NCBI GenBank assembly: GCA_965200315.1
Contig: OZ241362.1
Coordinates: 320,001 to 384,000 of the forward strand
From: Candidatus Latescibacterota bacterium
GTDB lineage: Bacteria; Latescibacterota; UBA2968; UBA8231
Direction of reading: 5' to 3'
DNA: 64,000 bases
Shown in pieces: positions 1-64,000 of the stretch. The translations under genes were made by a program, and so were the position numbers. The notes under the pieces are model-generated. The model had not been told where the DNA came from, did not search any database, and saw only the letters and a program-made list of their open reading frames with translations. Position 1 is the stretch's first letter. Every line of letters begins with the position of its first letter.

Positions 1-1284
1 CGAACCTTAAAAGAAGAAGAAGAAGAACTGGGCCAAATGCGCGCCGAGTACCAGCAACGTCTAGAATTGGCCAGTGGGTTGCCCGCGGACGAAGCGCGCG
101 AACAGATGATGGAGCATCTGGCCGGCGAAGTCCGCGGACGGGCGGCGGCCATGATCCGCAGTGAGCGCACCAAGGCTAAAGAAGAGTCGGACCGAGAAGC
201 TAAAAAAATCATTGCCCAAGCTATTCAGCGTTGTGCAGTTGAAGAGACCGTCCACTTGGTTACCTCGACCGTGCCCTTGCCCAACGAGGGAATAAAAAGT
301 CGCATCATCGGCAGGGAAGGACGCAACGTGCGTACATTTGAGACGGCGACCGGAGTCAAAGTCGTGGTCGATGATACGCCCGACGCCGTGTTGCTTTCGT
401 CCTACGATCCAGCGCGTCGCGAAGTAGCTAGCCGTGCCATGCAGCAGCTAATCAGCAGCGGCGGTTTCACTCCAACCAAAATTGAGGAAGTGGTAGCGGA
501 GTGCCGCAAGACCCTAGATCAAGATATGGTCGCAGTCGGTAAGAACGCCCTCAACGAGATTGGGGCTAGCCAGTACCACGCTGATTTGCCCTATTACGTG
601 GGCATGCTCAAATATCGCGCTAGCTTTGGACAAAACCTTTTACAACACTGCCTAGAGGTCGCCCATTTGGCCGGAGGGATGGCTGCCGAGGTTGGATTGG
701 ATGTACCGTTGGCCAAGAGGGCGGGCCTCTTGCACGATATCGGCAAGACCATCAGCAAGGAGTTAGAAGGAGGCCACGTCGAATTGGGTATCAAGCTAGG
801 CGAGCAATTCGACGAGCATCCGACCGTCAAGGAAGTCATCGCCGAGCACCACGAGGACCACGATCGTCTTTCGCCGATCTGCTTCTTGGTTAAGGCCGCC
901 GATACTATATCGTCTATACGGCCCGGAGGACGGCGCGAGGACCTCGAAGGTTATACCCGCCGCATCATGCGCTTGGAGGAAATCGCGACTTCGTTTGCGG
1001 GCGTCACAGACGTGTACGCCATCAACGCCGGCCGCGAGATCCGCGTCATGGTCTGCGGCGAACAGGTCGGGGATGAAGACGCCGAGATGCTGGCATTCGA
1101 CATAGCCGAGCGCGTCAAGACCGAGTTGACTTTTGCAGGCCAAGTCAAGGTCGTGGTGGTGCGCCAAACGCAGGTGGTGCGCCATACCGAGCGGGGCCGT
1201 GGCGAGCGGCGCAACAGCGATACGCGCAATAGGAGTGATCGTCGGCCGCGCAACGGAGGCCGTAGAGGGGGTACTGGTAGCTAA
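1..1284 (+). CDS. rny: Ribonuclease Y (5'-truncated by window edge)
   Basis: Frame open from base 1. KH motif RIIGREGRNVRTFE..TGV.VVVDDTP, HD motif HCLEVA...AGLLHDIGK, and ADTISSIRPGGRRE / YAINAGREIRVMV typical of RNase Y. Confidence 0.95.
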   Translation, partial: RTLKEEEEELGQMRAEYQQRLELASGLPADEAREQMMEHLAGEVRGRAAAMIRSERTKAKEESDREAKKIIAQAIQRCAVEETVHLVTSTVPLPNEGIKSRIIGREGRNVRTFETATGVKVVVDDTPDAVLLSSYDPARREVASRAMQQLISSGGFTPTKIEEVVAECRKTLDQDMVAVGKNALNEIGASQYHADLPYYVGMLKYRASFGQNLLQHCLEVAHLAGGMAAEVGLDVPLAKRAGLLHDIGKTISKELEGGHVELGIKLGEQFDEHPTVKEVIAEHHEDHDRLSPICFLVKAADTISSIRPGGRREDLEGYTRRIMRLEEIATSFAGVTDVYAINAGREIRVMVCGEQVGDEDAEMLAFDIAERVKTELTFAGQVKVVVVRQTQVVRHTERGRGERRNSDTRNRSDRRPRNGGRRGGTGS

Positions 1285-1300
1285 ATTCGCCTCAACTAAA

Positions 1301-2467
1301 ATGGCTGACGCCCCTAAAAAAATCGTCGTCCTCGGCTGCACCGGGTCCATTGGCGACACGTGTTTCAAAGTCCTCGAAAACTTGGGAAATGGGTACGAGA
1401 TCGTGGGCTTGGCAGGTGGGTCCAAGGTAGACAAGCTGATCGCACGCGCACGCTGCTGGCAGCCGCAAAAAATTTGCGTTCTAGATACCGAGGCCAGAAA
1501 GTGGGTGCAGAGCGCAGTACCGCAGATTGAGGTGGTTTGCGGTGCAGACGGGCTATGTGAATTGGCCACCATGCCGGAAGTTGATCTGGTGCTCAACGGG
1601 CTTGTCGGTGCTGTCGGCCTCGCTCCGACGCTGGCGGCGTTGGCACAGGGCAAGACCGTGGCCATGGCGAACAAAGAACCTCTAGTCATGGCGGGCGGTC
1701 TGATCTTGCAGCAAGCCGAGCGCGGTGGGGGGACCGTACTGCCATTGGACAGCGAGCCCAATGCCATTTGGCAGTGCCTGAAAGGCGAAAATCGCAAAAG
1801 CCTGAAGCGGATAATTCTCACGGCCTCTGGAGGGCCGTTTTGGGGGCGCAGTCGCGAGCAGATGCGCAACATTACCCCGGAGCAGGCCATTGATCACCCC
1901 ACTTGGAAAATGGGTCCCAAGATCAGCGTGGATTCGGCAACCCTGATGAACAAAGGCTTTGAAGTCATTGAGGCGGCTTGGCTTTTTGGCGTGGAGATCG
2001 AACAAGTGGATGTGGTCGTCCACCGCCAGTCGGTTGTGCATGCGCTGGTTGAATTCGCCGATGGCTCGCTGTTGGCGCACATGGGCAAGACCGATATGAT
2101 GCTGCCGATCCAATACGCGCTGACTCACCCAGAGCGACGGGAGGTTCCTCTCGACAATCTCGACCTCAAACAAGTGGGTCAACTGAGTTTCGCCGCGCCA
2201 GACCGAGCGAATTTCCCCTGTTTGGATTTGTGCTACGAAGCAGGCCAGAGTGGCGGGACCTTTCCAGCCGTTCTCAACGCGGCCAACGAGGAGGCGGTGA
2301 GAGCTTTTTTGGCGCGAAAAATCGGATTTCTCGATATCGCCGACTTGAACCGCGACGTGCTGGCACACTGCGGCACACAGGAGGCGGTTTCGCTCGAATC
2401 CATATTAGACGAGGATCGCTGCGCACGGCGGCTGGCCCGGGAATGGGTTGCCGGGCGGGCGGGGTAA
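1301..2467 (+). CDS. dxr: 1-deoxy-D-xylulose-5-phosphate reductoisomerase
   Basis: LGCTGSIG, ANKEPLV, LPLDSEPNAIWQ, TASGGPF, HPTWKMGPKISVDSATLMNKGFEVIEA motifs; ATG at 1301. Confidence 0.96.
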   Translation: MADAPKKIVVLGCTGSIGDTCFKVLENLGNGYEIVGLAGGSKVDKLIARARCWQPQKICVLDTEARKWVQSAVPQIEVVCGADGLCELATMPEVDLVLNGLVGAVGLAPTLAALAQGKTVAMANKEPLVMAGGLILQQAERGGGTVLPLDSEPNAIWQCLKGENRKSLKRIILTASGGPFWGRSREQMRNITPEQAIDHPTWKMGPKISVDSATLMNKGFEVIEAAWLFGVEIEQVDVVVHRQSVVHALVEFADGSLLAHMGKTDMMLPIQYALTHPERREVPLDNLDLKQVGQLSFAAPDRANFPCLDLCYEAGQSGGTFPAVLNAANEEAVRAFLARKIGFLDIADLNRDVLAHCGTQEAVSLESILDEDRCARRLAREWVAGRAG

Positions 2468-2471
2468 ATTT

Positions 2472-2744
2472 ATGGCGCAAGACACCAACACAGCACGGCA
2501 CAAAGCACTGGCGCTATGCCAGAAGATACTCCGCATTAACACCGGGGTCATACTCGGGGCTTTTGCGCTGATTATCATCCTAACCACGATCTCGACAGCC
2601 GAGTGGGTGCGAGCTACCGGCAAGGCGCTCTACTACGTCATTGCGTTACAGGCTCTCACGTCGGTAGGGACTTGGTACTATCGCACTCGCTTGGAGAAAG
2701 CGCTGGCAAGGGTCGAAGAGGATAGTCCGCATGGAGACCATTAA
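2472..2744 (+). CDS. Small membrane protein, 2 predicted TM helices
   Basis: ORF fills the gap between dxr and queD; two hydrophobic stretches (VILGAFALIIILTTI; ALYYVIALQALTSVG). Confidence 0.7.
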   Translation: MAQDTNTARHKALALCQKILRINTGVILGAFALIIILTTISTAEWVRATGKALYYVIALQALTSVGTWYYRTRLEKALARVEEDSPHGDH

Positions 2745-3171
2745 GGCCCGAGGCAAGTTCCACACCGCCCATCGGCAGCTAGACTACGACGGCAAATGTG
2801 CCCACGTCCACGGGCATACTTGGCGCGGCGCATTCGTCATCCGCACCGAGCGTTTTCCTCGGCTGGAAAAACTGGATATGTCCGTTGACTTTGGCGCGCT
2901 CAAGGACATCTTCAAATTCTTGGATCACAAGATGCTGGTTTCCGCACGGGATGCGATCTTTCTCGACGCCAAGCTCTTTGACCCACAGGGCGTCGTGGTC
3001 ATGCCCGGCGAAAACCCGAGTGTGGAAAACGTGGCCGAGTACTGCCTCGACCAAGCAGTCGAGGTATTGCAGGGGCTGTTCCCACAGCGGGGCTATCAGT
3101 ACCACATTGAAGTTTCGATCCAGGAGACTGACAACAATTTCTTTGTAGCCGACCGCCTTCTCCGTTGCTGA
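2731..3171 (+). CDS. queD: 6-carboxytetrahydropterin synthase / PTPS family
   Basis: FHTAHR...GKCAHVHGH, DFG.LK, LDHK, NPSVEN and ETDNN motifs of the T-fold PTPS/QueD family. Confidence 0.85.
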   Translation: METIKARGKFHTAHRQLDYDGKCAHVHGHTWRGAFVIRTERFPRLEKLDMSVDFGALKDIFKFLDHKMLVSARDAIFLDAKLFDPQGVVVMPGENPSVENVAEYCLDQAVEVLQGLFPQRGYQYHIEVSIQETDNNFFVADRLLRC

Positions 3172-3189
3172 GCAGTGGGGTGCAGAGCT

Positions 3190-3444
3190 ATGGTGCAGGA
3201 AAAGATGATGATTGCCAAGGAGGTTGCCGCCTATCTTCGCTGTTCGCCCTCCACGGTGCGTCGCATGGCCGGTCGCGGCCAGGTTCCCCATTATAGATTT
3301 GGCAAGTTAGTGAGGTTTCGCCTGAGTGAGATCGAGCGTTGGTTAGCCCTGCACCACGAAGGATCGGTGCTCTTGCGGGAAAGGGCGGTGTCGTCCAATT
3401 CAGATCAACTATCCCTCTTCCCGACGGGGGAGGAAAATGGCTGA
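3190..3444 (+). CDS. Excisionase-family (HTH_17) DNA-binding protein
   Basis: AKEVAAYLRCSPSTVRRMAGRGQVPHYRFGKLVRF...IERWL matches the MerR-like excisionase HTH; start 3190 or 3175. Confidence 0.85.
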   Translation: MVQEKMMIAKEVAAYLRCSPSTVRRMAGRGQVPHYRFGKLVRFRLSEIERWLALHHEGSVLLRERAVSSNSDQLSLFPTGEENG

Positions 3445-5713
3445 AGAAGCAAAAAATGTGGTGGTGCTCGGTGCTGGAGTCATGGGAGGGCAAATCGCGG
3501 CCCTGCTCGCAGGCGCGGGCCACAAGGTGCGCCTGCTCGACTTGCCGCTGGCAGGCGATGAGGCGGGCCGTGCGCGTCAGGGGTTGGAAAAGACCCTCGC
3601 GAGCCGACCGCCAGCTTTCTATCTAGCGGAGATGGCCCAACGCATCCAGCTAGGGAGCATGGAGGATCTATCTTGCGTTAGGGCGGCCGATTGGGTTATT
3701 GAAGCCATAGTCGAAGAAAGTGCGCCCAAGCAGGTGCTGCTGGCCCGGCTGGAGCCGTACTTGCACGACGGATTAGTCATCAGCAGCAATACCTCGGGGC
3801 TATCTATCGCCGAACTGGCGCACGGCCGCTCGCCGGAGTTTTGCCGCCGTTTTCTCGGGGCGCATTTCTTCAATCCGCCGCGCTACATGAAGTTGGTCGA
3901 GGTCATCCCCGGGCCTGATACCGACCCAGCCATCGTCCAGCAGATGGTCGATTTTCTCTCCGGAGAGTTGGGCAAGGGCGTGGTCCGCGGCCAAGACACG
4001 CCTAATTTTATCGGCAATCGCCTGTGGATTTTCGCTGCCTGCGACATGTTGCAGCGGATGGAGCGGGATAGGCTGGGCGTGGCCGAAGTTGACACGCTGA
4101 CCGGTCCCCTGATGGGGCGGCCCCCAAGCGCGACCTTGCGCGTCTGCGACATCGTGGGCTTGGACACGGTCGCGCACGTGGCTGAGACCAGCTACGAAGG
4201 ATTGCCGGCAGATCCGTGGCGGTCGCTTTTTGCGATGCCGGCGTTTTATCGGCGCATGTTGGAGGAGAACTTACTCGGGGCCAAGGTCAATGCCGGGTTT
4301 TACCGCAAGGCCGGGGCAGGTATCGAGGCCCTCGATTTGGATACCTTCGCCTACCGATCCGTGCAGAAGGTAGAGTTGGGAGCCTTGGAATCGGCGTTGC
4401 GCGCACGTTTACCGGAACGCCGCCTCCGTGCCTTGTGGTATGATTCCGGTCCGTGGGGCCAGTTGGGGAGGGCGCATCTCATGGCCGTGCTGGCCTACGC
4501 CGCCGAGCACGCGGCCGACATAGCTGGCGATATCGTCCAAATCGATCAGGCGATGCGCTGGGGATTTAACTGGGCGCTCGGTCCTTTTGAATTGTGGGAT
4601 CTCTTCGGCGTCGAAGAGGTCGTCAATGCTCTGGCAGCTAACCAACAGCGGGTCCCCGATCTCGCCGCTCAATTGCTCGACGCAGGTGAAACGCATTTTT
4701 ACCACGAGCAAGGCGCGTTCTCGCCGACTCGGTTGCGGCGCGAAAGCTGGCAGCCGCCAGCCGACGTTTGGGACCAGCTAACTGCCGAGCGAGCCATCTG
4801 GTCCAATGATGGAGCGTACTTGGTCGAGCTAGACGAGGAACTGGGGGTGCTGGTTTTCAGCGGCAAGATGAACGCCTTGGGGCCAGCGGCGCTGGAAGCC
4901 GTCCATCACTCGGTAGATACAGCCTCCTTTGCTGGCTTGGTGCTCGCCGGTGCTGGCTCCTTGTTCTCGGTCGGTGCCGACTTGAAACACGTGGCCAAGC
5001 TCGTCGATGAGAGCGACTGGGCGGTGCTAGAAGCGTTTGTCGCTTCTTTCCAAGAGGCCGTGCAAGCGCTGCGCTACGCACCTTTTCCGGTCGTCGCGGC
5101 CCTCCGCGGCTTGGTGCTGGGCGGCGGGTGCGAGTTCGCCTTGGGTGCTGATGGGCGCGTGGCAACGGCTGAATTAGGCATGGGCTTGGTGGAGACTAAG
5201 GTCGGCCTGATCCCTGGCAGCGGCGGCTGTATGGAGATGGCGCGGCGGGGGGTGAGCGATATAGAATCCGCGTTTGAGACGATTTTTGCCGGAAATTTCA
5301 GCGATAATGCTTTCGAGGCCCGAGCATGGGGTTTCCTCGGTGCTGACGACGAGATTGTCTTTGCCGAGGGCCAACTCTTAAAGCAGGCCGTAGCCAAATT
5401 GCGCAGCCTGCTTGCCACAGGCTACTGCGCTGGTGCGCCGGATGGAGTAGAGGTCGCTGGAGACGAAGGGCTGGCACTTTTGCACGAGCGCCTAGACGAA
5501 GGCCGGGCTGCTGGGCAGCTCAGCGAGCACGACCTAGTCGTAGGGCATGGTCTGGCGCGGGTGCTTACCGGAGGTGGTGGGGTGCGCCGGGAAGCAGAGG
5601 AGCGCGACTTGCTCGATTTAGAACGCGAAGTCTTTCTGCAACTGTGCGGAACCGAGCGTACGCGAGAGCGCATCGCGTACATGCTGCACACAGGTAAACC
5701 ACTGAAGAATTAA
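3437..5713 (+). CDS. fadN: 3-hydroxyacyl-CoA dehydrogenase / enoyl-CoA hydratase fusion (FadN type)
   Basis: VLGAGVMGGQIA Rossmann motif, SSNTSGL, HFFNPPRYMKLVE, DTPNFIGNR; C-terminal crotonase domain FSVGADL, LGGGCE, GLVETKVGLIPGSGG; ends TGKPLKN. Confidence 0.9.
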   Translation: MAEEAKNVVVLGAGVMGGQIAALLAGAGHKVRLLDLPLAGDEAGRARQGLEKTLASRPPAFYLAEMAQRIQLGSMEDLSCVRAADWVIEAIVEESAPKQVLLARLEPYLHDGLVISSNTSGLSIAELAHGRSPEFCRRFLGAHFFNPPRYMKLVEVIPGPDTDPAIVQQMVDFLSGELGKGVVRGQDTPNFIGNRLWIFAACDMLQRMERDRLGVAEVDTLTGPLMGRPPSATLRVCDIVGLDTVAHVAETSYEGLPADPWRSLFAMPAFYRRMLEENLLGAKVNAGFYRKAGAGIEALDLDTFAYRSVQKVELGALESALRARLPERRLRALWYDSGPWGQLGRAHLMAVLAYAAEHAADIAGDIVQIDQAMRWGFNWALGPFELWDLFGVEEVVNALAANQQRVPDLAAQLLDAGETHFYHEQGAFSPTRLRRESWQPPADVWDQLTAERAIWSNDGAYLVELDEELGVLVFSGKMNALGPAALEAVHHSVDTASFAGLVLAGAGSLFSVGADLKHVAKLVDESDWAVLEAFVASFQEAVQALRYAPFPVVAALRGLVLGGGCEFALGADGRVATAELGMGLVETKVGLIPGSGGCMEMARRGVSDIESAFETIFAGNFSDNAFEARAWGFLGADDEIVFAEGQLLKQAVAKLRSLLATGYCAGAPDGVEVAGDEGLALLHERLDEGRAAGQLSEHDLVVGHGLARVLTGGGGVRREAEERDLLDLEREVFLQLCGTERTRERIAYMLHTGKPLKN

Positions 5714-5730
5714 GAAGGGAAGAGGACTTT

Positions 5731-7194
5731 ATGGGCTTGCGTAGTGCCGCCGAGTTCAAAGAAGGCTTGCGCGACGGGCGCGAAGTGTACCATCGAGGAG
5801 AGCGGGTTGAGGACGTAACCGCGCATGACGACTTGGGAATTGGGGTGAATCACGTCGCCTTGGATTTTGAACTGGCCGAGGACCCAGCGCACCGCGACCT
5901 AATGACTTGGCTGGACGAAGACTTGGGCGAACCCGTCAGTCGCTATTTTAAGACGCCGACAGATGCTACGGATTTGCTCAATCGACGTGAGATGATTGAG
6001 CGTTCGACGCGGCTGGGCAGTAGCGTCGTATTGCTAATCAAGGAAATTGGCACCGACGCGCTCTTCGCCCTCGACTTGGTTTCCGATCATTTGGACCAAA
6101 ATGCTGGTGGGCAATACAACGCGCGCGTACAAGCCTTCCACCGCGCGTGCAAGCAGCGCGACCTGAGCTTGGCTGTGGCCCAAACCGACGTAAAAGGAGA
6201 TCGCAGCCTCTTGCCATCGCAGCAAGCGCACCCCGACTACTATGTCCACATTGTCGAGGAGCGGAGCGATGGAATCGTGGTGCGCGGGGCCAAAGCCCAT
6301 ACGACATGTGCCCCATATGTCGATGAACTCGTCGTCTTGCCGACCCGTGCGCTCAAAGAGGAGGACGCGGCCTATGCGGTTGCCTTTGCCACGCCGGTCA
6401 ATGCGCCAGGGCTCAAGCTAATCGCCAGCCCCTTTGGCTCGCCGCCGGTGAGCCAGTTCCACCACCCGGTCAGTTCCGAGCATCGCATGATCGACACGCT
6501 GACGATCTTCGACGATGTCTTTATTCCTAACGAGCGCGTCTTCCTCAAAGGGGAATGGCAATACGCCGGGCCGCTGGCCAACGCCTTTGTCGAATTTCAC
6601 CGCTTTACGGCCTCCTCGTACAAACCGCCGCTCTGCGATCTCTTTATCGGAGCAGCGGTGCTCTTAGCCCGCTATAACGGCATCGCCAAGGCTGGTCACG
6701 TGCGCGAGAAGCTGACCAAGCTTATCACCTATGCCGAGACCGTCCGCGGGCTGACTTTGGCCGCGGCCCACGATTGCCGCATCGCTGCAAACGGCACGGC
6801 CGTGCCCAATATCGTCTTTACCAACTTGGCCAAATTCCACTTTGCCAATAACTATCACCAAGCTGTGTCTTGGGTCCAGGATATTGCCGGAGGATTGGTG
6901 GTCACTGGACCGTCGGAAGAGGACTTGGCCAATCCCGAGACCAAAGACTATATCGAACACTTCTTAGGCGGTGGAAGCGGCGTCGATGCGGAGGCGCGGC
7001 TGAAGGCAATCAACTTGGTGCGCGACCTGACGGCTTCGACCTTTGGTGGTTACAACGAGCTATTGGCCATCCACGCCGAAGGCTCATTGGAAACCCAGAA
7101 AATCACCATTCTGCGCGATTACGACCTCGAGCGCTGTGTCCGGCTGGCCCAAGAAGCCATCGGCTATAGATTGAGCCAAACACCAAATAGTTAA
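5731..7194 (+). CDS. HpaB / 4-hydroxybutyryl-CoA dehydratase-family flavoprotein
   Basis: LRDGREVYHRGERVEDVT, AQTDVKGDRS, DGIVVRGAKAHTT, IFDDVFIPNERVF, QDIAGGLVVTGPS motifs. Confidence 0.85.
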   Translation: MGLRSAAEFKEGLRDGREVYHRGERVEDVTAHDDLGIGVNHVALDFELAEDPAHRDLMTWLDEDLGEPVSRYFKTPTDATDLLNRREMIERSTRLGSSVVLLIKEIGTDALFALDLVSDHLDQNAGGQYNARVQAFHRACKQRDLSLAVAQTDVKGDRSLLPSQQAHPDYYVHIVEERSDGIVVRGAKAHTTCAPYVDELVVLPTRALKEEDAAYAVAFATPVNAPGLKLIASPFGSPPVSQFHHPVSSEHRMIDTLTIFDDVFIPNERVFLKGEWQYAGPLANAFVEFHRFTASSYKPPLCDLFIGAAVLLARYNGIAKAGHVREKLTKLITYAETVRGLTLAAAHDCRIAANGTAVPNIVFTNLAKFHFANNYHQAVSWVQDIAGGLVVTGPSEEDLANPETKDYIEHFLGGGSGVDAEARLKAINLVRDLTASTFGGYNELLAIHAEGSLETQKITILRDYDLERCVRLAQEAIGYRLSQTPNS

Positions 7195-7220
7195 GGAACG
7201 AAAATAAGAAACAAAAAGTG

Positions 7221-7248
7221 TTGATTATATAAATTTAGGCCTTATATT
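7221..7248 (+). promoter_or_regulatory. Putative sigma70 promoter for the sigma factor gene
   Basis: TTGATT-16 bp-TATATT in an AT-rich intergenic region. Confidence 0.5.
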
Positions 7249-7409
7249 AACCTGACCCTTCCCCTATAGGTTTATTCAAAGCTGCTTTTCTTTCGGATGT
7301 AGTTCCCCCAGATCCGAAATTCCCTACTCTTCCATATTAGGTCCCCATCATAGCTTAATGCAGCCAAGAGTCCCCATGCTGGCTCATTAGCAACAGGAGG
7401 CGTCAAGTT

Positions 7410-8255
7410 ATGACTACCTTGCAGACCGATTCTATCGTCGATCAGTATTTCCACGAGATCGAGGATGCTGTCGGGCTATCGTCCGAGGACGAAGTGGCCA
7501 TCGCCCAGCAAATAAAAGAGGGCGATGAAGAAGCCTTATCCAATCTAGTTAAAGCCAACCTTCGCTTTGTCGTAAGCGTGGCGAAGCAATATCAGAATTT
7601 GGGCTTGCCGCTTTCGGATCTGATCAACGAGGGGAATTTGGGGCTTATCATCGCCGCCAAGCGCTTTGACGGCACTAAGGGCTTCAAATTCATCTCCTAT
7701 GCCGTATGGTGGATCCGCCAGTCGATCCTGCAAGCATTGGCCAATCAGTCGCGCATCGTGCGGTTGCCACTCAATCGCATCGGCGAACTGACACGCGTCA
7801 ACAGGGTGCTCAACAAGCTGGAACAGGGGCTAGGGCGTCCCCCAGAAGTGGAGGAAATCGCCGAAGAGCTAGAGGTCGAACCCGGCGATATGGATCTCCT
7901 ATTGAGATTGGCCCAAAGGCCCGTTTCGCTGGAGATGCCCTGCGACGAATCCGAGCCGGATCGCTGTTTCGGCGATCTGATTCCCGACTATAGTCAGCCG
8001 TCCAGCGACGAGGCTCTCTCTATCGACGAGCTCAAAGAGGAGATCTTCAACGCCATGCACGCCCTGACCGAGGGCGAGGCGCGCGTCTTGAAGATGTATT
8101 ACGGTTTGGATGGACACGAGCCGATGACCTTAGAGAAGATCGGGGCCTATGTCGGGCGCACTCGGGAACGAGTGCGGCAAATCAAGGAAAAGGCCCTGCA
8201 GAAGCTCCGCCATCCCGCTCGCTGCGACTCTCTCAAGGAGTACTACGCGGACTAA
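7410..8255 (+). CDS. RpoD/SigA-family sigma70 factor lacking region 1.1
   Basis: LVKANLRFVVSVAKQY, DLINEGNLGL, KFISYAVWWIRQSI, TLEKIG...TRERVRQIKEKALQKLR; RBS AGGAGG at 7395-7400. Confidence 0.93.
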   Translation: MTTLQTDSIVDQYFHEIEDAVGLSSEDEVAIAQQIKEGDEEALSNLVKANLRFVVSVAKQYQNLGLPLSDLINEGNLGLIIAAKRFDGTKGFKFISYAVWWIRQSILQALANQSRIVRLPLNRIGELTRVNRVLNKLEQGLGRPPEVEEIAEELEVEPGDMDLLLRLAQRPVSLEMPCDESEPDRCFGDLIPDYSQPSSDEALSIDELKEEIFNAMHALTEGEARVLKMYYGLDGHEPMTLEKIGAYVGRTRERVRQIKEKALQKLRHPARCDSLKEYYAD

Positions 8256-8316
8256 TTATCTGCTGCTGCGGGGCGAGAAAAGTGGGCGCACAAGGCCGTT
8301 GGTGGCTTGGCCTTAT

Positions 8317-8345
8317 TTGATTTTTGCCCGCTTTTTCGTTAATAT
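8317..8345 (+). promoter_or_regulatory. Putative sigma70 promoter of the tRNA
   Basis: TTGATT-17 bp-TAATAT ending 10 bp upstream of the tRNA. Confidence 0.6.
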
Positions 8346-8355
8346 ATTTGTCTAT

Positions 8356-8431
8356 TCCGCGGTAGCTCAGCTGGCAGAGCGGGTGGCTGTTAACCACTTG
8401 GTCGTAGGTTCGAATCCTACCCGCGGAGCCA
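8356..8431 (+). tRNA. tRNA-Asn (GTT)
   Basis: Acceptor stem TCCGCGG/CCGCGGA, D arm GCTC/GAGC, anticodon loop CTGTTAA, T arm GTAGG-TTCGAAT-CCTAC, encoded CCA; 76 nt. Confidence 0.97.
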
Positions 8432-8437
8432 CCTAAA

Positions 8438-8490
8438 AAAACAGCCGGACCAACCGATCCCGATTCTGGGATAAGGTTGTCCGGCTGTTT
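8438..8490. terminator. Long hairpin, probable bidirectional terminator between tRNA and msrAB
   Basis: AAACAGCCGGAC...GTCCGGCTGTTT inverted repeat, flanked by A and T runs. Confidence 0.75.
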
Positions 8491-8521
8491 GCATTTTTGC
8501 CATGCAACAAGGCCCTCGCGC

Positions 8522-9580
8522 TTACTCAAAGAGGGCCGCGTATTCGTCGTAGCCTTCCTTGGCCAAATCCCCGACGGGAATAAAGCGCAGAGCCGCCGAG
8601 TTGATGCAGTAGCGCATCCCGGTGGGAGGTGGGCCGTCCGCAAAGACGTGCCCGAGATGTGAGTCGGCGTATTTGCTGCGCACCTCGACGCGGGTCATAA
8701 ACAGCGAATTGTCAGTGTGTTCGACGATGTGATCCGGTTCTAGCGGCTGGGTAAAGCTAGGCCAGCCAGTGCCGGATTTGAACTTGTGCTGCGAGCTAAA
8801 GAGGGGCTCGCCGGAAACGATATCGATGTAGATGCCCGCGGCCTTGTTGTCCCAGTACAGGTTTTGGAAGGGCCGCTCGGTGGCGTCTTCCTGAGTGACG
8901 CGAAATTGCAAGTCCGTAAGTTTGACGCGCAAGGAGTCAATGGGAGGTTTGGCGTATTGGACGCTGGCCGTTGCCGTCGGTAGATCTTTGCCCCAAGTCT
9001 CTTCAATAAAGCGGTCCCGGCCCGATCCTCGGCGATAGCGCTTGTAGTTCTGGGGATTCTTTAGATAGTAGTTTTGGTGATACTCCTCGGCCGGATAAAA
9101 GGTGGTGGCTGGGCGGATAGGCGTGACGATGGGTTTGTCAAAGCGGCCCGACTCGTGGATGGCTTGTTTGCTGGCTTCGGCCAAGGTGCGTTGCTCTTCG
9201 TCGTGGTAAAATATGGCCGAGGTATATTGATGGCCGCGGTCGTAAAAAGATCCATCTATATCGGTGGGATCGAATTGGCGCCAGTAGATGTCGAGAAGCT
9301 GGCTATAAGAGACAACCTCGGGATCAAAGGTGACCAGCACGGATTCTATGTGCTTGGTCGCGCCGGAGCTGACCTGCTTGTAGGTCGGGTTTTCGCGCTC
9401 GCCGCCGGTATAGCCAGAAACGGCTCTGGCGACCCCCTCGACTTTGTCAAAGGGCGCTTCAATGCACCAGAAGCACCCCCCAGCAAACGTAGCTTGGGCG
9501 TAGTTTTGGGCGCGGCTGGCTTGCGTACTAAGCACACACAGGGACGCGCCGAGTAGAATGAGTAGTTTGGCGTTCTTCAT
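8522..9580 (-). CDS. msrAB: Exported bifunctional methionine sulfoxide reductase MsrA/MsrB
   Basis: Signal peptide; GGCFWC and [12 protein letters not shown] (MsrA); [14 protein letters not shown] and RYCINSAAL (MsrB). Confidence 0.95.
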
Positions 9581-9643
9581 AGCTCCTCCTTTTGCATTGG
9601 TTTTTTAATAGACGCTCCAAGTCGGCCAAAAGCTTCGCATGGT

Positions 9644-11149
9644 CTAAAAATACTGTCCCAATCCCACGGACAACCCGTAAGTACCTTCTGCCGCTCCGTA
9701 GGCAATATCGCCGCGCAACACTGGCGTGTTGTACACCTTGGGCCAGCCTAAGCGGATGCCCAAGCCAGGGGAACAGACCAAATTGGCCGTCTCTCTGTTG
9801 GGTGTCCAAGCCGCGCCGCAATCCACAAAGGCAGCGCTGGCGAGGGTGTACCAAGGTCGGTGAATTAAAGTGGGGCGCGCTTCCAAGTTGAACAGTGCGC
9901 GTCTCGTGCCATCGTAGCGCCGAGGGGCATAGCCGCGCAAGCCGTACGCTGGGCCGAGGAGGAGCTGATCGGCGTTCTCACTGCGGTGCAGGGCTTTCCA
10001 AGCGGCGCGCAAGGCGAGCGAATGAGCCGCTCCCAGCCGAAAGTACGCGGTCGCGGATGCTGAGGCCAAGAGGTTGTAAAATTTCCCCTCGCCTCGGTAC
10101 GCGCTGGCAAACAAGGCCAGTTCGGCGTAGCTGCGCTTGGTAGGTTCGAAGCGGGGGGCCAGATGGGCCTGATACCAAGAAAAGGTCCGATCCGATCCCA
10201 AGGAGCGATGGACAAAGCCCCAGCGCAGCGACAGCCAACTGCCCGTTTGTAAATCCTCTAGCGGGCCTAAGTTGCGCATGTAGCGGGCGCGCTTATAGCG
10301 AGGACGCCACACGAGGAGGCTGACACTCGGTATAACCCGCGTCCGGTCAGCAGGCGCGTATCCATCGCTCGCGCTTGCGGTGAATCGGCGGCGGGTGCCC
10401 TGCAATTGCACCGAGGGACGCACCTTCGTCTGTGCGCCATAGGAGCGAGTCAGCCAGATGTGGCCGCCATCGAGCGCGTCTTGATAGCGCGTTGCGAACT
10501 GACCCTCCGAGTACAAGCGCCGCACGGCCTGTTGGCTGAACAGGGAAAGGCCATAGGCGCGGCGATCGGCTAAGGCGGCAAAGGGCCGCGAAAAAGTCAG
10601 GGCATGATCGTGGCCTTCGGTGCCTGTGGCGAGCTGGACCGCTAGGGCGCGTCGGCTGTTGCCAAGGCGCGGTTCGGCAAAAAGCAACTCGGCCCAAGGG
10701 CCGGAAATGGCTTGGTTCCCGAGGCCCAAGCGCAGGCGTTGACCGCGGCCGCGAAAATTGTAGTCGAGCGCGACCGCGCCGAAGCTCAATTCGTCGATTT
10801 GTCCCGAGATCAAGGGGGATAAAGCGCGCGAGTAGAGATCTTCTACCGAGACCGTCACCTCGACGCCGTCGGGGTGATCGAGCAAGCGGATATGTACTTC
10901 GCCGACAAACAGCAAACGCCGCAAATTGCGCACTGTCTCGGCAACGAGGGTGGAGTCGAGGACATCGCCTTCGGCAAAGAGCAATTCGCGGCGAATGATC
11001 TGTTCGTCGGTGCGCTCGAGACCGTGGATGACAATGCGGTGGATGCGCGGAAGATCCGCCTCGGCGCACGTGCGTCCGGCTGCGAGCAAAAGGACCGCAA
11101 GCAGGAAGATCCGACTCAACGGAAAATATGGGGGGCTGTAGTACAACAT
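9644..11149 (-). CDS. Omp85/BamA-TamA family outer-membrane protein with one POTRA domain
   Basis: Signal peptide, POTRA-like IHGLERTDEQIIRRELLF.EGD, LRGY motif, terminal GQYF. Confidence 0.8.
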   Translation of the reverse strand: MLYYSPPYFPLSRIFLLAVLLLAAGRTCAEADLPRIHRIVIHGLERTDEQIIRRELLFAEGDVLDSTLVAETVRNLRRLLFVGEVHIRLLDHPDGVEVTVSVEDLYSRALSPLISGQIDELSFGAVALDYNFRGRGQRLRLGLGNQAISGPWAELLFAEPRLGNSRRALAVQLATGTEGHDHALTFSRPFAALADRRAYGLSLFSQQAVRRLYSEGQFATRYQDALDGGHIWLTRSYGAQTKVRPSVQLQGTRRRFTASASDGYAPADRTRVIPSVSLLVWRPRYKRARYMRNLGPLEDLQTGSWLSLRWGFVHRSLGSDRTFSWYQAHLAPRFEPTKRSYAELALFASAYRGEGKFYNLLASASATAYFRLGAAHSLALRAAWKALHRSENADQLLLGPAYGLRGYAPRRYDGTRRALFNLEARPTLIHRPWYTLASAAFVDCGAAWTPNRETANLVCSPGLGIRLGWPKVYNTPVLRGDIAYGAAEGTYGLSVGLGQYF

Positions 11150-11179
11150 GGGCTAGGGAAGCAGGTACAATTGGCGGCT

Positions 11180-11209
11180 ATCTTAACCGATACAGCGCTA
11201 GTTTGTCAA
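11180..11209 (-). promoter_or_regulatory. Putative sigma70 promoter (minus strand)
   Basis: Reverse complement reads TTGACA-18 bp-TAAGAT upstream of the Omp85 gene; a second TTGACA at 11245 faces the plus-strand genes. Confidence 0.5.
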
Positions 11210-11300
11210 ACCACAGTCTGAGCAAAAAGCGCGCTGGAAGTAAGTTGACAGCCCGGGCGAGAACAACCTTATTTTCGCGCTCTAAGTTCGCAGTCGGACG

Positions 11301-11813
11301 ATGAACGAAGGCACCCCAACAACCGTCAAAGTGCTGCGCGAGCAGCTAGTAAACGCGCGCCAAGAACGCGACTTGGGCTTGTTGCGCGATGTGGAGGAGG
11401 GCTTGCGCCAGCTAGGCAAGATCGGCTACCGCTGTTGTCTGGTTGATTTCGATAGCTGCCGGTTGCGCTATTACGTCCGTCTTTTAGGCTACGAACAGGC
11501 GCGGGTCAAAGCGCAGATCGAATTTCCCATCTCCCATGAAATTGCCCCGGTGCAGTGGTTGCCGCTGTCTCATCTGGCCGATTACGGGGAGGCCGAAAAC
11601 GCTCAGAGCATTCGCCGCATATACGAGGAGATGGCCCACTACATCCAACACAAGTCGCCGGCTTTGCAAGTGGGGACGCTCGCTCTCAACCGGCCTAGGC
11701 GGAAGCCGTCCAAAAGATCGCGACGGCGCAGGCGAAACAAGGTTTGGTTTTACTTAGGGGGCTTGGTCGTGCTAGCGACTCTCGCCAGTTTCATTGCTTG
11801 GGGGAATTTGTGA
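11301..11813 (+). CDS. Hypothetical protein with poly-Arg stretch and C-terminal TM anchor
   Basis: 170-aa ORF ending RRKPSKRSRRRRRNK-VWFYLGGLVVLATLASFIAWG; stop overlaps the next ATG (TGATG). Confidence 0.7.
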   Translation: MNEGTPTTVKVLREQLVNARQERDLGLLRDVEEGLRQLGKIGYRCCLVDFDSCRLRYYVRLLGYEQARVKAQIEFPISHEIAPVQWLPLSHLADYGEAENAQSIRRIYEEMAHYIQHKSPALQVGTLALNRPRRKPSKRSRRRRRNKVWFYLGGLVVLATLASFIAWGNL

Positions 11814-12457
11814 TGCTAAAGGAAACTCTTCGATCTCGAAGCCGATTTGTGTGGCTCTTCGCTGGGATCCTCGGAGTTAGCGGGTGCAGTCAAAATTTCA
11901 GCGGCGAGGAGCCAGCCGCGGCCATGGCCGAGCGGGGATTCACCGCCCGATCCCCAACGCCAACCAGTGCAACACCAACTCAGGTGGGCGGGCGGCAGGC
12001 ACTGGGGCCACTCAGCGCGGTGGCTCCCAAGGGTTGGGTGGCGCAGCAGCCATCCAGTTCCATGCGGGTGGCTCAATACGGCCTTCCTGGCCCGGCCGGA
12101 GAAGCGACACTGGGCATCTTTTTTTTTGGCCCAGGACAAGGCGGAAGCGTCGAGGCCAACATTGAGCGTTGGTTCGGCCAATTCAAACAGGAGGACAGCC
12201 AACCAGCCCAAGGGCGGCGTTGGACGCGACAGGTGGGGGCCATCGAAATAACTGGAATTGATGTCAGCGGCACCTTCTCTGGGGGAATGGGGATGGGAAG
12301 CGCGGAACCCCAAGCCGACTACCGGATGCTCGGAGCCATTGCCGTCCACCGCTCGGGCACGGTGTTTTTCAAGATGACTGGACCGGCCCAAACCGTCGCG
12401 CAATGGGCTGCGAGCTTTGATGAGTTCTTGGGCAGTTTGCAAGCTGTCGAGTCTTGA
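11813..12457 (+). CDS. Hypothetical lipoprotein
   Basis: Lipobox VSGC after a hydrophobic stretch; PKGW...SSMRVAQY, GGSVEANIERWFGQF and FFKMTGP motifs of a conserved uncharacterised family. Confidence 0.75.
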   Translation: MLKETLRSRSRFVWLFAGILGVSGCSQNFSGEEPAAAMAERGFTARSPTPTSATPTQVGGRQALGPLSAVAPKGWVAQQPSSSMRVAQYGLPGPAGEATLGIFFFGPGQGGSVEANIERWFGQFKQEDSQPAQGRRWTRQVGAIEITGIDVSGTFSGGMGMGSAEPQADYRMLGAIAVHRSGTVFFKMTGPAQTVAQWAASFDEFLGSLQAVES

Positions 12458-12471
12458 ATACTGAGGGAAAC

Positions 12472-13314
12472 ATGTACGCGCAATTAGAAGACGAATTCGG
12501 CGCCGTCGTCGCCAAGGCCCGTCGCGGGCAGGAGATGGCGGTCGCAGTGCTGGCCGACCGGGTGGGATTGATTACCGAGGATATCGCAAAGATCGAAGAC
12601 TACGAGCTGGTCCCGGCCGCAGACGCCATTGAGCGGCTAGCCCAATCTCTCGGCTTGCACCCGGGCAAATTGCAGGCGAGCGCGGCGCAGGCATTTTTCC
12701 CGCGCCATCCGGCGGGCCGTTCGATGGCCGAGGCGCAGGTGGAGATGATGGTGCTTGGCAGCGGCTTTCTGATGAACGGCTACATCGTCGGCTGTGCGGC
12801 AACGGGTCGTGCCGCGATCATCGACCCAGGATTCGACGCGGATAAAATCCTCCAGCGCTTGACCGCCTCTGGGCTAACGGTCGAACAGATCTTGCTGACG
12901 CACGGCCACCAAGACCACATCAGCGCCCTCGCCGAAATTGGCCGCGCCACGGCCGCGCCAGCGCGGATTCACAGTGGCGACTTGGCCCTAACGGGCCGTT
13001 TGGCCGACCAAATCGCGGGAGAACTAGCTGAAGGCGAAGTTGTCCATGTCGGCGACTTGCGCTTTGAGGTTCACTCCACGCCCGGACACACGGCGGGCGG
13101 CATCAGCTTAGTCCACGAGGAGATGGCCTTTGTCGGGGACGCGCTTTTCGCGGGTTCGCTTGGGGGCACTCGCAGCGTGGTCAACTACCGGAGGCAGCGC
13201 CAAGCCGTGGCCGAGAAGTTACTCGGTCTAGACGAAAACGTCGCGCTCTTTCCCGGCCATGGACCCGCTACTACTGTGGGGGAAGAACGGGAGCACAATC
13301 CGTTCTTTTTATAA
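12472..13314 (+). CDS. MBL-fold metallo-hydrolase with N-terminal Xre/Cro-like HTH
   Basis: THGHQDH, TPGHT, GDALF, PGHG motifs; N-terminal AKARRGQEM....LADRVG helix pattern. Confidence 0.85.
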   Translation: MYAQLEDEFGAVVAKARRGQEMAVAVLADRVGLITEDIAKIEDYELVPAADAIERLAQSLGLHPGKLQASAAQAFFPRHPAGRSMAEAQVEMMVLGSGFLMNGYIVGCAATGRAAIIDPGFDADKILQRLTASGLTVEQILLTHGHQDHISALAEIGRATAAPARIHSGDLALTGRLADQIAGELAEGEVVHVGDLRFEVHSTPGHTAGGISLVHEEMAFVGDALFAGSLGGTRSVVNYRRQRQAVAEKLLGLDENVALFPGHGPATTVGEEREHNPFFL

Positions 13315-13337
13315 AACTTTCCAACGAGTTGGGTCGA

Positions 13338-14153
13338 TTACGGGGAGTCTGCCGCTGGGCGGGGGCTTCCCGTTTCTTTGTCCTCGTTGAGCGTCCAGTC
13401 GTAGTCGTTGTATTCGATGGATATATCTTCGGTCAGTCCAGCGGCTAGGTCCGGGGGAAGGTACGGGCGCAGGTAGTTGACGATGGTGGGCATATTTTCG
13501 GGATTGGGGCGGTCGGGCGGGAACCAAGCTGTGAAATCCTCTCCGTACCAGTCGAGAATTTTGGATAGGTAGAGTCGCTTCTCTTGCAAGCGCACGTGGT
13601 TTGGGTCTTGGGCAAAGCGCGTCAGTGCCCGTTCCAAGCGGGCGTCGAGGTCGGGGGCGGTAAAGGCCTGGTTGTCTAGTTGCGGGCAGCTAAGGGCCGC
13701 GCAGTTGACCGCAAAGTGAATGCGCGGCTCTTGGTAGGTTGGGCGGATAATTTTGTTTTCAACGTGATCCAGCGTCATCTCGCGCCCGCCAGCGACAAAG
13801 GTCTGGCGGTTAAAAAAGCCGCTGAGTACAAAGGCATCTTTGACGCTGGCGATGGGATAGGCGTCGATGACGCCCCGCAGGGTAAAGGCGTTGTACGCAT
13901 TGATCCAGTAGGCTAGCTCGTGTTCGCGGGTGGGGAAGCGGTCGGGATGAGTCTCGGGGCTGTAGTGGCCGAGACTATCGACATAGGCGTCGAGTTGGGC
14001 GCGGTCTTTGGCTAGAGCGGCGTAGCGGACCAATCCTTGGTCATCGACGTATTCTTGCAGCACTTGGTCAAAGGGGTTGTGGTCAAAGGGAGAAGCCGCG
14101 CAAAGGGCGACTGGGATGAGCAGCCACAAAGGCAGGAAGTAAAGTGAGCGCAT
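13338..14153 (-). CDS. DUF547 domain exported protein
   Basis: LAYWINAYNA, EPRIHFAVNCAALSCP, LSKILDWYGEDF, YDWTLN; signal peptide. Confidence 0.88.
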   Translation of the reverse strand: MRSLYFLPLWLLIPVALCAASPFDHNPFDQVLQEYVDDQGLVRYAALAKDRAQLDAYVDSLGHYSPETHPDRFPTREHELAYWINAYNAFTLRGVIDAYPIASVKDAFVLSGFFNRQTFVAGGREMTLDHVENKIIRPTYQEPRIHFAVNCAALSCPQLDNQAFTAPDLDARLERALTRFAQDPNHVRLQEKRLYLSKILDWYGEDFTAWFPPDRPNPENMPTIVNYLRPYLPPDLAAGLTEDISIEYNDYDWTLNEDKETGSPRPAADSP

Positions 14154-14293
14154 GGTTTTTCCAATGGATTAGGGTGGGATGAGGATGTCTCCGCTAGGAG
14201 CAATTTATATTATTCTCGACGCTGTGCAATAACTCCATCCGCTTTGCCAATCCTCCACTCGCGCTATCCATTAGATAGAGAGGCCAATTCTTT

Positions 14294-15706
14294 ATGAACA
14301 GACCCAATTTTGTGCTCATTACAGCAGATGACATGAACTGGGATGCGGTGGGGGCATTTGGGTGTCCGACCGCGGGAACAACACCCAATATCGACCGATT
14401 GGCCGCAGCGGGATTGCGCTTTCAGCACGGCCATGTGACGATTGCGGTGTGTCAACCGAGCCGCTCGGCATTGATGACTGGGCGCTATCCGCATCTGAGT
14501 GGGGGCGAAGGCTTTTATCATTTGCGCTACGAAGGCGTACCTATGCTGCCCGCGATTCTGCGAGATGAGGGGTATGATGTAGGCATTTTGGGCAAAGTGG
14601 CACATTCGACGCCATATCAGACGTTTCAATGGGATATGGCGCATGATCAAATCCATTTGGGGCAGGGACGAAATCCCGAGGTGTATCATCAGTATGCCAA
14701 AAATTTCGTGCAGGATGCCGTAGCCGGCGACCGGCCATTTTTTTTGCTGGCAAACTCCCACGATCCGCATCGTCCGTTTTACGGTAATGACAAGTCCGAG
14801 TGGTATAGCGAACTCGATCCACCCGCAGTGCCGCCTTCGCGCACATTTGCGCCAGAAGAGGTGATCGTCCCTAAGTTTTTGCCCGATATATCGGAGGTGC
14901 GGCTGGAAATAGCCGAGTATTACAATTCTGTGCGCCGCTGTGATGATACGGTGGGGCGATTGCTCAATGTGTTGGATGAGGTGGGTGTGGCAGAGAATAC
15001 GCTAGTGATGTTTTTGTCGGATAATGGCATGGCGTTTCCGTTTGCCAAGACCAATTGTTATTTGAACAGTACGCGCACCCCTTGGGTGGTGCGCTGGCCA
15101 GCGGTTATTGAGGCTGGGCGCTCGGATACCAAGCATTTTATTTCGGGGATAGATTATTTACCTACGGTGCTCGATGCAATTGGCGTGGATATTCCAGACG
15201 GCGTCAATGGCCAGTCGCTTTTGCCGGTGTTGCGGGGTGCAGAGCAGGCTGGATGCGAACAGGTATTCACACAATTTCACCAGACTTCGGCGCGGCACAA
15301 TTATCCCATGCGGTGCGTACAAAATGCGCGGTTCGGTTACATTTTCAACCCTTGGTCCGATGGTGAGCGAGCGTTTCATAATGAGTCCCAGAATGGTCGG
15401 TCTTGGCAGGCGATGCAAGAAGCCGCGGCCTGCGATCCAGCATTGGCGGCGCGCAATCACTTGTTTACGTATCGCGTACTGGAAGAATTTTACGACTTTG
15501 CCAACGACCCCAATGCGCTGAACAACCTGATTGATGATCCCAACTATGCCGATGAAGTTCAAAGTCTGAGAAATGCGCTTGAGGAATGGATGGTGGAGAC
15601 CGACGATCCGGCACTCAACACCTTTCGCGGTCGTGCCTCGCGGCAGGCACTAGATGATTTGATGGGTCACCTAGCGGATGCAATTGGACCGAGTGCGGAC
15701 AAATAG
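14294..15706 (+). CDS. Sulfatase (Cys-type, sulfamidase-like subgroup)
   Basis: RPNFVLITADD, CQPSRSALMTGRYP formylglycine motif, GKVAH, DPHRPF, FLSDNGMAFPFAKTNCY. Confidence 0.92.
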   Translation: MNRPNFVLITADDMNWDAVGAFGCPTAGTTPNIDRLAAAGLRFQHGHVTIAVCQPSRSALMTGRYPHLSGGEGFYHLRYEGVPMLPAILRDEGYDVGILGKVAHSTPYQTFQWDMAHDQIHLGQGRNPEVYHQYAKNFVQDAVAGDRPFFLLANSHDPHRPFYGNDKSEWYSELDPPAVPPSRTFAPEEVIVPKFLPDISEVRLEIAEYYNSVRRCDDTVGRLLNVLDEVGVAENTLVMFLSDNGMAFPFAKTNCYLNSTRTPWVVRWPAVIEAGRSDTKHFISGIDYLPTVLDAIGVDIPDGVNGQSLLPVLRGAEQAGCEQVFTQFHQTSARHNYPMRCVQNARFGYIFNPWSDGERAFHNESQNGRSWQAMQEAAACDPALAARNHLFTYRVLEEFYDFANDPNALNNLIDDPNYADEVQSLRNALEEWMVETDDPALNTFRGRASRQALDDLMGHLADAIGPSADK

Positions 15707-17758
15707 GTGATGAACGCCATTCGCCGAGAGGGGGCCATCCTTTGGGGCCTAGCTCTGTTGTGGCTGTTGCTCTTTGTGGCCTCCATGCTCTACCACACAG
15801 GCGGCCGCTTGGCCCTGCCGCTGGACGATTCCTTCATCTATTTCCAATACGCTCGGCAAGCGGCCCAAGGGCATTTCCTCGAATACAACACCCTCGCTGA
15901 GCCAACGGCCGGCGCGACTAGTCTGCTGTACACCTTGCTGCTGCTGCCGGGCTTTTGGCTGGGGCTGGATGGGATGGGGATTGCGCTGTACGCGTTGGCA
16001 TTGGGGGCTGTGTGGCTGGGGTTGAGTGCTCGGTTGCTCCTGCTGCTAGGCCATAGATTGGGAGGCTCGTTCAGCGGTTGGGTGGCCGCGTTGATGTTTC
16101 TGTTGTGCGGCCCACTGCTGTGGGGCTATTACAGCGGCATGGCGATCGGCCTCTTTGCCTGCGCCATCTTGTTGACCCTGTATCTCTACCTAACAGAAGA
16201 TCGGCGCGCTCCGCTGGCAGCGGCCTTTTTGGCGTTGGCGCGGCCCGAGGGGATCGCCTTGGTCTTGCTGTTGTTGGTGCTAGTCGCCTATCGCCGGGCA
16301 TTGCATTGGCAGTGGGGGGTGCCTTTGGGGGTGTATGTGGTCCAAGCGCTGCTGCTGGCTTGGTGGACGGGAGAGGCTGGGGCATCTGGGATCGAGGCCA
16401 AATGGCGCTTTGCCGAACCGCACGGGTCATTACCCGAGCAGCTCCGCGCTGTCTTCTTCGACTTCGCCGAATTTGTCAAAGGGATTCTCACCGGGTCGCT
16501 GGGGCATCAGACCAGCGTCAACTTATACGCGTACGACGGCAACTATCGCCGCATGGTGTTTGCGCCGTTTGTCGCGCTGTTTGTTTTGGCCGAGCTGAGC
16601 TACCGGCTCTGGGGCGAACTGTCCGAGCGGCGGTTCGGGGTGGCGGCATTGGGTGGGGCGTGGTTTGTCGGCGGCGTCTTACTAACCTGCACTCTCGTAG
16701 AATATGATGCCCATTTCAATCGCTACCAGCAGCCTTTCTTGCCGCTTTACATTCTCTTTGCTGCTTTGGGCTTGGGGCGGTTGGAGGCGGCTGGGGGGGA
16801 ATGGGGCCGCAAGTTGGCTCGGGGGTTGGCTTGCTTTTTCGGCTTGTGGGGGGTGATGTCGGTGGGGTTTTTCGCGGTTGCGTACGGGGAAAATTGCAGC
16901 GATATCCGCAACCAGCAGGTCGAGATGGCGCGCTTTATCGACGCCGAGTTGCCGCCCGACGCACGCATCGCCGTCAACGACGCTGGGGCCCTGCGCTATT
17001 TCGGTCGCCGCCAAACTATCGACTTAGTCGGATTGACCACAGCCGGGAACAGCGCGCCTTGGCGGCACGGGAGCGGGTCGCTATTCGAGCGGCTGGAGGC
17101 CATGCCGCCAGACCAGCGCCCTCAGTACTTTGCCATTTTCCCCAATTGGTTCAATTTCCCGGAAGGCATCTTCTTGCAGCCACTGCACCGCATCCGCGTC
17201 TTTGAGCCGTCGATTATAGATGCCGAGAAGGTGTTGTATCAGGCGCACTGGACCGCCGAGCTCAGCGGCGAGGCCATCCGCAACCGGACGCTCTTAGAGG
17301 AAGGCTGGCGGGTGGTCGATAAAGTGGATGTCGCCGATTTGACCAGTGAACGTCAGCACGGCTACGAATCTAAAGTGTGGGTGCCCGGCAGTGGGGAGGC
17401 GAATCTGTTGCTGGCACTGAGTGCGACCGACGACCCTCAGGCCGTGTACATCGACGGGGGCCGGACGGTAACGGGGGGCGAGCGGATGGAGGTGGTTCTG
17501 AACGCTGGCCAGCCGGCGACGGTGATCATGCGCACGGTTACGGGTATTGCTCAGCACTTTGCGGTGTTCGCTAATGGCAAGAAAATTGCCAACGTGGAAC
17601 TACCGGGCGGGCGGGGCCGCCAGTGGCTCGAACTGGCCGTCGGCCAACTACCCGCTTCGGATGTCAGCAGCCGCGTCGAGCTTGAGACGCGGCCGCTTCA
17701 CTTTGGCGGCGATTTGCGGCCGATTGTTTCGTTTCACTACTGGGTTGTGCAGCGGTGA
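15707..17758 (+). CDS. Polytopic GT-C-fold glycosyltransferase-like membrane protein
   Basis: LDDSFIYFQYA after TM1, TSLLYTLL, ARPEG, RYQQP, DAGALRYF...DLVGL; many TM segments plus a soluble C-terminal domain. Confidence 0.75.
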   Translation: MMNAIRREGAILWGLALLWLLLFVASMLYHTGGRLALPLDDSFIYFQYARQAAQGHFLEYNTLAEPTAGATSLLYTLLLLPGFWLGLDGMGIALYALALGAVWLGLSARLLLLLGHRLGGSFSGWVAALMFLLCGPLLWGYYSGMAIGLFACAILLTLYLYLTEDRRAPLAAAFLALARPEGIALVLLLLVLVAYRRALHWQWGVPLGVYVVQALLLAWWTGEAGASGIEAKWRFAEPHGSLPEQLRAVFFDFAEFVKGILTGSLGHQTSVNLYAYDGNYRRMVFAPFVALFVLAELSYRLWGELSERRFGVAALGGAWFVGGVLLTCTLVEYDAHFNRYQQPFLPLYILFAALGLGRLEAAGGEWGRKLARGLACFFGLWGVMSVGFFAVAYGENCSDIRNQQVEMARFIDAELPPDARIAVNDAGALRYFGRRQTIDLVGLTTAGNSAPWRHGSGSLFERLEAMPPDQRPQYFAIFPNWFNFPEGIFLQPLHRIRVFEPSIIDAEKVLYQAHWTAELSGEAIRNRTLLEEGWRVVDKVDVADLTSERQHGYESKVWVPGSGEANLLLALSATDDPQAVYIDGGRTVTGGERMEVVLNAGQPATVIMRTVTGIAQHFAVFANGKKIANVELPGGRGRQWLELAVGQLPASDVSSRVELETRPLHFGGDLRPIVSFHYWVVQR

Positions 17759-17784
17759 CGCTGCTTCAGCAGCGGGCCTTGAAG

Positions 17785-18255
17785 TCACGGACTCGCGGCT
17801 AAAACGTCGAACTGGCCGTGTGGACGAATCTCTTTCAACACTTCTATTTCCAACGCCTGCAATTCGCGGTAGGCAATGATGAGGAAGTTGCCACAGCCAC
17901 AGGCTGGATCGAAAAATCGCAACTGGCCGAGCCGCTGCTGAAAGGCGATCAGTTCGGGAATGCGGCGGCTGGCGCGGCGGGCCTTGGGCCGACGAAATTC
18001 AGCACACAACTCGTCTAAAAACAGCGGCTCAATGACCTTGAGGATGCTGTTCTCGGTCGTATAGTGCGCCCCTTGAGCGCGGCGCCCGTCTTGGTCTATC
18101 ACTGACTGAAAGAGTGAGCCGAAAATCGCCGGCGAGATATCGGACCAATTGAAACGGCAAGCGTTGATGAGCCGCTGGCGCATGGCGGAATCAAAAGACG
18201 GAATGAGCAGCGGGTCGCGGAACAGGTCGCCGTTGACGTAAGGAAAGCGGGAGCC
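17785..18255 (-). pseudogene. Internal fragment of an MmeI-like type IIL restriction-modification adenine methyltransferase
   Basis: FPYVNGDLF, FNWSDISPAIFGSLFQSV, GAHYT..NSILKVIEPLFLDEL, FFDPACGCGNFLIIAYREL; no NPPY motif and no N-terminal nuclease or target-recognition domain. Confidence 0.85.
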
Positions 18256-18315
18256 ATGCCCGCGCTGGGGATTCCGGCTATATTTGGTAGTATGCAAACA
18301 AGCGGTATCGGCGCG

Positions 18316-20232
18316 GTGCAACTAAGGCGAGAGGGAGCCATGCTCTGGGCGATCCTAATCGCCGCCCTCGGCGTGCGCTTAGCTTATCTCTACGAGGCGG
18401 TTGATACGCCGCTCTTCGACGTCCTCCTGATTGACTCCGAATTTTACGACCGTCGCGCCCGGGCCATTATCGCGGGCGATTGGCTGGGCGACCAGCCCTT
18501 CTTTATGAATCCGTTTTACTCCTACTTCTTGGCCGTCATTTACTCGCTTTTTGGTGCTGAATACTGGTGGGTTGGCTTGGTGCAGGCGGCACTGGGGACG
18601 GGCAGTTGCTATTTGATCTACGCACTGGGCCGGAAATTGTGGAGAGCGCAAATTGGCTTGTTGGCCGCTGGCATGGCGGCGATCTATCAGCCGTATGTGT
18701 TCTACGACGGGGCACTGCTGACCGCTGCGCCGATCACCTTTTTGAATCTCGCGGCCCTGTATTGCTTGGCGCACGCGCAAGGTGCAGCGCGCTGGCTGTT
18801 GGCTGCGGGCCTGCTGTTGGGGCTTTCGGCTACGGCGCGGCCCATGGTCTTGCTATTTGTCGCGGTGGTCGCGGGCTGGTTTGTTGCACAGTGGGGACGG
18901 CGCGGGTTGCGGCCGTGGGGGTTGGTGGCTGTGGGCTGTGGCCTCGTAGTGGGGGCGGTGGCTTGCCGTAACTATCTCGTCGGAGGGGAATGGCTGCTGA
19001 CCACGTCCTCAGCCGGGATGAATTTCTACGTGGGCAATCATCCCGAGGCCAACGGCATCTACGCGCAGGTCGATTTCCTGCCTAGCGCCGAGCCGGACTT
19101 GGAGCGCGAAGCGTTTATCCGCGAGGCCGAGGCGCGCACGGGCGAGGAACTGACCCCGGCTCAAGCCTCCAGATTTTGGCTGATGGCTGGCTTGCGCTTT
19201 GCCGTGGAAAATCCCCTCGCGTATCTGGCGTTACAAGGCCGCAAACTCTACATGTTCTGGAACGGAGTCGAGGCACAAAACAACCTGAGTCTGTATTTGG
19301 CGCGGGACTTTGTGCCCCTGTTGCACTGGTGCGTTCTGGGGTGGGGGATAGTGGCTCCGCTGGCGGTCCTGGGCTGGGCCACTAGTCGCCGCTCGTTATT
19401 GCTCGACCTGTATCTGGCGAGCTATCTGGCTGCGTGTCTGCTGTTTTTCACGTCCTCGGAATACCGCCTGCCCGTCGCGCCGGTGATTCTGCTCTACGCC
19501 GCTTGCTGGCTTGCCAAGGTCGTGGCTTGGGCAACGGACGGGGCGTATCGTCGGCTGCTGGGGTCGTGCCTGTTGGTGGCCTTAGTCGCGCTGCCGATTA
19601 ATTATCGGGACGCCGGAGCCGAGCGGTTGACCCGCAAACGCGTTGATTACTACAACTTCGGTGCCTTGTACCAACGCCGTGGGGATTGGGTGGCGGCCGA
19701 GAACATGTTCCGCGAGGCCCTGCGCATTGACCCGTCATTTGCTCCCGCCGCCTCTGGTCTAGCGGCCGTGTTGGCACAGCAAGAAGGCGGCGACCCGGCC
19801 ATCAGACGTGGGTTAGAGCTCTTCGGCGCGGGGGAATACGAGGCGGCGATTGCAGCCTTTAGCCGCGCCCAGCCCTCGCCCGGCCTGCACAACAACCTCG
19901 GCCTGTGCTATTATCGCCTTGGTCAATGGAGCGAGGCCGCCGCGCACTTCCACAAGGCCCTCGCGCTCGACGCTAGCTACGCCCGAGCGCATTTTAATCT
20001 CGGCTTGGTGTATGCCAAGCAGGGCGATGACCAAGCTGCGGCGGATGCCTTTGCCCAAGCACTCGAACTTGACCCCAACCACGCCCAAGCGCACTATCGG
20101 CGCGGAGAAGTGCTGTTGCGCTTGGGGCGTTCCGGCGCAGCAGAAGCCCACTGGGCTTTTTTGCGTACGCGCAATCCCGACGATGCGCGCTTGCAGGTGA
20201 AAATCGATTCCATGACGCAGGCTACCCCTTGA
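18316..20232 (+). CDS. GT-C (PMT/ArnT-like) glycosyltransferase with C-terminal TPRs
   Basis: IDSEFYD..A, PFFMNPFYSYFL, ARP, GMNFYVGN, EYRLP; TPRs HNNLGLCYY and HFNLGLVYAKQG. Start is GTG 18316 or ATG 18340. Confidence 0.82.
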   Translation: MQLRREGAMLWAILIAALGVRLAYLYEAVDTPLFDVLLIDSEFYDRRARAIIAGDWLGDQPFFMNPFYSYFLAVIYSLFGAEYWWVGLVQAALGTGSCYLIYALGRKLWRAQIGLLAAGMAAIYQPYVFYDGALLTAAPITFLNLAALYCLAHAQGAARWLLAAGLLLGLSATARPMVLLFVAVVAGWFVAQWGRRGLRPWGLVAVGCGLVVGAVACRNYLVGGEWLLTTSSAGMNFYVGNHPEANGIYAQVDFLPSAEPDLEREAFIREAEARTGEELTPAQASRFWLMAGLRFAVENPLAYLALQGRKLYMFWNGVEAQNNLSLYLARDFVPLLHWCVLGWGIVAPLAVLGWATSRRSLLLDLYLASYLAACLLFFTSSEYRLPVAPVILLYAACWLAKVVAWATDGAYRRLLGSCLLVALVALPINYRDAGAERLTRKRVDYYNFGALYQRRGDWVAAENMFREALRIDPSFAPAASGLAAVLAQQEGGDPAIRRGLELFGAGEYEAAIAAFSRAQPSPGLHNNLGLCYYRLGQWSEAAAHFHKALALDASYARAHFNLGLVYAKQGDDQAAADAFAQALELDPNHAQAHYRRGEVLLRLGRSGAAEAHWAFLRTRNPDDARLQVKIDSMTQATP

Positions 20233-22370
20233 AAGCTACTCTTTGCGTACGCGGTGCCCGGGCGGGCGGTTTGGCCAATGTCGATATGGACTTGCCGTTG
20301 GGCCGGATCATTTGCTTTACCGGCCGCAGTAGCAGTGGTCGCCGCGCCATGGCCTTGGACATTCTGTACGCGGAGAGCCGCCGGCGCTACATGCAGGCCC
20401 TGTCTCCGGCCGAACGAGAAAGCGTCAGTGGGACAGCGCGCGCCGATGTGGAAGAAATTTCGGGCTTGCCACCGGCCATTTACTTGGGGCTTCGACCTGA
20501 GCTCAGCCGAAGGGCACCGCGACGCGGGCGCACGGTGGGGGACTACTTGCAGCTAGACGGGATTTTGGCGCAGATCATGCTGGAAGAGGGACAGATGCAC
20601 TGCCTCGAATGCGGCGGCCGCTGTCGCAGCTATGCGGCCGATGAGGTTGAGTGCGAGGTCGCCCGCGTCTATCCAGACACCCGCTGTTTGGTGTTGGCTC
20701 CGTTGGCTCTGCGGAACGAGGGAATGTGGCAACAACTCGTGCAGGCTGGATTTACGCGGGTCGCAATCGATGGCCAGATCCAGCGGTTGGAAGGCGACGG
20801 CCCGGCACTGCCGAGCGGCGAAAGCGAAGTACACGTCGTGGTGGATCGCTTAGTGCCAGACCCGAATGCCAGCGTGCGCTTTTTGGAAGCCGTGCGCGTG
20901 AGCCGCTCTATTTCCTCGGGGCAGACGGTGGTTTGGGTAGATGGGACCAGCGAGAGGATGCACTTGAACCAGCAGCCAACTTGCGGCGAATGCGGTCGCC
21001 AGTACGAGCCGCTAGCTGCGGCTGACTTCGGCACCGGCCAGTCTTTGGCCGGTCAGGTGACCCTACACGGTCGCACCATAGACGAACTAATGGACGCTTC
21101 CCTCGGCTCATTGCGCGATTGGCTGGATAGGGGCGAGGGACACGCGAAAGTAGAGACTGCGCTCGCCGCGATCTGTAGCTTGGGGCTGGGGCATCTACCG
21201 TTGAGCTGTCGGCTCGAATCGCTGGCGGCTGGCGAGTGGCAGCGATTGCAATTGGCGTCCTGCCTCAGCAGCGGTCTGACCGGTATCCTCTACATTTGGG
21301 AGGGATTGGGCAGCCAATTGTCAGGAGAAATGCTAGATGCGGCCGCAGCGGGTCTGCGCCGATTAGTCTCTGGTGGCAATACCGCGCTATTGTTGGATCA
21401 CGCGCCTGCACTCGTGGCGGTCGCGGACGAAGTCTGGTCGTTTGCAGGAGGGCAAGTGCAGGTAGGGGAGGCGGCTGAAATTGAGCGGGATGAAGCGGCT
21501 GAAAAACGGGTCGCCGAGCAAGTTAAGCCAGCGTTGGTCATTCGCGGGGACGGTGTGATCGGGCCGCTTGCCATCGAACTGCCGCACGGGAAGTTGACCT
21601 GCGTATGCGGGCCTTCCGGCAGCGGCAAGACCCGCCTGCTGCACGAAGTTTTGCTGCCGTTGCTCAAGGGGCGGTCCGTTGAGTACTCCGCTGTGGGCTT
21701 GCCCCGCAACAGCCGCGTTGTAACGGTAGAAGCCTCCAGCGGCAAGGCTACGGTTTTGGAGGGGCTGGGCCTTTTTGAGCGCGTCGCCGATTTATATGCC
21801 GCATCGCCCACTGCAACGGCGCGCGGCTGGGGCCGGGACGTCTTCTTGTTGAATCGACCGGGAGGCCGTTGTCCGAACTGCGAAGGCCGCGGCCAATGCT
21901 ACTTCGATTTGGAGTTCCTAGAGGATATAGCGCTGGTGTGCGACGCTTGCGAAGGCCGCAGGTACCGAGACGAAACCTGCGAGGTGACCTTGCGCGGCGC
22001 GAGCATCGCCGATGTGTTGGGCATGACCTTGGAACAGGCTTGTACCCACTTTGCCCGGCACGACCCCATCCGCCCACGCCTAAAGGCCGCCGTCGGCTGC
22101 GGCCTCGGCTATCTGCTTTTGGGGCAGGAGGTGCAGAAACTGGAGCGGGGGGAGTGGTTGCGGTTGCGGCTGGCGCTCGAATCGACGCGGGCCTCCCGGC
22201 GCACTTGGGTGCTGATCGACGACCCGGCCAGCGGCGATCATCGAGAAGACGTGCGCTTGATGATGGCGGCCTTGCGGGGATTGGTAGATCGAGGGGCCAC
22301 GGTGGTCGCTGCCGACCAGCATCTAACGGTAAAAGTAGCTGCGGATTGGGTGGTGAATTTGGAGCGGTAA
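20229..22370 (+). CDS. Divergent UvrA-like protein with degenerate ATPase motifs
   Basis: UvrA-like N-terminus (VRGAR...LYAESRRRYMQALS...GLPPAI), CxxC zinc motifs, GGRCPNCEGRG...CDACEGRRY, SIADVL.MT, GLGYLLLGQ. Confidence 0.85.
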   Translation: MKATLCVRGARAGGLANVDMDLPLGRIICFTGRSSSGRRAMALDILYAESRRRYMQALSPAERESVSGTARADVEEISGLPPAIYLGLRPELSRRAPRRGRTVGDYLQLDGILAQIMLEEGQMHCLECGGRCRSYAADEVECEVARVYPDTRCLVLAPLALRNEGMWQQLVQAGFTRVAIDGQIQRLEGDGPALPSGESEVHVVVDRLVPDPNASVRFLEAVRVSRSISSGQTVVWVDGTSERMHLNQQPTCGECGRQYEPLAAADFGTGQSLAGQVTLHGRTIDELMDASLGSLRDWLDRGEGHAKVETALAAICSLGLGHLPLSCRLESLAAGEWQRLQLASCLSSGLTGILYIWEGLGSQLSGEMLDAAAAGLRRLVSGGNTALLLDHAPALVAVADEVWSFAGGQVQVGEAAEIERDEAAEKRVAEQVKPALVIRGDGVIGPLAIELPHGKLTCVCGPSGSGKTRLLHEVLLPLLKGRSVEYSAVGLPRNSRVVTVEASSGKATVLEGLGLFERVADLYAASPTATARGWGRDVFLLNRPGGRCPNCEGRGQCYFDLEFLEDIALVCDACEGRRYRDETCEVTLRGASIADVLGMTLEQACTHFARHDPIRPRLKAAVGCGLGYLLLGQEVQKLERGEWLRLRLALESTRASRRTWVLIDDPASGDHREDVRLMMAALRGLVDRGATVVAADQHLTVKVAADWVVNLER

Positions 22371-22400
22371 AAGGTCGTAACGTCGTTGCGACATATTACC

Positions 22401-22429
22401 TTGCGGGATGTATCACTCCTATCTATCTT
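22401..22429 (+). promoter_or_regulatory. Putative sigma70 promoter of the CBS-korAB operon
   Basis: TTGCGG-17 bp-TATCTT. Confidence 0.5.
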
Positions 22430-22501
22430 AATTTTGCTATAGATGATCCAGTAAACTAGGTGAATAATGCGGTATTCAAGCCCCAAGAAAGGGGCTTTCC
22501 A

Positions 22502-22969
22502 ATGAAGGTCGTGCAGAAGTTACAAGAAGAGGCCATCGGCCATCTGGATTTGGACGGGTATGCCCTGTGCGAGCCGCAGGAGTCGGTGCTTGACGTACTC
22601 AAGAAAATGCGCCACCAACACGTCAGTGCCGCGCTGGTGGAAGAGGATGGCCGCTTGGTGGGGATTTTTACCGAGCGCGATGTGCTCACTAAGGTGACTG
22701 ACCAGCCGGCGACGTGGACGCGGGCGGTGGCCGAATTGATGACCTGCGATCCGCATAGCTTGGATGCCCAGCAGCCGATCAGCAGCGCCCTGCAGCTGAT
22801 GAACGCTGGGGACTATCGCAACGTGCCGATTGTGGATGAAGACGGCCGCATAAAGGGGAATTTGCCCCAACACGAGGTCATCCGCTTTCTCACCGATCAG
22901 TTTCCCGAAGACATCTACAATTTGCCACCGGATCCCGAGCGCATAGCTCGCACCAAAGAGGGTGCTTGA
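22502..22969 (+). CDS. CBS-pair protein
   Basis: LVGIFTERDVL, LMT.DP, YRNVPIVD; ATG 22502 after AAAGGGG. Confidence 0.88.
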   Translation: MKVVQKLQEEAIGHLDLDGYALCEPQESVLDVLKKMRHQHVSAALVEEDGRLVGIFTERDVLTKVTDQPATWTRAVAELMTCDPHSLDAQQPISSALQLMNAGDYRNVPIVDEDGRIKGNLPQHEVIRFLTDQFPEDIYNLPPDPERIARTKEGA

Positions 22970-23017
22970 GCATGCGTTGCGGATTGAGATTTTTTTCTTT
23001 TTAAGGAGGTCGTGTGC

Positions 23018-24886
23018 ATGGCCGAAATCGTGGCCCCATCGGCACCTAGGCGAGCGTACTCGCAAGAAGAGCGCCAATCTGTAGTTATCGCATTTTCCGG
23101 CGATTCGGGCGATGGGATGCAGCTAACCGGCGGTCAGTTTACCAATACTTCGGCCGTGATGGGCAACGACGTCAGTACCTTTCCCGACATTCCCGCTGAA
23201 ATCCGCGCCCCGGCCGGGACCATTCCCGGGCTGAGCGGCTATCAGGTCAACTTTGCCGCCAATGATCTCTACACGGCAGGCGATTCGCCCCAAGTGCTGG
23301 TGGCGATGAACCCGGCTGCGCTCAAAGCCAACTTGATCGATCTCGAGTCGGGCGGAACCATCATCGTCAATACCGATCCGTTCAACCGCAATGGCCTGCG
23401 CAAGGCCGGATACGAGAAAAACCCGCTCGAAGACGGCAGCCTCAGCGGCTACGACGTGCATCCGGTCCCCTTGACCACCCTGACCCGCAATGCCCTCGCC
23501 GACATCGAAGGCATGAGCAACCAAGCAAAGGACATGTGCAAGAATGCCTTTGTCTTGGGCTTGGTGTTCTGGATGTTCGACCGCCCGCTCGACTACACGC
23601 TCAAGTTCTACCAGACCAAGTTCGCCGGTCGGCCCGAGGTAGTTGAGGCCAATACGAGGGCCTTGAAAGCAGGCTACTACTACGGAGAAACAGCCGAGAC
23701 CTTTCAGACGCAGATCTCGGTGCCGAAACGGCAGATTGTCGAACCGGGAGTATACAAGCGGATCACTGGCAATGAGGCGCTTGTCTTGGGGCTAGTAACG
23801 GCCGCGCAAAAGGCCGGCAAACCGCTCTTTTACGGCTCGTATCCCATCACGCCGGCTAGTACCATCCTAGAGGGCTTGTCCGCGCTGAAGAACTTTGACG
23901 TGCGCACGTTCCAGGCCGAGGACGAAATCGCGGCCATGGGGTCGGTGATTGGCGCGTCTTTTGCCGGCAGCCTCGCGGCTACTGCCAGCAGTGGCCCGGG
24001 CATCGCGCTCAAGAGCGAGGGGATCAACTTGGCTGTAGTTATGGAACTGCCGCTGGTGGTCATTGACGTGCAGCGCGGCGGTCCTAGCACGGGCTTGCCC
24101 ACCAAGACCGAGCAGGCCGATTTGCTGGAGGTGCTCTACGGGCGCAACGGCGAAAGCCCGATCCCGGTCCTTGCTGCGGCCACCCCGGGCGAATGCTTCG
24201 ACATGGTCATCGAGGCCTTTCGCATTGCCATTCGCTACATGACGCCGGTTTTTCTGCTGTCTGACGGCTATGTGGCCAATAACTCCGAGCCGTGGAAAAT
24301 ACCAGACCCGGCTCTAATCGCGGCCATTGATGCCGAGCCGTACACCGATGCCGACGGCTACCAACCTTACATGCGCGACCCACAGACCTTGTCTAGGCCT
24401 TGGGTCGTGCCGGGGACGCCGGGAATGGAGCACCGGATCGGCGGCTTGGGCAAGCAGGATGTGACGGGTAATGTCTCCTACGCGCCTGCAGACCACGAGC
24501 GCATCGTCCGCGTCCGGGCCGACAAAATCCGCGGCATTGCCGATTTTATTCCCGAACTGGAAGTGACCGGCCCCGACCAAGGGGACCTGCTGGTCTTGGG
24601 TTGGGGAGGGACTTACGGTGCCATTCGCGCAGCCGTTGAGCAGGTGCAGGACGAGGGCCTCGACGTGGCCTACGCGCACCTGCGCTACTTGAATCCGTTT
24701 CCCCGCAATTTTGGCAATGTGCTCGGCCGCTACAAGCAAGTGTTGGTGCCCGAGCTAAACTTGGGCCAATTGGCCCTGTTGGTCCAAGCGCACTTTCCAG
24801 TGCGCGTCGTCAAGTTGAACAAGGTCCAAGGATGCCCTTTCCAAATTCGGGAAGTGGCCGACAAAATTCGCCAAGTGGTAAGCTAA
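23018..24886 (+). CDS. korA: 2-oxoacid:ferredoxin oxidoreductase alpha subunit (gamma-alpha fusion)
   Basis: GDSGDGMQLTG, YPITPAS, QAEDEIAA, SGPGIALKSE, QRGGPSTGLPTK; RBS AAGGAGG. Confidence 0.94.
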   Translation: MAEIVAPSAPRRAYSQEERQSVVIAFSGDSGDGMQLTGGQFTNTSAVMGNDVSTFPDIPAEIRAPAGTIPGLSGYQVNFAANDLYTAGDSPQVLVAMNPAALKANLIDLESGGTIIVNTDPFNRNGLRKAGYEKNPLEDGSLSGYDVHPVPLTTLTRNALADIEGMSNQAKDMCKNAFVLGLVFWMFDRPLDYTLKFYQTKFAGRPEVVEANTRALKAGYYYGETAETFQTQISVPKRQIVEPGVYKRITGNEALVLGLVTAAQKAGKPLFYGSYPITPASTILEGLSALKNFDVRTFQAEDEIAAMGSVIGASFAGSLAATASSGPGIALKSEGINLAVVMELPLVVIDVQRGGPSTGLPTKTEQADLLEVLYGRNGESPIPVLAAATPGECFDMVIEAFRIAIRYMTPVFLLSDGYVANNSEPWKIPDPALIAAIDAEPYTDADGYQPYMRDPQTLSRPWVVPGTPGMEHRIGGLGKQDVTGNVSYAPADHERIVRVRADKIRGIADFIPELEVTGPDQGDLLVLGWGGTYGAIRAAVEQVQDEGLDVAYAHLRYLNPFPRNFGNVLGRYKQVLVPELNLGQLALLVQAHFPVRVVKLNKVQGCPFQIREVADKIRQVVS

Positions 24887-24901
24887 AGTAGGGAGATCGA
24901 G

Positions 24902-25921
24902 ATGGCCGAAGCTGTTGTAGAAACTGGGCTGAGCCGCAAGGATTTCGTTTCTGACCAAGAGGTCCGCTGGTGCCCCGGGTGCGGCGACTACGCGATTTTG
25001 GCCCAAATGCAAAAGATATTGCCTGAAGTGGGAATCCCGCGGGAAAACATCGTCTTCGTCTCTGGGATCGGCTGCTCTAGCCGTTTTCCCTACTACATGA
25101 ATACGTACGGTGTGCATTCGATCCACGGGCGTGCGCCCACGATCGCCACGGGAATCAAGACGGCCAACCCGGATTTGAGCGTCTGGGTCATCACCGGCGA
25201 TGGCGATGGGCTGTCGATTGGGGGCAATCACCTCTTGCACAGCCTCCGGCGCAATGTCGATCTGAAGATCCTTCTGTTCAACAACCGCATCTACGGGCTT
25301 ACCAAGGGTCAGTACTCGCCGACCTCGCTGCTAGGGCACCGCACCACGTCCACCCCCATGGGGTCAATTGACTATCCGCTCAACCCCATATCCGTGGCGC
25401 TGAGTGCCGAAGCGACTTTTGTCGCCCGCACACAGGACACCAATACCAAGCACTTGAGCTATGTGCTCAGGCGAGCTGCTGAACATCAGGGAGCAGCCTT
25501 TGTCGAGATCTACCAAAACTGCGTTGTGCTCAACCCCACAGCTTGGGAGCACACCACAGATTCAGACGTGCGCGACGACAATATCGTGTTCTTAGAAGAG
25601 GGGGAGCCTCTCATCTTTGGCAGGGATCGGGACCGGGGCATCCGCATGAACGGTACCGAACCTGAGGTTGTCGCGCTCAGCGATGTGGCCCCAGATGAGT
25701 TGGTCGTGCATCGCGAAGGGCGCGAAAACGCCAGCTATGCCTATATGCTCAGTCGGATGGAGTACCCGTCGCGGCCGCTGCCCTTTGGTGTGCTGCGCGC
25801 CCTCGACCGGCCAACCTATACTGACTTACTGCTCGACCAAATCGACGCGATGGCCCAACAACGGGGTGCCGGCGACCTCGCGACTCTCTTCAACGCTGGC
25901 GATACTTGGGTCGTCGACTAG
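24902..25921 (+). CDS. korB: 2-oxoacid:ferredoxin oxidoreductase beta subunit
   Basis: WCPGCGD, SGIGCSSR, IHGRA, TPP-binding GDGD...NNRIYGLTKGQYSPT. Confidence 0.95.
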   Translation: MAEAVVETGLSRKDFVSDQEVRWCPGCGDYAILAQMQKILPEVGIPRENIVFVSGIGCSSRFPYYMNTYGVHSIHGRAPTIATGIKTANPDLSVWVITGDGDGLSIGGNHLLHSLRRNVDLKILLFNNRIYGLTKGQYSPTSLLGHRTTSTPMGSIDYPLNPISVALSAEATFVARTQDTNTKHLSYVLRRAAEHQGAAFVEIYQNCVVLNPTAWEHTTDSDVRDDNIVFLEEGEPLIFGRDRDRGIRMNGTEPEVVALSDVAPDELVVHREGRENASYAYMLSRMEYPSRPLPFGVLRALDRPTYTDLLLDQIDAMAQQRGAGDLATLFNAGDTWVVD

Positions 25922-25936
25922 GAAAAGGAGGCCCGG

Positions 25937-26455
25937 GTGATTTGTCCTTCGTGCTCCCACGACAATATCGCTGGCGTCGATGCCTGCGAGGAGTGCGGCC
26001 AGAGCCTGAGCGAAGCGTACCAAAATTGGGGAAGCGGGGAGTACAAGGAAATTTTCACCGAGCCGCTTTCCGCGCTCAATCCGCAGGAGATGGTCTGCGT
26101 GTCGCCGACTACTTCGTTGGCCAAGGTCATCTCCTTGCTCAAGGAGCGGCACGTCGGTTGCGTGTTAATAACCGGCGAGAGCGGGCAGTTAATTGGCATA
26201 TTTACCGAGCGCGACGTCCTCTACCGGGTGGCGGGCTTGATCAGCAATTTGGAACAGATCGCGGTCGAGAGCCTAATGACGCCGCGACCCACCGCGCTCA
26301 AAGCCGATGCTGCCGTGCAGCACGCCTTGCATTTGATGAGTATCCACGGCTTTCGCCATGTGCCGCTATTGGACGATGACGACCGCCCGGTTGGCTTGGT
26401 CTCGTTTAGGTACATAGTCCGTTTTATCGAAGAGAATTTTTCCTCCGCAGCTTGA
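25937..26455 (+). CDS. Zinc-ribbon + CBS-pair protein
   Basis: MICPSCSHDN...CEECGQSL followed by LIGIFTERDVL and FRHVPLLD. Confidence 0.88.
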   Translation: MICPSCSHDNIAGVDACEECGQSLSEAYQNWGSGEYKEIFTEPLSALNPQEMVCVSPTTSLAKVISLLKERHVGCVLITGESGQLIGIFTERDVLYRVAGLISNLEQIAVESLMTPRPTALKADAAVQHALHLMSIHGFRHVPLLDDDDRPVGLVSFRYIVRFIEENFSSAA

Positions 26456-26457
26456 GC

Positions 26458-26488
26458 GAGTTGGCCGTCGGGCTAGCTCCAGTTTTTT
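26458..26488 (+). terminator. Rho-independent terminator
   Basis: GAGTTGGCC-loop-GGCTAGCTC hairpin followed by CAGTTTTTT immediately after the CBS stop codon. Confidence 0.55.
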
Positions 26489-26504
26489 GAAAGGCGGTTG
26501 TGCT

Positions 26505-26987
26505 ATGTCCTTGAGCCGCAAGGCGATATGTTCGCTCCTCGCGTTGGTACTGTTGAGTCCCCTAGGGGTTAGAGCTGAACTAGACTGGGCCACCCTGAAC
26601 AGCACGCGCGAGGTCACCGAAGCCAAGTGGTTGCAGTTACAACTGTCCGTATTGGGGTTAAAACTGAGCTATCCGGCCTACCGCATTGACCTAAAGCTGA
26701 CCGAAGACTCGGCGATTGAATTTACCTTTGTCGCCAGTAGCGGGATGGCCAAGCATCTGACCGAAGAGCTGGGCAAAAGCGAAGCCGACGAGGTTATTTC
26801 CTACCACGCGCAGGGCATAAGCGATCAAGTAGAAACATTGATCCACGACGAGTTCCCGAACTTGTGGTCGAGCTTTGACCCCCGCCAAGATATTCGCGGG
26901 CAATTTCTCGGCCCAAGCGAGAAATGGAACGACCCACCGCGAGAAATTGGCACTTGGTTGGAAAACAAATTCTCTTGGGGGCGCTGA
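26505..26987 (+). CDS. Hypothetical exported protein
   Basis: Signal peptide (SRKAICSLLALVLLSPLGVRA); host-like codon usage. Confidence 0.7.
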   Translation: MSLSRKAICSLLALVLLSPLGVRAELDWATLNSTREVTEAKWLQLQLSVLGLKLSYPAYRIDLKLTEDSAIEFTFVASSGMAKHLTEELGKSEADEVISYHAQGISDQVETLIHDEFPNLWSSFDPRQDIRGQFLGPSEKWNDPPREIGTWLENKFSWGR

Positions 26988-26999
26988 GGGCCAGTGCCG

Positions 27000-27236
27000 T
27001 TATTCCGGGTCGCGGTGGGGCATTGCCCCGTGCGTTGATTCGTCGAGGGAGATGTCCTTGTCGATGACCGGCTCTTCGGTGGTAACGATCCAGCCGCGCA
27101 CCCGCCGACCGAAGACATTAATCTCCTTGCGCTGGGCGTCGACTACCTTGGACGAAGCGGTGTGCCGCTCTTTGTTGATACAAAAAAAAGTGTGCCGGCG
27201 CGTCGTGCCTTTTTCTTTTCCTTCCATGCGTTCCAT
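27000..27236 (-). CDS. Small hypothetical protein
   Basis: ATG at 27236 preceded by GAGGG; lies directly downstream of hemE on the same strand. Confidence 0.55.
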   Translation of the reverse strand: MERMEGKEKGTTRRHTFFCINKERHTASSKVVDAQRKEINVFGRRVRGWIVTTEEPVIDKDISLDESTHGAMPHRDPE

Positions 27237-27249
27237 CCGCCGTACCCTC

Positions 27250-28281
27250 TCAAGTTTGCGCGAACTGGTGGACCACATCCACTAGCAGTTTGACCTTTTC
27301 ATAGGGCGTATCTGGATAGACGCCATGCCCCAAGTTGAAGATGTGGGGACGGCCTCGACCCTGCTTTAGAATGCGCTGAGCAGCCTTGGCAATGCTCGCC
27401 TCTGAGCCGTAGAGGGCGCAGGGGTCTAGATTGCCCTGTAACGGCATGGTATCTCCGAACAATTCGTAAGCTGCGTCGAGATCGATTCGCCAATCGAGGC
27501 TTAGGACGTGGGCACCGACGCGGCCAAAGCTGGGCAGATTTTGCGCCCCGGCAAGCGGGAAGTAAATGATTGGGGCATCCAGCGCGGCGAGGCTGCGGCA
27601 AACTCGCCGCACATAGGGCAGGGCGAATTCGTTGAACTGTGCCGGAGACAACAAACCGATGGAAGTGTCGAAAATCTGGACAGCTTGGGCACCGGCTTCG
27701 ATCTGAGCGCGCAAGAAGCGGCTGGCGAGCTCGGTGAGCAGGTCGAGCAGCCGATGGGCGAGGGCGGGGGCGCTGTGGAGCATGCGGCGAAAGGCGGGAA
27801 AGTCCTTGGCATGACTCCCTTCCACTAGCCAAGTGGCTAAAGTGAAAGGCCCGCCGGCATATCCGATGAGCGGAACCGCGGGGGGCAGGGTGTTGCGTAC
27901 AAGTCGCGCTGTTTCTAAGACGTAGGTGAGGTCGTCCTCGGGGATGGGGTTGCGGAGGTCGTCGATGTCAGCAGCGGAGCGGACCGGGCGGGCGAACACA
28001 GGGCCGGGTGCGTAGGTCAGCTCGCAGCCAAGCGCTTCTAAAGGCGTCACTAAATCGGTAAAGAGAATAGCCGCATCGACCCCGAGTAGCTCGACCGGCA
28101 TGAGGGTAATTTCAGCGGCGAGTTCGGGGGTTTTGAAAAGTTTGAGCAGAGAACCGTGACGCTGGCGCAACTCTCGGTACGGCTTGAGGATGCGGCCAGC
28201 TTGACGCATGATCCAGATGGGAGGCGTTGCCGGCGCTCGGCCCCGACAGGCTTGGAGGAAGGGGGCGGCTGAATCGGACAA
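27250..28281 (-). CDS. hemE: Uroporphyrinogen decarboxylase
   Basis: PIWIMRQAGR, DAAILFTD, GYAGGPFTLA, AGAQAVQIFDT, LQGNLDP, HIFNLGHG. Confidence 0.95.
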   Translation of the reverse strand: MSDSAAPFLQACRGRAPATPPIWIMRQAGRILKPYRELRQRHGSLLKLFKTPELAAEITLMPVELLGVDAAILFTDLVTPLEALGCELTYAPGPVFARPVRSAADIDDLRNPIPEDDLTYVLETARLVRNTLPPAVPLIGYAGGPFTLATWLVEGSHAKDFPAFRRMLHSAPALAHRLLDLLTELASRFLRAQIEAGAQAVQIFDTSIGLLSPAQFNEFALPYVRRVCRSLAALDAPIIYFPLAGAQNLPSFGRVGAHVLSLDWRIDLDAAYELFGDTMPLQGNLDPCALYGSEASIAKAAQRILKQGRGRPHIFNLGHGVYPDTPYEKVKLLVDVVHQFAQT

Positions 28282-28285
28282 AGCG

Positions 28286-30616
28286 CTAGCGACCCGGTTC
28301 GACCATCCACTCAGGCAAGGCGATCTGGTAGGTAACTACGTCCTCTAGCGGTTTGAAGCGGACGCGGTCTCCTTCCATATCGGCCCGATAGACGTCCGGC
28401 TCTTCGTCATCGGACTTGAAGGCCAACAGGCGCAACGGGGGTAGTTTGCGATCTGGCCAGTACTGGCCCACGTCGATTACTATATCGGCTTGGCACCCAA
28501 AGGGCACGATGTCAATTTCCCATTTGCGCTCTTTAATGGCGACAGCGCCATCGAGTTCTACGGGGCCAAATTGCCCCCGTTGCCCTCGGGTATCGACGAA
28601 CAAATAGTCTGCGCAAGAGGCGTAGTCTATGTGCCCTGAGCCGGCGTCGGCTGAATAGACCAGCAGCGATGAGTCCTGCAAGGCGCAAAACGAGCCTGGG
28701 GGAAGGTGGTAAGCCACATCGCTTTGGTGGACGGTCCAAGGCTGCTCCCAACCGAGGTTGGCATAGACTTCAAGGCCATTGTCGTACGTCACCCGTACCT
28801 GTCCTTGAGCAAACGCGCCGGAAAGCAACGCATCGTTAGTCTCCAAAAACTGGTCGTTGTGGCAGTAAGCGATGGCGCGCACTGGGACACGGAGGTAGTG
28901 CTTTTGTAGTTCGCGCAGCATGTAATAGGATTTGACCGTAGAGGCGATGCCCCACTCCAACTGGTCGGGAAGCAGACAGGCGTGGCCAAAGGCCGCAGTA
29001 GCGGCGAGATAGCGGTCGAGATAGGTGCTGCGACTGTGTTTTTCACCTTGGGGGATGTGCTCAGCAAAGTACTGATCGATGGTCCCCAGACCTGCATCGG
29101 TTTCAATGGGATGGAGGTTTTGCAGGTCGAAGTCTACCAGCGGCGGAATGCGGCTGGGATCGTTCCCGACCATGCGAGCGAGGTAACCGGTCAGGACGCC
29201 GGCGTAGAACCAGTGATTGCCGCCGTTCCCGATGGCCAAGCCAGCTTGGGCTTGGGATTGGAGAAGGCTTTGTTGCCGGGAATAGCTACCCGCCAAGTGG
29301 CCGGTTGCTGACGCGCCGGCGCTGAAGTCGTTGAATTCCCAAGGTGGAACTTCGGCGTGTTCGCTTACGTACAGGGCGTCGCAGGGGTATTTGTCGATGA
29401 TGGTGCGCGCGTGTTGGGGTGCGTGCGCCAATGCTTCGGACGGCTTGAGCAAATACAGCCCGGGTCCAGTAGGGTTTGGGCTGCCATCGGCGAGTTGGGC
29501 CGCCCATTCGGGCTGCCAGCAGGAACTGGTAGGAGCGATGTGGCGATAGTTGACTTGGAGGCTGGTTTTGTAGCCCAAGTCGGACAGGGCGTCGAGGTAC
29601 TCGTCGAGGGCGTCTTCACCGCCTTTGGCCTCTGCTCCTTCCACCACGAGCGTGGCGTCGCCGTCGCCATCGTGCCAAGTTTCGCTGGGGTGGTTGATCA
29701 GTAAGTGATCGATGCCCATCAGCTTGAGCTGACGCATGTTTTCGTATAACTCGACGTAGCTTTCTTGGGATGCGTCGATATAGGGGATGTTGTACCAGAC
29801 CCAGTCGGCTAGCGTTTCGCCTAACTCGGCCTCGGCCGTGGAAAAGGCCGGAAGGACTTCTTCGTATTGGGTGGAGACCGTTATGAGCCAGCGTTCCTGA
29901 AAGTCGCGGCGCTTGCCGTCGCTTTGGCTGGCGTAGCCACAGCCACCGTTGAGTTGGACGAGGCGCTGGGACTCGGCTTCGGGCGGAGCGTACAGGGTGG
30001 AAGCACGCGAGTAGTGCCAATCCACGAAGCTAGACAAGAAATGGCCCGCAGTGCAGAGGATGCGCGGGTAGTTGTCACCGAAATTGAAATAGGGGATGGT
30101 GATCAGGCGCGGGTGCAAGGCCCCGGTGACCCGGCCGAGCGAGAGGCCAGTGCCCTTGCCGTGCCCGCCTTCGATTTCCACGACGAGGGACTTGCCGCGG
30201 ATGCTGAGCCGGTAGAGGAAGTTGGCTTGTTCCTCCCCAAGTTTCCACTGCCAACGGGCCTCGACGCAATCGCCAACTTGCTCGCAGGAGATGAAGTGTC
30301 GCTCTACTTCTTCGCTATCGGCTGGCCAAACCGAGCCGCCCATTTCCACGGCGATCCCGCCGTCTTCGGCTGGTTTGATCGGGTCGTTGTTGTTGACTTC
30401 TAGCTCTATATCGGCGAAGGTGCCATCGATGGGCGTGTAGATAAATTGGACGACGGCAGAGACTGAGCGGCTTTCAAAGACAAAGGAAATACCCTCTTTG
30501 CGAATCGAGGTTTCGACTTCTTCGTGGAGCGTGGGAAAAATCGAGAGTTGACTGTGGCTAGCGGATGCGGGCTTTTGCTCGCCCGGAGTCGTCGCCACCC
30601 CTGTTTGGTCTGCCAT
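28286..30616 (-). CDS. Large hypothetical protein with a glycoside-hydrolase-like TIM-barrel region
   Basis: 776-aa ORF; GGEDALDEY....GY....VNY, VPPW and HWFYAG pattern resembles GH129/GH101/DUF5696-like barrels; no signal peptide. Confidence 0.65.
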   Translation of the reverse strand: MADQTGVATTPGEQKPASASHSQLSIFPTLHEEVETSIRKEGISFVFESRSVSAVVQFIYTPIDGTFADIELEVNNNDPIKPAEDGGIAVEMGGSVWPADSEEVERHFISCEQVGDCVEARWQWKLGEEQANFLYRLSIRGKSLVVEIEGGHGKGTGLSLGRVTGALHPRLITIPYFNFGDNYPRILCTAGHFLSSFVDWHYSRASTLYAPPEAESQRLVQLNGGCGYASQSDGKRRDFQERWLITVSTQYEEVLPAFSTAEAELGETLADWVWYNIPYIDASQESYVELYENMRQLKLMGIDHLLINHPSETWHDGDGDATLVVEGAEAKGGEDALDEYLDALSDLGYKTSLQVNYRHIAPTSSCWQPEWAAQLADGSPNPTGPGLYLLKPSEALAHAPQHARTIIDKYPCDALYVSEHAEVPPWEFNDFSAGASATGHLAGSYSRQQSLLQSQAQAGLAIGNGGNHWFYAGVLTGYLARMVGNDPSRIPPLVDFDLQNLHPIETDAGLGTIDQYFAEHIPQGEKHSRSTYLDRYLAATAAFGHACLLPDQLEWGIASTVKSYYMLRELQKHYLRVPVRAIAYCHNDQFLETNDALLSGAFAQGQVRVTYDNGLEVYANLGWEQPWTVHQSDVAYHLPPGSFCALQDSSLLVYSADAGSGHIDYASCADYLFVDTRGQRGQFGPVELDGAVAIKERKWEIDIVPFGCQADIVIDVGQYWPDRKLPPLRLLAFKSDDEEPDVYRADMEGDRVRFKPLEDVVTYQIALPEWMVEPGR

Positions 30617-30663
30617 GGAACGTCCTGACTCAGCTCGTTTTTACATAATTGCCAAAGTAAAAC

Positions 30664-30692
30664 AACATAGAGAATAAACGAGGGCGTGTCAA
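30664..30692 (-). promoter_or_regulatory. Putative sigma70 promoter (minus strand, for the 776-aa gene and hemE)
   Basis: Reverse complement reads TTGACA-17 bp-TATGTT. Confidence 0.6.
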
Positions 30693-30709
30693 GCTGAAGG
30701 CCGCTTGGT

Positions 30710-30738
30710 TTGACCGGGGGATAAAACCATTCTATCTT
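30710..30738 (+). promoter_or_regulatory. Putative sigma70 promoter
   Basis: TTGACC-17 bp-TATCTT; the same hexamers occur upstream of ftsH. Confidence 0.6.
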
Positions 30739-30776
30739 ATTGTTTTTATAATAACTTTAGTGGTGTATAAACCAGC

Positions 30777-32012
30777 TTGGAATCGAGAGATTGCATAGTG
30801 GTCGGCGGTGGGGCCGCCGGCATGCTGGCAGCCATTGTTGCCGCCGAGGCGGGCGAGCGGGTGATCCTGCTTGAAGGCAGCGGAAAATTGGGGCGGAAGA
30901 TATTGATTTCGGGCAATGGGCGCTGCAACCTGACGAATAGGGCGGCGGACGATCTCCGGCACTACCACGGTACGCATCCGCGCTTTGTCCGCAGCGCGCT
31001 CGACCAATTCCGCTTAGACGAAACCTTGGCGTTTTTTGCCGATCTAGGGATTGAGTTCCGCGAAGAAAAACGGCAGCGCCTCTTCCCGGTGTCGGATCAG
31101 GCGCAGGCGGTCGTCGATTTGCTCGCGGACCGCATGAGTTGCCTAGGCGTCCGCGTCGAAACCCATGCTAAGGTGGTGGGTATAGGCCGCGTCCCCGGCG
31201 CGGCGCGCTTTGCGTTGCGCGCCGCCGAGGGGCAGTGCTACACCGGAGCGCGCGTGATATTGGCCAGCGGCGGCGTCAGCCTCGCTCGCTTGGGAGCCGA
31301 CCGCTCGGGTATGGATTTGGCCGTGGCCATGGGGCATCAGCTCACCGACCTCAAGCCCGGGTTGGTGCCGCTCATCAGCCCGGAAAAATACGTCGCCCGC
31401 ATGCAAGGGCTCAAGGTCCGGGCCGAAGTGCGCGTTGCGCTCAAAGGAGGGCGTGAGGTCGGTGATACAGACGATTTGCTCTTCACAAAATACGGCGTCT
31501 CTGGGTTTGCCATATTAAACCTCAGCGCTCGCTTGGTACCCGAGTTAAAGACGCAGCAAGCCGTACTCCGGGTCAATTTTTTCCCCGGTCGAAGCCCGGA
31601 AGCGATCAGTCAATTGCTCAAAGAGCGCTGGCAGCGCCATCCCCATCGCTCGCTAGCGCTGAGTTTCGCCGGTCTGCTTTCCAGCAAATTGGTGCATCCA
31701 CTCTTGAACCACTTGGGGTTTGACGCGGCACAGCGGGTCGATCAGCTCGGCAAGAGCGCGCGCTGGCAGCTTGCCCAGCACCTGACGAATTGGCCGATTG
31801 CCGTCAGCGGCCCGAGGCCGTTTGACTACGCCGAAGTGACGATCGGGGGCATAAGCACCGAGGATGTCAATCCCGATACGCTCGAATCCTTTTTGGTGCC
31901 CGGGCTGTACTTTGCCGGCGAGATGGTTGACGTTCACGCCGACTTGGGGGGATTTAACTTCCAATGGGCTTGGGCCAGCGGCGTTCTCGCCGGTCGCCGG
32001 TTGGGATCGTGA
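30777..32012 (+). CDS. HI0933/YhiN (BaiN-like) flavoprotein
   Basis: GGGAAGMLAA, GRKILISGNGRCNLTN, RLFPVSD, LFTKYGVSG, AEVTIGG, GLYFAGE..DV....GGFNFQWAWASG. Confidence 0.93.
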   Translation: MESRDCIVVGGGAAGMLAAIVAAEAGERVILLEGSGKLGRKILISGNGRCNLTNRAADDLRHYHGTHPRFVRSALDQFRLDETLAFFADLGIEFREEKRQRLFPVSDQAQAVVDLLADRMSCLGVRVETHAKVVGIGRVPGAARFALRAAEGQCYTGARVILASGGVSLARLGADRSGMDLAVAMGHQLTDLKPGLVPLISPEKYVARMQGLKVRAEVRVALKGGREVGDTDDLLFTKYGVSGFAILNLSARLVPELKTQQAVLRVNFFPGRSPEAISQLLKERWQRHPHRSLALSFAGLLSSKLVHPLLNHLGFDAAQRVDQLGKSARWQLAQHLTNWPIAVSGPRPFDYAEVTIGGISTEDVNPDTLESFLVPGLYFAGEMVDVHADLGGFNFQWAWASGVLAGRRLGS

Positions 32013-32042
32013 GCACTGGCGCGACTTGTCTGTGGCCCTAGA

Positions 32043-32657
32043 TTGAAAAAGATGCGAGCAGATGGAACGGGCCGAGTGGCCGGCATCATTTTGGCGGCGG
32101 GCATGTCCACCCGCATGGGGCAGCTCAAGCAGCTCTTGCCCTTGGGCGGCCGGCCGGCTATTGAATGGATCGCCGAAGTCGTGGGGCAGCGGTTGGATGA
32201 GGTGGTGGTCGTGCTTGGCCACCGCGCCGAGGAAATTGCCCCGGTCCTTGCTGATTATCTGGTCCGTTGCGTCGTCAATGCCGACTATCAAACGGGTATG
32301 CTCTCTTCCGTACAATGCGCTGTGCGAGCAGTGGATACAGCAGCCGATTACTTGATTTGTCTAGGCGATCAACCCCGACTGAGTGGAGCCGTAGTAGAGC
32401 AGGTCTTGCAGGCGAGAACACAGGTCGGCGCGGGCATCATCATACCCACCGCCAATGGGAAAAGGGGGCATCCGGTACTGATCCGCAACCCGTACCGGGC
32501 GGAAATTTTGGCATTGCCACTGGATGTGGGATTGAACGCGGTGACGCGGGGCCATCCCGAGGATACGTGCGAGTTGCCTATGGCAGAGGCCGCCATTTTG
32601 ACCGACATGGATACGCCAGCCGACTACCAGCGCGAGCTGGAACAGTGGCCAGAGTAA
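32043..32657 (+). CDS. MobA/MocA-like NTP transferase (molybdenum cofactor cytidylyltransferase-like)
   Basis: ILAAGMSTRMGQLKQLL, GMLSS, LGDQP, GHPV, DMDTPADY; adjacent to xdhC. Confidence 0.87.
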   Translation: MKKMRADGTGRVAGIILAAGMSTRMGQLKQLLPLGGRPAIEWIAEVVGQRLDEVVVVLGHRAEEIAPVLADYLVRCVVNADYQTGMLSSVQCAVRAVDTAADYLICLGDQPRLSGAVVEQVLQARTQVGAGIIIPTANGKRGHPVLIRNPYRAEILALPLDVGLNAVTRGHPEDTCELPMAEAAILTDMDTPADYQRELEQWPE

Positions 32658-32660
32658 GTT

Positions 32661-33761
32661 ATGGACGACATTATCACTGAAATTATCCGACGCAAGGAGC
32701 AAGGCGAGCGCATAGCCTTGGCTTCGCTGGTGTGGAGCACCGGCTCGATTCCCATGAGCGAGCGGGCCAAAATGATCGTCGCCGAGGAAGGGGACGTCGT
32801 CGGCACCATCGGCGGCGGATGCCTCGAAGCCGAGGTCTTGAGCGCCGGCCGCACTGCGCTGGCGGCCGGCGAAAACCAGCTCCTGAGCTACACCATGACG
32901 GAAAAACAAGCCGGAGAGAGCGGCTTAAATTGCGGCGGCAGCGTGCGAATTTACACCGAAGTCATTGAGCCGGACGAGGCAGCCGACTTCTATGGCCGCG
33001 TGCTAGCAGCGCGTCAGGCGCGCCGCGGTTGCGCGCTGGCGACCCTGCTCAAACGCCGCTTTGACTCGACCGGAGAGGGGCGATTGTGGCTAGGGGCCGA
33101 CGGCAGCATCTGTGGTTCGCTGGGTACGCCCGCAGCCGATCGTCAAATGGAGGAGCGCTTGCCCGAAGTGATCGCGTGCGAGCGCGGCCTAGTATGCACA
33201 CTGGACCCGAGCTCCGAACTGGGCGCGGCCGCAGAAGTATTTATCGAGCCATTCCTGCCCGAGCCGGTGCTCTACGTCTTCGGCGGCGGCCACGTAGGTG
33301 GGCAGATTTGCGCGCTGGCAAAAAATGTGGGCTTTCGCGTCGTCCTCATTGACGACCGCCCGGCGTTTGCCAATCCCGAGCGGCATCCGCAGGCCGACGA
33401 GTGCTTAGTCGCCGGCATGGAAGAGGTATTCGCCGATTTGCCTATTGACGATCAGTCCTACATCATCGCGGCGACTCGCGGTCACCAGCACGACGAAATC
33501 GTCGTCGAAGCGGCGATCAAGACGCCGGCGCGCTACATCGGGATGCTGGGCAGCGAGCGCAAGAAGCTCATTTTGTGGCGGCGGATCGCCGAGCGCGGCG
33601 GCAACCCGCAGCGCTTGGACGCCGTCTTTGCGCCGATTGGGTTCAACATCGGCGCGGACACTCCGGCTGAGATCGCGGTCAGCGTCGTCGCCGAACTGAT
33701 TGAGCAGCGGCGTGGAACGCCCAAAGTGTGGAAGACAAAGAGAAAAACTCATGGGAGATGA
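32661..33761 (+). CDS. xdhC: XdhC/CoxI family molybdoenzyme maturation factor
   Basis: GTIGGGCLEAEV, GLNCGG, FGGGHVG, TRGHQHD, YIGMLGS, APIG.NIGADTPAEIAVS. Confidence 0.9.
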   Translation: MDDIITEIIRRKEQGERIALASLVWSTGSIPMSERAKMIVAEEGDVVGTIGGGCLEAEVLSAGRTALAAGENQLLSYTMTEKQAGESGLNCGGSVRIYTEVIEPDEAADFYGRVLAARQARRGCALATLLKRRFDSTGEGRLWLGADGSICGSLGTPAADRQMEERLPEVIACERGLVCTLDPSSELGAAAEVFIEPFLPEPVLYVFGGGHVGGQICALAKNVGFRVVLIDDRPAFANPERHPQADECLVAGMEEVFADLPIDDQSYIIAATRGHQHDEIVVEAAIKTPARYIGMLGSERKKLILWRRIAERGGNPQRLDAVFAPIGFNIGADTPAEIAVSVVAELIEQRRGTPKVWKTKRKTHGR

Positions 33762-34779
33762 ACTGCGCTACGGGGTGGCCGCCTGTCAGGTTGACCAACC
33801 CAATCCCACCGATCGCGCTGAAATGGCCCGCAACACCGCTCGCATGGTCGAAATGGTCGATATGGCCGTTGAAGGCTATGGGCCGTTCATGGACGTCAAG
33901 CTGCTGGCCTTTCCCGAATTTGGCCACGCCGCGCCGATCTATCCCACCGCCAAGAGCTTGCTGGCCAAATTGACCGTCCCCATTCCCAACGAGCACACGG
34001 TTCGTTGGGAGGACAAAGCTCGCGAATTGGGAGTGTACATTCAAACGGCCACCTTCCTCGAAGAAGATCCCCAATGGCCGGGCAAGGTGTTCAACACGAC
34101 CTGCCTGCTCGGGCCGGAAGGACTGTGGTACAAGTACCGCAAGGTCAACCCTTGGATCCCTTGGGAAGTCCACGCCAGCCCCCACGACTTGGCCGACTAC
34201 GCGGACGAACTGTTCCCGGTGGCCCACACGCCCATAGGCTGCATTGGCGCGGCGATTTGCTACGACTGGCTCTTCCCCGAGCCGCTACGCCAGCTCACGG
34301 TCCACGGCGCTGAAATCCTCGTCCGCGTCTCGGCCTACATGGACCCTTGGGGTGCGACGCCACCGCTGGATTGGTGGACGACGGTAAATCGCTGTCGGGC
34401 CTTGGAAAATACGGCGTATGTGCTCGCCGCCAACCAAGGGGCCGAGCTGAGTCACTATCCCCCCTTTTCTTGGCCGGGCGGCTCAATGGTGGTCGATTTC
34501 GACGGCCGCATCTTAGCCCAAGCCGATCCGGGGGTAGGGGAAAAAATCGTCGTCTCCGAAGTCGATATCGGGGCCTTGCGGCACACTCGCAAGCGGCGCG
34601 CCGGCCACCACACTTTAGCCCATCTGCGCAGCGAGGCGTACCCCATGTACGGACAGCCGTACTATCCACAGGGGAGTTTCTCCGCAGAGGACAATCACAC
34701 CGTCGCCATGAATCAAGAGCGCATCGCCGAGGTTAAGCAGAGGATAATGGTCGTTAAGGAAAGAAGTGGGAAAAAGTGA
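33751..34779 (+). CDS. Nitrilase / carbon-nitrogen hydrolase
   Basis: Catalytic triad FPEF, YRK, AICYDW; RALEN; GGSMVVDFDG. Confidence 0.9.
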   Translation: MGDELRYGVAACQVDQPNPTDRAEMARNTARMVEMVDMAVEGYGPFMDVKLLAFPEFGHAAPIYPTAKSLLAKLTVPIPNEHTVRWEDKARELGVYIQTATFLEEDPQWPGKVFNTTCLLGPEGLWYKYRKVNPWIPWEVHASPHDLADYADELFPVAHTPIGCIGAAICYDWLFPEPLRQLTVHGAEILVRVSAYMDPWGATPPLDWWTTVNRCRALENTAYVLAANQGAELSHYPPFSWPGGSMVVDFDGRILAQADPGVGEKIVVSEVDIGALRHTRKRRAGHHTLAHLRSEAYPMYGQPYYPQGSFSAEDNHTVAMNQERIAEVKQRIMVVKERSGKK

Positions 34780-35107
34780 GTATCTGATATTACGCAGTTT
34801 CCCAAAAAATTCTCAATTTCACCCAATATCTTGGATCAACAGGCTGCGATAAAACACAAGATAGAGAGCCACTGCGTGAAGAACTCAATTCACTCTACTT
34901 ACATGGGTTGTTTGCTTTTTGCCCGACAAAATCCTGTAGAAGCGGCTACTATCGAAGAGGTATTAGCTTATTGCCGGGCGCAGGCTGAGGCTGACAAGCG
35001 TCTCGCCTGTTTTGACGAGTTTTCAATTTAACGGGCAGTGCGGAGGCAATGCGTCCGTTGCGCGAGTCCCATTCTGTCTATCCGTGTTACAGGCGGCACT
35101 GGCAGTC

Positions 35108-35824
35108 GTGAAACGCTACAGCGACCGGCAGATTCGCCGCACCCTGAGCAAGTACGATACTCGGCAGGTGTGCCGCACCTTGGCAACCGGCTGCGAGCTA
35201 CAGTTGACGGCAGTCGGCGATGTAGATGCCTTGGTGGACCGCATGATCGAGCGCGAGGGACGGCTCCAGAAGGTAGAGCGCTTTCCCTATTGGGCCGAGT
35301 TGTGGCCAACGGCGTTGGCCATGGCCCAGTGGTTTTGCTGCGCCAAGGAGCCGATTCCGAGAGGTTGGGTCTGCGAATTAGGCTGCGGTTTGGGGCTGGT
35401 AGGCATTGCCTTAGCCAAGTTAGGTTGGCGCGTCGAAGCGACTGATTTCGTCGAGGATGCGCTGATTTTCGCCGCCCACAATGCCCGGCTCAACAAGGTT
35501 CAGCACAACCACCGGGTGGCTTATTTGGATTGGCGAAATCCCGTGGGAGAGCCACGCGAGTGCTTGGTGGGGGCGGACATCATCTACGAAAAGAAGAATC
35601 ACCGCTATCTCGAGTGCATTCTGCACAAACTACTGCTACCCGGTGGCCGCCTGTACCTCGGGGATCCGCAGCGCAAGGACGCCGATGATTTCGTCGCACG
35701 GCTCGTCGCCCAAGGCTATAGTCAGCGGCGAGAAACGCGGGCCGAGACGTGGAATTCAGTCGAGTACCAAGTCGCTATCTACGTATTTACCAAGCCTCAA
35801 GACGCCAGCAGGGCGCTTAGGTGA
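35108..35824 (+). CDS. Class I SAM-dependent methyltransferase (Methyltransf_16 / METTL21-like)
   Basis: FPYWAELWP, ELGCGLGLVG, ATD, LDW, GADIIYE, DPQR; start uncertain (ORF open from 35012). Confidence 0.85.
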   Translation: MKRYSDRQIRRTLSKYDTRQVCRTLATGCELQLTAVGDVDALVDRMIEREGRLQKVERFPYWAELWPTALAMAQWFCCAKEPIPRGWVCELGCGLGLVGIALAKLGWRVEATDFVEDALIFAAHNARLNKVQHNHRVAYLDWRNPVGEPRECLVGADIIYEKKNHRYLECILHKLLLPGGRLYLGDPQRKDADDFVARLVAQGYSQRRETRAETWNSVEYQVAIYVFTKPQDASRALR

Positions 35825-36741
35825 GCAGCTACCGAAGCGGAGGTTCCCTCTAAGTCGTATCCGCCCTCCAGTAGGGAGACGAGGTGGCCCTCGCAGTGGC
35901 GGGTGGCTAGCTGGAGCACCAACTCGGTTAGCTGGCCATAGCCCTCTGCGCTGAGTAAGATTTGCCCGAGGGGGTCGCTGCGATGGGCGTCAAAACCGGC
36001 TGACAGGAGGATGAAATCGGGTTGGAACTGGTCTATGGCTGGAATGATGGTGTCGGCGAAGTGGCGGAGGTAATCGGCATCAGTGCTACCGGCCTGGACT
36101 GGCATATTCAAGGTTTGGCCGCGGCCCGCTCCCAACCCGCGCTCGTCGGCCGCACCAGTGCCCGGATAGAGGGGGGATTGGTGGATGCTGCAAAAAAACA
36201 CCGAACCGTCGGCCTCAAAGATGTGCTGCGTGCCATTGCCGTGATGGACGTCCCAGTCGATGATCGCCACTTTGTCGCAGCCGCATTCGGCCCGCAGGTA
36301 GTGAGCGGCGACCGCCGCGTTGTTGAAGAAGCAAAAGCCCATGATTTCCTCGGCTTCGGCGTGGTGGCCCGGAGGCCGCATGCAGCAGAAAGCATGGTCG
36401 GCGTGGCCGGCGAGCAGGGCGTCGATAGCGGTTAAGGGGGCTCCGGCCGCTAGGAGGGCGGCCCGGTACGTGCCTAAAGAGAATGCGGTGTCTTGGCTCA
36501 CATAGACGAACTGCTCGACCTGTGCGAGGGCCGCTACTCGGTCCAAGTGGGCCGGCGAGTGGGCTCTGAGCAGAGCGCGACGCGGTGCCAACTGCGGCTG
36601 AAGGTGCAGCACTTCGTCCCACAGCGAGCGGTCTTTTAAGTGTTGGACAATGGATTCCAAGCGCGCACGGCACTCTGGATGCCCCTCGCCCGTGTCGTGC
36701 AACAAGGCGTCCGGGTGATAGATCAAGGCCGTCCTAGTCAC
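35797..36741 (-). CDS. Histone deacetylase family amidohydrolase
   Basis: HPEC.ARL, RPPGHHA, GFCFFNN, DWDVHHGNGTQ, SAGFDAH..DPL, LEGGY. Confidence 0.94.
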   Translation of the reverse strand: MTRTALIYHPDALLHDTGEGHPECRARLESIVQHLKDRSLWDEVLHLQPQLAPRRALLRAHSPAHLDRVAALAQVEQFVYVSQDTAFSLGTYRAALLAAGAPLTAIDALLAGHADHAFCCMRPPGHHAEAEEIMGFCFFNNAAVAAHYLRAECGCDKVAIIDWDVHHGNGTQHIFEADGSVFFCSIHQSPLYPGTGAADERGLGAGRGQTLNMPVQAGSTDADYLRHFADTIIPAIDQFQPDFILLSAGFDAHRSDPLGQILLSAEGYGQLTELVLQLATRHCEGHLVSLLEGGYDLEGTSASVAAHLSALLAS

Positions 36742-37195
36742 AGTTTACCACTTCTCCTGAGTCGATGGATGCAATGGCGCGGCGTCCGAGGCGGCGGATG
36801 TCCTCGGCGATGGCGGCATCGCCCAAGGCGGCGTGGTCGCACCAGCGCAATTGCGTGGCTTCGCGGGGATTGACGCGAGCGCGTCCGCTTACTACGCGGC
36901 TAAAGTAAATCAGGTCTATGTGCTGATGGCCCGGTTCGATGTCCTCTAGGAGGATACACGCGGGGCGATGCAAGACGGCGACCTGTCCCCATTGCTCTTG
37001 TCGGCCTAACAACTCAACGGTCAGGCCAGTTTCTTCGCGCACTTCGCGGAGGGCGGCTTCTTCGGGCAGTTCGCCCGGGTCGATGTGCCCGCCCGGGGGC
37101 AGCCAAGCCTGCATTTTCTTGTGCCACAGCAAGAGGGTGGCTCCTTCGTGGACGACAAAGGTCGTCGCCGTAAAGTCGCGGGTAATTGCCGTCAA
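36734..37195 (-). CDS. NUDIX hydrolase
   Basis: WLPPGGHIDPGELPEEAALREVREETGL Nudix box; HQHIDLIY; start approximate (TTG 37195). Confidence 0.9.
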   Translation of the reverse strand: MTAITRDFTATTFVVHEGATLLLWHKKMQAWLPPGGHIDPGELPEEAALREVREETGLTVELLGRQEQWGQVAVLHRPACILLEDIEPGHQHIDLIYFSRVVSGRARVNPREATQLRWCDHAALGDAAIAEDIRRLGRRAIASIDSGEVVNCD

Positions 37196-37378
37196 GGTGT
37201 CCGCTCGTCGCGCTTTTTTGATGAAGAAAAAACAAGGCGTTTGCAGTGCGCTAGAGGTCAATATAGCCGGTCACTTGGTGGAACGAAAGCTCACGATAGC
37301 CCCGCGCTGCATTGACCAGCTTTGCTCGCCAATTATTTTACAAGGCTGAGCTTTGCATTCCTTCAGACTGAGAGAGAT

Positions 37379-38605
37379 ATGGCTACTGAGATCGTCATGC
37401 CCAAATTGGGGCTGACCATGGAAAGCGGCGCAATAAGCGCTTGGTTGGTAGAAGAAGGCCAAGAAGTGCAAAAGGGCCAAGCCCTGTTGGAAATCGCCAC
37501 CGACAAGGTAACGATGGAAGTCGAGGCGCAAGCCGATGGGATTTTGCGCAAAATTCTGGTGCCGGTCGGCGAGGAAGTACCGGTATCGACGACGATCGGC
37601 GTCATCGCCGCCGCCGAAGAAGACATCGGCTCGTATGTCACCGCTGCTCCGAGCGATCCAGCTCCATCGCCAACTACAGCTCCTGCCGCTGCTCTACCGT
37701 CAACTCCGGCTCCACCAACTCCGGCCTCGCCAACCCCGGCCCCTTCTGTTGATTCCGATGGGCGTCGGCCGTATAAGACCTCGCCCAAGGCGCGCAAAAT
37801 AGCTGCCGAGCACAGTCTCGACCTGTCCGGCGTCAGCGGCAGTGGTCCCGGAGGTCGGATCATCAGCGCCGATGTGCTAGCCTTGGTCGAGCAAGCTCAG
37901 ACAGCCCCAGCTCCGGCTCCAGTCCCGGTTTCCGAGGGGCGCATTGAACTGAGCCGAGCCGAGCAAGTGGCGGCCGAGCGGCTGACGGCTAGCTACCAAC
38001 AGATCCCACACATTCACATCAGCATGGACGTGTCGGCCGTGTGGTTGCAGCAATTCCGCACCGGCTACCAGCTAGAGGGCAAGAAAATCTCCTTCAATGA
38101 TCTGATCGTCAAAGCCACGGCCCGCACCCTCAGCGAGTTCCCCCGCGTCAACAGCTTGGCAGAGGGGGGGCATTTCCGCTACGCCTCCCAAATCAACGTC
38201 GGCGTTGCCGTGGCGGCCGAGCAGGGTTTGGTGGTTCCGGTCATTCGCGACGCAGCCAAAAAGACGATCGAGGAAATCTCCTTAGAAGGAACGCGGCTGA
38301 TTGACGCGGCGCGGCGCGGCCAGTTGCATCCCGACGACATGCTGGACGGCACCTTTACCATTTCAAATTTGGGCATGTTCGGCGTCTCTCGCTTTACAGC
38401 GATCATCAATCCCCCCCAAGTGGCGATCTTGGCCGTCGGGGCCGTAGAGAACAGGGTAGTAGCTTCGGGAGCAGACGCATTTGCCGTGCGTCCGCAACTA
38501 ACCTTGACGCTGGCCGCGGATCATCGCGTCGTCGATGGCGCATTGGCCGCCCGTTTCCTCGCGCGACTCAAAGAGGTTCTAGAAACGCCCGGCTTGCTCG
38601 GCTAG
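37379..38605 (+). CDS. Dihydrolipoamide acyltransferase (E2) of a 2-oxoacid/acetoin dehydrogenase
   Basis: Lipoyl domain MPKLG...IATDKVTMEV, Pro/Ala linker, SPKARK..GSGPGGRI binding domain, GTFTISNLG, DHRVVDG. Confidence 0.93.
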   Translation: MATEIVMPKLGLTMESGAISAWLVEEGQEVQKGQALLEIATDKVTMEVEAQADGILRKILVPVGEEVPVSTTIGVIAAAEEDIGSYVTAAPSDPAPSPTTAPAAALPSTPAPPTPASPTPAPSVDSDGRRPYKTSPKARKIAAEHSLDLSGVSGSGPGGRIISADVLALVEQAQTAPAPAPVPVSEGRIELSRAEQVAAERLTASYQQIPHIHISMDVSAVWLQQFRTGYQLEGKKISFNDLIVKATARTLSEFPRVNSLAEGGHFRYASQINVGVAVAAEQGLVVPVIRDAAKKTIEEISLEGTRLIDAARRGQLHPDDMLDGTFTISNLGMFGVSRFTAIINPPQVAILAVGAVENRVVASGADAFAVRPQLTLTLAADHRVVDGALAARFLARLKEVLETPGLLG

Positions 38606-38622
38606 CAGAGCAGCCCTTCACC

Positions 38623-38651
38623 TTGACCCCATCTAGGCCGCCGGTTATCTT
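38623..38651 (+). promoter_or_regulatory. Putative sigma70 promoter of ftsH
   Basis: TTGACC-17 bp-TATCTT. Confidence 0.6.
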
Positions 38652-38729
38652 CAAAGCCGCAAAAGTCAGGCCCTTTTACCCTTTTGTACCGGGGGTAGAA
38701 AAGCGCGTCCTGGCATTGGAAAATAACGC

Positions 38730-40628
38730 ATGAAATTCGAGAAAAAGACTCAGCTTTCCATTGCGTACGCCGTCCTTACGCTGCTCCTGCTCCTGAGCCT
38801 GCAAAATTATTTCGCCAACCAAAACCGAGTTGAAACGTACAGCCAATTCCGGGAGTGGATCAAAAGCGGGCAGGTCATAGAGTGTACCTTTAGCGGCGAG
38901 TTCATCAAGGGGCGCGCCAATGTCGATGGCCAAGAGATTAGCTTTCGCACTGCCGTCATAGACGATCCCGAACTTATCGGCCTACTCGAAGAACACCAAG
39001 TCGAGTTTACCCGCCAACCTAGTAACAATTGGTTCACGCAGCTTTTGTCGTGGATCCTGCCCGCGCTGATCTTCGTGGGGATCTGGCTGTTTATCATCCG
39101 CCGCATGAGCGGAGGGGCCGGTGGTCTGATGTCCGTCGGCAAGAGCAAGGCCAAGGTGTACATGGAGAAGGGGACGGGCATTACCTTCGACGACGTGGCT
39201 GGCATTGAAGAAGCCAAAGAGGAACTGCTGGAGATCGTCGAGTTTTTGCGCACCCCCGAGCGGTTTCAGGCTCTCGGCGGCCGAATTCCACGCGGCGTCT
39301 TGCTCGTGGGGCCGCCGGGTACGGGTAAGACGCTGTTGGCCAAGGCCGTGGCCGGCGAGGCCAGTGTGCCCTTTTTCTCTCTCAGCGGCTCGGATTTTGT
39401 CGAGATGTTCGTCGGGGTAGGGGCTGCGCGCGTGCGCGACCTTTTTGACCAGGCCAAAAAACACGCCCCGGCCATTATCTTCATCGACGAGCTCGACGCC
39501 TTGGGCAAGGCCCGGGGGGCCGGCTCTTTTGGCGGCCACGACGAGCGCGAGCAGACGCTCAACCAGCTCCTCACCGAGCTCGACGGCTTTGATACCAACG
39601 CCGGCGTGATCCTCATGGCGGCGACTAACCGACCGGAAATCCTCGACCCGGCCTTGCTGCGCCCCGGCCGCTTCGATCGCACTGTGGCCGTGGACCGGCC
39701 CGATGTCAAGGGGCGCACCGCCATCCTCCAGATCCACGCCAAGGAAGTCAAGCTGGCCCCAGACGTAGATCTGCACAAACTGGCCGTGCGTACTCCGGGT
39801 TTTGCCGGAGCGGACTTGGCCAATGTCGTCAACGAAGCCGCTCTCTTGGCGGCGCGGCGAGATAAAAATTCCATCACCATGTCCGAGTTGGAGGAGGCAA
39901 TCGAGCGCTCGGTGGCCGGGCTGGAGCGCAAAAGCCGCGTGCTCAACGAGAAGGAGCGCCGGATTGTCGCGTACCACGAGGCTGGCCACGCCATCGTCGG
40001 CGAGATTTTGCCCGAAGCTAATCCGGTGCAGAAGATCTCCATTGTATCGCGGGGCATCGCCGCCTTGGGCTACACGCTGAATATGCCGCTAGAAGACCGC
40101 TATCTAATGACCAAGGAGGAACTGGAAGATTCCTTGGCGGCGATCTTGGGCGGGCGGGCAGCCGAGGAGATCGTCTTTGGCGAAATATCTACCGGCGCGG
40201 CCAACGACTTGCAACAGGCCACGCAAATGGCCGAGCGGATGGTCAAAGAGTTTGGCATGAGCCAGCGCATCGGCTTGGTCGCCCATCGAACGGACCGCTC
40301 GCAACAATTGCTGGGCATGCCCTCGGCTGATCGCGCGTACAGCGACGAGACGGCCAAGCTCATCGACGAAGAAGTCAGGGCCATTATTGACGCCGGATAC
40401 GTGCGAGCCAAGGACCTACTCACCGAGCATCGGCAAGCGATGGAGGGTGTCGTCGAGATACTCTTTGAGAACGAGGTGATGGACGGCGATCAGCTACGGA
40501 ACCTACTCTCAGAGCATGGGATAGCTCTGCCATCTAGACCCAAGCAAGAGGCGTCGTCCGACAGCCTCGCCGCCGAGCCGGAGGCCAACGGCAATGCTCC
40601 GCAGTCGGAAGAGCGCGAGATCTCCTAG
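38730..40628 (+). CDS. ftsH: ATP-dependent zinc metalloprotease FtsH
   Basis: Two TM helices, [40 protein letters not shown]. Confidence 0.97.
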
Positions 40629-41080
40629 CCTACGGCGGCGATGACTTCCAACTCGACGGCCGCTCCGAGTGGCAGGCAGGCGACGCCGATGGCCAAGCGC
40701 GCGTGTATTCCCTTATCTCCAAAGACTGAGGCCAGCAGATCGGAAGCGCCATTCACCACGTTGGCGTGGGCCGAGAAACCGGGTGCCGAGGCTACATATC
40801 CTCCCAAGCGGACAATGGAGACCGCGTCGAGGTCGCCGGTTTCAGCTTTGAGAACGCTCAGGGCGTTGAGGGCGCACAACTTGGCGGCCGCATACCCCGC
40901 TTCGACATCCAAATCCTCGCCCACGATGCCCGCATACTGGAGCTGGCCGGCTAGTAGGGGCAACTGGCCGGAGACGAAGAGCAAAGGGCCGCTTTGCACG
41001 GCGCGGGTATAGGTGCCGGCCGGTTGCGGCGGCGGGGGAAGTTGCAGGTTAAGGTCTCTTAGTTTTTCCTCTACAGACAT
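40625..41080 (-). CDS. RidA/YjgF family protein
   Basis: [37 protein letters not shown]. Confidence 0.9.
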
Positions 41081-41150
41081 GTTGAATCTCCCATGGCTTA
41101 GGGCTGGTTGGCGCTAATATAGGACGCCTGATGACGCCAGCAAGAGAGCG

Positions 41151-42377
41151 ATGCGCAGCATAAAATTCGTCAAAGGGAGCCTTTTGGACCCCTTGAACAA
41201 CGGCGATTTCGTACGCCTATGGCTGGCCAACGGCCTGTGGTGGCTGGCCATGTGGATGGAGATGCTGGCGCTGGGGTGGCTGGCTTTGGAGTTGACAAAT
41301 TCTCCGTGGTGGGTCCAAGTCATCGGCTTTTACCGAGCCATCCCGCTGCTGATTATGGGTTTGTTCGGTGCGGTGATTACCGATCGCTTTAAGCGGCGCT
41401 ACATCGTTTGGACCTTGCAGTTGGTCAATGTGCTGGGGACCGGGCTGTTGGCGCTGTTGCTCTTTTGGGGGCGGCTTGAACTGTGGCATTTGTCGGTGGT
41501 GTCGCTGACATTGGGGGCCTCTTGGGCGCTGGATTGGCCGACCCGGCGCAGCATGGTGCCCGATCTAGTTGGCAAGGCCCGCACGGTCGATGCCATGGTG
41601 CTGGAGAACGTCATTCAAGGGTTTACGCGCATTGCTGGCCCTGTAGCGGCAGGCTATGTCACCGCGGCTTATGGCAGCTTGGGTGCTCTGTTGGTCTTGG
41701 TCGGGCTAGGGATCTTGGCGCTGGTCTTGTTGGCGGGCCTCAAGACAGACTCCAAGGCACCTAGTGCAGGCACGTGGGTGGCGGGGTGGGCCGGGCGGCA
41801 GGGGTGGGCCAGTATGCGGGCTTCTGCGCCGATATTCGGCGTTTTTCTCATCACGATCTTTATGAACGTCTGGGCCTTTCCCTACATGAACCTGTTGCCA
41901 GTTTTCGCGCGCGACGTTTTCGGCCGCGGCCCGGAAGCTATGGGGTGGTTGGGCGCGGCGAGTGGGGGTGGGGCGATTGTGGGCTTGGCTGCGGTCCAGC
42001 TAAGCCGCCGGAAGCTGAGCAACGAATGGCTCTTTGTCGCCGGGTCGTTGCTTGCGTGTACGGGCATCGTCGCCTTTGCCTTGAGCGGGACCTTTGGCCT
42101 CGCCTTGCTAATGCTGTTTTGCTCTGGGTTGGGGCAGGCGGGCTTCAGCATTATGCAGAGCAGTATCATTTTAGTCGAATCTTCGGACGCGATGCGGAGC
42201 CGTGCGATGAGCACCCTAGTCGTGGCCATTGGCGTCGGCCCTTTTGGTCGCTTGCAGAGTGGGGCAATGGCCGAGGCTTGGGGAGCACAAGGCGCGGCGG
42301 GCGTCATGGCACTGTTAGCGGGGATAGGGACTGTGGGAACGGCGGTTTTGGTGCGGGGTTTTCTAGGTAAGAGGTGA
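41151..42377 (+). CDS. MFS transporter (DHA3/MFS_3-like)
   Basis: About 12 TM helices, GAVITDRFKRR motif A, PTRRSMVPDLV, LLPVFARDVF. Confidence 0.88.
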   Translation: MRSIKFVKGSLLDPLNNGDFVRLWLANGLWWLAMWMEMLALGWLALELTNSPWWVQVIGFYRAIPLLIMGLFGAVITDRFKRRYIVWTLQLVNVLGTGLLALLLFWGRLELWHLSVVSLTLGASWALDWPTRRSMVPDLVGKARTVDAMVLENVIQGFTRIAGPVAAGYVTAAYGSLGALLVLVGLGILALVLLAGLKTDSKAPSAGTWVAGWAGRQGWASMRASAPIFGVFLITIFMNVWAFPYMNLLPVFARDVFGRGPEAMGWLGAASGGGAIVGLAAVQLSRRKLSNEWLFVAGSLLACTGIVAFALSGTFGLALLMLFCSGLGQAGFSIMQSSIILVESSDAMRSRAMSTLVVAIGVGPFGRLQSGAMAEAWGAQGAAGVMALLAGIGTVGTAVLVRGFLGKR

Positions 42378-42464
42378 ATATGGACGGATTCCCAATTGTC
42401 CGATTCGGCTGGTATATCTACCTTGCACGTGCGTTGAGCTGACCTCATTAAAGGAGTAGGTACT

Positions 42465-43757
42465 ATGCCCCAATCTTTGTTTAGCGACGCCAGCCAACGG
42501 CTGGAGGAAGCGCTGGCGTACGCGTCCATTTCCGACGATGCCATCGAGCGGCTCAAGTTGCCCAAGTCGAGTTTGAAAGTTTCCATCCCCGTGCGCATGG
42601 ACGACGGCACCTTGCGCATTTTTCCGGGCTACCGGGTGCGCTACGACGACACCAGAGGCCCGACCAAAGGCGGTATTCGCTACCACCAAGCCGTGTCCAT
42701 CGACGAGGTCCAGTCTTTGGCCTTCTGGATGACCTTCAAATGCGCGGTAGCCAATTTGCCCTTTGGTGGCGGCAAAGGCGGCATCACGGTCAACCCCAAG
42801 GAACTGTCCCATTTTGAACTGGAACGACTCAGCCGAGGCTACATCGACGCCGTGGCCGACTTCATCGGCCCAGATGTCGATATTCCGGCACCAGATGTCT
42901 ATACCAATCAGATGATCATGGGCTGGATGGTAGATGAGTACAGCATTATCAAGCGGCAGATCACGCCCGCGGTCATCACCGGCAAGCCTTTGACCATGGG
43001 GGGCAGTCTAGGGCGCGATACGGCGACCGCGATGGGTGCTTTTTTCACCATTGAGGCAACTTGGCCCAAGCTCGGCAATGGCTCGCCGGCCGATACGACT
43101 GTGGCCGTGCAAGGCTTTGGCAATGCCGGGGCCATCATCGCTGAATTGCTCTTCAATGCTGGTTATAAGGTCGTGGCCGTAAGCGACTCTAAGGGAGGCA
43201 TTTATCGGCGCGAAGGACTCGACATCCCCAGCGTGCGCCAGTTCAAGGATTCGACCCGCACCCTCAAGGCGGTGTACTGCGAGGGCACGGTATGCAGCAT
43301 CGTCGAGCACGACACCATCACCAACGAGGAATTGCTCGCGCTCGACGTCGATATTCTAGCTCCGGCGGCCTTGGAAAACCAGATCACCGCGGCCAACGCC
43401 CGCGACATTAAGGCCAAGGCCGTGTACGAGCTGGCCAACGGCCCCACCACGCCGGGCGCCGACGAGATTCTGCACCAGCGGGACGTGATAGTATTTCCCG
43501 ACATCTTGGTCAATGCCGGCGGCGTGACCGTGAGCTATTTTGAATGGGTGCAGAATCGCCAGGGCCTGTATTGGACCTTAGAAGAGGTCAACCAGCAGCT
43601 TAAGCAGAAGATGGTCGAGGAAACCGAGCGCATTTGGGCCATTGCCCAAGAGCAGGGAATCGCGCCGCGCACTGCGGCGTACGTCCACGCCTTGAACCGG
43701 ATTGGCGACGCCGTCCAAGCCAAGGGCACCAAGGATTACTTCACGAGTGGGCCATGA
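42465..43757 (+). CDS. gdhA: Glutamate dehydrogenase (Glu/Leu/Phe/Val dehydrogenase family)
   Basis: GPTKGGIRYH, LPFGGGKGG, DIPAPDV, ITGKP...GGSLGR, VQGFGNAG, NAGGVTVSYFEWVQN. Confidence 0.94.
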   Translation: MPQSLFSDASQRLEEALAYASISDDAIERLKLPKSSLKVSIPVRMDDGTLRIFPGYRVRYDDTRGPTKGGIRYHQAVSIDEVQSLAFWMTFKCAVANLPFGGGKGGITVNPKELSHFELERLSRGYIDAVADFIGPDVDIPAPDVYTNQMIMGWMVDEYSIIKRQITPAVITGKPLTMGGSLGRDTATAMGAFFTIEATWPKLGNGSPADTTVAVQGFGNAGAIIAELLFNAGYKVVAVSDSKGGIYRREGLDIPSVRQFKDSTRTLKAVYCEGTVCSIVEHDTITNEELLALDVDILAPAALENQITAANARDIKAKAVYELANGPTTPGADEILHQRDVIVFPDILVNAGGVTVSYFEWVQNRQGLYWTLEEVNQQLKQKMVEETERIWAIAQEQGIAPRTAAYVHALNRIGDAVQAKGTKDYFTSGP

Positions 43758-43917
43758 CGGCTTAGCATGAATTACTGTTGCACGACTTGGGTTCAATCAC
43801 GCACCCCGCCACTTTCCGATGTAGGTGAGATCGTCCAGCTTGATGGTAAGGCCCTACGACGTTCCTATGATACGGCCTCGACTCGGGGGGGCGCGGCCCC
43901 GCCCCGCACGGCTTAGC
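43757..43917. repeat. 10-bp direct repeat ACGGCTTAGC flanking the ISAs1 remnant
   Basis: Exact copies at 43757-43766 and 43908-43917. Confidence 0.85.
43767..43916 (+). mobile_element. ISAs1-family transposase remnant (49 codons)
   Basis: My translation: MNYCCTTWVQSRTPPLSDVGEIVQLDGKALRRSYDTAS..., matching the ISAs1 motif W...L...G.ii.iDGK.LR.SyD. Not in the supplied ORF track. Confidence 0.7.
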
Positions 43918-43927
43918 TGCCGCTGAA

Positions 43928-43956
43928 TTGACGCTAGGGCGCGCGGCGGCTATATT
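43928..43956 (+). promoter_or_regulatory. Putative sigma70 promoter of the sugar-catabolic operon
   Basis: TTGACG-17 bp-TATATT. Confidence 0.65.
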
Positions 43957-43987
43957 GCGCGGAATTCAGCAAGCTACAGGAGACCCC

Positions 43988-44752
43988 ATGCCTACTTCAG
44001 CGATTGGCGCGCAACTGTTTACAGTGCGTGATTACACCAAAACTTCAGATGACATTCGCCAGACCTTCGCCAAGGTGCGTACCCTCGGCTACGAGGCCGT
44101 GCAAGCCTCGGCCTTGGGGGCGATCGCGCCGGCCGAACTAGCCGCTATAAGCCAAGCCGAAGGGGTGCAGATCGCGGCCACGCACACTAGCTATCAGCGC
44201 ATCTGCGCCGAGCCGCAAGCCGTCGTCGAGGAACACCAGATGTGGGGGTGCCGCCACGTGGCCATCGGCGGCTTGCCCCAAGAATACCGGCACCGCGAGG
44301 GCTTTGTCCGCTTTGCAGCCGAGGCTTCGGCGGCGGCGCGTCCGCTCATCGACGCGGGCCTGACCTTTAGCTACCACAACCACAGCTTTGAGCTGGAGCG
44401 CTTTGCAGGGCGCACGGGGCTGGACATCCTGCGCGAGGAAAGCGATCCAGCCGTTTTTTCCTTTGAAATAGACACCTATTGGATCCAACACGGCGGCGGC
44501 AACCCAGTCTCGTGGTTGGACAAGTTCCGCGACCGCATGCACATCGTCCATCTCAAAGACCTGAGCATGGATGGCGCTAAGCAATGCTTCGCCGAAGTAG
44601 GGGAGGGGAACTTGGAATGGGAGCCTATTCTCACAGCTTGTAAAAGAGCACAGATCGAATGGTACTTGGTCGAACAAGACACCTGCCCGGGCGACCCGTT
44701 TGACAGCTTGGGTCTGAGCCTGCGCAACTTGCGGGCCATGGGCTTGGACTAG
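43988..44752 (+). CDS. Sugar phosphate isomerase/epimerase (IolE/xylose isomerase-like TIM barrel)
   Basis: IGAQLFTVRD, YHNHSFE, EIDTYW, VHLKD, EVGEG, VEQD. Confidence 0.9.
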   Translation: MPTSAIGAQLFTVRDYTKTSDDIRQTFAKVRTLGYEAVQASALGAIAPAELAAISQAEGVQIAATHTSYQRICAEPQAVVEEHQMWGCRHVAIGGLPQEYRHREGFVRFAAEASAAARPLIDAGLTFSYHNHSFELERFAGRTGLDILREESDPAVFSFEIDTYWIQHGGGNPVSWLDKFRDRMHIVHLKDLSMDGAKQCFAEVGEGNLEWEPILTACKRAQIEWYLVEQDTCPGDPFDSLGLSLRNLRAMGLD

Positions 44753-44762
44753 GAGGAAAATC

Positions 44763-45944
44763 ATGCAGGAAATTTTCGTCCCGTGGGCCGCTTGGTACGG
44801 CGAGGCCCCGTTCAAAATGGAGTTTCCCGATCACTGGGAAGTGGCGGTTCACCACATGCGGGGCGGGCCAGACATCGGCGACACTGGCATTCGCCAAGCA
44901 CTGCAAGAGGCCATTGGTGCCCCGCCGCTGCGCGAATTTGCCCGCGGCCGGTCTTCGGCGGCTATCTTGATTGACGACCTGTCGCGCCCCACGCCGGCTT
45001 TTCGGCTCTTGCCCTATGTGCTTGAGGAGTTGGCTGTGGCCGGGATTGAGGCCGACGCCGTAAAGATCATCTGTGCGCTAGCGGCCCACCGCCCGATGAC
45101 CCGCGACGACTTGGTCAAGAAGGTCGGGTTGGACATCGTCGACACCATGCAGGTGCTCAACCACAATGCCTACGAGAACTTGGAATTTATCGGCTACTCT
45201 AGCCGCGGGATCCCGATTTGGGTCAACCGCGATATGACCTCCTGCGAGGTGCGCATCGCCTTGGGGATGATCACGCCACGCGGAGGGATGTTCGGCGGCG
45301 GGGCCAAATTGCTCATCCCCGGTGCATGTGGGCAGCAGACGATTATGCTCAACCACCGCCACGTACACGAAAATTTTCGCGCACACCTGTCCGAGGTGGC
45401 GAAAATGGCGGGGGTGACGTATATCGTCAACCCGCTGCTCAACGAGAACTTGGAGATTTCGGGCTTGGTGGCTGGGGACACGGACGCGGCCTTTGCGCGG
45501 GGCTGCGAGTTAGGGCGCGAGCAATACGCCACCCAAGTGCCCGACTCCTTCGACATTGGCGTATTCAACGCCTTTCCCAAGGATACGGAACTGTGCCAAG
45601 CCGGACTGGCCATGACGCCGTTGAGCGGAACCAAGAAAAACCCCTTCAGCGAAAACTCGACGACTGTCATGTGCTCGGCTAGCCCGGAGGGGCTGGGCTG
45701 GCACTCGGTGTTGGGGCCAGGGACCGCACTGAGGGGAAAGGCCGGGCCGCCTGCCCGGCGCACCATTCTATTTTCGCCTCGGATCAACAAGTGGGATGCA
45801 GCCTCGCTATTTGGCGAGGGGGTTATTTTTTGCAAAACTTGGGCGGCCGTATTGAGCGAATTGGAAAAATACCACGGGGCCAGCGCGAAAGTGTCGGTCT
45901 TTCCGGCAGGTGCGCTACAACGGGCCGCCGACGCCAACTACTAA
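44763..45944 (+). CDS. LarA (lactate racemase)-family protein
   Basis: IDDLSRPTP, ALAAHRPMT, GGGAKLLIPG, NH motifs of the DUF2088/LarA N-terminal domain. Confidence 0.82.
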   Translation: MQEIFVPWAAWYGEAPFKMEFPDHWEVAVHHMRGGPDIGDTGIRQALQEAIGAPPLREFARGRSSAAILIDDLSRPTPAFRLLPYVLEELAVAGIEADAVKIICALAAHRPMTRDDLVKKVGLDIVDTMQVLNHNAYENLEFIGYSSRGIPIWVNRDMTSCEVRIALGMITPRGGMFGGGAKLLIPGACGQQTIMLNHRHVHENFRAHLSEVAKMAGVTYIVNPLLNENLEISGLVAGDTDAAFARGCELGREQYATQVPDSFDIGVFNAFPKDTELCQAGLAMTPLSGTKKNPFSENSTTVMCSASPEGLGWHSVLGPGTALRGKAGPPARRTILFSPRINKWDAASLFGEGVIFCKTWAAVLSELEKYHGASAKVSVFPAGALQRAADANY

Positions 45945-45956
45945 AGAGGAGAAAAA

Positions 45957-46733
45957 ATGCCACCGCTCGCGCGTTTTGGTCTAGAGGGCAAAGTCGTCAT
46001 TGTCACCGGGGCTGGCCGGGGGATTGGCCGGACAATTGCTTTAGAATGCGCCCAGTCGGGCGCGCACGTTGCCGCTGGCAGCCGCACCACGGCCGAGCTG
46101 GAAACGCTGGCCGCAGAGATTGAGGCTGCGGGTGGGACGTGCTTCTATCATAAGCTCGACGTGACGGACGTAAGCTCTATCGAGCGTTTTATGGCCGCGG
46201 TCGTCGCGCACTTCGGGCGGATTGACGTGCTGGTCAACAACGCCGGCTACAACAAGGTCGGCAAAATCCTCGACTACGACGAGAAGCTCTACGACTTGAT
46301 CGTCGATGCCAACCTGAAGAATGTGTTTTTCTGTAGCCAGATTGCCGCGCGGCAGATGATCGCCCAAGGAAGGGGAGGCAATATCATCAATATCTCTTCC
46401 CAAGCTGGCGTGGTCGGCGCACCAGAGCGCGGCCCGTACTCAGGGGCTAAGGGAGGCGTCAACAACCTGACGCGGACTATGGCCGCCGAATGGGCCGAGT
46501 ATCAGATACGGGTCAACGCGGTGGCTCCAACCGTGACCCGCTCGCCACTGGCCGAGACCGCGATGCGGGAAAGCCAAGCCTTCGCCGATGCGGTGAAGAC
46601 CAAAAATTTGCTGCGCGGTGCCTTGGCCGAGCCGGAGGAAATGTCGGCGCCGGTGATCTTTTTAGCATCAGATGCCGCGTCGATGATCACCGGCCATACA
46701 CTGGTCGTGGATGGTGGCTGGACTATCGTCTAG
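45957..46733 (+). CDS. Short-chain dehydrogenase/reductase
   Basis: TGAGRGIG, NNAG, YSGAK, IRVNAVAP, VDGG. Confidence 0.93.
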   Translation: MPPLARFGLEGKVVIVTGAGRGIGRTIALECAQSGAHVAAGSRTTAELETLAAEIEAAGGTCFYHKLDVTDVSSIERFMAAVVAHFGRIDVLVNNAGYNKVGKILDYDEKLYDLIVDANLKNVFFCSQIAARQMIAQGRGGNIINISSQAGVVGAPERGPYSGAKGGVNNLTRTMAAEWAEYQIRVNAVAPTVTRSPLAETAMRESQAFADAVKTKNLLRGALAEPEEMSAPVIFLASDAASMITGHTLVVDGGWTIV

Positions 46734-46796
46734 TATCTCGTTGAATGACAACAGGTTACTAGCTAGTCCTTATGTAATTCCTCAAAGAATTTATGC

Positions 46797-47912
46797 CTAC
46801 AGGCGGTCGCGATATTGTGCTAAGCGGCCGGCGAACATGGAGTCGAGCGCGGCGGCCGAATGCGCCAGCCCGGCGCCAATGCCGCGCTGGGCTACGTGGA
46901 CGAGGAGGCGCATCAGCCCGTTGGCATCGTCGAGATGGATGTACTCCGGGGCCAATTGCGTGCCCGGCCCCGAGTTGTGATAGTTGCCGAGAGGCAGGGC
47001 CACCGCACCCGTGCGATAACCGGCCTGCATTAGCGGGGTAGCTTCGCAAGCACCACTGTCCATCAGCTTGCGTTGATAGCGGAAAGAGGGCTGTTGGGAG
47101 GCCAACTCGTCGGCTAGGGCAGCCAGCCCGCCGCTGATGTCCGGGTCGAACACCCAGAGTCGGTCGCCCACCCGCAAGATCGGCCCCGCGCCCAGCACCG
47201 CCCCAGCCGCCAAGCTAGAGCACTCAATGTTGATGTAGAGGGCGCGGCGCGGCAAGAATTTGGCCTCTAGCGCGGCGAGCATACCGACAAAACCCACTTC
47301 TTCAGCGCGCGTGAGCAAGACGCCGAGGCGGACCGCAGCTTGGAGACGGACCAAAGAATCCAACACGCACAAAGCCACGGCCGCGCCGGCCAAATCGTCG
47401 ATCGCCCGTCCGCTCAAGCGCCGGCCCCGCACCTTAAAGGCCGGCAAATCCCACATCGCAAAGGTCCCCGGCCCTTGGGGGCTGTCGCGTGCTGCGGCCA
47501 CTTCAACTAGGGGATAGCGCGTTTCTTCTGCCTCCACCGTCCGCACGATGGTGCCCGGGATTCCGCGCTGGGTAGCCGGGCGATTCAGGTCGAATATGCG
47601 CACACCTGTCGCCAGCGCTTGCTCTAGGGCGACACCGCCGAGAACCTCGAACAGTGCTCGGCTTGGCCCCTGCGAGCTTCTCCACACTAAGCCGGGGTGG
47701 TCGAGATGAGCGGTTAAGACGATAAATTCGTCGTCTTCCTGCTGGCCGCCGTCGTATAGCAGCAAGCTATTGCCACAGCGGTCGTGGAGCACTTGAATTA
47801 GAGGCCGAGCGGCTGCGAATGAGTGCGCGATGCCGAGAGCAAAATGCTCGTGGAAAGGGGCTGTGGGGGTGCGGATGAGAGGACGGGCGAGTTGGAGAAA
47901 GTCGAATTCCAT
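46797..47912 (-). CDS. M20/M28/M42-clan metallopeptidase
   Basis: TAPFHE, AHLDHPG, RAIDDLAG, RAEEVGFVG, NIECS, GACEA, LGNYHN; metal ligands intact. Confidence 0.85.
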   Translation of the reverse strand: MEFDFLQLARPLIRTPTAPFHEHFALGIAHSFAAARPLIQVLHDRCGNSLLLYDGGQQEDDEFIVLTAHLDHPGLVWRSSQGPSRALFEVLGGVALEQALATGVRIFDLNRPATQRGIPGTIVRTVEAEETRYPLVEVAAARDSPQGPGTFAMWDLPAFKVRGRRLSGRAIDDLAGAAVALCVLDSLVRLQAAVRLGVLLTRAEEVGFVGMLAALEAKFLPRRALYINIECSSLAAGAVLGAGPILRVGDRLWVFDPDISGGLAALADELASQQPSFRYQRKLMDSGACEATPLMQAGYRTGAVALPLGNYHNSGPGTQLAPEYIHLDDANGLMRLLVHVAQRGIGAGLAHSAAALDSMFAGRLAQYRDRL

Positions 47913-47957
47913 AACACGGAGGAAAAACCCCCAAAAGACCAGCGCCGTCAACTCCCG

Positions 47958-47986
47958 TTGTCCCAATCAGTTAAGCTACTTATTAT
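47958..47986 (+). promoter_or_regulatory. Putative sigma70 promoter of the large membrane operon
   Basis: TTGTCC-17 bp-TATTAT, followed by an AGGGGG RBS and a TTG start at 48013. Confidence 0.55.
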
Positions 47987-48012
47987 AACACGCCTACCGC
48001 AGGGGGCTCCAC

Positions 48013-50169
48013 TTGCTAAGACGCTTGCCGATTCACTATCTGCACCACCTTGCCGGGCGCGACCAAGCCCTGCTTGCGCCGCTTGGTACCCAGCAGCTAA
48101 CCAGGCGTGCGTTTTGGGTGGGGTCGTTCCTCAGCTTTTTCCTCGCCGTCGGCGCTCCGTACGGCAACATGATCATACGCGGCTCCTACATGGCCTTGGA
48201 CTTCAGTACACCAGGGGCCATTTTTTTATTTCTAGTGCTCATCGGGCTGCTCAATGTGCTGTTCAAAATTGCCTCTAGCCCATCGGGAGCAGCAGTGTGG
48301 GCCTTGGTTTCGAGTGCGCTCTATGGTTTCTATTATGGCTGGGTGGCTCCCCTCGATCCTTTTGCCCCGGGTTTTTTCTTTAGCACTTTCATTCTCGTTT
48401 CGTCCCTGCTCAATATGGTATTGGTCTCTTTCGGGCAAAGTCTGGTCCTCAACCGAGCCGAGTTGATTCTCGTGTACGTCATGCTGTTGATCGTCTCGGC
48501 TCTCTGCACCATGGGCCTGAGCGAACAAATTCTGCCGATGCTCACGGCGATTTTCTACTTTGCCTCGCCGGAAAACAAGTGGCAGGAAATGCTCTTTCCC
48601 CATTTTTCCGCGCGAGAAGTCCTAGTCAACGACGGGAGTGACAACAAGACCTTTTACGAGGGATTGGCATCCGGCGAGGCGATTCCCTACGCAGCGTGGG
48701 TAGAGCCTTTGTGCTGGTGGGCGGTTTTTCTCTTGGCGCTATACGTGACCATGGTATCGGTCGCGGTTATCATCCGTCGGCAGTGGATGGAGCGCGAGCG
48801 ATTGCCCTATCCGATCACGCAGGTGGGGCTGGCGATGGTGCGCGGCGAGGAGCACGGGCTAAAGATCAATACCTTTTTTCGCCAGCCGGCCATGTGGGCC
48901 GGTTTTATGTTACCGATTTTTTTTGGCAGCTTGAGGGCCCTGCACCGCTACGAACCGGCTTTTCCGGTCTTCTCTCTGAGTTCGTCGATGCTCTTAGTGG
49001 GCAAGCAGACCTTGCAACTGAGCGTCAGCTTTGCCATGCTCGGTTTTTCGTACTTCATCAATGCCAATATCGCTGCTGGTATCTGGTTCTTTCACCTCTT
49101 GTCCAAGTTTGAAAAGGAGTTCTTCGCGCTTGCCGGCGTGACATCCGAGCAGAAGGTCACCTTCGGCGTGGCCGATTTCCCCCTGATGGCCTACCAAGGG
49201 GTCGGTGCCTTGCTGGCGATGGTCGGGGTGGGCTTGTGGGTGGGCAGGGAACACTTGGGCAATGTGTGTAAAAAGGCCCTCGGCTTGGCACCAGAGGTGG
49301 AGGATGGGGATGAGATCATGTCCTATCGCTGGTCTTTTTTCGGCGCAGTGGGCGGGGTCTTAGTCATGTCGTGCTGGCTGTGGATCATGGGGACGCCGCA
49401 TTGGGTGGCGTTTGTTTTTGTCGTCTTGGCCCTGTTTATCTTTCTTGGGTTGACGCGGATTGTCGCCGAAGCCGGCTTGGCGGCCGTGCGCGCCCCGATG
49501 ACGGCGCCCGACTTGGTGATCTTGGGGTTGGGAACTGACCTAGTAAGCCGGACTGGGGTGTGGAACTTGTCGTTGGCCTATATGTGGGGCGCGGATGTGC
49601 GGGTGTTCGTCATGGCCACCTGCACCAATGCCCTCAAGCTAATCGAAGAAATGGAACCACGGCTGCGGCGGCTGGTGTTTTGGGCTATTATTCTCGCACT
49701 CTTCATTGGTGCGCTCGGTTCGTTTTGGATGATTTTCCACATGGCCTATCAGCACGGCGGCGTGAACCTCAATGGTTGGTTTTTCAAAGGCGCGCCCGAA
49801 GCCGCGTACAACACCGCGTTACGCAACATGGAACCGGCGGGCGTACACTGGCCGGGAATGGGATTCTTGGCCGGTGGTGGGCTGGTGATGATGGCGATGA
49901 TGTGGGCGCGGCAGCGCCTGCCTTGGTGGCCGGTGCATCCCATCGGCTTTCCCATTGGGGCCAACGGCATGCTCAACGGCGTGTGGTTTAGCGTGTTCTT
50001 GGCTTGGTTTATCAAGAAGATGATCATGCGCTTTGGCGGGGTCGCCTTGTATCGCCGCAGTCAGATGTTTTTTTTGGGGCTGATCTGCGGGCAGGTTTCG
50101 TGTAACGGACTGTGGTTGATCATAGACTACTTCACGGGAAAAGTGGGGAACTCCATTTTTTGGGTATGA
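48013..50169 (+). CDS. DUF6785/DUF6784-type polytopic membrane protein (OPT-like peptide transporter family)
   Basis: LNRAELILVYVML, YFASPENKW, RRQWMERERLPYP, TRIVAEAG, WWPVHPIGF, FFLGLICG; about 16 TM helices. Confidence 0.8.
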   Translation: MLRRLPIHYLHHLAGRDQALLAPLGTQQLTRRAFWVGSFLSFFLAVGAPYGNMIIRGSYMALDFSTPGAIFLFLVLIGLLNVLFKIASSPSGAAVWALVSSALYGFYYGWVAPLDPFAPGFFFSTFILVSSLLNMVLVSFGQSLVLNRAELILVYVMLLIVSALCTMGLSEQILPMLTAIFYFASPENKWQEMLFPHFSAREVLVNDGSDNKTFYEGLASGEAIPYAAWVEPLCWWAVFLLALYVTMVSVAVIIRRQWMERERLPYPITQVGLAMVRGEEHGLKINTFFRQPAMWAGFMLPIFFGSLRALHRYEPAFPVFSLSSSMLLVGKQTLQLSVSFAMLGFSYFINANIAAGIWFFHLLSKFEKEFFALAGVTSEQKVTFGVADFPLMAYQGVGALLAMVGVGLWVGREHLGNVCKKALGLAPEVEDGDEIMSYRWSFFGAVGGVLVMSCWLWIMGTPHWVAFVFVVLALFIFLGLTRIVAEAGLAAVRAPMTAPDLVILGLGTDLVSRTGVWNLSLAYMWGADVRVFVMATCTNALKLIEEMEPRLRRLVFWAIILALFIGALGSFWMIFHMAYQHGGVNLNGWFFKGAPEAAYNTALRNMEPAGVHWPGMGFLAGGGLVMMAMMWARQRLPWWPVHPIGFPIGANGMLNGVWFSVFLAWFIKKMIMRFGGVALYRRSQMFFLGLICGQVSCNGLWLIIDYFTGKVGNSIFWV

Positions 50170-53100
50170 AGCACTCGGCTTACTACATCCTCTGCGTTCT
50201 CGTGCTGATTGCAAACAGCGGTTGGGCACGCGAAGACGGGGTGCGCGAAACCGTCTCTTACCTGTCGTCGCTTGGCTCTAGGATCAGTGGCTATCCTGGG
50301 GCCGCCGCCGCCGCGGATTACGTCGAGCAGCGCCTGCGCGAGATCGGCTTGCCCGAGCTGACTCGCGAATCCTTTGAAGTCACCGTGCCCATCGACCAAG
50401 GAGGTGAGTTATTCCTCACAGAGAGTGGGGAGCGCTACGCACTCTATGGCTTATGGCCCAACTTGGTCCGCACCTCGACCCTGCCCGGATACGAAGGTGA
50501 GATGATCTACGGCGGAGATGGCGAGTGGGAGAATTTCGCGGGCTTTGAGATCGACGGCCGGGTGGTGCTGATGGAGTTCAATAGCTGGAGCCGGTGGTTG
50601 CAGGCCGCCTCGCTGGGGGCGCGCGCCATCGTCTTCATCGAGCCAGAGGAGACCACGCGCAATCAAGCTACAGCTAAGTACTCCACTGCGCCGCTGGACA
50701 TCCCGCGCTTTTGGATTGAAAGAGCCGCCGGATTACAGCTCAAAGAGCGGTTGCTCCAGCACCCGACTTCCGTAGTACTCAAGGGGCGGATGGACTGGCA
50801 GCGCAAAACGGCTTGGAATATCTGGGGCCGGTTCCCTGGCGCCGATCCGACGCTGGCTGACGAGACCATTGTCATCGAAAGCTACTACGACGGCATGTCG
50901 GTGGTTCCCGCCTTGGCTCCGGCGGCCGAAGCGACCAGCGGCATTGCTGCGTTGCTGGCGCTGGCCGAGCATCTAGTGCGTCACCCTCCGCGACGCCCGG
51001 TCGTGCTGGTGGCCACGGGCGCGCATTTCCAAGCTCAGCAGGGGATTGTCCACTTCCTCGAGCGCCACGCTCGCCTCCATCCCTACTATGCCGAGCGGAT
51101 GGAAGAGCCGCTCAAGCCCAAGCTCTTCATCTGCATTGACCTGACGAGTCAGTCCGATGGGCTGGGGATCTGGAACAATACCTTTAGCTACGACCTCAAG
51201 CGGTTCTTCGTGCCTTTTGGACGGCGTTTTACGGCCTATGCCGAGGAGGAGTCCGCTCGGTTGGGTCTGGAGCAGGAGCGGCCGCTGGCCAATGGGATCA
51301 GCCCAATTCGCGGCATGGACTGGTCAACTTTTGTGCCGGGCGGGGTCTCGGTCAGTGGGGAGCAGGCTCTGACTGCTGGGATTATCTCGCTGTCGTTTGT
51401 GACTGTCAACGACGGCCGCTATCTCGTCGATACCCCGTTCGATACGCCCGAGCGAATGAATATCGACAATCTGTCCCGCCAAAGCCGCCTGCTCAACGCC
51501 ATGCTGACGCGGGCCATAAACGACGAGGACCTGTTTGCCGACCTCGAAGACTTTGGCCCGGTGCTCAAGGACAAATTGCGTTCCCTGCGGGTCAAGGTCC
51601 GTTCGTTTCCGCGCCGCAGCCAAGCACCAGACCGCCCTATTGCCGACGCCCTTGTAGTGGTTGATCCTTGGTACAAGTCGCACAAGGGACTTCGCATGGC
51701 GCGGTACCACCTCACAGATGACCAAGGCGTCGCCGATATCCATGGCTTGTGGACCGGGGCCTATCCAGTGGCGGCCTACCAAGTTAATCCGGCGACCGGA
51801 CAGATCGTCTATGCGCCCGATCTATCTAAAAGGGGGCAGCAGTTCAGCGGCGCGGTCGTGAATGGGTGGATGATCGACAGCAAAGTTCGCTGGAATACTA
51901 ACGAAAAGACCATCGTCGTCTTTCCCACCATTTCGCGGCCCTTCTACAGCATGATTGACCCGCGCTATCTCCGGTCGTTCAAGGGGATCAAAATCGTCGA
52001 TGGCAACGGGGTGGAACCTCGGCAGTTCGGGCTAGCGCGGGGGGCGGGCGAGGGCGAAGCCGTCGGTGTGGTGTTTGGAGCGCAGGACGCCGACGAGGAC
52101 GACGGCATCAAGATGCTCATCGACAACCGCATGCTCTTACTCAACAGCGAAGGCTCCGAAAACGAGACGCAGGCGCGGGGACGAGGCTACGCGCTCAGAG
52201 AGGAATCGCTGGTCCGCACCGGGATGCTGGCCGTTGAGGACATGTGGCAGCTCAACGAGGCGCGGCTGCGCACCTTGCGCGAGCACGCCATTGAAAATCA
52301 ACGCTTGGCCCGGTTGCACCAGCGCGGCAAAAGCCTGATCGAAAAAGCGCGACAGGCCGAAGAGGTCAAGGATTGGGAGCGCTATGTCGAGCATGTCCGG
52401 GCCGCGCTGGGGGTGACATCTCGTGCGTATCCAGAAGCACTACAGACGCTCAACGACGTCATCAGCGGCATGGTGTTCTTTCTCGCCTTAGTCATCCCGA
52501 CGGCCTTTTTGGGGGAGCGGTTGCTGTTTGCGGCCGCCGACATCCGCTGGCAGCTAGCGGGGTTTGGGGGGTTGTTGCTTTTGATCTGGATCGCCATCTC
52601 TCAGGTGCATCCAGCCTTTGCCATTGCCCATCCGCTGGTGATCTTGCTGGCCTTTGCCATCATGGCGATGGCGGCGTTTGTCATGGCCATGATTAGCAGC
52701 CGCTTTAACCGCTATATGAAGACCTATCAGGCGCGGGAAGCCCACGTCCACGAGACCGATATCAGCCGCGCCAGTGCCAGCTACGCGGCCTTTATGCTCG
52801 GCATTTCCAATATGCGGCGGCGCAAGCTGCGCACCGGGCTGACCTTGCTGACCTTGGTCTTGCTCACCTTTACGGTGCTCTCCTTCACCTCGTTCAATAC
52901 CCAAATTCGCTACATGGCCTTTGCGATGGACCACGAGGGCCCCTACGAAGGAGTGCTGATCCGCGACCGTAATTGGAACTTGCTAAACCGCCCGACGCTC
53001 GACTACGCCCGCTCCCACTTTGCCGCCGAGGGGGTGGTCGTGCCGCGGAACTGGTATGTTGCCTTTGACGACGAGCAGAAGAAATACATCGAGGTCTTTG

Positions 53101-54569
53101 GCGATACCTCGGTGGTGCGGGCGACCGGAATGCTGGGGCTGGTGCCGGAGGAAGTGCGCGTCACCGGCATCGATAAGGCACTGGTGGGCGGCAGCTTCTT
53201 CGCGCACGAGGACGAAGCAACCTGCCTGATGGCCGAGGGCATGGCCGCGGCGCTGGGCATAGGGCCGGCGGAGCTGGGCACGGCGACGGTGCGGGTATTC
53301 GGCCGGGACTTGGTGGTGCGGGGCGTGTTCGACCCCGACCTTTTTGAGGCGGTCCGCGACCTCGACGACGAGCCCCTGACGCCGGCGGATTTCCAGATGT
53401 CGAGCACCCAAGCACTAGGGCCGGTGGCCCAAGACAAGATGAGCATCGCCGTAGATGAATCCGCGCTCGATATTCGTCCCTTCATCCACCTAGAATCCGA
53501 CAATGTGCTGGTCTTGCCATACGGGACATTGCGGGAGGCGGGGGGCATGTTGCGCTCAGTGGCGGTGCTGCTGGAAGATGGGGAGCGCGGACAGGAGATG
53601 GTCGAGGATTTTCTCCTGCGTCTGGCCATTACGCTCTTTGCCGGCCTGAAGGATCCGGGCGAAGCCGCCATTAAGGTGTTTTCCTATACCTCGATTGGGT
53701 CGCCTGATGTCGAGGGCTTGGGGGCCTTGGTGATACCCATGTTTATCGCGGCGCTGATTGTGCTCAATGCGATGATGGGGGCCGTCTATGAGCGCTTTCG
53801 CGAGATCGGCATTTATTCGTCGGTGGGATTGGCACCGTTACACATTGCCTTGCTGTTTGTGGCCGAGGCCTGTGTCTATGCCATCATTGGCGTTACTTTG
53901 GGCTATATTCTCGGCCAGAGTGTGGGCAAAGCACTCATCGCGCTGGACCTGTTGCAGGGAATAAGCCTCAATTATTCGTCGATGGCGGCGATTGTCTCGT
54001 CCCTGATCGTGATGGCCGTGGTCTTGCTTTCGACTATATATCCGGCTAGGGTAGCAGCCCGCACGGCCGTGCCCGATACGGTCCGGCGCTGGACGCCGCC
54101 GGACCCGGATGGGGACCGCTGGGAAATGGAGTTTCCCTTTATGGTCAGCGAGGGGGAAGTGCGGGGCCTGTGCGGTTTCTTAGCCGGTTACTTCAGTGCC
54201 TATAGCGAGGAGTCCATCGGCGATTTCTACGCCGAGAAGGTCCAGTTGGTCCAAGAAGATGGCGAGCGCGGGCCGGAGTACGCGGTGCAGCTCCTGCTCT
54301 GGCTGGCGCCGTTCGACATGGGGGTGAGCCAGTTCATGCAGCTCGAATTTTTGCCCACCTCGGTCAAATCCGTCTATACGGTGGAGATTTACATTCAGCG
54401 GATCAGCGGTCAGGACACCTTTTGGCAGCGGGTCAACCACCGCTTTATCAATGGGTTGCGGAAAGAGTTCCTGCTCTGGCACACCCTCGCCACAGAGTCC
54501 AAGGCCCACCATCGCGGGGTCGCCGAGCAGATGTTGGCTGAGGCCGCAGAAGTTGAGCGAGTGGAATGA
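50166..54569 (+). CDS. M28-peptidase-like/PA ectodomain fused to FtsX/MacB-type permease domains (1467 aa)
   Basis: Signal peptide; SRISGYPGA..AADYV, PA-domain IDGRVVLMEFN...GARAIVF, M28 core; TM cluster; SNMRRRKLRTGLTL and VYERFREIGIYSSVGLAP (FtsX/MacB signatures). Confidence 0.85.
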   Translation: MKHSAYYILCVLVLIANSGWAREDGVRETVSYLSSLGSRISGYPGAAAAADYVEQRLREIGLPELTRESFEVTVPIDQGGELFLTESGERYALYGLWPNLVRTSTLPGYEGEMIYGGDGEWENFAGFEIDGRVVLMEFNSWSRWLQAASLGARAIVFIEPEETTRNQATAKYSTAPLDIPRFWIERAAGLQLKERLLQHPTSVVLKGRMDWQRKTAWNIWGRFPGADPTLADETIVIESYYDGMSVVPALAPAAEATSGIAALLALAEHLVRHPPRRPVVLVATGAHFQAQQGIVHFLERHARLHPYYAERMEEPLKPKLFICIDLTSQSDGLGIWNNTFSYDLKRFFVPFGRRFTAYAEEESARLGLEQERPLANGISPIRGMDWSTFVPGGVSVSGEQALTAGIISLSFVTVNDGRYLVDTPFDTPERMNIDNLSRQSRLLNAMLTRAINDEDLFADLEDFGPVLKDKLRSLRVKVRSFPRRSQAPDRPIADALVVVDPWYKSHKGLRMARYHLTDDQGVADIHGLWTGAYPVAAYQVNPATGQIVYAPDLSKRGQQFSGAVVNGWMIDSKVRWNTNEKTIVVFPTISRPFYSMIDPRYLRSFKGIKIVDGNGVEPRQFGLARGAGEGEAVGVVFGAQDADEDDGIKMLIDNRMLLLNSEGSENETQARGRGYALREESLVRTGMLAVEDMWQLNEARLRTLREHAIENQRLARLHQRGKSLIEKARQAEEVKDWERYVEHVRAALGVTSRAYPEALQTLNDVISGMVFFLALVIPTAFLGERLLFAAADIRWQLAGFGGLLLLIWIAISQVHPAFAIAHPLVILLAFAIMAMAAFVMAMISSRFNRYMKTYQAREAHVHETDISRASASYAAFMLGISNMRRRKLRTGLTLLTLVLLTFTVLSFTSFNTQIRYMAFAMDHEGPYEGVLIRDRNWNLLNRPTLDYARSHFAAEGVVVPRNWYVAFDDEQKKYIEVFGDTSVVRATGMLGLVPEEVRVTGIDKALVGGSFFAHEDEATCLMAEGMAAALGIGPAELGTATVRVFGRDLVVRGVFDPDLFEAVRDLDDEPLTPADFQMSSTQALGPVAQDKMSIAVDESALDIRPFIHLESDNVLVLPYGTLREAGGMLRSVAVLLEDGERGQEMVEDFLLRLAITLFAGLKDPGEAAIKVFSYTSIGSPDVEGLGALVIPMFIAALIVLNAMMGAVYERFREIGIYSSVGLAPLHIALLFVAEACVYAIIGVTLGYILGQSVGKALIALDLLQGISLNYSSMAAIVSSLIVMAVVLLSTIYPARVAARTAVPDTVRRWTPPDPDGDRWEMEFPFMVSEGEVRGLCGFLAGYFSAYSEESIGDFYAEKVQLVQEDGERGPEYAVQLLLWLAPFDMGVSQFMQLEFLPTSVKSVYTVEIYIQRISGQDTFWQRVNHRFINGLRKEFLLWHTLATESKAHHRGVAEQMLAEAAEVERVE

Positions 54570-57500
54570 TGGAAGCGTTTTTTCAAAGACTGTCTGCGTC
54601 TTTTCAGCAGCTATTTGATCGCAAACAAAAAAAGGAGCGCCAGTGGGCGGAGGTTGAAGAGTACCGCGCCTTACTCGAAGCGCCCGAGCCCAACCGCTTT
54701 GATGAAGGTTTTACGATCCGCACCATTATCGGCGTGTTCTTTATCTCGCTGATTATGACTCCTGGCGAGATGTTCCTCGGGCTGTACACGGGTGGCGGCG
54801 TTGGCGCGGCAGCGCAATGGGTGACGGTGATCCTCTTTTTAGAAGTCGCCAAACGTTCGTTTACCTCGCTCAAGCGCCAAGAGATCTACCTGCTAGTGTA
54901 CGTGGCCTCGGCCTTGGTCTCCCGCGAGGAAGGCGCGTTTCTCGACTTACTCTGGCGTCAGTACTTCGTGACCTCGGCCGAAGCCGAGCAATTCGGTATC
55001 TCGCACCGCTTGCCGTCGTGGTGGGTACCCGGGCCCGATTCGGAGGCCATTGCCGAGCGCACCTTTATTCACCGCGACTGGTTGATTCCGATCCTGCTGT
55101 TGGTGGTCGGGACGATCATGGGCCGCATCGCTTGGTTTACGTCCGGCTACATGCTCTTCCGGCTGACTTCCGACCGCGAGCAATTGCCCTTTCCCACCGC
55201 ACCCATGTCGGCGTTGAGCTCTATGGCGCTGGCCGAGGATTCGGGCGCCGAGCGGGAGACGTGGAAGTGGCCGGTGTTTAGCATTGGCGCGGTCATCGGT
55301 GCGTCATTCGGGGCCATCTATGTAGGGGTGCCGGTGGTCACCCATCTCTGGGGATCCAAAGTGGAGATTCTGCCGATTCCCTTCTGGGACCTGACGCCCT
55401 ATTTCGGCAATATACTCCCTGCCACGCCGCTGGGGGTCGTCGTGCACTTGGGGCCGATATTCGCCGGGATGCTCATGCCCTTCTGGCTGGTGGTTGGCTC
55501 CTTTTCCGGGGTGATGCTGCACACGGCTGTTAGCCCCTTTCTCTATGAATTAGGCTATCTCCCGCGCTGGGAAGTCGGTATGGACACCATCCGCACCGGG
55601 ATCGTCACTAGTATCGACTTTTGGCAAGCCTTTTCTATTGGCATTACCATCGCCGTCACCATCGTAAGCTTCTACCAACTCTTTAGCACCGGCCGTGAGA
55701 AGCGGGCCGAACTGCGCGAGAAACTGCAACTTGAGAAGGCTGATCAGTCCACGGTGTGTCAGCACTCGGACTGCCATCGCCCAGCCGAGGTGAGGGGATA
55801 CTGCTTAAAACACCTAGGCCGCGGCGATTTCAATATGTGGGTCTGCGCTTCGCTGTTTTGCGTAGCGGCGATCTATCCGATCGTCTTGGCCAAGGTCTTG
55901 TTTCCCACTTTGGTCAGCACTGGCCTGTTGGTGCTTTTCGTGCTCATCGCCTTTGTTTATGCGCCGATCATGTCCTTTGTCAGCGCTCGGCTCGACGGTT
56001 TGATTGGCGAGAACGTTTCGATTCCCCATGTCGAAAACGCCATCCGCTTTATGACCGGCTTTCGCGGGGTCGAAATCTGGTTCGTGCCCTTTCCTACCCG
56101 CAACTTCGGCGGGAATGCCGAGAGATTTAGGATCGTCGAGTTAGTTGGGATGAAGTTTACCAGCCTACTCAAGGCCGAGCTCTTTATGTTGCCCATCGTC
56201 TTAGGGGTTAGTCTGATGTACTGGACCTTCCTCTGGCGCTTGGGGCCTATTCCCTCGGAAAGCTACCCATACGCGCAGGTCATGTGGCCGCGGCAGGCCT
56301 TTGAACAAGCACTCATCTACTCCGCCACGATGTACAGCAAAATGTGGCGCGCCGGAGGGGAGTTGGAAGGGGATATTGTGCCCAATGGCCAAGTCGTGTG
56401 GAGCCCGAGCAATTTGGAGGACGGTCGTTGGTGGTACTGGCGGGTGAGTACCACTAGGGATTTAGAGGTGCCCGATCCGGTAAAGCGCGACTATGAACCT
56501 TGGTCGCAGACAGGCTACTTCTACACGGACTTCAGCGGCGGGGACGCACCACCGCCGCCGGAGGCCGCCCTAAGGATCGACGCCGAGGCGGGTACTCCGT
56601 CGGATGGCCCCCAGCTACTTTGGCCACCCAATGGCGCGGCCATTGACACGCCGAACCCCAACTTCCGAGCTGCGATCAATTTGGCTCCGGGCGATTCGGT
56701 TGATTTCTACTTTGAAATAGATCGTCTGCCCAGCTTTGATGGCGAGGCTTTGCAACGATCCTCGGACATGCCCTTGCTCTTTGAGGTTCTGTGGCAGGAC
56801 ATGCGCTTTACCGGCAACCGCAAGGACGACGACGGCGATCTCAATATCGCGGCTCTCGTCGAGAGTGTGGATCCGGAGGGGTTGGGAGGCCAGCTTGGAC
56901 TGGCCGACGGCGACCGCCTCCGTGCGATAAACGGCGTCGAACTTCGCGTCCCGCAATGGGATACTGAGCGGATTGATCGGTATTTTACCCAGGGAGCGGA
57001 CTCGGTATTTGCCGCTTGGGAACGGGATGAGAAAACCATGCGTCGCGCTGTGGTGCGTCGATCTGGGGAAGCTCTGGGGCTTGAGTTTGCGGCGGACACG
57101 TCATTCGTCGAGAGTTGGACCGAATACGACGCGGTGCGCGTCACCACCGTAGCCGAAGCAGGGCTAGGCCACCGCTTGGGCTTGCAAGCCGGCGACCATC
57201 TTATGACGATCAACGGCCAAAGCATTGAGCAGGATACGTGGCGTAGCGAGAAGGTAAGGACCGCCTTTGCTGCGGTTGTGGAGGAGACCGCGACTACGGT
57301 GCTAGTCGAGTGGGAGCGGGATGGAGACCGGCTTCAAGGTTTGGTGGCCGATGCGTCGTCTCTCCCGCTAGGCCTGACCTATCGGGCCGGGGCCATCGAG
57401 GGCATCGACGAAGAGCTGGTCAACAACCGCGACGACGATGGCGACGGCCTGATTGACGAGGATACGGACCATCCCCTCGGCGGTAGAAAGTGGCCCATCA

Positions 57501-57799
57501 TCCTCGGCGCAGCGGGATTCGGCTTGACCGCATATTTCACGCTGGCCTTTATGGGAATGCCGATTTTTCTCATCTGGGGATACGTCCAGAGCGTCAACGG
57601 CATTCCGCATGGTCTCATTCCGCAAATCATCGGTGCCTTGATCGCCCGACACTACTTCTGGAAGCGATACGGCATGCAGGAATGGCGGCGCTACGCCATG
57701 GTTCTGAGCGTGGGCTTCGGGGTTGGCATGTCGCTGATCGGCATGTTTAGTGCCGCTTTGGAGATGATCAATAAGGCCGTTTCTTCTCTAGCCTATTGA
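54566..57799 (+). CDS. OPT-like membrane protein with large extracytoplasmic insertion (Fn3-like, 2x PDZ, DxDGDG repeats)
   Basis: FDEGFTIRT, AAAQWVTVILF.EVAKRS, E.LPFP.AP, PIPSESYPYAQ.MW, YFWKRYG...WRRYA.VL..GF..GMSL.GM; ATG overlaps the upstream stop. Confidence 0.82.
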   Translation: MMEAFFQRLSASFQQLFDRKQKKERQWAEVEEYRALLEAPEPNRFDEGFTIRTIIGVFFISLIMTPGEMFLGLYTGGGVGAAAQWVTVILFLEVAKRSFTSLKRQEIYLLVYVASALVSREEGAFLDLLWRQYFVTSAEAEQFGISHRLPSWWVPGPDSEAIAERTFIHRDWLIPILLLVVGTIMGRIAWFTSGYMLFRLTSDREQLPFPTAPMSALSSMALAEDSGAERETWKWPVFSIGAVIGASFGAIYVGVPVVTHLWGSKVEILPIPFWDLTPYFGNILPATPLGVVVHLGPIFAGMLMPFWLVVGSFSGVMLHTAVSPFLYELGYLPRWEVGMDTIRTGIVTSIDFWQAFSIGITIAVTIVSFYQLFSTGREKRAELREKLQLEKADQSTVCQHSDCHRPAEVRGYCLKHLGRGDFNMWVCASLFCVAAIYPIVLAKVLFPTLVSTGLLVLFVLIAFVYAPIMSFVSARLDGLIGENVSIPHVENAIRFMTGFRGVEIWFVPFPTRNFGGNAERFRIVELVGMKFTSLLKAELFMLPIVLGVSLMYWTFLWRLGPIPSESYPYAQVMWPRQAFEQALIYSATMYSKMWRAGGELEGDIVPNGQVVWSPSNLEDGRWWYWRVSTTRDLEVPDPVKRDYEPWSQTGYFYTDFSGGDAPPPPEAALRIDAEAGTPSDGPQLLWPPNGAAIDTPNPNFRAAINLAPGDSVDFYFEIDRLPSFDGEALQRSSDMPLLFEVLWQDMRFTGNRKDDDGDLNIAALVESVDPEGLGGQLGLADGDRLRAINGVELRVPQWDTERIDRYFTQGADSVFAAWERDEKTMRRAVVRRSGEALGLEFAADTSFVESWTEYDAVRVTTVAEAGLGHRLGLQAGDHLMTINGQSIEQDTWRSEKVRTAFAAVVEETATTVLVEWERDGDRLQGLVADASSLPLGLTYRAGAIEGIDEELVNNRDDDGDGLIDEDTDHPLGGRKWPIILGAAGFGLTAYFTLAFMGMPIFLIWGYVQSVNGIPHGLIPQIIGALIARHYFWKRYGMQEWRRYAMVLSVGFGVGMSLIGMFSAALEMINKAVSSLAY

Positions 57800-57841
57800 G
57801 GGGGTGGATAAGGTCTATTAGCCCTTGTATCTCCGCCATTT

Positions 57842-58162
57842 ATGGACTTACTTACGCGCATATTCCGCGTCGTGCGGGCGCACACTGCTTCTAGCAAGCC
57901 GAGCGACGCCTACGAACACTGGCAGCCCCCGCCGCCGCCTGAGCCTGCCGAAGACCAAGTACTCGCCGGATACTACGCCAATCTGGAACTCCCATACGGG
58001 GCGAATCTGGAAGAGGTGAAGGCCGCGTGGAAGCGGCTGATGAAACAGTACCACCCCGACCGCCACGCACAGGATCCGGCCAAGCGCGAGGTGGCCAACG
58101 CGCTGTGCGCCCAGTTGACGCACGCCTATAAAGAGTTGGAAAAGTCTCTGACGACCCACTAA
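57842..58162 (+). CDS. Small J-domain (DnaJ-like) protein
   Basis: YYANLEL...A..EEVKAAWKRLMKQYHPDRH...LTHAY. Confidence 0.9.
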   Translation: MDLLTRIFRVVRAHTASSKPSDAYEHWQPPPPPEPAEDQVLAGYYANLELPYGANLEEVKAAWKRLMKQYHPDRHAQDPAKREVANALCAQLTHAYKELEKSLTTH

Positions 58163-58180
58163 ACTAGCTGGAGGAAGCTT

Positions 58181-58576
58181 ATGGCTGATTTTGCCACCGT
58201 AAAGGAGTACGTTCTCGAATTGGGCTTTGCCATTGCCGAGGAGATTCCCGAAGAAGAAATCATCATTGTCAACGACGAGGAGCGAGGGGTACAAAACCTA
58301 GTCATTGATTGCGAGGAGGATACAGTCTTGGTGATTGAGCAGCTCATCATCGAGGTCGCGGCTGGAGCTACCGAGGCGTATAAGCGGATTTTGCAGATGA
58401 ACCGCGACTTGGTCTTTGGTGCCTTCGTCCTCAACGAAGAGGGCGATTCGCTGCTCTATCGCAACACGCTGGCGCTGGAGAATTTGGACTTAAACGAACT
58501 GGAGAGCACCATCAACTCCCTCGGTCTCGGCTTGGCTGAGCACGGGGAGGAATTACTAGGATTTGCCGCCAAATAG
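58181..58576 (+). CDS. YbjN/CesT-like chaperone-fold protein (YjfI-like)
   Basis: Acidic 131-aa protein, LQMNRDLVFGAFVL, YRNTLALENLDLNELE; sits immediately before pspA. Confidence 0.78.
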   Translation: MADFATVKEYVLELGFAIAEEIPEEEIIIVNDEERGVQNLVIDCEEDTVLVIEQLIIEVAAGATEAYKRILQMNRDLVFGAFVLNEEGDSLLYRNTLALENLDLNELESTINSLGLGLAEHGEELLGFAAK

Positions 58577-58587
58577 GAGGATAGGAT

Positions 58588-59298
58588 ATGGCAGGTTTAT
58601 TTCAACGCTTGTTTAAAACCGGTCAGGCCGAGGCCCACGCCATGGTGGATAAGCTCGAAGACCCGATCAAGATGAGCGAGCAAGCGATCCGCGACTTAAA
58701 AAAGGACTTGCAGGAAAGTCTCAAGGCTCTGGCCGAGGTCAAGGCGATTTCCATCAGGCTCAGCCGCGAGTCCGAAGACCACCGCCGGCGCGCCGAAGAC
58801 TACGAGCGCAAGGCCATGCTGCTGTTGCAAAAGGCCGAATCTGGTCAGATAGAGGAGGCTGAAGCCGACCGCTTGGCGCGCGAATCCTTGACCCGCGTCG
58901 AAGAGGCCCAGAGTCGGCACTCAGAAGCCTCCCAACAGGCCCAAGCCCAACAGGCGATGGCCGACAAGCTACAGAGCAATGTCAACGATCTGAAGTCGAA
59001 AATCGCCTCGTACGAAAACGATCTAGTAACTCTCAAGGCGCGCACCAAGACCGCCAACGCTACCCGCAAAATCAACCAGCACTTGGCCAACATCGACTCC
59101 AAGGGGACCACGGCCCTGCTCGAACGGATGAAGGAAAAGACCGAAGAGCAGGAAGCCCTCGCCGAAGCCTATGGCGATATGGGAGACGCGGCGACGAGCG
59201 TTGACGACGAGATCAACAAGGCCCTCGCCGACAGCAAGGGAGCCAAAGTCGACGATTCCCTGGCCCAACTCAAGGCCAGAATGAAGACAGCAAAATAA
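58588..59298 (+). CDS. pspA: PspA/IM30 family protein (YjfJ-like)
   Basis: MAGLFQRLF amphipathic helix, DKLEDPIKMSEQAIRDL, long coiled coil, ERMKEK...EALAEAY, terminal LAQLKARM. Confidence 0.93.
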   Translation: MAGLFQRLFKTGQAEAHAMVDKLEDPIKMSEQAIRDLKKDLQESLKALAEVKAISIRLSRESEDHRRRAEDYERKAMLLLQKAESGQIEEAEADRLARESLTRVEEAQSRHSEASQQAQAQQAMADKLQSNVNDLKSKIASYENDLVTLKARTKTANATRKINQHLANIDSKGTTALLERMKEKTEEQEALAEAYGDMGDAATSVDDEINKALADSKGAKVDDSLAQLKARMKTAK

Positions 59299-59321
59299 GG
59301 GTTGCCGCCCGTGCCCATGGG

Positions 59322-60971
59322 ATGAAATCCCTTAGCCGCAGGCAATTTTTCGGCGCATTCGCCGCCGCTGGTAGCTGGGTCGCTTGGAGTGGTTGCTCGT
59401 CTGACCAGCCGCCGCGGCCGGTCCCTGGGCGGATCGTCAACGAGGGGCCTCCGAGTGGACACCTGCTGCGCGATGTGCATTCTTGGGCAGACTTTGCCGC
59501 GGCTGAGCCCGCGTGCGATGTCGCCATTGTCGGCGGTGGGATATCCGGCTTGGCGGCGGCGTGGAAGTTGCGTCGGTCGGGGGTGGAGCGAATCCTCCTC
59601 CTCGACCTCGACGACCAGCTAGGGGGCACCAGTCGCAGTGGGCACTGGGGCGACCAAGTATTCCCTTGGGGCGCTCACTACATCAACATCCCTCCCGCCG
59701 AAGCCGACTGCATCCACGAAATACTGCAAGATCTAGGCGTCATCGACGGCTACGACGCGGCGAATAAGCCGCTGGCCGCCGCTGGGGCGATGCTGCGCTG
59801 GCCGCACGAGCGGCTCTTCTATCGGGGTCGCTGGGTCGCTGGGCTGGACCCGTTTGTCGACGCATCGGGCCGGGAGCGCGAAGCGTTGTTGCGCTTTGAA
59901 GACGAGATGCTGCGCTGGGCCTTGCATCGCGGCCGGGACGGGCGTCGGGCCTTTGCCATGCCTTTGCGCTACAGCACGAGCGATGTCAGGGTGCGGCGTT
60001 TGGACCAGATCAGTATGGCCCAGTACCTCCGCGAGGAAGGCTGGCACGACGACCGGCTGCGCTGGTTGGTCGATTACGCCTGCCGCGACGACTACGGCAG
60101 CACGGCCGCCCAAGTCTCGGCTTGGGCCGGGATTCACTACTATGCCTGTCGGTTTTATGACTACCGATTACACGAATCGTATCCAGCGCACACGCTGACG
60201 TGGCCCGAGGGCAATGGGTACCTAGTTCAGCAACTCGCTAATAGGCTGGGGGAAAACGAGATAAAGCGACAAGCTCTAGTGGCTCGTCTAGCCGAAGAGC
60301 GGGCACAGGTGCGGTTGGGATACGTCGACTTGGCCACCGGGGAAAAGCGGCAACTGACCGCCCGAGCGGTGGTGTACGCCGGCAAGCTCCACACGGCTCC
60401 TTATGCGATTGCAGACTTGCCGGATGCACAAGCTAAAGCCATGGCGGCCATTGAGTATAGCCCTTGGCTGGTAGCGGCGATTTTCCTCAAAGAACCGCTC
60501 GCTGCCCATCAGACCACTTGGGACAATGTCTTGTACGATAGCCCGTCGCTGGGCTACGTGGTCGCCGACCATCAGCAGGGCGGTGGCCGCGTGTTGATGT
60601 ACTATTGGCCCTTTGTCGATAAACTTGCGGACGCCCGGCAGACCTTGCTCGCGCAGGACCATTCATTCTGGACCAAGCAGATCATGGTCGATTTGCGCCG
60701 AGTTCACCCTGAGCTAGACGACCTCATAGAGCGTGTCGATCTATATCGCTGGGGGCACGGGATGATGCGGCCTAGTCCTCGGTCGCTGTGGGGGCCGACG
60801 GCTGCTTGGCGACAGCAGCCCATGGAGCGGATATTTTTTGCCTCGTGCGATGCCACGGGGCTGCCCCTGTGCGAAGAAGCGATCTTTGCCGGTATGCTGG
60901 CGGCGGAGCAGGCCATGGACTGTCTCGGCGTGGCGTATTCCTCCTCGCTGGGAGGGCTTGCGGATGCCTAG
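59322..60971 (+). CDS. Tat-exported FAD-dependent amine-oxidase-like protein
   Basis: SRRQFF twin-arginine motif and WSGC lipobox; VGGGISGLAAAW, PWGAHY, YACRDDYG, SAWAGIHYY, RWGHGM, CEEAI. Confidence 0.87.
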   Translation: MKSLSRRQFFGAFAAAGSWVAWSGCSSDQPPRPVPGRIVNEGPPSGHLLRDVHSWADFAAAEPACDVAIVGGGISGLAAAWKLRRSGVERILLLDLDDQLGGTSRSGHWGDQVFPWGAHYINIPPAEADCIHEILQDLGVIDGYDAANKPLAAAGAMLRWPHERLFYRGRWVAGLDPFVDASGREREALLRFEDEMLRWALHRGRDGRRAFAMPLRYSTSDVRVRRLDQISMAQYLREEGWHDDRLRWLVDYACRDDYGSTAAQVSAWAGIHYYACRFYDYRLHESYPAHTLTWPEGNGYLVQQLANRLGENEIKRQALVARLAEERAQVRLGYVDLATGEKRQLTARAVVYAGKLHTAPYAIADLPDAQAKAMAAIEYSPWLVAAIFLKEPLAAHQTTWDNVLYDSPSLGYVVADHQQGGGRVLMYYWPFVDKLADARQTLLAQDHSFWTKQIMVDLRRVHPELDDLIERVDLYRWGHGMMRPSPRSLWGPTAAWRQQPMERIFFASCDATGLPLCEEAIFAGMLAAEQAMDCLGVAYSSSLGGLADA

Positions 60972-62484
60972 GCTGGGTGCGCTGTTTTTGCTGGTGGCCA
61001 TTTTCTCGGCCGCAGTCTGTGCCATCGTCTATCAGCTCCTCATCGGCAGTGTGTCTTCCTACTTCCTCGGCAATAGCGTCGAGCAGTTTTCCCTGACGAT
61101 CGGCTTTTTCCTCGCCGCGATGGGGCTTGGCTCTTGGCTTTCGCGCTTTGTCGCCGACGACTTGCTGTTGACGCGACTGGCCCAGCTAGAGATTTGGCTG
61201 GGTTTTTTGGGTGGGCTTTCGGTTGGCGTACTCTACGTGCTCTATGGATACACCGACCACTTTAGGGCTGGCATGTTGGCATTGAGCACGGCGATTGGAG
61301 CATTGATCGGCCTAGAAGTGCCGCTGATCACCCGACTTCTGCGCGGGCACGGTACGCTGCGCGCGGCGCTGTCTAATGTTTTATCCCTCGATTATTTAGG
61401 GGCTTTGTTGGCTTCGTTGCTCTTCCCGTACATCCTGTTGCCCTTCCTCGGCAGCCTGCACACGGCGTTGGTCGCCGGCTTGATCAACGCCGGCCTTGGC
61501 CTCGGCGTGGTGCTTGCGTTTAAGGAGGTGTTGCGAGCGCAGCGCGCCTTCCACTGGCTAGGGGCGCAAGCAGTTGCTGTTATTGCCGTGCTAGGGGCGT
61601 TGGCGTGGCAGGGAGAGGGGTTGCGGGCGCGGTGGGAAAGCGACCTCTACGCAGATCGCATCGTCCACAGCGAGCAATCGACCTACCAGCAAATCGTCCT
61701 GACCCGGCGCGACGAACACCTGCGGCTCTATCTCAATAGCCACTTGCAATTCGCCTCCATTGACGAGCACCGCTATCACGAGGCCCTAGTCCATCCGGCT
61801 ATGGCACTGGCTCCCTCCCGCGAAAGGGTGCTCATCATAGGGGGAGGGGATGGCCTAACGGCGCGGGAAGTGCTCAAATACGAGGAGGTCCAGCACGTCG
61901 ATTTAGTCGATCTCGACCCGGCAGTGACCCGGTTGGCCCAGCGCAACATCTACCTGACGCGGCTCAACGACAACGCCTTGAATCGCCGTCAAGTCCGCGT
62001 GGTCAACGAAGATGGCTTTGTCTTTTTGCAGCGCGAGCACGTGCCGTATGGCGCGATACTAATCGACTTGCCTGACCCTCGCGAGGAGAGCTTGGCCAAG
62101 CTTTATTCGGTCGAGGCCTATAGACTGTGCCGCAAGCTGCTCAGCCCACAAGGCGTCTTGGCGACTCAAGCTTCTAGCCCGTACCACGTCCGCGAGGTGT
62201 ACTGGAGCATTGCTGCCGCCTTGGAGGAAGCTGGCTTTACCGTCCATTCCTATCACTTGCACGTGCCCTCTTTTGGCGAGTGGGGGTTCCACTTGGCGGG
62301 ATCCGCCGGGCTGGATCCGACGGCAGTCGCCTTTGCCGTTCCCACGCGCTATATCGACCGCCAAGTATGGGGGGGCCTCTCGGTGTTCGACGGCGATATG
62401 GCCCGCTTGCCCGTGCAGGCCAACCGACTTGATAGGCCGGTGTTGGCGCGTTATTATCGACAGGGTTGGGACACTCAGTTTTGA
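60964..62484 (+). CDS. speE: Membrane-bound polyamine aminopropyltransferase (spermidine synthase family)
   Basis: N-terminal TM domain (YQLLIG..SSY..G.S..QFS, GLEVPL, DYLGAL); QFASIDEHRYHEALVHP, IIGGGDG, VDLD, IDLPDP, VPSFGEWGF. Confidence 0.92.
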   Translation: MPRLGALFLLVAIFSAAVCAIVYQLLIGSVSSYFLGNSVEQFSLTIGFFLAAMGLGSWLSRFVADDLLLTRLAQLEIWLGFLGGLSVGVLYVLYGYTDHFRAGMLALSTAIGALIGLEVPLITRLLRGHGTLRAALSNVLSLDYLGALLASLLFPYILLPFLGSLHTALVAGLINAGLGLGVVLAFKEVLRAQRAFHWLGAQAVAVIAVLGALAWQGEGLRARWESDLYADRIVHSEQSTYQQIVLTRRDEHLRLYLNSHLQFASIDEHRYHEALVHPAMALAPSRERVLIIGGGDGLTAREVLKYEEVQHVDLVDLDPAVTRLAQRNIYLTRLNDNALNRRQVRVVNEDGFVFLQREHVPYGAILIDLPDPREESLAKLYSVEAYRLCRKLLSPQGVLATQASSPYHVREVYWSIAAALEEAGFTVHSYHLHVPSFGEWGFHLAGSAGLDPTAVAFAVPTRYIDRQVWGGLSVFDGDMARLPVQANRLDRPVLARYYRQGWDTQF

Positions 62485-62497
62485 AAGGACATGCCAG

Positions 62498-63046
62498 ATG
62501 GGTTTAAGGAAATGGTTCAGTGGTCGCCAAGACGAGGAAGAACCGACCTATCAGGAGTATTCACTCAGCACCATGAAGGTGGGCTTTCTAGTCGATTACG
62601 ACCTCAAAACGTGGCAAGTTACAGGCCGTGGAAGCTATGACTACGAAGGCTATACTACAGAGGAATGGGAATTGCAGGCCGATGGTCAGGTGTGCTTCCT
62701 CGAGTGCGCTATAGAAGACGGCAAAGCCTATTGGACCCTGACGCGGGCGATTGGCATTGACGAAATCGAAGGCGATATTGCGGCGGTGATCATCGCCGAC
62801 GGCGACCCGCCTGAAACTGTACGGTTTGAGGGTGATGAATACGTGGGGAGCACGAGCGATGCGGGCCTGTACCGCAAAGACGGCACCGAGGCGGAGCGCG
62901 AATTTGTCAACTGGTCGTTTGAAGGAGAAGAAGGCAAGGTGCTTTTTATCAGCCAGTGGGGCGAGCGCGACTTTGCCGCGTACGCAGGCTTGGAGGTAGA
63001 AGAATACCAATTCACCGACATCTTGCCGGTGGAGGAGGGCACTTGA
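62498..63046 (+). CDS. DUF4178-type protein (YjfK-like)
   Basis: Acidic beta-rich protein, MKVGFLVDY...WQV......Y......EW.L, PPETVRFEG..Y, ISQW; position in the PspA operon supports the call. Confidence 0.72.
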   Translation: MGLRKWFSGRQDEEEPTYQEYSLSTMKVGFLVDYDLKTWQVTGRGSYDYEGYTTEEWELQADGQVCFLECAIEDGKAYWTLTRAIGIDEIEGDIAAVIIADGDPPETVRFEGDEYVGSTSDAGLYRKDGTEAEREFVNWSFEGEEGKVLFISQWGERDFAAYAGLEVEEYQFTDILPVEEGT

Positions 63047-63047
63047 A

Positions 63048-63752
63048 ATGGCTTGGCGCGTTGCGGCCTTGGCGTTGTGGGGCCTGATTGCCTGTGGGTC
63101 AAAAGACCCGGTGCGCGAATTGGTGCGCGACTTAGATCGCTATCCCGAGTACTCCCTGATCGTCGATGATACCCGCATCGAAGATCCCTCATTTTTTCCC
63201 GACTATTTCCTTCGCTTTCAGGTGTTGACCGCTGCGGGACAGCGCGTCGCCGGCCGCGATACCATCGTCTATCAGGAGCGCCGCACTGATTGGATGGAAG
63301 TCCGCGAAGAGACCTTCTACCGCTACAACAACTACGTCGGCATGGTCGTGGCCTCCAAGTCGCTGGACGGTCGCCGCACCGGTACCAATCAAGCGCACCC
63401 GCCCGGCTACCAATACGTCGGCAATCCCCAGTACGGGTTTTGGGGAGGCGGTGGATTTTGGCAATTTTACGGCCAGTACGCGCTGATGCGCGACTTAATG
63501 GGAGGATGGGGTGTTGGCCGCGGCGATTGGGAGGACTATCGCCGCAATCGGGAAAGGGGACGCCCGTACTACGGGCCGGTAAAAGGGGGGCGGCCCACCT
63601 TTGGGTCGCGCGGTTCGCAAACCCAAAAGACGCGACCGCAATTCTACCAACGCCAGCAAAGCCGCCGCCAAGCCTTTAGCGGCCAAGTCAAAAACCGCAT
63701 GGGCCGCACCACCTCTGGGTGGGGAGGCGGGTCCTCGCGCTTTGGAAAATAG
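63048..63752 (+). CDS. Lipoprotein with Gly/Arg/Ser-rich low-complexity tail
   Basis: Lipobox LIAC; PPGYQYVGNPQYG.W, FWQFYGQYA; tail ends GWGGGSSRFGK. Confidence 0.8.
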   Translation: MAWRVAALALWGLIACGSKDPVRELVRDLDRYPEYSLIVDDTRIEDPSFFPDYFLRFQVLTAAGQRVAGRDTIVYQERRTDWMEVREETFYRYNNYVGMVVASKSLDGRRTGTNQAHPPGYQYVGNPQYGFWGGGGFWQFYGQYALMRDLMGGWGVGRGDWEDYRRNRERGRPYYGPVKGGRPTFGSRGSQTQKTRPQFYQRQQSRRQAFSGQVKNRMGRTTSGWGGGSSRFGK

Positions 63753-63762
63753 GGGGAATGCA

Positions 63763-64000
63763 GTGGATATTCTAATGACGATGGCTCAGACCTTAGTCTA
63801 TCTCTTAGAGGCTTTCGTCCTGCTCTTTGTCGCCAAGCAGGTCTATGCCCGGGTTTTTCGCCGGGTCAATCTCAAAGACGAGCTCTACGGCCGCAACAAT
63901 CACGCGCTGGCCGTTGCGGTGGGAGGCTATTTCTTTGGGATTTGCTTGGCGTTGGGGGGGGCGTTGAGCGGCCCTTCGCTGGGTTGGCAAGATCCAGAGG
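63763..64000 (+). CDS. DUF350 (YjfL-like) membrane protein, 3'-truncated by window edge
   Basis: My translation: (V)DILMTMAQTLVYLLEAFVLLFVAKQVYARVFRRVNLKDELYGRNNHALAVAVGGYFFGICLALGGAL...; the L..EL...N.A.A...G pattern is the DUF350 signature. Confidence 0.8.
   Translation, partial: MDILMTMAQTLVYLLEAFVLLFVAKQVYARVFRRVNLKDELYGRNNHALAVAVGGYFFGICLALGGALSGPSLGWQDPE

Follow-up and report, generated by a model that had tools for sequence, protein, structure and literature searches.

Eukaryotic membrane complexes are known to contain M28 ectodomains that are not catalytic, among them nicastrin, nicalin and the transferrin receptor, and nicastrin has been proposed to act as a substrate receptor or gatekeeper. 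Active M28 peptidases bind their co-catalytic zinc through five ligands (His, Asp, Glu, Asp, His), with a general-base Glu immediately before the ligand Glu. The PA-M28 aminopeptidases from Aneurinibacillus (AM-1, 2ek8), B. subtilis (BSAP/YwaD, 6hc6) and P. aeruginosa (PaAP, 8ac7/8acg) are soluble di-zinc enzymes with the motifs HxD, D, EE, D/E and H, while transferrin receptor 1 and GCPII, the latter an active di-zinc enzyme, are eukaryotic type II proteins that cross the membrane once and dimerise through a helical domain. In the BOS complex (6w6l/7tm3) nicalin retains HYD and GAD, with GG where active enzymes have EE; it has a single C-terminal anchor and is partnered with the 7-TM protein TMEM147 (PMC7505659).

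The window considered here, the whole 64,000-nucleotide stretch of Candidatus Latescibacterota DNA that was analysed, encodes a protein in which an M28-like head is joined to a stalk and a permease (Table 1). The earlier note had described positions 50166-51560, which correspond to residues 1-465, as a nicastrin/nicalin-like non-catalytic M28 ectodomain in a bacterial permease. The start ATG at 50166 overlaps the stop of the upstream gene (ATGA, 50166-50169), and orthologues match the protein from residue 1 onward. The putative signal peptide lies below the TM threshold in the hydropathy scan.

Table 1. Features of the permease gene and its neighbours in window coordinates, with residue numbers of the 1467-aa product unless another protein is named.
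Feature	Residues	Position	Strand	Basis
Divergent M42-like peptidase gene		46797..47966	-	Pfam M42 2.9e-15
Upstream coupled gene, 718-aa polytopic DUF6785 + DUF6784 protein		48013..50169	+	Pfam 6.6e-107 and 1.6e-28
Whole gene; product order signal peptide, PA/M28-like head, beta-sandwich, helical stalk, 3 TM, FtsX/MacB-type permease, C-terminal cytoplasmic domain	1-1467	50166..54569	+	ORF and translation
Putative Sec-type signal peptide (MKHSAYYILCVLVLIANSGWA)	1-21	50166..50228	+	By eye from sequence
PA + M28-like ectodomain	22-465	50229..51560	+	
PA-like insert core, containing K171 and R181	122-192	50529..50741	+	Pfam PA E=0.005; conservation
Y240-Y241-D242 replacing H-x-D (Zn2 His lost, Asp kept)	240-242	50883..50891	+	Alignments
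E255 in AP(A/G/S)AE loop, at or beside the M28 bridging Asp, one-residue deletion	255	50928..50930	+	Alignments
H287-F288 replacing M28 Glu-Glu (general base and Zn1 ligand)	287-288	51024..51029	+	Alignment to 2anp/1amp
D325, putative fourth M28 ligand (Asp), retained	325	51138..51140	+	Motif LFICIDLT ending a predicted strand
D422, putative equivalent of last M28 His ligand, varies D/N	422	51429..51431	+	Weak alignment to 6hc6 HTPED
Transthyretin/CnaB-like (carboxypeptidase-regulatory-like) beta-sandwich	470-588	51573..51929	+	
Second beta region and three long helices (stalk into membrane)	589-767	51930..52466	+	
Three hydrophobic TM segments	768-847	52467..52706	+	Hydropathy scan
FtsX/MacB-type unit: TM1, periplasmic domain (913-1185), TM2-4	888-1300	52827..54065	+	Pfam, PDB matches
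Cytoplasmic C-terminal domain, fold without assignment	1301-1467	54066..54566	+	Conserved
Downstream coupled gene, 1077-aa polytopic, two PDZ domains (its residues 765-807, 836-889)		54566..57799	+	Pfam PDZ_6 2.4e-12

The AF2 model of residues 22-465 adopts a PA-plus-M28 aminopeptidase fold with a pLDDT of 89.2, and its best Foldseek matches are 2ek8, PaAP and BSAP with E of about 1e-25. Both Foldseek and VIA-align place active bacterial PA-M28 aminopeptidases in the lead, followed, among M28/PA ectodomains, by the transferrin receptor and GCPII. Comparison of the whole domain as a profile with the PDB gives the same order, with 2ek8 at 3.6e-13, BSAP/YwaD 6hc6 at 1.1e-9 and nicalin at 1.1e-4, the last weaker than 2ek8 by eight to nine orders of magnitude. 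Pfam Peptidase_M28 is matched by 20 of 30 family members, while the query alone has no Pfam M28 match at E<=10; the head has the alpha/beta aminopeptidase fold and is significantly similar in sequence to M28 members. A PA-like insert, also claimed in the earlier note, is supported by the fold, with 373 to 399 residues superposing by VIA-align on the PA-bearing 2ek8, 3iib and TfR, but the Pfam evidence for it is weak, since PF02225 scores 17.3 bits in the query against a cut-off of 23.9 and appears in 2/30 members at E<=0.1.

The altered zinc-site motifs that had been read from the translation are all present in it (YYD 240-242, APAAEATSG 251-259, GAHFQ 285-289, LVDTPFD 420-426), and the di-zinc site reads YYD / AE / HF as compared with HxD / D / EE in M28. 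Tool alignments map YYD, E255 and HF, pairing HHD...APG---ANDDASG of 2ek8 with YYD...APAAEATSG, and GAHFQA with both AAHEVG of the E151H mutant of the Aeromonas aminopeptidase (2anp) and AAEEVG of the wild type (1amp). The proposed change of YHT to VDT is less certain in its mapping, which draws on a weak second 6hc6 stretch and the motif pattern only, although the string LVDTPFD itself is there. From its motif and the end of a predicted strand, D325 probably corresponds to ligand four of M28. In place of the ligand set of an active enzyme the protein has Y240, E255, F288, D325 and D/N422 (the last two mapped by motif position and weak alignment), and H287 occupies the position of the general-base Glu. 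Relative to the soluble PA-M28 aminopeptidases, the head reads YYD, E, HF, D, D/N, has a loop longer by 3 residues past the first motif, and is attached to a stalk and permease; GCPII differs from it in being an active di-zinc enzyme. As a control, the 513-aa M28 protein of the same genome retains HYD, D and EE. Model, fold matches and alignments together bear out an M28/PA-fold ectodomain that has neither the canonical di-zinc ligands nor the general-base Glu, and the term "non-catalytic" holds for canonical M28 chemistry only.

Conservation was followed in 121 sequences and in 147 representatives mutually <50% identical, with 429 positions ranked. The substitutions are fixed across this very large family, and the centre of the old active site is strongly conserved. 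D242 is found in 121/121 sequences and 146/147 representatives (rank 3/429), H287 in 121/121 and in 142/143 representative rows (rank 6/429), with no Glu at position 287 in any row of either sample, and D325 in 120/121 and 135/139 (rank 22/429). Y240 is present in 119/121 sequences, the representative rows with a residue there (146) having Y in 117, H in 13 and F in 9; position 255 is E in 120/121 sequences, and among 145 representative rows it is E in 106 and D in 23. The PA-lobe residues K171 (146/146 diverse representatives) and R181 (145/146) rank first and fourth of 429. Position 288 is F in 119/121 sequences; in the 143 representative rows that carry a residue there it is hydrophobic or variable (F 81, H 19, Y 16, C 10, G 9). 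Position 422 is D in 80 and N in 34 of 121.

As D242, H287 and D325 belong to the best-conserved positions, the old zinc pocket looks, from these alignments, repurposed rather than decayed. Two other functions are conceivable for the head. It could be an inert scaffold, as in the transferrin receptor, which docks a partner or holds a complex together while the pocket stands idle; we regard this as quite improbable, since a pure scaffold does not explain why the old active-site centre and two basic PA-lobe residues should be among the most conserved positions of the domain. The head could also still be an enzyme with a remodelled centre, in which H287, D242, E255, D325 and Y240 bind one metal or none and act on a periplasmic substrate by hydrolysis or modification. 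An invariant His at the general-base position and the kept Asp/Glu residues also fit a remodelled enzyme. Against this, the site has lost the two His ligands as well as the Zn1 Glu, position 288 is hydrophobic or variable and 422 alternates between D and N, and we know of no M28 member that functions with this residue set, so that we consider continued enzymatic activity unlikely.

The check suggested for a link to nicastrin and nicalin, a comparison of the head with these proteins and with active M28 peptidases, instead found the whole domain nearest to the active bacterial PA-M28 aminopeptidases. Nicastrin is absent at E<=10 when the whole-domain profile is run against the PDB, nicalin is not among the best 50 matches listed by Foldseek or VIA-align, and Pfam Nicastrin PF05450 is found in 0/30 members at E<=0.1 and gives no match to the query at E<=10. 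A profile of the 73-column core behaves differently, with nicalin as the best PDB match (26.2 bits, 5.7e-5) by a margin of 0.3 to 5 bits; the Aeromonas E151H mutant scores 25.9 bits, YwaD 21.6 and the wild-type Aeromonas enzyme 20.3, while nicastrin reaches 13.9-15.6 bits (E 0.12-0.41) and 2ek8 13.8. Nicalin comes first because the loop that leads from the HxD strand to the acidic loop has a length common to both: the spacer from the (H/Y)YD strand to the GA(D/E) loop is as long in nicalin as here, and in 2ek8, 6hc6 and the M28 protein of the same genome it is 3 residues shorter. The nicalin string given in the earlier note is real, as nicalin 218-254 TIVIVAHYDAFGVAPWLS(L/H)GADSNGSG aligns gap-free up to the acidic residue.

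On this basis the family could be taken for a specific relative of nicalin and/or nicastrin of eukaryotes, as their sister or their ancestor, a reading to which the core match, the equal spacer and the occurrence of AHYDA, as in nicalin, in 2/7 paralogues all lend something. The margin on the core profile is so small that it does not establish kinship with nicalin, and by whole-domain sequence and fold the active bacterial enzymes are far ahead. The substituted residues are not common to both either, since nicalin reads H-Y-D, GAD and, where this family has HF, GG. Nicastrin (gamma-secretase, 5a63) resembles the head in being a non-catalytic M28-like ectodomain within a membrane complex, but is found here at no better than its core-profile E values. 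The layout of nicalin and nicastrin, with a single C-terminal TM anchor on a 7-TM APH-1/TMEM147-type partner, is also not that of this protein, whose head lies N-terminal to 3 + 4 TM helices of which the last four are FtsX-type. We therefore consider specific kinship very improbable. It would be a long shot, too, that the nicalin-type luminal domain of eukaryotes came from this family or a close sister of it. Pointers in that direction are the nicalin loop length in the M28 core, nicalin as best core match among solved structures, a CnaB/transthyretin-type beta-sandwich after the head, of the kind that composes NOMO, and a head wired to a seven-helix membrane part. If this were true, the ER multipass translocon would owe one of its accessory modules to a prokaryotic envelope machine.

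The assignment of the membrane part to an FtsX/MacB-type permease, also made in the earlier note, agrees with both Pfam and PDB matches. FtsX PF02687 is found in the query at residues 1188-1300 (E=1.2e-11) and in 30/30 members, MacB_PCD in 6/30, and the profile matches in the PDB are MacB, YtrF, LolC and LolF (2e-8 to 5e-5); residues 1301-1467 match no Pfam family. The three-helix FtsX module follows TM1 and a periplasmic domain, the arrangement of MacB/FtsX-type (type VII ABC) permeases. The protein is like MacB, LolCDE and FtsEX in having a C-terminal four-TM unit with its periplasmic domain between TM1 and TM2, and differs from them in three additional TM helices, a 750-residue N-terminal periplasmic extension and, in this clade, the lack of an adjoining ATPase, the neighbours being the DUF6785/6784 protein and the PDZ-bearing polytopic protein. 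No ORF with Walker A and signature motifs is found in this region of the window, nor does one of the seven paralogues have an ABC ATPase-like ORF within 14 kb, and only 9/81 sources, mostly of a distant clade, have an ABC ATPase. With no adjacent ATPase, the "mechanotransmission" step is here without its motor; an ATPase without an FtsX neighbour is encoded elsewhere in the genome.

The neighbouring genes are coupled to the permease. Overlaps of 4 nt are found at both junctions, the downstream start overlapping the permease stop (ATGA, 54566-54569). A DUF6785/DUF6784 homologue is present within the fetched locus in 71/80 loci, is fused to the permease in 6 of the 120 proteins listed as well as in the own-genome paralogue p2, and is fused or within 14 kb for 7/7 own-genome paralogues; homologues of the PDZ-bearing gene occur in 49/80 loci and the M42-like gene, possibly a cytoplasmic partner, in 29/80. 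The permease very likely belongs to a multi-protein membrane complex, which makes a functional analogy with nicastrin and nicalin reasonable. What had been inferred from the resemblance can thus be kept as a plausible analogy between heads of membrane complexes, while the specific kinship finds no support in the whole-domain profile, Foldseek, VIA-align or Pfam.

We consider it probable that the domain is the pseudo-aminopeptidase head of a three-protein envelope machine, which captures and presents a ligand. The head would derive from bacterial PA-domain M28 aminopeptidases, having lost both His ligands, the Zn1 Glu and the general-base Glu, with D242, H287, D325, Y240/Y241, E255 and the PA-lobe K171/R181 forming a putative pocket under strong conservation. 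Presumably exported to the periplasm, it would rest on the beta-sandwich and helical stalk over the seven-TM membrane part, the last four helices of which, with their periplasmic domain, would form a mechanotransmission unit of the MacB/LolC/FtsX type. The permease, the DUF6785/DUF6784 polytopic protein and the PDZ-bearing polytopic protein would be one machine, presumably working with an ATPase whose gene lies elsewhere. The head has most likely ceased to cut and may instead capture a ligand, for which its descent makes the free N-terminus of a peptide or protein the most plausible candidate. It would present this ligand to the membrane partners, to be transported or processed, with each paralogue having its own specificity. 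The idea of a peptide ligand draws on descent, the PDZ domains, the M42-like neighbour and an OPT lead that is weak (Pfam support 0/17).

The family comprises 1076 representatives at E<=1e-30, more than a thousand 50%-identity clusters and 570 confirmed stretches in species genomes; it is present in 155/168 genomes of the phylum, this genome having seven paralogous sets, and we found no publication about it. In two metatranscriptome assemblies, 5.1-kb contigs span the junction with the upstream gene and most of the permease gene; all these RNA-library contigs come from one study, in which DNA carry-over is possible. A dead aminopeptidase as the outer head of a membrane machine would be the same move that eukaryotes have made, here on a large scale in bacteria. 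The pocket ligand would offer a first way into this envelope system, so far unstudied, of bacteria that are uncultured, and the system may serve as a tractable bacterial model of a pseudo-peptidase acting as a receptor.

The M28-like domain described in the earlier note (50166-51560) corresponds to residues 1-465 of a 1467-aa permease. The permease gene shares 4 bases with each neighbor, its ATG overlapping the upstream stop codon and its stop codon the downstream ATG, as in a translationally coupled operon. Across the whole protein Pfam recognizes FtsX only, and over the N-terminal 485 residues it gives only a sub-threshold PA domain. The head is firmly homologous to M28 all the same: a search with its sequence alone matches the bacterial PA-M28 aminopeptidase 2ek8 at E = 2.8e-4, a 34-row profile does so at 3.6e-13, and 20 of 30 relatives match Peptidase_M28 in Pfam. 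For residues 22-485 AF2 gives a model with a pLDDT of 89.2 and a pTM of 0.89, and Foldseek with the head model returns first 2ek8, PaAP and BSAP (~1e-25), then the transferrin receptor and GCPII.

Features of the three-gene module, its flanks and its counterparts elsewhere in the genome of the source organism (coordinates prefixed G000:C1)
Feature	Coordinates	Strand	Basis or remark
M42-like peptidase gene, head to head with operon	46797-47966	-	Pfam M42 2.9e-15, weak M28 match
Upstream 718-aa polytopic protein, DUF6785 + DUF6784	48013..50169	+	Pfam
1467-aa permease with M28-like head	50166..54569	+	ORF and translation
Conserved cytoplasmic domain, last 167 residues	54066-54566	+	W1309 and P1382 among the positions invariant in 30 sequences
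Downstream 1077-aa polytopic protein, two PDZ domains	54566..57799	+	Pfam
PspA/IM30 gene	58588-59298	+	directly 3' of three-gene module
Amine oxidase-like flavoprotein	59322-60971	+	
548-aa protein	60838-62484	+	spermidine synthase domain in C-terminal half
DUF4178 protein	62210-63046	+	
LolD/MacB-type ABC ATPase ORF	G000:C1:1047277-1048032		54.5% identity to distant-clade operon ATPase L068:6084-6920
Fused paralogue, single 2128-aa ORF	G000:C1:1296124-1302507		DUF6785/DUF6784 at residues about 1472-2123
Paralogue p5, 1599-aa ORF	G000:C1:4025716-4030512		head profile matches in two pieces, 53-344 and 442-613

The four altered zinc-site motifs read in the earlier note are all present in the translated sequence, and tool alignments place them on the M28 catalytic positions: HHD...APG---ANDDASG of 2ek8 lies opposite YYD...APAAEATSG, and AA(E/H)EVG of the Aeromonas aminopeptidase lies opposite GAHFQA. 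The E151H mutant of the latter enzyme (2anp) outscores the wild type because the family has His at the same position. D325 probably represents the fourth M28 ligand, as judged from motif and strand position, and D422 may represent the last (His to D), as suggested by a weak stretch of alignment to 6hc6 (BSAP/YwaD). Glu at position 287 occurs in no row of the alignments. Among 429 positions D242, H287 and D325 rank 3rd, 6th and 22nd in conservation, with the PA-lobe residues K171 and R181 1st and 4th; as a control, the 513-aa M28 of the same genome retains HYD, D and EE. The substitutions and conservation ranks together indicate that canonical di-zinc chemistry is gone family-wide and that the pocket is strongly selected, so the pocket appears to be changed rather than decayed.

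Residue counts at site positions in the 121 sequences of the first search and in 147 representatives mutually <50% identical
Position	121 sequences	147 representatives
240	Y 119	Y 117, H 13, F 9
242	D 121	D 146/147
255	E 120	E 106, D 23
287	H 121	H 142/143 rows
288	F 119	F 81, H 19, Y 16, C 10, G 9
325	D 120	D 135/139 rows
422	D 80, N 34	

It had also been proposed that the domain is an analogue, and possibly a relative, of nicastrin and nicalin. The nicalin string cited in support does occur in nicalin, which also heads the matches to the 76-aa segment, with an E-value of 0.59. With a 73-column core profile against PDB, nicalin (26.2 bits, 5.7e-5) stands beside 2anp (25.9 bits, 7.3e-5), followed by YwaD (21.6 bits, 0.0015), the wild-type Aeromonas enzyme (20.3 bits, 0.0041), nicastrin (13.9-15.6 bits, 0.12-0.41) and 2ek8 (13.8 bits, 0.43); canonical M28s of the source genome give 21.1 and 20.5 bits. 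The advantage of nicalin here is due to an equal 10-residue spacer with V-x-P-x-L; in 2ek8, 6hc6 and the 513-aa M28 the spacer has 3 residues fewer. The whole-domain profile places nicalin (1.1e-4) on par with the E151H mutant and far behind 2ek8, with nicastrin not matched at E<=10, and a 30-row full-length profile gives nicalin 0.057. The derived residues also differ, nicalin having HYD, GAD and GG where the family has YYD, AE and HF, a pattern consistent with catalysis having been lost separately in two branches of a single superfamily. The head is an analogue of both eukaryotic proteins and, at most, a possible relative. In two published studies, nicalin-TMEM147 is modelled on nicastrin-APH-1 (PMC7505659) and NOMO is likened to bacterial Ig-fold proteins, BaTIE above all (PMC8327139).

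C-terminal to the head come a transthyretin/CnaB-like beta-sandwich, a second beta region and then three long helices, with residues 470-767 modelled at a pLDDT of 89.5; the ESM Atlas relates the middle region of the protein to an unnamed cluster at 0.81. Hydropathy gives three TM segments in 768-847 and four at 888-912, 1186-1208, 1219-1250 and 1270-1295, the last three of which carry the FtsX Pfam match. The FtsX/MacB-type unit consists of TM1, a periplasmic domain and the last three TMs, and matches MacB, YtrF, LolC and LolF. Given a cleaved signal peptide (assigned by eye) and an odd helix count before FtsX TM1, the head should be periplasmic. A duplicated-FtsX origin, in which the head replaces the periplasmic domain of a first repeat, was rejected, since hhalign of 750-870 vs. 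1170-1310 gives a probability of 0.2% and the N-terminal hydrophobic stretch falls below the TM threshold. The last 167 residues, which match no Pfam family, are located where an ABC ATPase normally docks.

Of 80 related loci, 71 have the DUF6785/4 gene, 49 the third (PDZ) gene, 29 an M42-like gene and 23 PspA, downstream of the module. Permease-DUF6785/4 fusions of about 2100 aa account for 6 among 120 relatives listed, and the fusion is also found in 6 of 32 loci read through and in one paralogue of the source genome, where the order is the reverse of that in the window, DUF6785/DUF6784 standing behind the M28-FtsX part. This genome (5.36 Mb) has seven paralogues of the head-permease protein, each either fused to a DUF6785/4 homologue or no more than 14 kb from one, four with a full-length third-gene homologue and a fifth near a fragment of one; two of the seven have HYD in place of YYD, and the split head match in p5 implies a ~100-residue insertion inside the M28-like lobe. 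None of the seven has an ABC-ATPase-like ORF within 14 kb. Such an ORF occurs in 9 of 81 sources, mostly of a distant clade, in which it precedes the DUF6785/4 gene by about 1 kb. The LolD/MacB-type ORF in the table is the second-best homologue of the distant-clade ATPase in the source genome, has no FtsX-like ORF within 7 kb, and may be a shared motor for the ATPase-less paralogues.

The two polytopic proteins flanking the permease have the short motif (E/D)RE(R/Q)LP(Y/F)P and a weak profile match (hhalign E = 0.0014, probability 17.7%, 65 columns) in common and may be distant paralogues; BLASTP between them gives E = 0.27. OPT kinship of the DUF6785/4 protein is a lead from a motif and from ESM Atlas scores of only 0.76-0.78; none of 17 members matched Pfam OPT at E<=10, and neither NCBIfam nor a PDB sequence search returned anything. 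The PspA/IM30 neighbor may link the module to membrane stress. A polyamine-type gene run occupies 59322-63046 (+).

A word-indexed search gave 520 relatives, representatives number 8814 at E<=1e-3, 2069 at E<=1e-10 and 1076 at E<=1e-30, and 570 stretches were confirmed in species genomes, the best 80 of which are labeled Latescibacterota, Gemmatimonadota-type MAGs or uncultured bacterium. Within the phylum, 155 of 168 genomes carry the protein family, and a single taxonomic family lacks it (0/13). Three metatranscriptome assemblies from one study contain 86-94% of sampled words, and two of them have a 5.1-kb contig (49204/49208-54328) crossing the upstream gene junction. RNA-library contigs cover 30/30 bins of the 12.2-kb stretch, including the divergent gene, with strand and level not readable and DNA carry-over possible; the window itself may derive from the DNA run of this study.

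We found no paper on DUF6785/DUF6784 or on MacB/FtsX with aminopeptidase-like, pseudoenzyme or peptidase M28; among the papers listed for nicalin none names an Asgard or prokaryotic origin, and the titles and abstract openings of those listed deal neither with an FtsX-M28 fusion of this type nor with a bacterial homologue of nicastrin or nicalin. The domain is most likely a pseudo-aminopeptidase that forms the head of a widespread, so far undescribed envelope module of MacB type.
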